Source: a bacterium (lineage in GTDB: Bacteria; Patescibacteriota; Minisyncoccia; Phycocordibacterales; UBA5272). From it: a stretch of 35,012 nucleotides of DNA. Under the pieces are notes generated by a model. That model worked only from the letters and a program-made list of their open reading frames with translations, ran no database searches and was not told where the DNA came from. A program made the position numbers and the translations under genes. Positions 1-35,012 of the stretch are shown here, piece by piece; the stretch's first letter is position 1, and each line of letters begins with the position of its first letter. Location: the NCBI GenBank assembly GCA_043742265.1, contig JAYTYR010000055.1, positions 1 through 35,012 of the forward strand, given 5' to 3'.

Positions 1-116
1 GTAGGCCCACAATGATACATATTGACAACTATTCGCCCATCTTTATCTGGAGTTTTATTTACAGGTTCAAATGTTTGTAGCTCTCGTCCTAGAGTGTTGT
101 AAATTTTGATGGGCAT
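1..116 (-). CDS. cysS: cysteinyl-tRNA synthetase, N-terminal fragment (gene runs off the window start)
   Basis: The minus-strand ATG (complement of 114-116) opens MPIKIYNTLGRELQTFEPVNKTPDKDGRIVVNMYHCGPT. This fits the CysRS N-terminal pattern (..YNTL.R....F.P....V.MY.CGPT). The frame stays open to position 1. It is absent from the ORF track because it is truncated. Confidence 0.7.
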   Translation of the reverse strand, partial: MPIKIYNTLGRELQTFEPVNKTPDKDGRIVVNMYHCGP

Positions 117-258
117 ATTTATCACTTATTTATTTTTTATTTTTATAAAATAATTTTATAGTTATAAGTATAGCATTTTCTTTTCAAATATGTTAGCTCT
201 TATCAAGTATGTTGTTGCCCTTGGAAAGGTCATAGGTAACAGTGTGGGTTGTTTTTAT

Positions 259-1164
259 TTATATCCACTTTTTATATTTGAAATAAGTAAAGAGCGCTAT
301 GGTCACAAAAAACATGATTGCGAGTATAGTCTCGAAGTCGTAGTCGCTGCCGATTATTGGTATGTGAGTAGCATTCATGCCAAATATACTAGCGATAAGT
401 GAAAGTGGGAAGATAACAAAGCTCATCATAGTGAGAGTCTTCATTGCGTCTGATGTCTTGTGTTGAAGTAGCGAATCATTGGTAGAGCGTAGCTCGTCAG
501 CATCCTCACGCAACATATTCACTCTATCCACTAGCTCGCTATAAATATAGCGGAGGCTGTATACTGAGTCTTTGAATCGTCTATCATAATACTCCCCACC
601 CCAATCGATGAGATGCAATAGTATCTTGTCATGTAGTCGCAGAGAATGATCAAAGTCTATAAGATAATGTATAGTGTCCGAGATTGACGCCACCATACGC
701 CTTTCTTGACCTTTATAAATTGACTTTTCTATTGTCATTAGTTTGTCCTCTATGGGGTCCATCTCATTATTACTTTCGCGATAGAGAGTAGCGAGTGCCT
801 CGAGGAATACATGGCCTGCATGATGCTCGTCGTTACTTCTTGTGTCTAGTGCTTTATCTATGATGCGCTCGCGTATCTCTGTGATATGTGTATCGGCATA
901 ATGTATAGTAATGAGATAATGTTTACCTATAATAAAGTCTATTTCTATGTTGAAACTATCCTTTTTCTCTAGCCTTGGGAAATGCATTACTGCGTATATA
1001 TAATCAGGATACTCCATCAGTGTAGAGCGTAATGTGGGGGTAGCTATGTCATTACGCACCACAGGATCGAGTATGAATTCCTCGGAAATGTTGGTTATCT
1101 CTTCACTACTGGGGTTGATAATATCTACCCAAGTTACATTTTTATAATTGATTCTGTTTATCAT
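259..1164 (-). CDS. corA: CorA-family magnesium/cobalt transporter
   Basis: 301 aa with a soluble N-terminal domain, two C-terminal TM helices and the GMN signature (IFGMNATHIP). Confidence 0.85.
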   Translation of the reverse strand: MINRINYKNVTWVDIINPSSEEITNISEEFILDPVVRNDIATPTLRSTLMEYPDYIYAVMHFPRLEKKDSFNIEIDFIIGKHYLITIHYADTHITEIRERIIDKALDTRSNDEHHAGHVFLEALATLYRESNNEMDPIEDKLMTIEKSIYKGQERRMVASISDTIHYLIDFDHSLRLHDKILLHLIDWGGEYYDRRFKDSVYSLRYIYSELVDRVNMLREDADELRSTNDSLLQHKTSDAMKTLTMMSFVIFPLSLIASIFGMNATHIPIIGSDYDFETILAIMFFVTIALFTYFKYKKWI

Positions 1165-1170
1165 TTGTAA

Positions 1171-1179
1171 ATTATAGCA
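1171..1179 (-). promoter_or_regulatory. extended -10 promoter (TGCTATAAT) 6 nt upstream of the corA ATG; implies a leaderless transcript
   Basis: The reverse complement of 1165-1179 reads TGCTATAAT-ttacaa-ATG. Confidence 0.5.
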
Positions 1180-1237
1180 TGAGTGTAGTATAATAGAGAT
1201 ACATTAATACACATGTTATAAAATATTAAATAAAATT

Positions 1238-2620
1238 ATGAATAATAAAGAGACAAAAAATAATAAAAATTTTAATAAAGTATTGTTAACTACTTTGATG
1301 GTGGTAGTTTCTCTGGTCAGTTATAATTTTGGCCGCCTCGGTAGAGGCGATCCTAATATAGCCCATGCACAAAATATAAATGGTTATAACATAGCTAGCC
1401 TACCCAATGGTGTGTCTAGTGACACTATGTCACAGATTAAAAATTTACTTGATCAAAAGTTCATCTCTTGGAAAAGCTCCACCACACCACCCACTACTAC
1501 AGATCTAGAAAATGGTATGATCAAAGGCTATGTCGAAGCATACAAAGACCCATACACTGTATATTTTGAGCCGGTGGAGTCTAAAATATTTGCCGATACT
1601 GTGAAGGGATCATTTGGCGGTGTAGGTATGCAAATAGCCTCCAAAGATGGTCGTATAGTCGTGATAGCACCACTCAAAGATACTCCAGCCATGAAAGCTG
1701 GCATCAAAGCTGGTGATATATTGATAGCTATTAATGGTAGTAGCACAGAAGGCCTCGCAGTTGATAAAGCAGTGAATCTAATCAGGGGTGTTGTAGGTAC
1801 ACATGTCAAAGTCAAAATTATACGAGCAACTAGTACCAAAGAGCTAGAATTTGACTTGGAAAGACAAGAAATAAAAGTACCATCTATAGATACAAAAATG
1901 GTAGATGGAGTATTTGTAATCAATCTTTATAATTTCTCTGGTGAGTCATCAGAACAGTTTAGACAAGCACTTATTAAATTTTCAGAATCTAAAACAGATA
2001 AGCTAGTTCTAGACATAAGAGGTAACCCAGGTGGATACTTGGAGGCAGCAGTTAACATGGCCTCCTTTTTCCTTCCAGAAGGTAAAGTTATAGTGTCAGA
2101 AAAAAAAGGTAAAAATGCCGAAGAGATTAATCATCGGTCACGAGGATTTAATGTTTTTACCAATAAGCTGAAGATGGTGGTACTCGTGGATCATGGGTCA
2201 GCTAGTGCGAGTGAGATATTGGCCGGTGCGCTCAAGGATCATGGTATCGCGACTATAGTAGGCAAGAAGACCTTTGGTAAAGGTAGTGTGCAGGAGCTTA
2301 TTGATCTTTGTCAGGTTTCTATCACTGATGGCATGTTAGATAAAGTTATAAGCATAGGCAGCTCTATGTCAGGCTCTACGAGTACATCAACAGAAAAATG
2401 TAATAAAGGCTCTATTAAAATCACAGTAGCTAAATGGTATACACCAAATGGTGTGAACATCAGCGAGGCTGGCATCGATCCCGATTATAATGTGGACATT
2501 GACGAGGCTTTGATGATCAAAAGCAAAAAAGATACACAGCTCTTAAAAGCTATATCAGTAGTAAAAGGAGAGAAGCAATCAACTTCTACTCTTAAGGTCA
2601 ATAAAATTAGTAAGAAATAG
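1238..2620 (+). CDS. S41-family carboxy-terminal processing peptidase with PDZ domain, membrane-anchored
   Basis: 460 aa with an N-terminal TM segment and a PDZ-like block (GGVGMQIA...AGIKAGDILIAING). S41 motifs are present: RGNPGGYL, GSASASEILAGALKD and KTFGKGSVQ. Confidence 0.85.
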   Translation: MNNKETKNNKNFNKVLLTTLMVVVSLVSYNFGRLGRGDPNIAHAQNINGYNIASLPNGVSSDTMSQIKNLLDQKFISWKSSTTPPTTTDLENGMIKGYVEAYKDPYTVYFEPVESKIFADTVKGSFGGVGMQIASKDGRIVVIAPLKDTPAMKAGIKAGDILIAINGSSTEGLAVDKAVNLIRGVVGTHVKVKIIRATSTKELEFDLERQEIKVPSIDTKMVDGVFVINLYNFSGESSEQFRQALIKFSESKTDKLVLDIRGNPGGYLEAAVNMASFFLPEGKVIVSEKKGKNAEEINHRSRGFNVFTNKLKMVVLVDHGSASASEILAGALKDHGIATIVGKKTFGKGSVQELIDLCQVSITDGMLDKVISIGSSMSGSTSTSTEKCNKGSIKITVAKWYTPNGVNISEAGIDPDYNVDIDEALMIKSKKDTQLLKAISVVKGEKQSTSTLKVNKISKK

Positions 2621-2636
2621 AAGGACATTCTCTCCT

Positions 2637-3104
2637 ATGAAAGTAATATTAAAAAATGATACACCAAGGTTAGGGCCCAAGAACACAGTGCTAGATGTCT
2701 CGGACTCGTACGCTATCAATGTATTGATCAAGAAGGGTATAGCAGATAAGCTCACATCTGCGCTCGAAGCAAAGATCAACAAAGATAAAGCCAGTCGTGC
2801 AGAAAGTAAAGAGCTGGCTGTATCTAGACATTTACAAATGATATCAACTTTACAAAAAGTCATATCAGAAAATAGTGATCACACTGTCATCACAATAGAT
2901 CATAAACATGATGATAAGGGTCATCTATATGGGAGTGTGACAGAAGAGCAAATCTCATCTGCTATTTATGATTTGTTAAAAGTGTCTATCCATCCGAAAC
3001 AGATACAGATACAAAAAACGATAAAGATAGTAGGTGAACATAAAATAATAATAAAAGGTAGTAAGGGTGAGAAAGAGGCGGAATTCACAATCAAAGTTAA
3101 ATAA
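2637..3104 (+). CDS. rplI: 50S ribosomal protein L9 (bL9)
   Basis: 155 aa. The N-terminus MKVILKNDTPRLGPKNTVLDVSDSYAINVLIKKGIA fits the bL9 N-domain pattern, followed by a long helical linker. Confidence 0.85.
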   Translation: MKVILKNDTPRLGPKNTVLDVSDSYAINVLIKKGIADKLTSALEAKINKDKASRAESKELAVSRHLQMISTLQKVISENSDHTVITIDHKHDDKGHLYGSVTEEQISSAIYDLLKVSIHPKQIQIQKTIKIVGEHKIIIKGSKGEKEAEFTIKVK

Positions 3105-3148
3105 GACACACAAAAGGGCGCGCCATAGGCGCGCCCTTTTGTGTGTCT
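3104..3148. terminator. bidirectional intrinsic terminator: perfect 21-bp inverted repeat with a 3-nt loop
   Basis: agacacacaaaagggcgcgcc-ata-ggcgcgcccttttgtgtgtct. It has a GC-rich core with an A-tract 5' and a T-tract 3'. It sits between convergent rplI and rpmA and overlaps both stop codons. Confidence 0.75.
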
Positions 3149-3422
3149 ATGCTATCACATTAGCCACCTTCTTGGTCTTTGTAGAACCATCGAAATGTGT
3201 CATGCGTCTGTTAGTATATTTGACTTTACCAGTCTCTACAGAGTATAAAGTGAAGTCTGTACCGTACTTTACACCTTTACCTGCCATGATGCGTGAGCCA
3301 CGTTGGCGTACTATGATATTGCCAGGTATTACCTTTTCTCCATCGTATTTCTTCACTCCTAGGTATTGAGCATTCGAGTCACTCAGGTTTTTAGCGGTAC
3401 CTGCCGCTTTTCTTGTTGCCAT
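3147..3422 (-). CDS. rpmA: 50S ribosomal protein L27 (bL27)
   Basis: 91 aa. MATRKAAGTAKN...LGVKKYDGEKVIPGNIIVRQRGSRIMAGKGV is the bL27 signature. Confidence 0.9.
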   Translation of the reverse strand: MATRKAAGTAKNLSDSNAQYLGVKKYDGEKVIPGNIIVRQRGSRIMAGKGVKYGTDFTLYSVETGKVKYTNRRMTHFDGSTKTKKVANVIA

Positions 3423-3436
3423 AGTGTTGTTGTATT

Positions 3437-3445
3437 TGTTATAAT
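3437..3445 (+). promoter_or_regulatory. extended -10 promoter TGTTATAAT, 6 nt before the ATG at 3452 (leaderless layout)
   Basis: The sequence reads TGTTATAAT-tagttt-ATG. Confidence 0.5.
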
Positions 3446-3451
3446 TAGTTT

Positions 3452-3823
3452 ATGCTATCTATTATACAAGATTTTTCACAAAGAATCAATACACGCCTTT
3501 CCCCACTTATTATGGCTAGTATTATGGGCACCTTTTTGATATTGCTTTCATTTTTGATAGGACGTCAGTCTATCATTGATCAAAGAGAAACTAGTGAGGC
3601 TAAAGAAATCTTTAAGTTGAAGTCTCCAGATTTTGCCTTGCAAAATCTGGAGACTTCAACTACTATTTTTGGACTTGGACGTATATATGGTAGTAGCAAA
3701 GGCAAGAAGTATTACATAGAAGGATTATGTGATGGCAATGTGTCAGATAAAAATAAAGTCTTTTATAAAAGTGAAAATGATGCCAAGGCTAAAGGCAAGA
3801 GCAGAGCAGCTGGCTGTCACTAG
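3452..3823 (+). CDS. hypothetical membrane-anchored protein with a Cys-containing C-terminal motif
   Basis: 123 aa with one TM helix (LSPLIMASIMGTFLILLSFLIG). The C-terminus is KYYIEGLCDGNVSDKNKVFYKSENDAKAKGKSRAAGCH. Its start is supported by the promoter spacing. No family was recognised with confidence. Confidence 0.5.
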   Translation: MLSIIQDFSQRINTRLSPLIMASIMGTFLILLSFLIGRQSIIDQRETSEAKEIFKLKSPDFALQNLETSTTIFGLGRIYGSSKGKKYYIEGLCDGNVSDKNKVFYKSENDAKAKGKSRAAGCH

Positions 3824-4066
3824 TTGTGTATAAGTTATATGTACTAATACACAATATTTGTTATACTATGTTTAGTAGAAATATATCGATAAAAGTTAGT
3901 AATAAAAAATATATGGCCAAAGAAGAAAAATATCACAAAAAAGAAACAAAGAAACCAAAGAAAGACAAGACTGTGAAATAAGCATGTCGTGCGACAAAAT
4001 TATGGGTCGCCCAAAAGACGATCCACAGTTTTGTGATATAATTAGTAATAAATTAATAAAAATAAT

Positions 4067-4411
4067 ATGTTAATAAAATTTTTACTCTTTACTATTTCGC
4101 TTTTTATTGTGGACTATTTAGTGCCTAGTATCACTATACATGCTAGCACTACGGCTACTCACTACAAAGGGTTATTTATCACTGCGATTATTTTGTATAT
4201 TGCTAACCATATAGTGACACCTATATTGCGAGTACTCACTTTTCCTATCACCATTATCACTTTTGGAGTTTCTAGTACTTTGATTAGTGTATTAGTAATG
4301 TATATAAGTTTAAAAATTAATCCATATGTAGAGTATAGCAGCTTTACTATTATGATACTCTTTATAATTTTAGTAAACGTGCTGTGGTGGATACTAGATA
4401 AAGTATTTTAA
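4067..4411 (+). CDS. 4-TM membrane protein, phage-holin-family-IV / YvlD (DUF360)-like
   Basis: 114 aa, all hydrophobic helices. The motif ANHIVTPILRVLTFPITIITFGVSS resembles the N.lvrPil..l.lP...lTlGlf block of that family. Confidence 0.55.
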   Translation: MLIKFLLFTISLFIVDYLVPSITIHASTTATHYKGLFITAIILYIANHIVTPILRVLTFPITIITFGVSSTLISVLVMYISLKINPYVEYSSFTIMILFIILVNVLWWILDKVF

Positions 4412-4503
4412 TTAACTTTAAATATCACTAATTGGATTTGTTTGCAAATTTCTGCTATACTGTGAAAGTAAAATTTTATTAAAAGTTTAAAAATTATTTA
4501 ATC

Positions 4504-6018
4504 ATGTCATCAATCACTCAATTATTTTCAGATTTAGAAAAGAAAGTCGCTCAAATCTCTCTAGCTGATAGTGATATACAAGATATCGGTATAGTCTCGA
4601 GTGTAGGGGATGGTATAGCGCGTGTAATTGGGCTTGTTGGGGTTAAAAGTGGAGAGACATTAAACTTTGAACATGGAGCTATCGGTATAGCTCTTAATCT
4701 AGAGGATGATAATGTGGGTGTAGTACTGGTCTCAGGAGCAGATACAGTATATGAGGGTGAGAGAGTAAATAGAAGTAATGATATATTGTCTATACCAGCA
4801 TCTGAAGAGGTATGTGGGCGAGTGCTAGATCCGATGATGATGCCACTAGATGGTGGCAAGGCGATAAGTAACAAACATAGGCAACTTATAGAAAAGGTAG
4901 CCCCTGGAGTGATGACACGCGAGCCAGTCAATGTCCCGATGCAAACTGGTATCAAGGCTATAGATGTACTCATACCAATCGGTCGTGGACAGAGAGAGCT
5001 CATCATAGGAGATAGACAGACTGGGAAGACTACCATAGCGATAGACGCTATTATAAATCAACGCGGTAAAGGTGTGAAGTGCGTATATGTGGCTATCGGT
5101 CAGAAAGAGTCCAAAGTCGCACAAATAGTAGAGAAGTTAAAGGCATCAGACGCGATGGATTATACCACTATCATACTTGCTGGAGTATCAAAGGGCGCAA
5201 CTATGTCATATATCGCTCCATATGCAGGAGTCGCAGTCGCCGAATACTTTATGGATCGTGGCGAAGATGTGTTGATAATATATGACGATCTCAGCAAACA
5301 TGCGGTGGCATATAGGGAGATGTCATTACTACTACGTAGGCCTGGTGGACGTGAAGCTTATCCTGGGGATGTATTTTATTTACATTCTAGGCTCTTAGAA
5401 AGAGCATGTAGAAGGAACACTGATAATGGAGGGGGCTCCATCACAGCGCTACCCATCATCGAGACTCAGGCAGGAGATGTATCTGCATATATACCGACCA
5501 ATGTGATCTCTATCACAGATGGACAGATATTCCTAGACTCCAATCTTTTTTATAAAGGAGTAAGGCCTGCCATAGACGTAGGTCTATCAGTATCGCGTGT
5601 GGGAGGTAGTGCACAAAGCAAAGCAATGAAGAAAAATGCCGGTATGATGAAGCTTTCCCTCGCTCAATATCGTGAGCTAGAAAGTTTCTCGCAGTTCGAC
5701 TCTGATCTAGATCTCATCACCAAAGCTACACTCGAAAGAGGAAAGAGAACAGTAGAAATGCTAAAGCAAAAAAATGGAGACCCACTCTCAGTAGCCGAGC
5801 AGGTATCATCTATATATGCTGTAAACAAAGGCTTCTGTGATCCTTTAAATATATCAGACATAGGTAAGTTTGAAAAAAAATTGCACAATACATTAAACAC
5901 ACAATATACAGAATTAGTTAAAAATATAAATGACGGTGTGTGGTCTGATGATGTAGAAAGCTCACTTAAAAATTGCATAACTGATACTATGGTTACCTTT
6001 GATAAACATGAACACTAA
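4504..6018 (+). CDS. atpA: F1 ATP synthase subunit alpha
   Basis: 504 aa with Walker A GDRQTGKT. It also carries LIIYDDLSKHAVAYREMSLLLRRPGGREAYPGDVFYLHSRLLERA, a highly conserved alpha-subunit block. Confidence 0.95.
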   Translation: MSSITQLFSDLEKKVAQISLADSDIQDIGIVSSVGDGIARVIGLVGVKSGETLNFEHGAIGIALNLEDDNVGVVLVSGADTVYEGERVNRSNDILSIPASEEVCGRVLDPMMMPLDGGKAISNKHRQLIEKVAPGVMTREPVNVPMQTGIKAIDVLIPIGRGQRELIIGDRQTGKTTIAIDAIINQRGKGVKCVYVAIGQKESKVAQIVEKLKASDAMDYTTIILAGVSKGATMSYIAPYAGVAVAEYFMDRGEDVLIIYDDLSKHAVAYREMSLLLRRPGGREAYPGDVFYLHSRLLERACRRNTDNGGGSITALPIIETQAGDVSAYIPTNVISITDGQIFLDSNLFYKGVRPAIDVGLSVSRVGGSAQSKAMKKNAGMMKLSLAQYRELESFSQFDSDLDLITKATLERGKRTVEMLKQKNGDPLSVAEQVSSIYAVNKGFCDPLNISDIGKFEKKLHNTLNTQYTELVKNINDGVWSDDVESSLKNCITDTMVTFDKHEH

Positions 6019-6937
6019 ACTTATCAAACAAAAAATGAAAAGTGTAAGTAATATCAAGAAGATTACTCGCACTATGGAAATGGTCTCAGTCGCTAAAATG
6101 AAGAGATCGTCGGATGCTGCCCATGCTTATAGGTCTTTTATATCTAGCGCTCTCGAGATATTAAATAGCATACACAGAGATAGTTATCTGAGACACCCAT
6201 TTATTAAAAAAGGTATTTTTTCTTTTGGGGAAGAAAATAAAATAAAAAATAAAAACATTTTGATAATAATAGGTGCGAATAAAGGTCTCTGTGGTGGATA
6301 CAATACACAGCTTTATAAAGCTGTAAGTAAATATTTTTTTGAAAAGAAAATAGAAAATAAAAATAGTGATATATCAGAAAGCAAAGATAATGATGTATCT
6401 GTTATATCTATAGGTAAATATGGAGAAAAGATCGCAAAGAAATTCACCAATGATATATTTTTGTCTTATGCAAAAAATAGTATCAGTAATATAGACGCAT
6501 CAGTAATAACAAAAGAAATAATAAGTAGATACATGGACAAAGCAAATCCGAGCGACACAGTGACTGTCATACATCCACACATCACTAGCGGAGTGAGTTA
6601 TACGACAAAGACTTTACAAATATTACCTTTTGGAATAGATGCTACCCCCACCCCTAACCCCTTCCACAAGGGGAGTGGAAACATACAAAATACATCCTTC
6701 ACCTATGAGCCGACTTCAGAGTTAGTGATAGAGTCAGTGATACCACTAGTTATAGAGGCTGTGATAGTGTCAGCAGCGCGTGAGACAGAGGCAGGAGAGC
6801 ATGCTGCACGTATGATGGCGATGAAGACCGCCACGGACAATGCTGGTGACATGCTAGACGATCTCAAGCTCACCTATAACAACGCTCGCCAAGCTAAAAT
6901 CACCCAAGAAATAGCCGAGTTATCCTCTGTAGCGTGA
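6008..6937 (+). CDS. atpG: F1 ATP synthase subunit gamma
   Basis: MNTKLIKQKMKSVSNIKKITRTMEMVSVAKMKR at the N-terminus and ...TYNNARQAKITQEIAELSS at the C-terminus match gamma. I prefer the ATG at 6008 (which overlaps the atpA stop) to the TTG at 5999. Confidence 0.85.
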   Translation: MNTKLIKQKMKSVSNIKKITRTMEMVSVAKMKRSSDAAHAYRSFISSALEILNSIHRDSYLRHPFIKKGIFSFGEENKIKNKNILIIIGANKGLCGGYNTQLYKAVSKYFFEKKIENKNSDISESKDNDVSVISIGKYGEKIAKKFTNDIFLSYAKNSISNIDASVITKEIISRYMDKANPSDTVTVIHPHITSGVSYTTKTLQILPFGIDATPTPNPFHKGSGNIQNTSFTYEPTSELVIESVIPLVIEAVIVSAARETEAGEHAARMMAMKTATDNAGDMLDDLKLTYNNARQAKITQEIAELSSVA

Positions 6938-6971
6938 TACTGAAAGTATATTTGTCGATATGATATTTTTG

Positions 6972-6980
6972 TGTTATTAT
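6972..6980 (+). promoter_or_regulatory. extended -10 promoter TGTTATTAT, 6 nt before the obg ATG at 6987
   Basis: The sequence reads TGTTATTAT-ataccc-ATG. This argues for the 6987 start rather than the track's 6960. Confidence 0.5.
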
Positions 6981-6986
6981 ATACCC

Positions 6987-7955
6987 ATGCTTATAGATCA
7001 TATTAAATTAACAGTGGTGGCTGGGAAGGGTGGAGATGGAGTAGTGAGATGGAGACGCGAGAAAAGTATACCGTTTGGTGGTCCTGCTGGTGGCGACGGT
7101 GGTAAGGGTGCTGATGTGTATCTGCATGTGGTACGTGATATACATGCACTAGCAAGGTATAAACATAAGACAGACTGGAAAGCAGATGACGGTGAAAGCG
7201 GCAAGAAAAGATCAATGCATGGGCTAAATGCTGATGATTTGTATCTAGACGTACCGCTAGGATCTATAGTACACAATGTGGATTTGGATATTACTTATGA
7301 ATGTATAGAAGAAGAAGCTAATATATTGATACTACGTGGAGGTCGTGGAGGCTACGGTAATGAGAAATTTAAAAGCTCTATTAATCGTACCCCGGAGGAG
7401 TTCACTCCTGGAGCAGCTGGTGAATATTCGACATTCGCTATCGAGCTCGATCTCATCGCTGATGTAGGTATAATAGGCCTGCCAAATGCAGGCAAAAGCT
7501 CATTGCTAAACGCTCTCACTAGAGCGGGAGCAAAGGTCGCAGACTATGCCTTTACTACGTTAGAACCCAATCTCGGTGCCTATCACGGCGTGATACTCGC
7601 TGATATACCAGGACTAATAGAAGGTGCTAGTGATGGTAAGGGTCTCGGTCATAAATTCCTACAGCATATACGTCGCACTGCTACACTACTACATTTAGTC
7701 TCAGTAGTAAATGATGATGTCGTAGCTGCTTATCAGACAGTAAGAGCAGAGCTAGGTAAATTTGACTCTACGCTTTTAAATAAAAAAGAAATATTAGTAC
7801 TATCCCAAACGGATCTAGTAAATGAAGACAGGAAAGCAGAGCTGTTAAAGTCTTTACAAAAAATATCTAAAAAAGGTACTGTTATCATGACGTTGTCACT
7901 ATTCGAAGATGCTAGTGCAGATACATTGGGAGAATATTTGAGAAAGGAGATCTAA
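6987..7955 (+). CDS. obg: GTPase Obg/CgtA (short form, no C-terminal extension)
   Basis: The Obg fold is indicated by MLIDHIKLTVVAGKGGDGVVRWRREKSIPFGGPAGGDGGKGADVYL. The G-domain motifs are GLPNAGKSSL (G1), DIPGLIEGA (G3) and SQTD (G4-like). Confidence 0.9.
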   Translation: MLIDHIKLTVVAGKGGDGVVRWRREKSIPFGGPAGGDGGKGADVYLHVVRDIHALARYKHKTDWKADDGESGKKRSMHGLNADDLYLDVPLGSIVHNVDLDITYECIEEEANILILRGGRGGYGNEKFKSSINRTPEEFTPGAAGEYSTFAIELDLIADVGIIGLPNAGKSSLLNALTRAGAKVADYAFTTLEPNLGAYHGVILADIPGLIEGASDGKGLGHKFLQHIRRTATLLHLVSVVNDDVVAAYQTVRAELGKFDSTLLNKKEILVLSQTDLVNEDRKAELLKSLQKISKKGTVIMTLSLFEDASADTLGEYLRKEI

Positions 7956-8554
7956 CGTATCAGCTCAGTACTCCTCCCAGGTGTGATTAGTCCTATATTT
8001 TTATCTATCAAGCCTATGCAATTGATTATAGAGTGTGCTACACTATTTGAATTTTCTGTCTCACTCATAAAGTTAAAGCCATACTGTGGATAATTATAAT
8101 CCCTGTTATCTATAGCAGCAGCACATATTTTGGCCTTGCCCCACAGATCTATAGTAGTACTAGCGGTACCATTATAAAGTGATATACCAGAGTTATTTTC
8201 TTTTTCACCTCGCAAACTATAATAATTATAGTCAAAAACAAAGACTTTAAGTTTGTACCCGATCTTCATCGCACGTTCTATCACTTCACCTTTATCAGTA
8301 TCATAGGCAAAGCCATGTATTTGTCCTATCACTTCACCATTAATATCTACCATCTCTAAATAAGTGTGGCCAGTCAGCCCTATTACTATTTTATGTTCTT
8401 TTTTATTTATGCTCCAAGTTTTATTTTTAATAAAAGAAAGATCTTCTTTTGGTAATAAAGGCCTCACATAAGTGTTGTTAAAAACAAAATAAACAAACAT
8501 CCAAACAAAAATAAGTATAGCTATATCTTTAATTATATTTTTTTTATTCACCAT
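7952..8554 (-). CDS. hypothetical membrane-anchored or secreted protein
   Basis: 200 aa with an N-terminal TM/signal anchor (IAILIFVWMFVYFVF). No family was recognised. Its stop codon overlaps the obg stop on the opposite strand. Confidence 0.55.
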   Translation of the reverse strand: MVNKKNIIKDIAILIFVWMFVYFVFNNTYVRPLLPKEDLSFIKNKTWSINKKEHKIVIGLTGHTYLEMVDINGEVIGQIHGFAYDTDKGEVIERAMKIGYKLKVFVFDYNYYSLRGEKENNSGISLYNGTASTTIDLWGKAKICAAAIDNRDYNYPQYGFNFMSETENSNSVAHSIINCIGLIDKNIGLITPGRSTELIR

Positions 8555-8565
8555 TATATTATACC

Positions 8566-10137
8566 TTACTTTTTGGAATTTAGTATATCTATAAAGAGAG
8601 AAGGGTTACCAGCTCCCTTACTTTCTTTCATGCATTGACCCACAAAGTACATTAAAAGCTTGTCGTTACCAGTCAGGACTTCCCTCCATTGTGTTGGATT
8701 TTCTTTTATTACTTTATGTACTATTGATATCAAATCTTCTTTGTTATTTTTTTGTATAAAGTTATTTTCTTCAGCTATTTCTTTTGCTTTTTTATTTATA
8801 CATTCTTTATGATTATTTGTTATAAAAGATAATAAATCTTTTACTCCACTGGATGATAACTCACTTTTATCTAGCATTGTTATGATATCTATCATCTGAC
8901 TTTTGCTTGGTAGCAAAGAATAGATATTGTTAGAAACTTTACTAGCTATACCTACGAAGTCATTTAACAAATAATTAGCTAAAGAGATTTTGTATTTGTT
9001 ATCTAATTTTATTTCATTATTACTATGAGTATTCATCTCTGTAGAGTTTATAGCGGATAGATAATAGTTACCGAGGATCACGTCGTCAAGTAGCTGTGTT
9101 ATTTGCTTATTTTGTAAGCCTATTTCTGTGAAAAGAGTACGACGCTCATCAGGAAGTAATTCTATGCCTGACTCTGGAGATTGTATCCATGCTAATATAG
9201 CAGGTATGTCAAAGACCTCATAGGTATAGATTTTTGGTAGATCAGGATCAGGAAAGTATCGATAGTCATCAGCATTTTCTTTTTTTCTCTGACTAAAGGT
9301 CTCTCTTTTATTTTCATCCCATCCTCTGGTTTCTTGTACTACTTGTTTACCATTTTCTAGTAGATCTATGTGTCTATCTACTTCATGTCGTATCGCGTCC
9401 TCGACAGAGCGAAAGGAATTTATATTCTTTACTTCACATTTAGTGCCATATATACACTTGTCTAGAGTGACTGATATGTTAACCTCCACACGCATTTGAC
9501 CTTTCTCCATATCAGCATCTGAAGCATCTAGTGTACGCAGTATACGACGTAGCTCACGTGCAAATTCTCCACTAGCTGCCGCCGCATCTTCTACATTATC
9601 ATAAGTGTGAGCATCAGTAACCAGCTCCATGAGAGGCACCCCGGCGCGATTAAAGTCTATCAGAGTATATGCACCTTTGTCATGAGTACTTTTCGCTGTG
9701 TCCTCTTCCATGTGTATACGAGTGAGAGATATGGGTATGTTTTTGTTAACCATTTCACCATTTACTACATTATTTACATTTGCTACTATCTCACCACCAT
9801 TGATGATTGGGTATTTGTACTGAGTGATTTGATAAGCTTTTGGTATATCAGGATAGAAATAATTTTTTCTATCAAACTCGATAAAGTTGGATATATTTTT
9901 ATAAGTACCGTCCTCTTTTTCTTGTTCATTTCTCACAGCCAGACCGATAGATATCATCTTTTTTAAAGCTTCATGATTTGCTACAGGTAAGGTACCAGGA
10001 TGCGCCATACATATAGGACAGACATTTTTGTTGGGTGTGTCCTCTAGTGGCACATTGGGACAGCCACACCACATCTTACTCTTTGTATTGAGCTCGGCAT
10101 GTATCTCTAGTCCTATCGTTACATAGTATTTGTTCAT
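8566..10137 (-). CDS. gatB: Asp/Glu-tRNA(Asn/Gln) amidotransferase subunit B
   Basis: MNKYYVTIGLEIHAELNTKSKMWCGCPN...CPICMAHPGTLPV...RAGVPLMELVT...YRYFPDPDLP are GatB signatures. I trimmed the start to the ATG at 10137 because the first 31 codons of the track ORF are the antisense of a tRNA. Confidence 0.9.
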   Translation of the reverse strand: MNKYYVTIGLEIHAELNTKSKMWCGCPNVPLEDTPNKNVCPICMAHPGTLPVANHEALKKMISIGLAVRNEQEKEDGTYKNISNFIEFDRKNYFYPDIPKAYQITQYKYPIINGGEIVANVNNVVNGEMVNKNIPISLTRIHMEEDTAKSTHDKGAYTLIDFNRAGVPLMELVTDAHTYDNVEDAAAASGEFARELRRILRTLDASDADMEKGQMRVEVNISVTLDKCIYGTKCEVKNINSFRSVEDAIRHEVDRHIDLLENGKQVVQETRGWDENKRETFSQRKKENADDYRYFPDPDLPKIYTYEVFDIPAILAWIQSPESGIELLPDERRTLFTEIGLQNKQITQLLDDVILGNYYLSAINSTEMNTHSNNEIKLDNKYKISLANYLLNDFVGIASKVSNNIYSLLPSKSQMIDIITMLDKSELSSSGVKDLLSFITNNHKECINKKAKEIAEENNFIQKNNKEDLISIVHKVIKENPTQWREVLTGNDKLLMYFVGQCMKESKGAGNPSLFIDILNSKK

Positions 10138-10146
10138 AAAAATTTG

Positions 10147-10228
10147 TGCCCGGGGCGGGACTCGAACCCGCACGAGGAAACCTCGAGAGATTTTAAGTCT
10201 CTTGCGTCTACCATTCCGCCACCCGGGC
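10147..10228 (-). tRNA. tRNA-Leu (anticodon UAA), long variable arm, no encoded CCA
   Basis: The reverse complement is GCCCGGGTGGCGGAATGGTAGACGCAAGAGACTTAAAATCTCTCGAGGTTTCCTCGTGCGGGTTCGAGTCCCGCCCCGGGCA. The cloverleaf was checked by hand: acceptor GCCCGGG/CCCGGGC, anticodon stem AGAGA/TCTCT, T-arm GCGGG-TTCGAGT-CCCGC. Confidence 0.85.
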
Positions 10229-10341
10229 ATATCCAGTGGATGTATATTATTATACTACATTTTTAATAAAATCAGAAATGTGTTACAATAAAGTAACTTT
10301 CCCCTTTGTTTGTGAGAAGTATGATAGGAATAAGTTTATTT

Positions 10342-10413
10342 GATGCGGTGGCGAAATGGTAACGCTTCGGTCTGCAAAACCGACATGCGCGGGTTCGATT
10401 CCCGCCCGCATCT
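10342..10413 (+). tRNA. tRNA-Cys (anticodon GCA), discriminator U, no encoded CCA
   Basis: GATGCGGTGGCGAAATGGTAACGCTTCGGTCTGCAAAACCGACATGCGCGGGTTCGATTCCCGCCCGCATCT. The anticodon stem is TCGGT/ACCGA with loop CTGCAAA. Confidence 0.85.
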
Positions 10414-10471
10414 CCCGTGTGTCAGCAGTATATAGTAATCGTTGATTGCGTTTCTTTTTTATAAAAGTTTA

Positions 10472-10480
10472 TGTTATAAT
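10472..10480 (+). promoter_or_regulatory. extended -10 promoter TGTTATAAT upstream of tRNA-Lys
   Basis: An exact TGnTATAAT lies 11 nt before the mature tRNA 5' end. Confidence 0.5.
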
Positions 10481-10491
10481 ACTTGACATCA

Positions 10492-10567
10492 GCCCTTATA
10501 GCTCAGTTGGTAGAGCAGCTCCCTCTTAAGGAGACGGTCGTAGGTTCGAATCCTACTGGGGGCACCA
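10492..10567 (+). tRNA. tRNA-Lys (anticodon CUU), CCA encoded
   Basis: GCCCTTATAGCTCAGTTGGTAGAGCAGCTCCCTCTTAAGGAGACGGTCGTAGGTTCGAATCCTACTGGGGGCACCA. The T-arm is GTAGG-TTCGAAT-CCTAC and the anticodon loop is CTCTTAA. Confidence 0.9.
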
Positions 10568-10631
10568 TGGTAACCAACTCACGTTAGCATACACAGAAAG
10601 CTAATAGCCACTTTAATTTTTCTTTAGCTTG

Positions 10632-10640
10632 TGTTATAAT
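10632..10640 (+). promoter_or_regulatory. extended -10 promoter TGTTATAAT upstream of tRNA-Leu(UAG)
   Basis: An exact TGnTATAAT lies about 42 nt before the tRNA. Confidence 0.45.
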
Positions 10641-10682
10641 GTTTATATAGAAAAGAGAAGGGGCTTTAGCTCTGAGACATAC

Positions 10683-10767
10683 GCCCGGGTGGCGAAATTG
10701 GTAGACGCACTTGCCTTAGGAGCAAGCGAGGCAACTCATGAAGGTTCAAGTCCTTTCCCGGGCACCA
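10683..10767 (+). tRNA. tRNA-Leu (anticodon UAG), long variable arm, CCA encoded
   Basis: GCCCGGGTGGCGAAATTGGTAGACGCACTTGCCTTAGGAGCAAGCGAGGCAACTCATGAAGGTTCAAGTCCTTTCCCGGGCACCA. The anticodon stem is CTTGC/GCAAG with loop CTTAGGA. Confidence 0.9.
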
Positions 10768-10842
10768 CGTCGTGATAGCACGAGGTCTATTATGCTTTAA
10801 CAAAAAGTTAAAGCTAAGTCTGTTTTATTTGTGACTAAAATA

Positions 10843-10851
10843 TGTTAAAAT
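10843..10851 (+). promoter_or_regulatory. candidate island-1 operon promoter (TGTTAAAAT, extended -10-like)
   Basis: A TGn+TAAAAT sits about 60 nt upstream of the first island ORF (ATG 10914). Confidence 0.35.
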
Positions 10852-10913
10852 CATAATGTGAGCTAAAAAATATTTTTAGTTTTTCAGATAAAATAGATTT
10901 AAGTATCCATGCC

Positions 10914-11399
10914 ATGAACGAGATTGTAAAAAATGAAAAAGTAATTTTTCAAAATGGTAATCAAGGGCTGTATTTCATGCATGTGCTCTGCTCATCAGAA
11001 GTCTTGATTGGGGAAAATATTTACCTTGAACTTATAAAAAAACTAGATCTAAGCAGGGTTGAAATAAGTATAATTGAAAAAATAAGATATTACATATGGA
11101 TGCTTAGAAGAAACTATATTGCTAAAAATGATATTTATACGTATAAAAAATATCTCCCTAGAATACTTAAAGATATTCTTATTCTAGAAAAAGTAATTGA
11201 CTACTCAAATATTTCAGAGTTCAATAACAGACAAATAATAAATCTGTACATTGAAAACCATAAAAGTGATTTAAGTGTGACAGAAATTTATCTTTTAGTT
11301 AATATAATTAATTTAGATAAAATAAAAGAAATTGAAATTGAGTCGACTTTAACTTTGATTTCAAATTTAGTAAATATAATTACATGGAAAAACTTATAG
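10914..11399 (+). CDS. hypothetical protein, first gene of the island-1 operon
   Basis: 161-aa ORF with helical-looking, Ile/Leu/Asn/Lys-rich composition. It overlaps the next ORF by 16 nt. No family was recognised. Confidence 0.45.
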   Translation: MNEIVKNEKVIFQNGNQGLYFMHVLCSSEVLIGENIYLELIKKLDLSRVEISIIEKIRYYIWMLRRNYIAKNDIYTYKKYLPRILKDILILEKVIDYSNISEFNNRQIINLYIENHKSDLSVTEIYLLVNIINLDKIKEIEIESTLTLISNLVNIITWKNL

Positions 11400-12233
11400 C
11401 AGAAATAAAAACGCCACAAACAATGAGCGTCGAGACTAGTGTTCAAAATGAAATAGACAGAATAAACTTCGCTTTATTGTCTGGTTCAATTAGTGTTTTA
11501 GATTCTGCAAAATTAATGGATGTTTTAGTAAAAACAACTTTAGATTCAATATTAGATTCATTCAGCCTTAAGATTGGGATAGATAAAAAAACTCCCATTT
11601 GGACTTTTTCTGTTTGGGTCACCATCTAGAAACTTAATGTTACCCAATTCCGACCTCGATATTGGAATTGTTTTTAACCACGACACAGATGAAGTTTTTA
11701 AAGAGAGAATAAGGTTGAAGTTTAAATCACTTCCGTTTGATAAAATTGATATAGCTAGCTGGTCTACTATTGAAGAAATGATCGGGAGAAATAAAGTTAA
11801 CACAATAGAGACAAATAAAGCTATTGACACAGAGTTTTCTGGTGGAAGTATAGAAATAGCTGAAGATTATTTAACTAATGTAAGAAACCCAGATCATTTA
11901 TTTGATAAAAGACGCAGAATGATTACTGAGTTTGGAATACTGCGCTGCTTTGATTATATCTCAAAAGTTACAGAATATGGACCAAATTTAAAATACGACT
12001 TTGGAGCTAGTAGAGATATCGTTTTTCTAGACTGGTACTATTTGTTGAGGAGTGGTGAACCAACATATGAAAACCCATTTTACCTAGGAGGATTAGAGGC
12101 TTTGTTAAAAGAATCTCACATAAGTGAACAGGAGAAAAACTTCCTACAGCAAAGCATAGAACTTATTTTAACAGTTAAGTTTTCACTTGTTTATGAAAGT
12201 AAGAAAGTTGGTAAAAAAATTTGCTCTATCTAA
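11384..12233 (+). pseudogene. GlnD/GlnE/DUF294-type nucleotidyltransferase, interrupted by a frame change at an A7 tract (11585-11591)
   Basis: ORF 11384-11629 stops 8 nt before ORF 11637-12233. Extending the second frame upstream to 11583 gives ..KKLPFGLFLFGSPSRNLMLPNSDLDIGIVFNHD, the Pol-beta NTase G[GS]x9-13[DE]h[DE]h motif. The track ORF cuts this motif at its internal Met. Downstream, PNLKYDFGASRDIVFLDWYYLL resembles the K..GG.RDI.f..W block of GlnD/GlnE/DUF294_C. Removing one A from the A7 tract joins the two frames. Confidence 0.6.
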
Positions 12234-12673
12234 ATGACTTAAGTTTAAGTGAATGTTTCACTGTTGCAAAAAAAGCACTTACTAAAATGGGCATTAAAGA
12301 CGAAGGTGATTTTAAAGAAAAATACTATAAAGCAAAATTAATGCTAGGTATTGTAGTATCAAAAATATTTAACATAATAATACTGGAAGATGAAGAGTTA
12401 AGAAGTGTCTGGTCAATGGCAGAGTCAAAAACACAAATAGATCCTGAATTAGAAACTTGTTTATTAGATTTAAGTTGGCACAACTTAGTTCCATTTCTTG
12501 TAAAATCAAAATCGCCTGATATTTTACAATACATAGTTTTAAAAATTCTAGCTTTGAAAAGCCGTGAGTATTTACTTAGAATGGCTAGCGAGAATAAATT
12601 TATCGATGAACATACTAGGTATGCATTACTTGATTCTTCATTGCCAGAGAAATATAAAATAAAATTAAGATAA
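12221..12673 (+). CDS. hypothetical helical protein, possibly the C-terminal continuation of the nucleotidyltransferase
   Basis: 150-aa ORF with only a TTG start. It overlaps the preceding ORF around a second A7 tract (12213-12219). One extra A there would fuse the frames (..VGKKNLLYLNDLSL..). Confidence 0.45.
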   Translation: MLYLNDLSLSECFTVAKKALTKMGIKDEGDFKEKYYKAKLMLGIVVSKIFNIIILEDEELRSVWSMAESKTQIDPELETCLLDLSWHNLVPFLVKSKSPDILQYIVLKILALKSREYLLRMASENKFIDEHTRYALLDSSLPEKYKIKLR

Positions 12674-12676
12674 ATT

Positions 12677-13426
12677 ATGATAAAAATACTAAGTTTAAAT
12701 TTGTGGAGATATAATGATTTTGATATTAGATTTGAAAATTTATTAAAGGTTATTTCTAATAAAAATCCAGACATCATTTTGTTGCAGGAATCGCAAATTG
12801 ACCAATCTTTTTCACGTCTGTCTCAGGTGGAAATAATAAAAAATAAAATAAATGAAGTAATTTCTAAAGATTATAAATTTTCACATTACTCAACTGTATA
12901 TTTGAAAAAATATCAAAAAGGCGAAAAATTAGAAATACCAGTGCAACATGGCATGGGTATAATTTCTAAATATCCTGTCGTTAATTCTTTTGAGTATTAT
13001 TTAAATATAATTGATAAAAATCCAGAGCCTAGATCTATATTTTGTTTTGATTTAGAGATTGAAGATCATATACATAAATTTGCAAATGTCCACTTTACAA
13101 ATAATGACATTGAAGCTCCAAAAGAACTGCAAGAGTTTTTAGGTTTTATTGAAAATAGAAATGAAAGGAGGATAATGTGTGGAGATTTTAATATTTTTAA
13201 TCTATCAGAATATCTGAAAAATAATAAAGATTACACACTTTCAACAAAATTTAAAAAGTATATATTATATGAAAAAGATAACGGAACCTTGGACTATGTT
13301 CTCTTGCCTAAAGAGTATAATTTTATAGATTTCGAATGTTTAAATGACTACTTATCGGACCACAAGGGAATATTTGCGGTAGTACAAGAAAAGAAATTGA
13401 AACAGAAACCAAAGAAAAAGTTATGA
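12677..13426 (+). CDS. endonuclease/exonuclease/phosphatase (EEP, DNase I-like) family protein
   Basis: 249 aa. EEP catalytic blocks occur in order: ILSLNLW (N), PDIILLQES (E), NVHFTN (H), MCGDFNIF (D,N) and LSDHKGIFA (D,H). No signal peptide is present. Confidence 0.8.
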   Translation: MIKILSLNLWRYNDFDIRFENLLKVISNKNPDIILLQESQIDQSFSRLSQVEIIKNKINEVISKDYKFSHYSTVYLKKYQKGEKLEIPVQHGMGIISKYPVVNSFEYYLNIIDKNPEPRSIFCFDLEIEDHIHKFANVHFTNNDIEAPKELQEFLGFIENRNERRIMCGDFNIFNLSEYLKNNKDYTLSTKFKKYILYEKDNGTLDYVLLPKEYNFIDFECLNDYLSDHKGIFAVVQEKKLKQKPKKKL

Positions 13427-13474
13427 GTAAAAGTAATTTTTTAGGAAATAAAAAACAAAAGAAAATAAAGTAAT

Positions 13475-13996
13475 ATGGAAAAAGAAAATATGATAAACAT
13501 AAAACCATTTCAAGAAACTCTTGGTGAAGGTATATGCGGTCCAGCAGTGTTAAAGATGATTTTGATGTATTACAAAATACCAGATGGTAATAAATCAGAT
13601 TTAGAGTTGGCAAAGATTTGCGGAACTAATGATTTGGGAACAACAACCACACAGTTATTCAATGCTATAAAAAGTTTTGGATTAAGATGTGAGGAAAAGT
13701 TTAATGCAGAATTTGTAGATATTAGACCTGCATTAGATAGAGGTAATCCTGTTATAGTGGATTGGTTTACACCTGGTAGAAAAGATGCACCAGAAGGAGA
13801 AATGCCAGACGGACATTATTCAATAGTTGTTAATTTAGATGACAAAAACATCTATTTGCAAGACCCAGAAATTGGTGGAATGAGAACTATACCGAGAAAT
13901 AATTTCTACAAAGTTTGGTTTGATTTTGATGAGCCATACACTGAATATATTGTAGATACTAAAAATGTATTTTTAAGATATATGATAGAAGTATAA
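13475..13996 (+). CDS. stand-alone papain-fold peptidase, C39-like (Peptidase_C39_2-type)
   Basis: 173 aa. The putative Cys box is PFQETLGEGICGPAVLKMILMYY (Q...CG.a.l.m...yy) and the putative His box is DGHYSIVVNLDDKNIYLQDP. There is no ABC-transporter or TM part. Confidence 0.6.
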   Translation: MEKENMINIKPFQETLGEGICGPAVLKMILMYYKIPDGNKSDLELAKICGTNDLGTTTTQLFNAIKSFGLRCEEKFNAEFVDIRPALDRGNPVIVDWFTPGRKDAPEGEMPDGHYSIVVNLDDKNIYLQDPEIGGMRTIPRNNFYKVWFDFDEPYTEYIVDTKNVFLRYMIEV

Positions 13997-14004
13997 AAAG
14001 TTTA

Positions 14005-14486
14005 TTATTGACCGTCGATACGACGACGTCTATCGTCTAGAATCTCGTCCTCAAACTCAAAATACAACGTACCTTGTGGACGTCTTTGGTACCCTAATAG
14101 CTCCATCGCAAAAGTAGATAGGCTACTTATTTTGTCACCAATTTTTATCTTATCGTCCTCTACAACTTCAGCTACGATATTTCGATCTCTTGTATATGTG
14201 AGTTTCGATCCCACAGGGATACCGTATTGTACAAAATGGAATCTTGAACGTCTTTCTTTGACTTCATCAACTTCTTTTTCTTGTTCTGGAGTTAATTCAC
14301 TGTCTATCTTAGTTTCTTTAAGCTCAACACGTTTAAGTGCTAGGGTCGCATATTCAGGATTCATTTTAAAGAATTCTCGACTATCTCTCGCTCTACGGTC
14401 TGCAAATATTGAATGTAGCCATGAGTAAAGCCAATCTTAATATACTCTGGCATGGACTGATTTGTTAAAATGTAAATAATATTCAT
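14005..14486 (-). pseudogene. T5orf172/MUG113-type GIY-YIG-like family gene, disrupted (internal deletion plus frame change), or a 41-aa plus 119-aa coupled pair
   Basis: The ATG at 14486 opens MNIIYILTNQSMPEYIKIGFTHG, matching the family N-motif (YIltN.smP...KIG.T), and stops after 41 aa. The frame of ORF 14005-14364 extends upstream as ..SWLHSIFADRRARDSREFFKMNPEYATLALK, matching the family's ..lH.aFad.R....REFF...pe.a motif. About 35 aa normally found between the two motifs are missing. The stop of the first frame overlaps the ATG of the second (ATGA). Confidence 0.5.
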
Positions 14487-14492
14487 GATAGT

Positions 14493-14501
14493 ATTCTAAC
14501 A
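14493..14501 (-). promoter_or_regulatory. extended -10 promoter (TGTTAGAAT) 6 nt upstream of the ATG at 14486
   Basis: The reverse complement reads TGTTAGAAT-actatc-ATG, the same layout as the core-gene promoters. Confidence 0.45.
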
Positions 14502-14541
14502 TTTTTTGTTGCAATAAACTACAACACTTTATAGCCCATGT

Positions 14542-14615
14542 TGGCTGGTGGACTAGGAATCGAACCTAGATACGCAGCTTCAAAGGCTGCTGTCCTACCT
14601 TTAGACGATCCACCA
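14542..14615 (-). tRNA. tRNA-Gln (anticodon UUG), CCA encoded
   Basis: The reverse complement is TGGTGGATCGTCTAAAGGTAGGACAGCAGCCTTTGAAGCTGCGTATCTAGGTTCGATTCCTAGTCCACCAGCCA. The anticodon stem is GCAGC/GCTGC with loop CTTTGAA. Confidence 0.9.
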
Positions 14616-14852
14616 AAGTTTAGACTAAATAACTATTTTATTTTTACATTTTATTTTTATAATTTTTTATTAAAGCTATATGCTTTTTATTAAAAATAAT
14701 AATAAAACTTTATTTACTTTTATCAATATTCAAGTGTTTTATAAGCTATAAGACACAGTGAATAGTTGATTACTATTATAACATGTATTATGAGTTTGCA
14801 CCAATCGATTTTTGGGAGTATACTTATATGTATAAGTTAGAATAATAAAAAC

Positions 14853-15119
14853 ATGAGCCTACATTCACCACATCATCAAAATTTACAAAGAGACTCTGTT
14901 TATGATATTTTAAAAAGAGGGGATGGCGAAATTAAAATTGTAGATATGGCAAGTGGTACGATGAACACAATACTAATAAACAGATATGGTATAGAGGCAA
15001 TGAATGATGAGTATTGGGGTAGGGAAGGTGTCAGAGAATTAGAAACAATAACAGAAAAAATGGCAAACGCCTTTTTACCAAATTCTGCGAATGATGAAGT
15101 TTACAACATGGTGGCATAG
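14853..15119 (+). CDS. hypothetical small protein
   Basis: 88-aa ORF with non-repetitive, core-like composition. No family was recognised. Confidence 0.4.
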   Translation: MSLHSPHHQNLQRDSVYDILKRGDGEIKIVDMASGTMNTILINRYGIEAMNDEYWGREGVRELETITEKMANAFLPNSANDEVYNMVA

Positions 15120-15194
15120 TCAGAAAAGCCATACAAAATAAGGCAACCTTGACTAAAAGTCAATAATCTGATAGTGTATACATATTATATGCAA

Positions 15195-15485
15195 ATGCTC
15201 AAACAGCTCAAAGATCTATTATATGCGACTGACATGACGTACGAAGAGATACGCGCTTTCGAGTTGGGCATCGTACGTATTTCTATCGAGGATCAAGTCG
15301 TGCTATATCGCATATTATCAGTGAATAGTGATATCATATATCCGACCTATATTAATTATATGGCCAAGAGACGTGCTCGTGAGACAGGTGCTGGATGGGA
15401 AGAGGCTGTAGAGATAGAGCTAGCGATGCTGGATCGCCACATAGAGCAAAAGAGAGTAGGAGAGGAGGTGACACCACTATACTAG
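15195..15485 (+). CDS. hypothetical small protein
   Basis: The ORF runs to 15485. I prefer the ATG at 15195 (MLKQLKDLLYATDMTYEE...) because TATTAT lies 6 nt upstream. The track start is 15174. No family was recognised. Confidence 0.45.
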   Translation: MLKQLKDLLYATDMTYEEIRAFELGIVRISIEDQVVLYRILSVNSDIIYPTYINYMAKRRARETGAGWEEAVEIELAMLDRHIEQKRVGEEVTPLY

Positions 15486-15643
15486 ATACAACCTTTATTA
15501 CTCAAAAGACATTAGTGATTGTGGATAAGTCTATTCACAAAAGTTTATAATGTATTATCATTAGTAATGAGGGATAGAGTAATTATCTATAACTCAAGTC
15601 GTTAGTTAAGTTTTATTATATTTAAAACAAACAACCCCTTGGT

Positions 15644-15681
15644 AAACATAAAACACGCTCCTCCCAGCGTGTTTTATGTTT
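15644..15681. terminator. perfect 16-bp hairpin (aaacataaaacacgct-cctccc-agcgtgttttatgttt), terminator-like
   Basis: Perfect inverted repeat with an A-rich 5' arm and a T-rich 3' arm. It lies between the 15195 ORF and the promoter of the 15715 ORF. Confidence 0.5.
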
Positions 15682-15698
15682 GTATAGAGCCAGTATCA

Positions 15699-15707
15699 TG
15701 TTATAAT
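15699..15707 (+). promoter_or_regulatory. extended -10 promoter TGTTATAAT, 7 nt before the ATG at 15715
   Basis: The sequence reads TGTTATAAT-ataaaac-ATG. Confidence 0.5.
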
Positions 15708-15714
15708 ATAAAAC

Positions 15715-16200
15715 ATGAATTCATCTTTTGTAAAAACATTTTTAATAAGTTTCTTTGTGGTCAGTCATTTGATATTGTTGACTCAGAACTATTCTTATAT
15801 GTGGGAGGGTGCTCAGATCGGTATGGACTTTAAAGATCTATATACGACTTTGTGGGATATTAAATATACTTTTAATATAGTAACTGGTATCTCCACTTTG
15901 CTAATTTGTATATTGATATCTGCTAATCTGGCTATGGCATATGACTATTATAAAAGGCGTGGTGATATAATATTAAAATATAATAAAAGTAAAAATATAT
16001 TTGCCATTATATTATCTATCATCGGCATCGGCTGTGCCTCTTGTGGAGCTGTAGCCGCCTCGCTATTACTTTCTATTGCGGGTGTCAGTATGAATAGCTG
16101 GCCATTAGACGGAGCTGAGCTGAGCCTACTTGCTCTGGCTATACTTGTTTATAGTACTTATATAATGTATAAAAAATATAAAGCCCCAAACGTGTGCTAA
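15715..16200 (+). CDS. hypothetical polytopic membrane protein with an intramembrane CxxC
   Basis: 161 aa with about 4 TM helices. There is a GCASCG motif inside a helix (IIGIGCASCGAVAASLLL). Confidence 0.55.
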   Translation: MNSSFVKTFLISFFVVSHLILLTQNYSYMWEGAQIGMDFKDLYTTLWDIKYTFNIVTGISTLLICILISANLAMAYDYYKRRGDIILKYNKSKNIFAIILSIIGIGCASCGAVAASLLLSIAGVSMNSWPLDGAELSLLALAILVYSTYIMYKKYKAPNVC

Positions 16201-16212
16201 AATCCATCGTCG

Positions 16213-16221
16213 TGTTATAAT
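16213..16221 (+). promoter_or_regulatory. extended -10 promoter TGTTATAAT, 6 nt before the ATG at 16228
   Basis: The sequence reads TGTTATAAT-aaatat-ATG. Confidence 0.5.
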
Positions 16222-16227
16222 AAATAT

Positions 16228-16800
16228 ATGCCAATAGCCCATGAGACACCAAAGATAATAAAATATGTGATAGGTATTATCATTATCGCAGCAGTATTTA
16301 ATTTTTTACCTATAAATCTATATCGTGATCTGCCACATCTAAACACTGCCGATCTAGTAAATGATAAAGATCGTACTAGTTACTATCTAGTAACTAGAGT
16401 AGTTGATGGTGATACTATAGTGGTGGATGTCAATGGGGCAGAGGAGAAGGTAAGACTAATAGGTATCAATACTCCTGAGACTGTAGATCCTAGACGCACA
16501 GTAGAGTGCTATGGTGTAGAAGCTAGCGCCTATATGAAGAGCATGGCTAATAATCAATACATACAGCTAGAATATGACAGTAGTCAAGATAAAAGAGATA
16601 AATATCATAGACTGTTAGCTTATGCATATTTACAAGATGGTCAAATGCTAAACAAAAAGATGATAGCAGATGGATACGCATACGAATATACTTATAACAA
16701 GCCTTATAAATATCAAAAAGAATTCAAAGCTGCCCAATCAGTGGCTTCCTACAGTAATCGTGGACTGTGGTCAACGGATACATGTAATGGGAAAAAGTAA
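16228..16800 (+). CDS. thermonuclease (staphylococcal/micrococcal nuclease, SNase) homologue, membrane-anchored
   Basis: 190 aa with an N-terminal TM. VVDGDTIVVDVNGAEEKVRLIGINTPET...YGVEAS...DKYHRLLAYAYL..GQMLNKKMIADGYA matches the SNase OB-fold signature. Confidence 0.85.
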   Translation: MPIAHETPKIIKYVIGIIIIAAVFNFLPINLYRDLPHLNTADLVNDKDRTSYYLVTRVVDGDTIVVDVNGAEEKVRLIGINTPETVDPRRTVECYGVEASAYMKSMANNQYIQLEYDSSQDKRDKYHRLLAYAYLQDGQMLNKKMIADGYAYEYTYNKPYKYQKEFKAAQSVASYSNRGLWSTDTCNGKK

Positions 16801-16924
16801 TAATAATTCACACTTTATATGCACACATTACAAGAAATATTAAAGATACTATGGCGACTAACTACATACGCACTTATCGGCGTATGTGTATACTACATTA
16901 TAGATATAGCATATCAGGAAGGAC

Positions 16925-17383
16925 TTATACCAGTAGCTCTGTTATAATCTGCTTTACCATTTCGCTGTCAGCAGTATCACCTAGAGACTTCATAGCCATA
17001 CCCATAAAAGGTCCTTTTTTATTTGGATCTACTGGGTTATCTGCTATTAGCTTTTGTATTTTAGATTTGACCTCTTCACGTGACATTTTGGCGGGCAGCA
17101 TAGCCTCGATGATAGCGAGCTCTATTTTCTCAATATCAGCTAGGTCTTCACGTCCTCCAGCAATGAATTGCTTTATGGAGTCTTTCCTTTGCTTTGCTAA
17201 AGTTTTTATAACTTCCATCGCATCTATATCTGACAAGGGATCAGTCGGTGGATGATTTTGTGATACAAGTTTGTTGGTAAAAGCTGCGCTTATCATACGT
17301 AACACTTGCAGTCTGTCAGCCTCTTTGGCCATCATTGCGACCTTCATCTGTGCTTTGATATCTAATTGTATATTATTTTCCAT
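16925..17383 (-). CDS. GatB/YqeY domain-containing protein
   Basis: From the internal ATG at 17383: MENNIQLDIKAQMKVAMMAKEADRLQVLRMISAAFTN...EVIKTLAKQRKDSI. This is the typical YqeY pattern at about 152 aa. The track's extra 35 N-terminal residues look like spurious read-in. Confidence 0.8.
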   Translation of the reverse strand: MENNIQLDIKAQMKVAMMAKEADRLQVLRMISAAFTNKLVSQNHPPTDPLSDIDAMEVIKTLAKQRKDSIKQFIAGGREDLADIEKIELAIIEAMLPAKMSREEVKSKIQKLIADNPVDPNKKGPFMGMAMKSLGDTADSEMVKQIITELLV

Positions 17384-17486
17384 ATATTTATATAGTAACA
17401 TGCTTTTTATTATAGTGAAAGTATGATATTTTCTAAAAAGAAGAGTATAGCAGCCTATATGTGATAGTATCATAGTTTCCCTTGTC

Positions 17487-18137
17487 ATGGCCAGCTCCGC
17501 CTCGTCAGCGATAATCGTTGCTGGCCACTTCAGTGTGATCTATGGCGGCACAGGACTTTTCGGCCCATTTACGGGTAGTCCCACCAGTAACCAAGTGGAC
17601 GCCCATCCAGGTAGTCCAAGTTTTATCGCTCTTGTCACTGGCAGGAATATAGCAGCCGCCGCAGCTTCGGTGCCGGTACGAGTGACGGCCAATCATGGCT
17701 ATGAGCTTACATCACTGGTCTTTGTGGCTGCAGGTGACTACTCCTCCTTTAGTTTCCCTAGCGTGGGCAATGTGGGGGTATCTGTTTCTGGGCAGATCAG
17801 AGTCAACCCAGCCGGCACATTGACCGGATACACATCATCACTATTGGCCACCGCGCCATTTGTGAGTAATGTGGCGTTTGACTTCACTACCCATGATTGG
17901 GAGGTTAGGGCTACCATCGTGTTGCCGTCCGGTATCGACGATGCCTGGGTCACACTAGAAAAGATATTGGTCGGCTACAGTGATCAGCCACTGGGATATG
18001 CGATGATCGAAAACAAGTTTGACGCACTCGTGGTCAACACAAGACCGATCACACAGATCCCAGAGCCAGCGACTGGGGGGCTGATAGGTTTAGGTTTGAT
18101 TTTTCTCGCGATCATTTGTTGGCGTAAAATACGCTGA
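17487..18137 (+). CDS. PEP-CTERM sorting-domain protein (no N-terminal signal peptide, possibly 5'-truncated) on a GC-rich foreign segment
   Basis: 216 aa. The C-terminus QIPEPATGGLIGLGLIFLAIICWRKIR has PEP, then a TM helix, then a basic tail. The N-terminus MASSASSAIIVAGH.. has no signal peptide. The whole ORF is far more GC-rich than its neighbours (by eye). Confidence 0.6.
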   Translation: MASSASSAIIVAGHFSVIYGGTGLFGPFTGSPTSNQVDAHPGSPSFIALVTGRNIAAAAASVPVRVTANHGYELTSLVFVAAGDYSSFSFPSVGNVGVSVSGQIRVNPAGTLTGYTSSLLATAPFVSNVAFDFTTHDWEVRATIVLPSGIDDAWVTLEKILVGYSDQPLGYAMIENKFDALVVNTRPITQIPEPATGGLIGLGLIFLAIICWRKIR

Positions 18138-18202
18138 CTGATAATGAGATTAAATTCGCACAAGTGACTGGGGTGAGATGTGAAGTCCACTTCGTAAACA
18201 TC

Positions 18203-18226
18203 AGGCCACTCTTCGGAGGGCCTTTT
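18203..18226 (+). terminator. intrinsic terminator at the right end of the GC-rich segment
   Basis: aggccactc-ttcg-gagggcct followed by TTTT. It has a UUCG-type tetraloop and one bulged base. Confidence 0.5.
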
Positions 18227-18285
18227 AATATTATTTTAATTAATTTTCCTTAATTATATTATTTGGTAATCTAACGAGAGAGGTG

Positions 18286-18291
18286 TATAAT
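18286..18291 (+). promoter_or_regulatory. -10 box TATAAT, 6 nt before the rmuC ATG at 18298
   Basis: The sequence reads gTGTATAAT-gtagaa-ATG. Confidence 0.45.
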
Positions 18292-18297
18292 GTAGAA

Positions 18298-19413
18298 ATG
18301 AATGAAAATATTGTATATATATTAATAGTTTTGGTTGGGATTTTGATATTGGCCATAATAGCTTTGCTTTTCTTTTTTATAAAGAAAAAAAGTGATGGTG
18401 ATGAATCAGATTTGCAAGAGATAATGCGACAAGAGATGGTCGAAAATATGCTTGTTTTAAAAGAAAATTTAAGATCTATCAAAGAGGATATACATCATAA
18501 TGCGCGCAATTTTCAAGATAATATACGCGAACAAAATAGGGATATAAACGCTAATGTGAAATTACAATTTACCGAAAGTCAGAAGCTTATAAGTGATATT
18601 ACTAAAGAGATAACAGAAGTAAAAGAAGGAAATAAACAAGTACTCAACATGACAGAGCAGCTATCCAATCTAGAAAAAGTATTAACAAATCAAAAGCAAA
18701 GAGGTAATTGGGGGGAGTCTACTCTTGACTTGATACTATCAAATTTTATAAATGGTAACTATACTATGCAGTATAAATTTGAAAATGGTGAGATTGTAGA
18801 TGCTGTGATACATATAAAAAATAAACTACTACCCATAGATTCTAAGTTTTCACTAGATAACTATCAACGAGCCGTAGATGCAGAAAATGAAGAAGATAGA
18901 AAATTTTTCGCAGAAGAGTTTAAAAAAGATTTAAAATTAAGAGTAACAGAGACAGCCAAATATATCAGAGAAAAAGAAAATACTTTATCTATAGCGTTCA
19001 TGTTTATTCCTAGCGAGGCCATATATTATGACCTACTAGCAGGAGAAAATAGTAGAATAAAAGTCAATACTCAAAAGCTGCTTGAATACGCTCAGTCTCA
19101 ACGCATATTTATAGTCTCAGCTACTAGTTTAATAGCTTATCTACATTTAGTTATTGCTGGTATTCAAGCTTTTAATACAGAAAAAAATTCAGAGAAAATC
19201 AAAGGTAACGTCGAGCAACTTAGTAAGCATATAAATACTTATGAAGAATACATGAAGAAATTAGGCAGCTCGATGGATACTACGGTTAATCATTATAATA
19301 GCGCCTACAAAGAACTAAAGAAGATAGACAAGGATGTATATAAAATTACCGACGGTACAAATGGCGGAAGTATAGAGCCCATACTAATAGAAAAAACTAG
19401 TAAAGAAGAGTAG
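18298..19413 (+). CDS. rmuC: DNA recombination protein RmuC
   Basis: N-terminal TM, a long coiled coil, then QKQRGNWGESTLDLILSN...FMFIPSEAIY, a typical RmuC block. The start is moved to ATG 18298 on promoter spacing (track GTG 18283). Confidence 0.8.
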   Translation: MNENIVYILIVLVGILILAIIALLFFFIKKKSDGDESDLQEIMRQEMVENMLVLKENLRSIKEDIHHNARNFQDNIREQNRDINANVKLQFTESQKLISDITKEITEVKEGNKQVLNMTEQLSNLEKVLTNQKQRGNWGESTLDLILSNFINGNYTMQYKFENGEIVDAVIHIKNKLLPIDSKFSLDNYQRAVDAENEEDRKFFAEEFKKDLKLRVTETAKYIREKENTLSIAFMFIPSEAIYYDLLAGENSRIKVNTQKLLEYAQSQRIFIVSATSLIAYLHLVIAGIQAFNTEKNSEKIKGNVEQLSKHINTYEEYMKKLGSSMDTTVNHYNSAYKELKKIDKDVYKITDGTNGGSIEPILIEKTSKEE

Positions 19414-19474
19414 TTTAAGTAAGTAAAAACACAAGTTTGCAAAAAGCATTTTTTTAATGTATAATAGTAACACT

Positions 19475-19786
19475 ATGAAATTCGCAGTAATACACACAGG
19501 TGGTAAACAATATATCGCCGAAGAAGGAAAGAAAATAAAGATCGAGAAACTAGATGGCGATTATAAAGTGGGAGACAAAGTAGTTTTTGATAATATAGTA
19601 TTAAATGTAAATGAGTCAGATATCAAAGTAGGCACTCCATATACAGGAGCTAAAGTCGAGGCCGAGATATTCGCCATCGAAAGATATGCTAAAATAGACG
19701 TAGTTAAGTATTTACAAAAAAGTAGATACTATAAAAAGAGAGGACATCGTCAACCGTATTTTGAGATTAAAATAACGAAAGCGTAA
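19475..19786 (+). CDS. rplU: 50S ribosomal protein L21 (bL21)
   Basis: MKFAVIHTGGKQYIAEEGKKIKIEKL...KRGHRQPYFEIKI is the bL21 signature. I prefer the ATG at 19475. Confidence 0.9.
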   Translation: MKFAVIHTGGKQYIAEEGKKIKIEKLDGDYKVGDKVVFDNIVLNVNESDIKVGTPYTGAKVEAEIFAIERYAKIDVVKYLQKSRYYKKRGHRQPYFEIKITKA

Positions 19787-19839
19787 ATAAATACAAAATA
19801 TGCGCGAGCCTACGGCTCGCGCATATTTTGTATTTATTT
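19785..19839. terminator. bidirectional intrinsic terminator: perfect 26-bp inverted repeat with a 3-nt loop
   Basis: aaataaatacaaaatatgcgcgagcc-tac-ggctcgcgcatattttgtatttattt. It lies between convergent rplU and recR and overlaps both stop codons. Confidence 0.75.
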
Positions 19840-20458
19840 AATTACGTCTTCTGTATGCCTCAAAGAAAGTATCTCTATCTACATACTCTATATCTAAACC
19901 TGATGATAAACCTCTAGCGAGTATGCTGATTTTGACTTTCTCTATGCCAACTAGTTGAGATAAAGTTTTATTTAAATATTCTATTGTATTGTCACCTTCA
20001 TCTGTCACTGGGAGGGCATACACTATTTCTAAATTTGTATTTTGTATTTTGTTTCTAATTAAAGAAGTCAATTCTCTTATCTTTATCATCTCTGTAGGTT
20101 TATCAGCCAGAAAAGTAAGTAGTCCTCCTAGTACGAAATATTTACCACTGTATGATCCTGTGCGCTCGATAGCATCTATATCTAGCTCCTTCTCTACTAT
20201 CATTAGTATATTGTCATCTCTATTTTTATCTACACAAATAGAGCAGAAGTTTACACATTCTTTATCATGATTTACGTAATTATGATACCTATAACAGATA
20301 GGACATTCTCTAGCTTCTAATTTTATATTTTGTATTTCTTTTATCAAAGAGTCCTTATATTTATCGTTAGACCTCATAAGATAATAGACAAAGCGTGTGG
20401 CTTGCTTTGGTCCTATGCCTGGTAATTTTTGAAAAAGCTCTACTAAGTTTGGGTTCAT
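19838..20458 (-). CDS. recR: recombination protein RecR
   Basis: 206 aa. LPGIGPKQATRFVYYL forms the HhH, followed by a Cys4 zinc motif (CPICY...CSIC) and a Toprim region. Confidence 0.9.
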   Translation of the reverse strand: MNPNLVELFQKLPGIGPKQATRFVYYLMRSNDKYKDSLIKEIQNIKLEARECPICYRYHNYVNHDKECVNFCSICVDKNRDDNILMIVEKELDIDAIERTGSYSGKYFVLGGLLTFLADKPTEMIKIRELTSLIRNKIQNTNLEIVYALPVTDEGDNTIEYLNKTLSQLVGIEKVKISILARGLSSGLDIEYVDRDTFFEAYRRRN

Positions 20459-20461
20459 GTG

Positions 20462-21853
20462 TTAAAAATCATTAAGTGCGTCTACATTGACCTTAGTGCT
20501 GACATTATTAAAATCACCAAACTGGTCTTTGGACATTTCTGAGAAGCTAGTACGTTTGGCATCAAATATCAAATTGATCATACCTGTGGCACCATTACGA
20601 TGCTTTTCTATTAGTAATTCTACTTGATTATTGATTTTATTTTCTTCACCATATTTATCATCACGATGTATAAACATCACGATGTCAGCATCCTGTTCTA
20701 TGGAGCCGGAATCTCTTAGATCTGATAGACGAGGCTTACCACCACGCTGCTCCACAGAGCGTGATAGCTGAGATAAGGCTATTACTGGAGCTTTAAACTC
20801 TTTGGCAAGCTGTTTCAAGCTTCTAGATATATCTGTTACTTGATTTACCATAGAGTCATAATTCTTGGTGGTGTTCATCAGCTGGAGATAGTCTACTACG
20901 ATGAGCTCTATAGGCCTTTCAGCCTTTAGTCTACGCAGTACTGATCTCATATTTACAATATTGTTACCAGGAGTGTCATCTATGTATATTGGCGCTTTAG
21001 CGAGATCATTTAGCCCATTTTGGAGCCTTTCTATGTCATGATGCATATCTAGATTGCCTGTACGCAGCTTCCATCCATCTACTTTGGACTGAGCAGCTAA
21101 CATGCGATCAAAAAGCTGCTCTTTACTCATTTCTAGAGAAAATACAGCACAAAAGTGCCCATGGTTAACAGCTGCATTACGTACAAAATCCATTACCAAA
21201 GAAGTTTTACCTACTGATGGGCGTGCTGCCAATATGATGAGATCTGACTTTTGAAATCCTGATAATATATGATCAAGCTTTGGTATACCTGATGGTATAC
21301 CACGGAGAGCAGCGCCGTCCCCGTCTTGAAGCCTCTCTATTCTCGTCCATGCTTCTTCTATCAACTCCTTCACAGCTATTAGCCTCTGTGATCCGCCACC
21401 ATTACTAGTGATCTCATATACTTCTCGCTCTGCCTCCTCCAATATATGCTCTAATGGATGTGCTTCATCAAAACTCATCTCAGAGATTTTATTGCTAGCA
21501 TTTATGAGTTTGCGTAGCATATCCTTCTTGGCTACTATCTGTGCATAATACTTTATATTGGCAGCTGACCCGACAGTATTTACTATTTCAGCTATATATG
21601 AGGCACCACCGATTTGATCCAGCACCTTCTTTTCACGCAGATCTGTCGCGAGAGTGACGGCGTCCACGGGTATTTTCCTATTGATAAGCTCTGCTATAGA
21701 CTCCCATACCATGCGATTACGCTCAGAGTAAAAGCTTTTACTATTTATAATATCTGCCACCTCATAATAGCTATCATGAGCAAGCAACATAGAACCGAGC
21801 AAAGCTTGCTCGCTGTCTAGATCTTGGGGGGGTACTCTATTTCCTAATGCCAT
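20462..21853 (-). CDS. dnaB: replicative DNA helicase DnaB
   Basis: 463 aa. PPQDLDSEQALLGSML at the N-terminus, Walker A ARPSVGKTS, and ...LSQLSRSVEQR...LSDLRDSGSIEQDADIVMFIHRD. Confidence 0.95.
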   Translation of the reverse strand: MALGNRVPPQDLDSEQALLGSMLLAHDSYYEVADIINSKSFYSERNRMVWESIAELINRKIPVDAVTLATDLREKKVLDQIGGASYIAEIVNTVGSAANIKYYAQIVAKKDMLRKLINASNKISEMSFDEAHPLEHILEEAEREVYEITSNGGGSQRLIAVKELIEEAWTRIERLQDGDGAALRGIPSGIPKLDHILSGFQKSDLIILAARPSVGKTSLVMDFVRNAAVNHGHFCAVFSLEMSKEQLFDRMLAAQSKVDGWKLRTGNLDMHHDIERLQNGLNDLAKAPIYIDDTPGNNIVNMRSVLRRLKAERPIELIVVDYLQLMNTTKNYDSMVNQVTDISRSLKQLAKEFKAPVIALSQLSRSVEQRGGKPRLSDLRDSGSIEQDADIVMFIHRDDKYGEENKINNQVELLIEKHRNGATGMINLIFDAKRTSFSEMSKDQFGDFNNVSTKVNVDALNDF

Positions 21854-22045
21854 ATATTTGTCTATACATTGTAGCAGATAAATAGGCTTTTTGCATACTG
21901 TACAAAGAGACTATATAGTGTGGATATGTCTACAATTCCAAATTAACCTACCCAGATACCAGATATAAGTGAGGCAAATGCGTAATGAGTGTTACATTAA
22001 GAGGTTGAATGTGCCATGTTAAAATTTAACAAAACATAGATTTTG

Positions 22046-22054
22046 TGGTATTAT
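22046..22054 (+). promoter_or_regulatory. extended -10-like promoter TGGTATTAT, 7 nt before the ATG at 22062
   Basis: The sequence reads TGGTATTAT-gtcaagt-ATG. The track start at 22053 lies inside the -10 box. Confidence 0.4.
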
Positions 22055-22061
22055 GTCAAGT

Positions 22062-23381
22062 ATGAATCATGATAAAAATATAGAGCTAATAACCAGACTG
22101 TCTACTGAGAAAGGAGAGCCGGAGTGGATGTATGATATGAGGATGAAGGCTTATACAGAATTCATAGCAAAGCCGATGATGGACTGGGGGCCTGATATAT
22201 CAGGGCTAGATCTAGCTAATATTAAATTTTATACTAGTCCTGACCTAGTAGAGAGTGATAGCTGGGATCAGCTGCCTGACGAAGTAAAGGAGACCTTTGA
22301 TCGTCTAGGTATACCCGAGGCCGAGAAGAAATATCTAGGTGGAGTAGGGGCTCAATACGACTCGGGTATGGTATATCATCGTATATTAGAGAGTCTAGCC
22401 AAGCAGGGTGTGATATTTGAAAATATGGACAAGGCGTTACATCTATATCCAGATCTAGTGCGTGATCACTTTGGTAAATGTATCAAGTATAATGAGCATA
22501 AATTCTCACTTCTACATTATGCATTTTGGTCTGGGGGTACTTTTATATATGTACCAAAGAGTGTCAAAGTTTCTATGCCATTACAGGCATATTTCCGCAT
22601 GAATGCCATCAGTAGTGGACAGTTTGAGCATACTCTTATCATTGCAGATGAAGGCTCATATATAGAATACATTGAGGGCTGTAGTGCACCTAGATATAAT
22701 GCTTCGTCTATACATGCAGGAGGTGTAGAGATATTTGTAAAGGATAAAGCTCATGTGAAATATAGCAGTATAGAGAATTGGTCGAGAAACACTTATAATC
22801 TGAATACTAAAAAGGCCCATGTACATACAGATGCGAAAATAGAGTGGCTTAATGGCAATATGGGTAGTCATACTACCATGCTATATCCTACCTCTATACT
22901 GCTGGGTGATAGATCTAGCAACATATCGCTAGGGGTAGTCATGGCAGGAGAAAATCAATATCAAGATACAGGCAGTAAGGTGATACATATAGGACGTAAT
23001 ACCAACTCTATAATAAAAAGTAAAAGTATCAGTCGTGATGGTGGCGTAGCAAACTATCGTGGCATGGTGCAAGTAACCAAAGATGCTGATAATGCTACTT
23101 CTTATATAGAATGTGATGCGCTAATGCTAGATGATATGAGCGTGTCCAATACTTGGCCGACCAACAAAATAGAGAATAGCAGCGCTGAAATAGTACATGA
23201 AGCGAGAGTAGGGAAAGTGAGTGTGGATACACTGCATTATTTACAAGCTCATGGCCTCACAGAGGAGGAGTCTATGCGCGCTATAGTCGGTGGATACATG
23301 AGTGAAGTAGTAAAGAAGCTACCGCTGGAGTATGCGATAGAGCTGAATCGACTTATTGATCTAGAAATGGAAAATAAATAA
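22062..23381 (+). CDS. sufB: Fe-S cluster assembly protein SufB
   Basis: About 439 aa. ...FWSGGTFIYVPK...HTLIIADEGSYIEYIEGCSAP...IENWS...GSKVIHIG.NT.S.I.SKSIS..GG...YRG are the conserved SufB blocks. Confidence 0.9.
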   Translation: MNHDKNIELITRLSTEKGEPEWMYDMRMKAYTEFIAKPMMDWGPDISGLDLANIKFYTSPDLVESDSWDQLPDEVKETFDRLGIPEAEKKYLGGVGAQYDSGMVYHRILESLAKQGVIFENMDKALHLYPDLVRDHFGKCIKYNEHKFSLLHYAFWSGGTFIYVPKSVKVSMPLQAYFRMNAISSGQFEHTLIIADEGSYIEYIEGCSAPRYNASSIHAGGVEIFVKDKAHVKYSSIENWSRNTYNLNTKKAHVHTDAKIEWLNGNMGSHTTMLYPTSILLGDRSSNISLGVVMAGENQYQDTGSKVIHIGRNTNSIIKSKSISRDGGVANYRGMVQVTKDADNATSYIECDALMLDDMSVSNTWPTNKIENSSAEIVHEARVGKVSVDTLHYLQAHGLTEEESMRAIVGGYMSEVVKKLPLEYAIELNRLIDLEMENK

Positions 23382-23411
23382 TAAATTTTTATTTTAAAAT
23401 TATTAAATTTT

Positions 23412-23942
23412 ATGAAAAGCTATAGTCTAAAAGTAAACACACCATATGACGATATAAAGATTAACTTTATAAGTATAAATAGTGACACATGTATCAATGA
23501 ATATATAGATAATGCTACGGCACATAGTAGCTATATAGTAAAAAATGGAGCAAAGCTTATTATTAACACTATAATAGATAGCAAAAAAGATAATGTAATA
23601 GATGTGTATCATAAAGTAGAGCTAGCAAGTGACGCTGCTGAAGTAAGAATAAATGTAAAAGGTGTAGTCGATAATGAGAGCAAAATAATATACAGGAGCA
23701 ACATAGTCACTAATAATAATTATCAAAATCTAAAAGGTGAAGAAGCTTTACGTTTTATTATTTTAGATAACAGATCAGAAGTAGATGCTATACCATCATT
23801 AGAAATAGCAAAGAATAATGTGAACGCGTCGCATTCTCTTAAAATAGAAAGGCTAGACGAAAAGAAACTTTTTTATATAATTATACATGGTCTAGATATA
23901 GATCAAGCAAGGGAGGCATACGTAGAGGGACTAATGCGATAA
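23412..23942 (+). CDS. sufD: minimal SufD-like protein (C-terminal beta-helix part only)
   Basis: 176 aa. ...EVDAIPSLEIAKNNVNASHSLKIERLDEKKLFYIIIHGLDIDQAREAYVEGLM matches the SufD/SufB C-terminal pattern (P.LeI..ddVk.sH......ld.e.lFYl.sRG). It is much shorter than typical SufD. Confidence 0.6.
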   Translation: MKSYSLKVNTPYDDIKINFISINSDTCINEYIDNATAHSSYIVKNGAKLIINTIIDSKKDNVIDVYHKVELASDAAEVRINVKGVVDNESKIIYRSNIVTNNNYQNLKGEEALRFIILDNRSEVDAIPSLEIAKNNVNASHSLKIERLDEKKLFYIIIHGLDIDQAREAYVEGLMR

Positions 23943-23985
23943 TTATAAATTTGTGGAATTGTTATAAGTATAAAGATATTTAGTA

Positions 23986-23994
23986 TGTTATCAT
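23986..23994 (+). promoter_or_regulatory. extended -10-like promoter TGTTATCAT, 6 nt before the sufS ATG at 24001
   Basis: The sequence reads TGTTATCAT-aggtat-ATG. Confidence 0.4.
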
Positions 23995-24000
23995 AGGTAT

Positions 24001-25347
24001 ATGAATAGAGAAGATTTTCCATTTTTTAAAAATAACATTATTTATTTTGATAACGCTGCTAGTTCGCAGACACCGCAGATAGTGCTAGATGCGATGAATG
24101 AGTATTATACCGACTATAGAGCCAACATACATCGTGGTGTATATGACGCGAGCGAGCGAGCGAGTACTGTCTATGATAATGTACGCAAGCAATGTGCTGT
24201 CATGTTTGGTGTCGACAACGACGATATCATATTTACTGCTGGATCTACTATGGCGAGCAATATGCTAATCATGATGCTAGAAGATTATATAAAATGGAGT
24301 GATGACGACTTTGTAAATAAAAATCAAATTATTACTACATATTATGAACACAACTCCATCACTATACCTATAATAGAGCTAGCCAAAAGGAAAAATTTAG
24401 AGATTATTTATATTGATCACGAAGTTACACCATCTTCTTTGTGGCCAAAAGCCACTGAGAAGATGGTGTATGATCCTTTGCTTGGTCAAGCCAAAAGAGA
24501 AAAGTGTATGGAGCCACTTTCTAAAAAAGAAAGAAAAGAAAAGTCATACGAACAATGGTCTTTGATTTTGAATAAAGATGTAAAGCTGATCAACTTGACC
24601 ATGGCTAGCAATGTGAATGGTAATATTTTTGATATTGGGCTAGCGATAGAAAGTATAGAGAAAGTTTGTAAAGAAAGAGGATATAAAAGGCCAGTTATAA
24701 TTAGTGATATGACGGCGATAGCAGGGCATATGGAGATCAATTTAAAATTACTAGGTCTCGATGCTGCATGGTGTAGTGCTCATAAGATGTGTGGCCCGAC
24801 TGGCGTAGGTGTACTTTATATCAAAAGAGATATATCGCGCATGATGAGGCCTGTGATATATGGTGGTGGTATGGTACATAGAGTAGAAAGTGATACGGCT
24901 ACGTATAGATCAGATGTGATGGCCTTTGAGGCTGGGACAGCGAATATAGCAGGCGTGATAGGGCTAGGATCTGCGATCAAATATATAGAAGGTATAGGTT
25001 TAAAAAATATACATAATCATATAGTAGAGTTACACAATTATGCATATGAAAAGATGATACATTTGCCTTATGTCAAGCTCTATACCAGTCAAAGTGAAAA
25101 TAATATCGGCATTATCTCATTTGAAATTATTAAAAATAAAACAGAAAATATACATCCTCACGATATAGCACAAGTGCTATCTGACAATAGCATGGCCGTG
25201 AGAGCTGGGCATCATTGTGTGCCACTTTATATGCAGTATATAAAAGTCAATGCACTTTGCCGTATGAGTTTTTATTTTTATAATAACAAAGAAGAGGTAG
25301 ATAGATTTATTAAAGTTTTGGATCTAATATATAAGAAGTTTTCTTGA
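24001..25347 (+). CDS. sufS: cysteine desulfurase SufS/CsdA-type (class V aminotransferase), with internal insertion
   Basis: 448 aa. FFKNNIIYFDNAASSQTPQ at the N-terminus, the SAHKMCGPTGVGVLY PLP-lysine block, and RAGHHCVPL active-site Cys region. Confidence 0.85.
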   Translation: MNREDFPFFKNNIIYFDNAASSQTPQIVLDAMNEYYTDYRANIHRGVYDASERASTVYDNVRKQCAVMFGVDNDDIIFTAGSTMASNMLIMMLEDYIKWSDDDFVNKNQIITTYYEHNSITIPIIELAKRKNLEIIYIDHEVTPSSLWPKATEKMVYDPLLGQAKREKCMEPLSKKERKEKSYEQWSLILNKDVKLINLTMASNVNGNIFDIGLAIESIEKVCKERGYKRPVIISDMTAIAGHMEINLKLLGLDAAWCSAHKMCGPTGVGVLYIKRDISRMMRPVIYGGGMVHRVESDTATYRSDVMAFEAGTANIAGVIGLGSAIKYIEGIGLKNIHNHIVELHNYAYEKMIHLPYVKLYTSQSENNIGIISFEIIKNKTENIHPHDIAQVLSDNSMAVRAGHHCVPLYMQYIKVNALCRMSFYFYNNKEEVDRFIKVLDLIYKKFS

Positions 25348-25431
25348 TTTATTTTTTGAATATGAGTAATTATAGATAATAAGATGATGTATCTATTATG
25401 CTTTGTCAATAGGGTAATGTGTTATATTTTA

Positions 25432-25440
25432 TGTTATTAT
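25432..25440 (+). promoter_or_regulatory. extended -10-like promoter TGTTATTAT, 6 nt before the mreB GTG start at 25447
   Basis: The sequence reads TGTTATTAT-tagtga-GTG. Confidence 0.35.
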
Positions 25441-25446
25441 TAGTGA

Positions 25447-26526
25447 GTGATAATAAATAAAATCTTTGCGAAAATAATACACAACACTAGACTATCTCTA
25501 CTTCGCAATGATATAGGCATAGATCTCGGCACTGCTAATATACTGGTATATGTGAAGGGGCTGGGCATAGTGATCAATGAGCCCTCAGTAGTCGCGGTAA
25601 ATAATAAAACCGAACGCGTAGTCGCTGTAGGCCTAGAGGCCAAGAATATGCTAGGACGTACACCCCAACATATACGCACCGTAAGGCCAATAGTGGATGG
25701 AGTAATAAGCGATTATGAAGTAACAGAGGAAATGCTCTCGTATCTAATAAACAAGGCTAATAATATGCAGAAGAAAATGTTTCGTCCGCGAGTAGTGATA
25801 GGCATACCTTGTGAGATTACAAACGTGGAGACCAGAGCAGTACATGATGCTGCGACAGCAGCTGGCGCTAGTGACGTATATATTATCGAGGAGCCTATCG
25901 CTGCGGCTATAGGTGCTGGACTACCTATACATGAAGCAGAAGGGGTAATGATAGTGGATATAGGTGGGGGTACTACTGATGTAGCTGTGCTATCCCTCGG
26001 CGGTATGGTAAAGTCTAAGAGTATAAAATTAGCAGGAGATAAACTAAACAGTGATATTATTAGCTTTATAAAAGAAGAATACAAAATGTCTATAGGAGAG
26101 AAGACGGCAGAGCGTATCAAAATGACTATAGGCAGTGCTATGCCTGTAGGAGATATATCAGAAGCTGTAATCAAAGGCCGTGACTTGGTCACAGGATTAC
26201 CAAAAGAGATTACTCTTTTGGATAATGATATACGGGGGGCTATGTATCAAACTATCGCTTATATAGTAGACACGGTGAGGGAAGTAATAGAAAATACACC
26301 TCCAGAAATATTAACAGACGTAATGAAAAATGGCATGACATTGACTGGAGGTGGAGCCTTGATCAAAGGCTTGGATACATTATTAGAGATGCAATTAAAG
26401 TTACCAGTTAGAATAGCCGAAGATCCTCTATCTAGTGTAGTGCGTGGATGTGGTATAATACTAGATGACTTGGACAGATACCAAGGTCTAGTCATAGATA
26501 CAGAAAATGCAGCCATATTACGCTAA
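25447..26526 (+). CDS. mreB: rod-shape-determining protein MreB
   Basis: 359 aa. DIGIDLGTANILVYVKG...EPSVVA...IEEPIAAAIGAGLPI...MIVDIGGGTTDVAVLSLGG...LTGGGALIKGLD are the actin-fold MreB blocks. Confidence 0.9.
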   Translation: MIINKIFAKIIHNTRLSLLRNDIGIDLGTANILVYVKGLGIVINEPSVVAVNNKTERVVAVGLEAKNMLGRTPQHIRTVRPIVDGVISDYEVTEEMLSYLINKANNMQKKMFRPRVVIGIPCEITNVETRAVHDAATAAGASDVYIIEEPIAAAIGAGLPIHEAEGVMIVDIGGGTTDVAVLSLGGMVKSKSIKLAGDKLNSDIISFIKEEYKMSIGEKTAERIKMTIGSAMPVGDISEAVIKGRDLVTGLPKEITLLDNDIRGAMYQTIAYIVDTVREVIENTPPEILTDVMKNGMTLTGGGALIKGLDTLLEMQLKLPVRIAEDPLSSVVRGCGIILDDLDRYQGLVIDTENAAILR

Positions 26527-27295
26527 AAAGAAAAATAGTAACATTTTATTTTATATACAATTAATATTTATAATACTGATCTGTATATTTTGGTCTCGTA
26601 TACGTCACACGATAGCACCCACCATTTCGGATAAACTGGTAAAAGTTTTTAATAGCAGTAATATTGTTGTAAGCAAGTATAATGATTTTTCTCTATATAT
26701 TAAAGATAGAAATGTGCTTAATGATACACTGAATAAGCTGTCTATTGATAATATGTATTTAGAAAATCAAATAGCCAAGTATAAATATAATGAGTCTCAA
26801 GATAAACTCAAAAATGAAATGGCAGATAATGGCAAGATAGATAATATAATAGCATACAGCTTGGGGTCCAAGGATAATTTTATATATGATAATTTGATAA
26901 TCAATGTAGGATATAGAGATGGCGTCTCTATGGATGCTATAGTATATACTAGGGGTATGCAGCCAGTAGGTCGCGTAGATCAAGTTAATAATAATACATC
27001 ACGAGTGAGATTATTATCCATCAGTGGAGCAGAAATAGAGGCTATATTAGAAATTAATAATGAAAAAGTCACACTCATAGGCCAGGGTGGAGGTGAATAT
27101 ATTACCAAAATTAAAAATAGATTACTATCTGACGGATATGGTGTAGGTAATAAAGTTCTGTTAGGCGAAGACACCAGCATGGTAATAGGTGAAATAATAC
27201 ATATAGATGCAGTCAAAGATGAAGATACCAGTTTGGTGCATGTACGGGGATATTATAATCCAGCCAGTCAATCTATATTTTTCGTTGATAAATAA
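26507..27295 (+). CDS. mreC: rod-shape-determining protein MreC
   Basis: 262 aa with an N-terminal TM, a coiled coil and then a beta-rich domain (..INVGYRDGVSMDAIVYT..G..VGRVDQVNNNTSRVRLL). Its position between mreB and mrdA supports the call. It overlaps mreB by 20 nt. Confidence 0.7.
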   Translation: MQPYYAKKKNSNILFYIQLIFIILICIFWSRIRHTIAPTISDKLVKVFNSSNIVVSKYNDFSLYIKDRNVLNDTLNKLSIDNMYLENQIAKYKYNESQDKLKNEMADNGKIDNIIAYSLGSKDNFIYDNLIINVGYRDGVSMDAIVYTRGMQPVGRVDQVNNNTSRVRLLSISGAEIEAILEINNEKVTLIGQGGGEYITKIKNRLLSDGYGVGNKVLLGEDTSMVIGEIIHIDAVKDEDTSLVHVRGYYNPASQSIFFVDK

Positions 27296-27299
27296 TAAC

Positions 27300-27443
27300 A
27301 TGATAATCAAAATAATATTTTATATATGTATCTGTGTAGCTATAATTATCGATTTACTTTTTAGTGATACTTTACCTTATTATTTTTTGATTATTATTTT
27401 TATTTATTTCTTATATCAAAAGGCCATTGTATATTTTAGATAA
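27300..27443 (+). CDS. tiny hydrophobic ORF at the mreD position (47 aa)
   Basis: MIIKIIFYICICVAIIIDLLFSDTLPYYFLIIIFIYFLYQKAIVYFR. The call rests on position only, and it is far shorter than canonical MreD. Confidence 0.3.
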   Translation: MIIKIIFYICICVAIIIDLLFSDTLPYYFLIIIFIYFLYQKAIVYFR

Positions 27444-27492
27444 AAATACATAATAATTATTAATTTACATATGGAAATAATATATTAAAATA

Positions 27493-29241
27493 ATGTTTAA
27501 AATCTTTAATAGAAAGAAATATAGCGGTTTAAAGTATGATAGCTTTGGTGAAATATTTCCAGAAGAGATACTATTAGACGCTACCAATATACCTAATTTT
27601 AATATGCAACAGTTAGAAGGATTCTTGGTGCATAAACTTAATAAAGCCCTAGCGTTATCAATGGGTGTATTGTTCTTTTTTATACTGTCTCTTTTTATTT
27701 ATAAAATGTATGCAATGCAAATAGTAGATGGAGACAAGTATAATCAATTAGCAGAACGTAATAAATTTAGAGTGGCACATATATTCGCACGGCGTGGAGC
27801 GATAATTGATCGTAACGGCACATTATTAGCTTGGAATACAGCATCCACCACCAGCTCTGTTATTAAAAGAGAATATATAGATAAAGAAGGCTTTTCTACT
27901 TTGCTAGGCTATGTCAGCTATCCTCGTCTGGATAAAAGTGGGGTGTTTTGGCAGAGTGAGTATATAGGCAAGGACGGTATAGAAAAGCAATATCAAACAA
28001 AATTAAATGGAACTCTAGGGACAGAGATCTATGAAGTTAGGGCCACCGGTGAAGTGTTGCCAGGTAAAATCACTAGTAATAGTATAGAGGGTGAAGCTGT
28101 CATTCTTAACATAGACGCAAATCTTCAAAACAAAATGTTTAAATATATAAAAGAGCTAGCTATTGATAAAGGTTTTAATGGTGGAGCAGGAGTGATGATG
28201 AATGTAAATACAGGTAAAGTAGTAGCTATCACCAGTTATCCAGAATATAATAATAATATAATGTCTAACGCTACTAGTAGTGAAGATAAATCTTTGATCT
28301 CAGAATGGCTAATAGGTAAAGATAATAAATTTACCAATAGAGCGATATCAGGACTATATACTCCAGGATCAACAGTGAAGCCTTTCATGGCTTATAGTGC
28401 TCTAGTAGAAGGTATTATAGATCCTTATAAAAATATATTGAGTACAGGCAAATTAGTAATTAAAAATAAATATGGTGGTCCTGATACCGTGTTCAAGGAT
28501 TGGAAAGCTCATGGCTATGTGGATATGAGACACGGCATAGCTGTATCATCCGATGAATACTTTTATCAAATAGGTGGTGGCTATGGAGATCAAAAGGGTC
28601 TAGGCATAGACAATATTTATAAATATATGAGTCAATTCGGTTTTGGATCCGATACGGGTATAGATTTACCAAATGAGCATCATGGCATAATACCAAATAG
28701 AGAATGGAAACAGAAAATGTATAAGGACGGCGATTGGAAGCTAGGAGACACGTATCATACGTCTATCGGTCAATACGGATTTCAAACTTCACCGATAGAG
28801 CTGCTACGCTCAGTGAGTGCCATAGCTAATGGCGGTACATTGGTCACTCCACATGTATATAGCGAAATACATACAGATAATAATTTTAAAAAAAATATAA
28901 ATAATAGTAGCCTGAACAAAGAAAGTATAAATCTAAATCTAGATCAGAGTAAATTAAAAGTTGTACAAGAGGGTATGAGACTAGCAGTGACAGATCAAAA
29001 TATAGGAACAGTGAAATCATTGTATGTGAAAGGTATAGATGTAGCTGCTAAAAGTGGCACAGCAGAGCTGGGGGTAAAAAAGGATAGAGTTAACTCTTGG
29101 GTCATGGGATATTTCCCTTATGAAAAGCCAGAATATGCTTTCGTCGTCATAATGGAGAGTGGCGATGTGAAGAATCTGACGGGAGCGAGTAGTGTAATGA
29201 GGAAAGTTTTGCAATATTTGGTAGAAAATCCAATACCTTAG
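27493..29241 (+). CDS. mrdA: penicillin-binding protein 2 (class B transpeptidase)
   Basis: 582 aa with an N-terminal TM. It carries SxxK (PGSTVKP), an SxN-like motif (SSD) and KSG (AKSGTAE). It sits in the mreBC context. Confidence 0.85.
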   Translation: MFKIFNRKKYSGLKYDSFGEIFPEEILLDATNIPNFNMQQLEGFLVHKLNKALALSMGVLFFFILSLFIYKMYAMQIVDGDKYNQLAERNKFRVAHIFARRGAIIDRNGTLLAWNTASTTSSVIKREYIDKEGFSTLLGYVSYPRLDKSGVFWQSEYIGKDGIEKQYQTKLNGTLGTEIYEVRATGEVLPGKITSNSIEGEAVILNIDANLQNKMFKYIKELAIDKGFNGGAGVMMNVNTGKVVAITSYPEYNNNIMSNATSSEDKSLISEWLIGKDNKFTNRAISGLYTPGSTVKPFMAYSALVEGIIDPYKNILSTGKLVIKNKYGGPDTVFKDWKAHGYVDMRHGIAVSSDEYFYQIGGGYGDQKGLGIDNIYKYMSQFGFGSDTGIDLPNEHHGIIPNREWKQKMYKDGDWKLGDTYHTSIGQYGFQTSPIELLRSVSAIANGGTLVTPHVYSEIHTDNNFKKNINNSSLNKESINLNLDQSKLKVVQEGMRLAVTDQNIGTVKSLYVKGIDVAAKSGTAELGVKKDRVNSWVMGYFPYEKPEYAFVVIMESGDVKNLTGASSVMRKVLQYLVENPIP

Positions 29242-29645
29242 TGGGGTCGTATCCTATGCAAATCATCTTCTATATGTTGTATTTCTTTTTCAATTGCATG
29301 TAGATCGACTTTTTCTTCTTCTAACTCTAGTTCAGTTTTCTCTGTGACCTTCTTCTCATGTCTCATACCAGACATCACTATGGACTCTCCGATAAAAATA
29401 GAAACGAATAGTCCACTCATAAGTAATATACACAGACCGAGTAGAAGTGACCCAGGTCCAGAAAAGAGTATAGACCCGAGCATTGTTTCTGATTGTAAAT
29501 AGTCCGCTGTATGCCACAGACCACGCCAAAAAAGTATGACCCCCATACCTCCAAAGAAAGAGTAGATAATAGGTATACGTGACATAGACCCACGCACATG
29601 GTCTTCTAATATATCAAAAAAGTTAATAATCTTTTGTATGTACAT
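29238..29645 (-). CDS. hypothetical membrane protein with an acidic coiled-coil tail
   Basis: 135 aa with 2-3 TM helices and then KKVTEKTELELEEEKVDLHAIEKEIQHIEDDL. Its stop overlaps the mrdA stop on the opposite strand. Confidence 0.5.
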   Translation of the reverse strand: MYIQKIINFFDILEDHVRGSMSRIPIIYSFFGGMGVILFWRGLWHTADYLQSETMLGSILFSGPGSLLLGLCILLMSGLFVSIFIGESIVMSGMRHEKKVTEKTELELEEEKVDLHAIEKEIQHIEDDLHRIRPH

Positions 29646-29689
29646 TATAAATACATTATATAATTTATTTTCCTTTTTTACAAAGGATA

Positions 29690-29698
29690 TGTTATACT
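29690..29698 (+). promoter_or_regulatory. extended -10 promoter TGTTATACT upstream of tRNA-Ser
   Basis: A TGnTATACT lies about 70 nt before the tRNA. Confidence 0.4.
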
Positions 29699-29769
29699 AT
29701 GTGAGCTATAGATATAAGGTACAAATATAAGTTATAAACTATATATTATAAAGATTAAAATTAATTTTT

Positions 29770-29858
29770 GGAGGATTCGCATAGTGGCCGAGTGCACTAC
29801 CTTGGAAAGGTAGCAAGGTGAATAGCCTTCGAGGGTTCGAATCCCTCATCCTCCGCCA
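29770..29858 (+). tRNA. tRNA-Ser (anticodon GGA), long variable arm, CCA encoded
   Basis: GGAGGATTCGCATAGTGGCCGAGTGCACTACCTTGGAAAGGTAGCAAGGTGAATAGCCTTCGAGGGTTCGAATCCCTCATCCTCCGCCA. The anticodon stem is CTACC/GGTAG with loop TTGGAAA. Confidence 0.9.
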
Positions 29859-29926
29859 ACACATATTTTTATCGGTGTCAACCCACTTGCCTGAGTAAGT
29901 GATGCGACCCGAGTGCTTGTAAAAGT

Positions 29927-29962
29927 AAACAAAAATACACGATCATTCGTGTATTTTTGTTT
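29927..29962. terminator. perfect 16-bp hairpin (aaacaaaaatacacga-tcat-tcgtgtatttttgttt), bidirectional terminator-like
   Basis: Perfect inverted repeat with A-rich and T-rich arms, about 70 nt after tRNA-Ser. Confidence 0.5.
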
Positions 29963-30218
29963 ATGCATTGGGTACTAATTCAAGTATTGGTCTTATCATT
30001 TCAATAATTTTTGTTCTTAGCCCAGTGTCTACAATTGCTTTTTCAAGCATATCTTGAACATTATCATATTTATTAAACAATATTTCTGATTAATTTACTA
30101 TAGACTCAATTTAATAAATTATTTTAATTTTTTGTTATAATTTACAATATGGAATTATCAAAAAAGCAATTATAGATTTAAGAAATGCAAAAATATCTTT
30201 GATATTTTTCATAAAATT

Positions 30219-30227
30219 TGTTATAAT
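30219..30227 (+). promoter_or_regulatory. extended -10 promoter TGTTATAAT for the C-protein/nuclease operon
   Basis: An exact TGnTATAAT lies about 60 nt before the ATG at 30287. An identical box sits at 30133-30141. Confidence 0.4.
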
Positions 30228-30286
30228 TAAATTAGTTGAGATATATACCATATATTTTAACCTATACATTATAATGGTATCAAATT

Positions 30287-30508
30287 ATGAACAACAAAGC
30301 AAGTAAAAAAATACCAAATATCGGTGCTAATATCAAAAAGACAAGGCAAGCACTTGGTGTGTCGCAAGACAGACTTTCTAAACTTGCTGATCTTTCTTTA
30401 AATACTGTCGTGAATGTCGAATCAGGACAAAGCCCTAACCCTACTATTGATACACTTTCGAAAATTGCCAAAGGATTGAATGTGTCGGTGGATGAACTAA
30501 TAAAATAA
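30287..30508 (+). CDS. XRE-family helix-turn-helix protein, candidate R-M controller (C) protein
   Basis: 73 aa. IGANIKKTRQALGVSQDRLSKLADLSLNTVVNVESGQSPNPTIDTLSKIAKGLNVSVDELI is a canonical HTH_3 domain. It lies 3 nt upstream of the nuclease gene. Confidence 0.75.
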   Translation: MNNKASKKIPNIGANIKKTRQALGVSQDRLSKLADLSLNTVVNVESGQSPNPTIDTLSKIAKGLNVSVDELIK

Positions 30509-30511
30509 TTT

Positions 30512-31295
30512 ATGAACAACGAAACTTTAAATAAAAAAGATGCAATTAAATCACTGGTGCGGACAGCCGTAGAATCTTACGCGACTGGTTTTAAGGCTAG
30601 ACATGAAGGCGAAGTAGAAAATCCAAATGGTGTAATAAATATGAAAATTCACAATGTATTCATTGCAGCACTTGGATCAGACATTCAATATTACTCTGCC
30701 TTAGTTCGCTCTCTCGATAGTTCACTTGGAAATATGCTCGAAGGAATGGCTGTTAATATTGCAAAGTTATTTTACGAAGTAAACAAAAGTGTTGAAGGAA
30801 ATTTATACCCTGAACAAACTTCAAAAATAGCAGAATTTCTTGAGGGTTATAAAAATACAAAAAATCCACTGGTTCCAAAATTGGATCATTATGAAACAAT
30901 AAGAAATATAAAACCCGATCCAAATTCAAAATTGAAAACAAAGGTGCATGTTAGTGATTATTACTTAATTGATAAAGATACAAACACACATCATTTAATT
31001 GAATTAAAAATTGGTGGAGATTTAGATAATAAAAAAGCACGTTCTGAAAAAGAAGCTATTTTTGAACAGTGTGCAATTCTTGCAAACTCACTTCCTGAGT
31101 CCGCAAAAATAAAAGCTCATTTTGCTACTGCCTACAATCGTTTTGGTGAAGATAGAGAATGGAAACAAGGAAGAGTTTTGGAATTTTGTATGTAAATCAG
31201 ATGAGGGGTATGAATTAATACTTGATACTTACAAAGAAAATGCACACCTTATAACAGATGCTCTAAATTCTATTAAAAATACTTATTTAGATTAA
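30512..31295 (+). CDS. putative type II restriction endonuclease (PD-(D/E)xK, TdeIII-like by recollection), with an apparent frame change near the 3' end
   Basis: The 227-aa ORF contains ..VSDYYLIDKDTNTHHLIELKIGGDLDNKK (D...ELK), which fits a PD-(D/E)xK core. It sits between the C protein and the MTases. Another frame stays open from 31113 to 31295 and reads as a plausible C-terminus. The family assignment is unverified. Confidence 0.45.
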
Positions 31296-31298
31296 AAT

Positions 31299-32429
31299 AT
31301 GAAAACAACTCCAACACTTATAAAATGGCCTGGGGGCAAATCAAAAGAATATGAGCAAATTAAAAATCTGATACCAAAATATGATCGATTTTTCGAGCCT
31401 TTTTTTGGTGGAGGTGCTGTTTTTTTAAACTTAAAACCCAAAAAAGCAATCATAAATGATATCTGTGAGGAACTGATAGGATTTTATAAATTTGTAAAAG
31501 GTGGAAAAGATAAAAAAGAATTTAAAAAATGTCTTTACGACTATGTTGATAATTGGGAGAAAATACCAAAATATTTAAAAATTTTTGAAGACGATTTAAT
31601 CTCTCTTTATAATGATTTTAGGGATGACAAAAAAACGCAAGCTGAAGTCAAAGAAATTATAACTAAAAAATTAAAACAAAAAGAAGAAAAATTTAATGGA
31701 CTTTTTTCAAAAGATTTTTGTCTTGACCCAAATAACTTACTTGAAGAAATTATTAAAAATCTTATTTCAAAAATAAACAGGACTAAGGCAATAGAGCAAG
31801 ATAGAGGTATTTTACCAGAGGGTGATTTACATAAAAATATTGAAACAGCTTTTAGAAGTGGTTTTTATATGCACTTTCGAAATGTTATGAATGAGAGTGG
31901 GGAAAAATATAAAATCTCATTAGCGAAAAAAATCTCAAACTATTACTTTATAAGAGAATTTTGTTACGCTTCAATGTTTAGGTTTAATGCAAGTGGGGGT
32001 TTTAATATTCCTTACGGAGGTATTGGATATAATGACAAAAACTTCAGAAGCAAAGTAGATTATATTTTTAGTCAAGAAGTAGAAAACTATTTTAAGAATA
32101 CAAAAATCTGTAATACGGATTTTGAAAATATATTTAAAGAAAATGATTTAATTTCATCTGATTTTATATTTTTAGATCCACCGTATGATACGGATTTTAG
32201 TGATTATGAAAAAGCAAGTTTTGATAAAAAAGATCAAGAAAGGTTGGCAAATTGTCTGTATAAAACAAAAGCAAAGTTTATCTTAATTATTAAAAAAACT
32301 CCTTTTATTTTTAATCTATACAATAATAAAAAAGATATTAAAATTGATAGTTTCGAAAAAACTTACTTATATAATGTTAAAGGTAGAAACGATAGAGATG
32401 TTGAACATCTTGTAATTTACAATTTTTAA
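31299..32429 (+). CDS. D12-class (Dam-like) N6-adenine DNA methyltransferase
   Basis: 376 aa. IKWPGGKSKEY...FFEPFFGGGAVFLN gives the SAM motif FxGxG, and FIFLDPPYD gives motif IV (DPPY). It is longer than E. coli Dam because of a Lys/Glu-rich insertion. Confidence 0.85.
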   Translation: MKTTPTLIKWPGGKSKEYEQIKNLIPKYDRFFEPFFGGGAVFLNLKPKKAIINDICEELIGFYKFVKGGKDKKEFKKCLYDYVDNWEKIPKYLKIFEDDLISLYNDFRDDKKTQAEVKEIITKKLKQKEEKFNGLFSKDFCLDPNNLLEEIIKNLISKINRTKAIEQDRGILPEGDLHKNIETAFRSGFYMHFRNVMNESGEKYKISLAKKISNYYFIREFCYASMFRFNASGGFNIPYGGIGYNDKNFRSKVDYIFSQEVENYFKNTKICNTDFENIFKENDLISSDFIFLDPPYDTDFSDYEKASFDKKDQERLANCLYKTKAKFILIIKKTPFIFNLYNNKKDIKIDSFEKTYLYNVKGRNDRDVEHLVIYNF

Positions 32430-33218
<789 letters not shown>

Positions 33219-33224
33219 TTTATT

Positions 33225-34265
33225 ATGAAAAAACGAACCAGCAAATATTCATACCATGTCGAAACTGCGATAAATGCTGCAAAACTCAGCATAGAAATGT
33301 TTAACAGGATTGACGCCATTCATTCTGACCAAGCATCCATTATATTCAATGCACAAGCGTGGGAAATGTTAGCTAAGGCACTTTTGTTGAAGAGTGGAAA
33401 AAATATAATTGAACAAGGTGACAAAAGTATTACAGCAGAAAAAGCGGTCAATAGACTTGAGCATGTTTTGAAGGTTATAAGTAAGGAAGAAAATCAAACG
33501 GTACAACAGATTATCTCTTTGAGGAATGAAGCACTACATAATATATATCCAAATCTAGAACAAGAAATTATAATTCATTTAATGTATTATTCTCTCAAAA
33601 CATTCCATAAAATTATAACCACTAATTTTAAAAATTATTCACCACTTATAAACAAGAATTACTTATCAGTGGCATTTAAGGAAACAACATTTTATTCTCA
33701 CAGATTAAACAAATTATTTAAATCTTCAAAAAAATATTCGTCAGAAAATAACAAAGCACTGTTTGTACTTGATCGAGCTTGTAGCTTCACTGAAAATGAA
33801 AACGGGAACACATATCAATCATATGAGGAGTGGAAAAAATCCATAAAATCAAAACCAAAAAAATCTAGGATAGCGATGCATTTAAGTATTTATGATTATA
33901 TTAACAATCAAGAAAATGTGCGAATAGTTCCAGTAGAAGTCAAAAAAGGATTTAAGGCAGAAGTTTCATTTGAAAAAACTAAAAAGCAAAAAGATGCGAT
34001 TGCAGTTATAGTTAAAAAGAGTGATCCAGATGTGGATTTTCCACATCTAGTTTCAGAGCTTGGAGTTAAATTAAATAAGAGTTCCTATTTTATACAGAAG
34101 TTACTTATAAAGTTAAAGTTTAAGGATAACAAAGATTATCATACATCGATAAAAACCGGTAAAAACTCAAGTACCCAAAAGTATAGTGACAAGACGCTGA
34201 CTTTCTTGAAAGATTATATTGAAAAAAATCTAGAATGGAATCCTTACAAGAAAAACAAAAAATAA
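33225..34265 (+). CDS. hypothetical protein, N-terminus DUF3644-like (by recollection), last gene of the R-M operon
   Basis: 346 aa. AINAAKLSIEMFNRIDAIHSDQASIIFNAQAWEMLAKALLLKSG resembles the A...yN.p....f.....AWElLlKA pattern. The C-terminal half is Lys-rich and possibly DNA-binding. It starts 6 nt after the MTase stop. Confidence 0.5.
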   Translation: MKKRTSKYSYHVETAINAAKLSIEMFNRIDAIHSDQASIIFNAQAWEMLAKALLLKSGKNIIEQGDKSITAEKAVNRLEHVLKVISKEENQTVQQIISLRNEALHNIYPNLEQEIIIHLMYYSLKTFHKIITTNFKNYSPLINKNYLSVAFKETTFYSHRLNKLFKSSKKYSSENNKALFVLDRACSFTENENGNTYQSYEEWKKSIKSKPKKSRIAMHLSIYDYINNQENVRIVPVEVKKGFKAEVSFEKTKKQKDAIAVIVKKSDPDVDFPHLVSELGVKLNKSSYFIQKLLIKLKFKDNKDYHTSIKTGKNSSTQKYSDKTLTFLKDYIEKNLEWNPYKKNKK

Positions 34266-34359
34266 TTTTAGGTCAATAAAAAATATATATTCCCAAAAAC
34301 ACAAAGCTACATGTTACAGTAAAAACAACGACAATTGTTGTTATTTATTTATGAGAAAA

Positions 34360-34632
34360 TTATGCATTGTAATATTTTTCATACAAAGTATATGCTATTA
34401 ACGCAGATATCGAAATAGTTAAAACTTGTACTATCTCAAAATCACCAACTCCGCCAAAATATCTAAAAGATGCTGGAATAAACGGCCACAAAATTGTCCA
34501 GATAAATATATATTTGTGATACTTTTTAGTTACTGAAAAACAAGAAAAAGTGAGAAGTGATACAGCAATCAGAAAATCAAAGGTGCCCATTATATACGCT
34601 AAATTCCCAGCAATACCATCTTCCTGATTCAA
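34360..34632 (-). CDS. hypothetical small membrane protein (N-terminus uncertain, abuts the GC-rich junction)
   Basis: 90 aa with 3 predicted TM helices. It has only a TTG start at the junction, with an internal ATG at 34590. Confidence 0.4.
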   Translation of the reverse strand: MNQEDGIAGNLAYIMGTFDFLIAVSLLTFSCFSVTKKYHKYIFIWTILWPFIPASFRYFGGVGDFEIVQVLTISISALIAYTLYEKYYNA

Positions 34633-34686
34633 TCCAGGCGCATGGCACCGGGTGTGAGTGTCTTAGCCCGTCGGCGCCGGCCAGCC

Positions 34687-34694
34687 AAAGGAGG
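34687..34694 (+). promoter_or_regulatory. strong Shine-Dalgarno sequence AAAGGAGG, 5 nt before the ATG at 34700
   Basis: This is the only canonical SD I could see in the window. The core genes lack one. Confidence 0.6.
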
Positions 34695-34699
34695 TTACG

Positions 34700-35012
34700 A
34701 TGGCATCGCGCAAGAATGAAAGATTAATTAATTTGACAATCGCTCTGCTTGCAACAAAACGATATCTTACGAAGTCAGAGATCTTTCGAACTATTGAGGG
34801 TTATGAAGGTACAGCCGGAGCATGTGAGCGAATGTTCGAGCGCGATAAGGATGATTTGCGGCGAATCGGAATTCTCATTGAAGTACGTGGTGTAGATCCT
34901 GGATTCGAAGATGAACATGGCTATCGAATCCGCCCCGAAACATATGTCCTCAATCTTGGAGAATTAGACGGTGGTGAAATCGCCCTTCTATCATTGGCGG
35001 CTGAAGCATGGC
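34700..35012 (+). CDS. PafB/PafC-type winged-HTH (WYL-domain regulator family) protein, N-terminal fragment running off the window end
   Basis: My own translation is MASRKNERLINLTIALLATKRYLTKSEIFRTIEGYEGTAGACERMFERDKDDLRRIGILIEVRGVDPGFEDEHGYRIRPETYVLNLGELDGGEIALLSLAAEAW. The ERL.NL...LL..rr.lt...i......y......f.RmFERDK..LR..Gi.ie pattern is typical of actinobacterial PafB/PafC-like regulators. It is not in the ORF track because no stop codon falls within the window. Confidence 0.65.
   Translation, partial: MASRKNERLINLTIALLATKRYLTKSEIFRTIEGYEGTAGACERMFERDKDDLRRIGILIEVRGVDPGFEDEHGYRIRPETYVLNLGELDGGEIALLSLAAEAW

Follow-up and report, generated by a model that had tools for sequence, protein, structure and literature searches.

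A decayed copy of a rare cassette of two nucleotidyltransferases and an EEP-fold phosphoesterase between two tRNA genes of a Patescibacteriota bacterium

Results

We show that positions 10860-13426 of a 35,012-nucleotide stretch of DNA from a Patescibacteriota bacterium (contig JAYTYR010000055.1; the whole stretch is called the window below) correspond to a rare accessory cassette of three genes that has recently become inactive in this copy; the genes code for a small nucleotidyltransferase (NTase), a large NTase and an EEP-fold phosphoesterase. The copy in the window cannot work, because the catalytic domain of the small NTase is gone and the large NTase needs two frameshift corrections. Only the EEP gene is intact.

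Setting of the locus

The region is bounded on the left by tRNA-Leu(tag) (10683-10767, + strand; ARAGORN, and Rfam tRNA with 58 bits) and on the right by tRNA-Gln(ttg) (14542-14615, - strand; ARAGORN and Rfam tRNA), and the cassette remnant starts 93 nt 3' of the former. Six open reading frames share the + strand (10914-11399, 11384-11629, 11637-12233, 12221-12673, 12677-13426 and 13475-13996); neighbouring frames overlap by 16 or 13 nt or are 7, 3 or 48 nt apart. According to the ORF list and ARAGORN, the initial annotation had coordinates, tRNA flanks and intergenic spacing right, and we agree with it that there are no nitrogen-regulation genes near the locus. Its description of the region as AT-rich is correct in direction, but the degree is just modest: the GC content is 0.295, that of the contig is 0.349, and a value as low as this occurs in about 2% of stretches of the same size taken from the rest of the contig. 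No att-like direct repeats were found flanking the region. In another sample, represented by a separate Logan assembly (L001, from run SRR22198268), the sequence equals the window until 14548 and then runs into a DUF4238 gene fragment, the point of divergence being exactly the 3' end of tRNA-Gln(ttg).

Two damaged NTase genes

The first gene (10860-11399, + strand) is a 5'-truncated remnant of a small NTase similar to ANT and KNTase enzymes, of which only the helical domain is left. In a tblastn search, residues 61-239 of the 239-aa homologue P0034 align to 10860-11396, and the ORF at 10914-11399 corresponds to residues ~61/79-239 of a 239-242-aa protein, i.e. to the 3' two-thirds of the gene. 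What had been taken for an unknown 161-aa protein is therefore a second NTase with its catalytic N-terminus deleted, the missing ~60 residues being the part that bears the GS...DxD nucleotidyltransferase motif. Full-length homologues (239-242 aa) keep this motif. The structure model of P0034 (pLDDT 88.6) finds ANT(3'')(9)/AadA and ANT(4') as its top Foldseek matches, and the small NTase shares the two-domain build of ANT(3'')(9)/AadA and ANT(4')/KNTase (an NTase domain followed by a helical bundle; TM 0.43-0.48). It differs from them in sequence (8-15% identity, with all NCBIfam and Pfam ANT models below cut-off), in an invariant IFQNGNQG...H motif of its own, and in its translational coupling to a second, larger NTase.

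The second gene, for a large GlnE/DrrA-like NTase, is a pseudogene (11384-12673, + strand). The ORFs 11384-11629, 11637-12233 and 12221-12673 had been counted among five separate products, yet they are pieces (81, 198 and 150 aa) of one NTase gene of ~430 codons with two 1-bp indels in A7 runs, and the supposed independent "helical protein" is its C-terminus. Three-frame translation and junction alignments show that the frame is restored by removing one A from the run at 11585-11591 (A6: ...GID KK LPFG...) and by adding one A to the run at 12213-12219 (A8: ...VGKK NLLYL...). The fused 429-aa reading is colinear with intact proteins of 425-470 aa over both junctions (93-100% length coverage, 40-48% identity, E down to 3e-114) and has retained 31 of the 32 invariant positions and as many of the 32 nearly invariant ones. 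Its start overlaps the small NTase gene by 16 nt, and intact loci overlap likewise. L001 is 100% identical to the window over 10738-14548, including both A7 sites. As this is a separate assembly (of one sequencing run, possibly from the same reads as those behind the NCBI contig), the lesions are no artefact of a single assembler; the contig of a second run (L002) spans just 12404-14588.

The earlier assignment of this NTase to the GlnD/DUF294 type was correct; it belongs to the GlnD/GlnE/DUF294 type. The intact homologue P0001 passes Pfam DUF294 (23.6 bits, cut-off 21), and its structure model (pLDDT 89.4) matches best the GlnE AT-N domain (1v4a; E 2.9e-5, TM 0.54 over 381 columns), followed by DrrA (6yx5_B) and GlnE AT-C (3k7d). 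Like GlnE and GlnD, the large NTase has a Pol-beta core, with the GS...DxD motif kept, and then a large helical domain, and it carries a conserved NLKYDFGxSRD motif, which may resemble the K-x3-GG-x-RD motif of GlnD/GlnE. However, identity to these enzymes is just 12-15%; the large NTase is a single module, whereas GlnE is a tandem pair; the HD and ACT domains that GlnD has are absent from it; there are no glutamine synthetase or PII genes nearby; and its partners are always either the small NTase and the EEP or a radical SAM enzyme.

A further comparison concerns the MntA-HepT (MNT-HEPN) type VII toxin-antitoxin system, with which the cassette shares a minimal NTase core. P0001 scores 31 bits against NCBIfam MntA_antitoxin, but the cut-off is 60 bits, a separate HEPN gene is absent, and the conserved HEPN R-x4-6-H motif was found in neither the small nor the large NTase family.

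An intact EEP gene

The third cassette gene (12677-13426, + strand) codes for an apparently intact EEP-fold phosphoesterase of 249 aa, as the initial annotation had recognised (Pfam PF03372, E 2.3e-15, 57 bits). All catalytic motifs are present (N8, E38, H139, D170/N172, D206 and D228-H229). Similarity to solved EEP structures is generic (sphingomyelinase E 2e-4, ExoIII ~1e-2, TDP2 ~0.2), and the PDB sequence matches, of which bacterial sphingomyelinase is the best but still weak, do not allow assignment to a subfamily.

The cassette in other genomes

The trio of small NTase, large NTase and EEP genes, with overlaps, is conserved as a cassette in 8 other distinct loci, mostly of Patescibacteria, and 5 of these are fully intact, so that versions without frame breaks do exist. 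The order and the overlapping starts recur in L003, L005/L021, L007, L015 and L020, while L012 and L034 have decayed versions. Typically, a small NTase of ~240 aa is followed with an overlap of 16-25 nt by a large NTase of ~430-460 aa, and the EEP (~235 aa) lies directly behind; the EEPs in this position in L003, L005, L007, L015 and L020 are 45-58% identical to that of the window. Counting the window, the EEP is present in 8/8 distinct loci with a downstream flank and the small NTase in 9/9 with an upstream flank. Contigs of matching length among the results of the three protein searches suggest more such co-location. The linkage of NTase and EEP that had been noticed in the window is thus real and conserved across loci.

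The view that this is not a named system also stands: the three-gene cassette goes unnamed in the entries of Pfam, NCBIfam, PADLOC, PHROG and PDB, and it was not found in the phage and plasmid collections searched. PADLOC has no match for the EEP or for the peptidase described below, and both NTases match just its generic minimal-NTase models (PDC-S09, weakly). The neighbourhoods give just mixed hints of a role in defence or conflict, among them TrwC/ArdA, RhuM/SocA, genes for restriction-modification and locations next to tRNA genes.

Neighbours of the cassette

Behind the EEP gene lies an apparently intact gene (13475-13996, + strand) for a stand-alone, papain-fold C39-like cysteine peptidase of 173 aa. 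Its identity had been called correctly (Pfam Peptidase_C39 E 3.5e-11, C39_2 E 2e-10), and the Cys21/His114/Asp130 triad is invariant across the family alignment. It resembles the stand-alone Peptidase_C39_2-type peptidases, of which there are hundreds of similar 150-180-aa proteins (226 cluster representatives at E<=1e-10 are mostly of this size), and differs from bacteriocin-processing C39 domains by the lack of an ABC-transporter moiety. Its proposed membership in a conserved unit does not hold. The C39 gene is present in 0/23 other distinct loci examined, including 0/8 other loci of cassette type, and the closest homologue (62% identity) is located in unrelated neighbourhoods.

A T5orf172/GIY-YIG gene remnant (PADLOC candidate PDC-S57) follows on the - strand (14005-14486), of which a 41-aa stub of the N-terminus and 119 aa of the C-terminal part remain, with the middle missing. 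The stub (14361-14486) matches Pfam T5orf172 positions 2-25, in agreement with the initial annotation, and the 119-aa ORF matches PDC-S57 (E 4.9e-23, model positions 112-216 of 221). Peptidase and remnant are unrelated neighbours of the cassette within a variable, tRNA-flanked stretch.

Discussion

For the intact cassette, we tentatively suggest a scheme in which the NTase pair transfers an NMP to a hydroxyl group and the EEP hydrolyses the resulting phosphodiester. The two translationally coupled NTases would act jointly, probably as a heteromer, since the active sites of KNTase-type enzymes are shared between subunits. The pair would move the NMP from an NTP onto a hydroxyl of a non-nucleic-acid acceptor, either a protein Tyr, Ser or Thr residue (the case for GlnE, DrrA and MntA) or a small molecule resembling a sugar (the case for the ANT enzymes); we weigh the two about equally. 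The metal-dependent EEP would then cleave the phosphodiester, so that the modification is reversed or limited. TDP2, an EEP enzyme, cleaves the tyrosine-O-phosphate-5'-nucleotide bond, the same linkage as in Tyr-NMP, and the cassette EEP shares its fold and all catalytic residues, but sequence similarity is marginal (E ~0.2). As the EEP resembles any solved EEP just generically, its role as eraser would be chemistry by analogy.

The adjacent SidM(DrrA)/SidD pair of Legionella provides a precedent for an NTase AMPylase adjoining its hydrolytic eraser: SidD hydrolyses the Tyr-AMP bond, and its gene adjoins that of SidM (PMC12409994). In both cases a metal-dependent phosphoesterase lies beside a GlnE-like NTase, and DrrA ranks second among the fold matches of the large NTase. 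However, the fold of SidD is PP2C-like and not EEP, DrrA is a secreted effector with GEF and P4M domains, and the pair lacks a second NTase. No EEP-fold deAMPylase is known according to a 2025 review (PMC12409994).

The alternative that survives best, although we consider it rather unlikely, is that the substrate is a small molecule, with the NTases nucleotidylylating a compound akin to an amino sugar or an aminoglycoside, so as to modify or activate it or to give resistance, and the EEP serving as a pathway phosphatase or phosphodiesterase. Besides the small NTase matching aminoglycoside NTases best in structure, a distant pair of small and large NTases (22-28% identity) is found inside a conserved actinobacterial amino-sugar-type cluster (4-5 loci), together with a GFO/IDH/MocA oxidoreductase, a DegT aminotransferase, a 2OG-Fe(II) oxygenase and a His_Phos_1 phosphatase, and without an EEP. 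In L029, the phosphatase gene overlaps that of the small NTase by 4 nt, an arrangement that parallels the layout of NTase pair plus phosphoesterase. These distant relatives point to small-molecule chemistry rather than to defence or conflict. Moreover, in variant loci the large NTase is paired with a 537-aa radical SAM enzyme in the absence of small NTase and EEP, and the EEP is therefore not obligatory for the large NTase. On the other hand, the Patescibacteria cassettes have none of the sugar-pathway genes alongside, the NCBIfam ANT models remain far under cut-off, and the large NTase is far closer to the protein AMPylases GlnE and DrrA (TM 0.40-0.54) than to ANT enzymes (TM ~0.2-0.26).

It is improbable that the locus is switched rather than dead, with the large NTase still expressed from phase-variable or slippage-corrected A7 tracts. 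Both breaks lie within such runs, all three pieces are open in the right frames, nearly all invariant residues are retained and the EEP is intact. But genes in AT-rich genomes decay most often by a 1-bp indel in an A-run of Lys codons, expression would need, in one molecule, a +1 and a -1 correction that are independent of each other, slippage cannot repair the deleted catalytic domain of the partner NTase, and the separate Logan assembly of one run has the same A7/A7 state.

We give equally little credence to an RNA-end module, in which the NTases would extend RNA or tRNA 3' ends (as MenT/AbiEii-like toxins or in repair tailing) and the EEP would trim or clean these ends as a CCR4/ExoIII-like 3' exonuclease or 3'-phosphoesterase. 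Toxins that modify tRNA and enzymes for tailing occur among Pol-beta NTases, as do deadenylases and nucleases that clean 3' ends among EEP enzymes. PDB sequence searches give weak matches to a uridylyltransferase and to CCR4, and some loci sit among mobile or defence genes. However, the best matches by fold are NTases that act on proteins or small molecules, with TUTase and poly(A) polymerase at a probability <=0.3, and no RNA-binding domain was found with Pfam or NCBIfam.

Finally, a working five-gene defence or conflict operon of NTase, EEP and C39 peptidase on a tRNA-bracketed island is very improbable in spite of the tight one-strand packing between two tRNAs, the lower GC content, the adjoining decayed defence-type gene and the DUF4238 gene found instead at the tRNA-Gln end in the strain variant, as three of the "five products" are pieces of one frameshifted gene and another is a truncated gene, the peptidase is missing from all other cassette loci, and PADLOC matches neither EEP nor peptidase and the NTases only generically.

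The order of decay also argues against the EEP being a toxin restrained by the NTases, since in the window, as in L034, an intact EEP stands beside dead NTases; across the 4 decayed loci, the excess of NTase over EEP losses is not significant, given that the NTases are a ~3x larger mutational target.

Together, the best explanation, and in our judgement a fairly probable one, is a decayed copy of a cassette in which, with less certainty, an NTase pair would act as writer and the EEP as eraser. The cassette itself is rare, accessory and uncharacterised, and it is present intact in other candidate-phyla bacteria.

Results

A broken cassette between two tRNA genes

Between tRNA-Leu(tag) (10683-10767, plus strand) and tRNA-Gln(ttg) (14542-14615, minus strand) lie six ORFs on one strand; two junctions overlap, by 16 and 13 nt, and the other three leave gaps of 7, 3 and 48 nt. 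Our ORF and tRNA calls reproduce the tRNA flanks, ORF coordinates and spacing of the initial annotation, which had read the genes as an operon of five separate products. The gene count is wrong, because three of the ORFs are pieces of one large nucleotidyltransferase (NTase). Three-frame translation places the end of the ORF at 11384-11629 just past a run of seven A residues (11585-11591), and the NTase signature FGSPSRNLMLPNSDLD starts in the next frame, upstream of the ATG that had been assumed to begin a 198-aa NTase. The “198-aa NTase” ORF likewise stops just past an A7 run, the second one (12213-12219). What had been taken for a component of its own, the “150-aa helical protein”, is the continuation of the same NTase in another frame. 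Taking one A out at the first site and adding one A at the second yields a protein of 429 aa. This fused reading matches 25 intact proteins of 392-470 aa (423-470 aa in 24 of the 25) with 35-48% identity over 90-100% of its length (E down to 3e-114), is colinear with the intact homologues across both junctions, and retains 31 of 32 invariant and 31 of 32 nearly invariant positions. Full-length intact matches, colinearity and retained residues together indicate a single large NTase gene, whose reading frame two ordinary homopolymer indels have recently interrupted.

The 161-aa ORF upstream, which had been listed as an unknown protein, aligns with residues 79-239 of proteins of 239-242 aa, and homology reaches back to residue 61 at position 10860. 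The N-terminus of these homologues bears a second NTase motif, YGS...SDLDF, which is lost from the window copy, so that the ORF is the remnant of a second, small NTase without its motif-bearing part.

Sequencing error is an unlikely cause of the breaks. The region 10738-14548, including both A7 sites, is 100% identical in a separate Logan assembly of a single run (contig L001, from SRR22198268), which may share reads with the NCBI contig; the lesions are therefore not the artefact of one assembler, and the truncation of the small NTase is a deletion. The cassette copy in the window is dead.

Conservation of the cassette

Neighbourhoods of intact homologues were collected by exact-protein look-ups and by genome and metagenome scans, and compared by tblastn and clustering. 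The linkage between NTases and EEP phosphoesterase proposed in the initial annotation is real, and the intact versions without frame breaks that were to be sought in other genomes exist. We distinguish three architectures.

In type A loci, small NTase, large NTase and EEP follow one another on the same strand, with a conserved overlap of 16-25 nt between the two NTase genes and the EEP gene directly after them. The window, L003, L005/L021, L007 (a Patescibacteria-like chromosome of 1.27 Mb), L015 and L020 belong here. L025 carries small and large NTase on a contig that stops within the latter. Intact loci include OY969926.1:1,223,377-1,236,624 and Ga0070416_107456:27,629-40,945. Counting the window, the small NTase is found in all nine distinct type A loci with upstream flank, and the EEP in all eight with enough downstream flank. 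Decay is frequent (4/9 type A loci). All three genes are broken in L012. In L015 the small NTase is split near residue 128 into ORFs of 149 and 105 aa (L015 6296-7016), with large NTase, EEP and a NUDIX gene downstream all intact. In L034 (6243-7732; also L035) the cassette has decayed independently. Behind tRNA-Val come about 490 nt of non-coding DNA and then what is left of the large NTase, only its last 61 codons, still in frame and 62% identical to the intact homologue P0001; an intact EEP follows.

Type B loci (L009, L010, L017, L019, L022-L024 and L026) have the large NTase beside a 537-aa radical SAM protein, without small NTase and EEP. This protein, located at 4210-5823 in L009, 4744-6357 in L010, 8350-9966 in L017 and 5377-6989 in L019, is 52-79% identical among loci; searches against PDB and NCBIfam matched only its generic CxxxCxxC core. 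The L019 copy of this gene is broken into two parts.

Type C loci (L013, L014, L028-L030) are actinobacterial and contain a distant pair of small and large NTases (22-28% identity). Their hosts include Rhodococcoides kyotonense (L013, NZ_FZOW01000025.1) and an Acidimicrobiia MAG. The conserved cluster comprises a GFO/IDH/MocA oxidoreductase, His_Phos_1, a 2OG-Fe(II) oxygenase and a DegT aminotransferase, joined in L013 by a PhyH dioxygenase; judged by these annotations, the cluster resembles an amino-sugar or aminocyclitol pathway that is so far uncharacterised and is carried by a cultured strain.

Protein families

We took as signature of a Pol-beta NTase the pattern hG[GS]x9-13Dh[DE]h together with a third carboxylate on a following strand. 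The large NTase conforms, with FGSPSRNxMLPNSDLD and the aspartates of FDKIDI invariant in the family alignment and the motif present in the window fragment after frame correction. So does the small NTase family (YGSVKQKEDFxxxSDLDF and KIDLS), of which the window copy lacks this part. P0001 exceeds the Pfam cut-offs for NTP_transf_2 (31.2 bits vs 21), Polbeta (29.5 vs 26.9) and DUF294 (23.6 vs 21).

In the large NTase the core is followed by a helical domain of the GlnD_UR_UTase/GlnE type, for which the window fragment stays below the Pfam threshold (16.6 bits vs 21). The best Foldseek match of the AlphaFold model of P0001 (pLDDT 89.4) is the AT-N domain of GlnE (1v4a; E 2.9e-5, TM 0.54/0.55 over 381 columns), followed by DrrA/SidM (6yx5_B) and GlnE AT-C (3k7d). 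Whereas GlnE consists of tandem NTase modules and GlnD adds HD and ACT domains, the large NTase is a single module of 425-470 aa, and NCBIfam GlnD models give it only 12-20 bits, far under their cut-offs of 519-799. Genes for glutamine synthetase or PII occur in none of the neighbourhoods examined, in line with the earlier remark that nitrogen-regulation genes are missing nearby.

A model of the small NTase (pLDDT 88.6) best matches ANT(3'')(9)/AadA and ANT(4') (7uy4_B, 5lpa_A and 6nmk_A; E 7e-4 to 2e-3, TM 0.34-0.48) and has the two-part layout of NTase domain and helical bundle seen in ANT enzymes. Neither NCBIfam nor Pfam ANT models match it, and the large NTase scores 16.6 bits against NCBIfam ANT(9), where the cut-off is 340. 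The alignments of the two NTase families have no conserved column for the HEPN RNase motif R-x4-6-H; as the MntA_antitoxin score (31 bits vs cut-off 60) is also too low, we do not assign the NTases to the MNT-HEPN (MntA/HepT) systems.

The EEP ORF of the window (12677-13426) matches PF03372 with 57.3 bits (gathering threshold 24.5; E 2.3e-15). The catalytic residues N8, E38, H139, D170, N172, D206, D228 and H229 are invariant in the family and all present in the window copy. Profile comparison with the PDB gave only weak generic matches and placed the EEP in no subfamily.

No specific family or system for either NTase or the EEP was found in Pfam, NCBIfam, PADLOC or PHROGs; in PHROGs the three proteins had no match at all. 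The domain combination had been described as unrecognisable as any named system, and PADLOC agrees: in PADLOC-DB 2.0 both NTases match just the minimal-NTase models of PDC-S09 (E 3e-5 to 8e-3), and the EEP and the adjacent C39-like peptidase match nothing, which speaks against a known or candidate anti-phage system.

Neighbouring genes and genomic setting

The C39-like peptidase (13475-13996, 173 aa) passes the thresholds of PF03412 (43.5 bits vs 22; E 3.5e-11) and PF13529 (41.9 vs 24; E 2e-10), and C21, H114 and D130 are invariant in its family, a large one of stand-alone proteins of about 150-180 aa. No ABC exporter is fused to it or encoded beside it (NCBIfam ABC-transporter models, 13-17 bits vs cut-offs above 500). 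Its proposed membership in the operon has to be given up, since the gene occurs in none of the type A, B or C loci compared and the nearest homologue, with 62% identity, is surrounded by unrelated housekeeping genes. The peptidase also matches part of an endolysin family (phrog_10051, positions 305-409 of the 455 in the model; E 9e-8), a sequence similarity that hints at a relationship with cell-wall peptidases. By eye, its N-terminus does not resemble a signal peptide.

The T5orf172-like remnant beside the genes (14005-14486, minus strand; T5orf172/GIY-YIG) was recovered by Pfam through its N-terminal stub. What survives is this stub, of 41 aa, together with 119 aa from the C-terminal part that correspond to positions 112-216 of the 221 in the PADLOC candidate family PDC-S57, with the middle 80 or so residues gone, and it alone in the region matches a PADLOC candidate system.

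The description as an AT-rich island holds in that the GC content is 0.295 compared with 0.349 for the 35,012-bp NCBI contig, which the window comprises in full, but the difference is modest, about 2% of equal-sized windows elsewhere being equally low. The 1-kb windows at 31500-32500 and 26500-27500 (GC 0.246 and 0.279) are at least as AT-rich. Because the AT-richness is modest and no convincing att-like direct repeats were found at the tRNA borders, we reject an integrative island with att repeats. An Rfam scan of the region returned tRNAs and no other RNA gene, and promoter and terminator scans gave background levels.

L001 and the window agree as far as the 3' end of tRNA-Gln (TGGCTGG; window 14542-14548); beyond it L001 carries different DNA (L001 3812-4571), which encodes a DUF4238 fragment (Pfam E 1.5e-10) in place of the tRNA. 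The divergence reflects either a difference between strains (a rearrangement or an insertion at the end of the tRNA) or a branch in the assembly; the replacement in another sample suggests that the site varies between strains. On the left, a cluster of four tRNAs (Leu, Cys, Lys, Leu) occupies 10146-10767. The mechanically called GatB ORF (8566-10230, minus strand, 554 aa) overruns the first of these, tRNA-Leu(taa) (10146-10228, minus strand), and translation of GatB most likely begins at the MNKYYVTIGLEIH methionine, some 31 codons further on, near 10137.

In three type A loci a tRNA gene immediately precedes the cassette, each time a different one: Leu (window), Thr (L025) and Val (L034). Some loci are surrounded by mobile or defence genes, namely TrwC and ArdA in L020, RhuM and SocA in L005, and a type IIG restriction-modification system, a T5orf172-helicase and HNH genes in L019. 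Relatives of the large NTase are absent from IMG/VR, GenBank phages, PLSDB plasmids and BFVD structures, and we reject a phage or plasmid origin on the basis of these collections. Context and frequent decay fit a patchy accessory element under fluctuating selection, which does not in itself demonstrate the role in defence that had been considered. Nucleotide house-cleaning or kinase genes, for NUDIX, Ham1/ITPase, Maf, inorganic pyrophosphatase and SKI/KTI12-like kinase proteins, recur in several loci no more than a few kb downstream of the cassette (L003 8397-9882; L005 9659-10915; L015 9124-9681; L017 10493-12256); as they show no sequence conservation across loci, this may be coincidence in small genomes.

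Discussion

The link between NTases and EEP is real, intact elsewhere and undescribed, and it sits within the known Pol-beta NTase modules. We found no literature description of an NTase and EEP system, although coverage of the literature was incomplete and novelty is not proven by this.

The close structural relatives of the NTases all transfer a nucleoside monophosphate to a hydroxyl group of an acceptor that is not a nucleic acid, either a protein tyrosine (GlnE, DrrA, MntA) or a sugar hydroxyl (ANT enzymes), and so form a phosphodiester. The EEP enzymes hydrolyse phosphodiesters with the help of metal ions, and one of them, TDP2, cleaves exactly the bond between tyrosine and a 5'-nucleotide phosphate. 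There is also a precedent for pairing, as the GlnE-like AMPylase SidM is encoded beside its hydrolytic eraser SidD (PMC12409994). Because of these three points we favour, tentatively and by analogy, a model in which the intact cassette would write and erase a nucleotidyl mark: the two NTases, coupled in translation, would jointly place it, and the EEP would reverse their reaction. The predicted GlnE/DrrA fold of the large NTase points to a protein acceptor, the ANT fold of the small NTase and the actinobacterial setting to a small molecule. A much more specific version, which we consider rather improbable, would be a hitherto undescribed module for conflict or regulation in Patescibacteria: a heteromer of the two NTases would AMPylate, or nucleotidylylate in some other way, a protein of the cell or of a phage, the EEP would serve as dedicated eraser, and the radical SAM and actinobacterial versions would be sister systems on the same NTase.

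A module for tailing and trimming RNA ends is a weaker alternative to the write/erase model. We disfavour an EEP toxin held in check by NTase antitoxins, according to type VII logic, since the EEP survives intact in the window and in L034, where both NTases are dead. The order of decay might conversely be read as a sign of NTase toxicity, an idea we dropped, as it concerns four loci only and the NTases present about three times the mutational target.

As a gene wreck, the window copy matters little by itself. It also teaches that, in AT-rich genomes, runs of short abutting ORFs on the same strand should first be checked as frameshifted single genes. Its significance lies in pointing to a cassette of candidate-phyla bacteria, compact, conserved and uncharacterised, which unites a stand-alone NTase of the GlnE/DrrA type, a second, ANT-like NTase and an EEP phosphoesterase. 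The radical SAM pairing of the large NTase and its distant relatives in presumed amino-sugar clusters of Actinobacteria, one of them in the cultured Rhodococcoides kyotonense JCM 23211, provide tractable entry points. If the write/erase model is true, the cassette would bring a new eraser fold to AMPylation biology (and, should the mark be protein AMPylation with the EEP as its eraser, the first EEP-fold deAMPylase), and would add a modification module of a new, self-contained kind to organisms whose genomes are very small.
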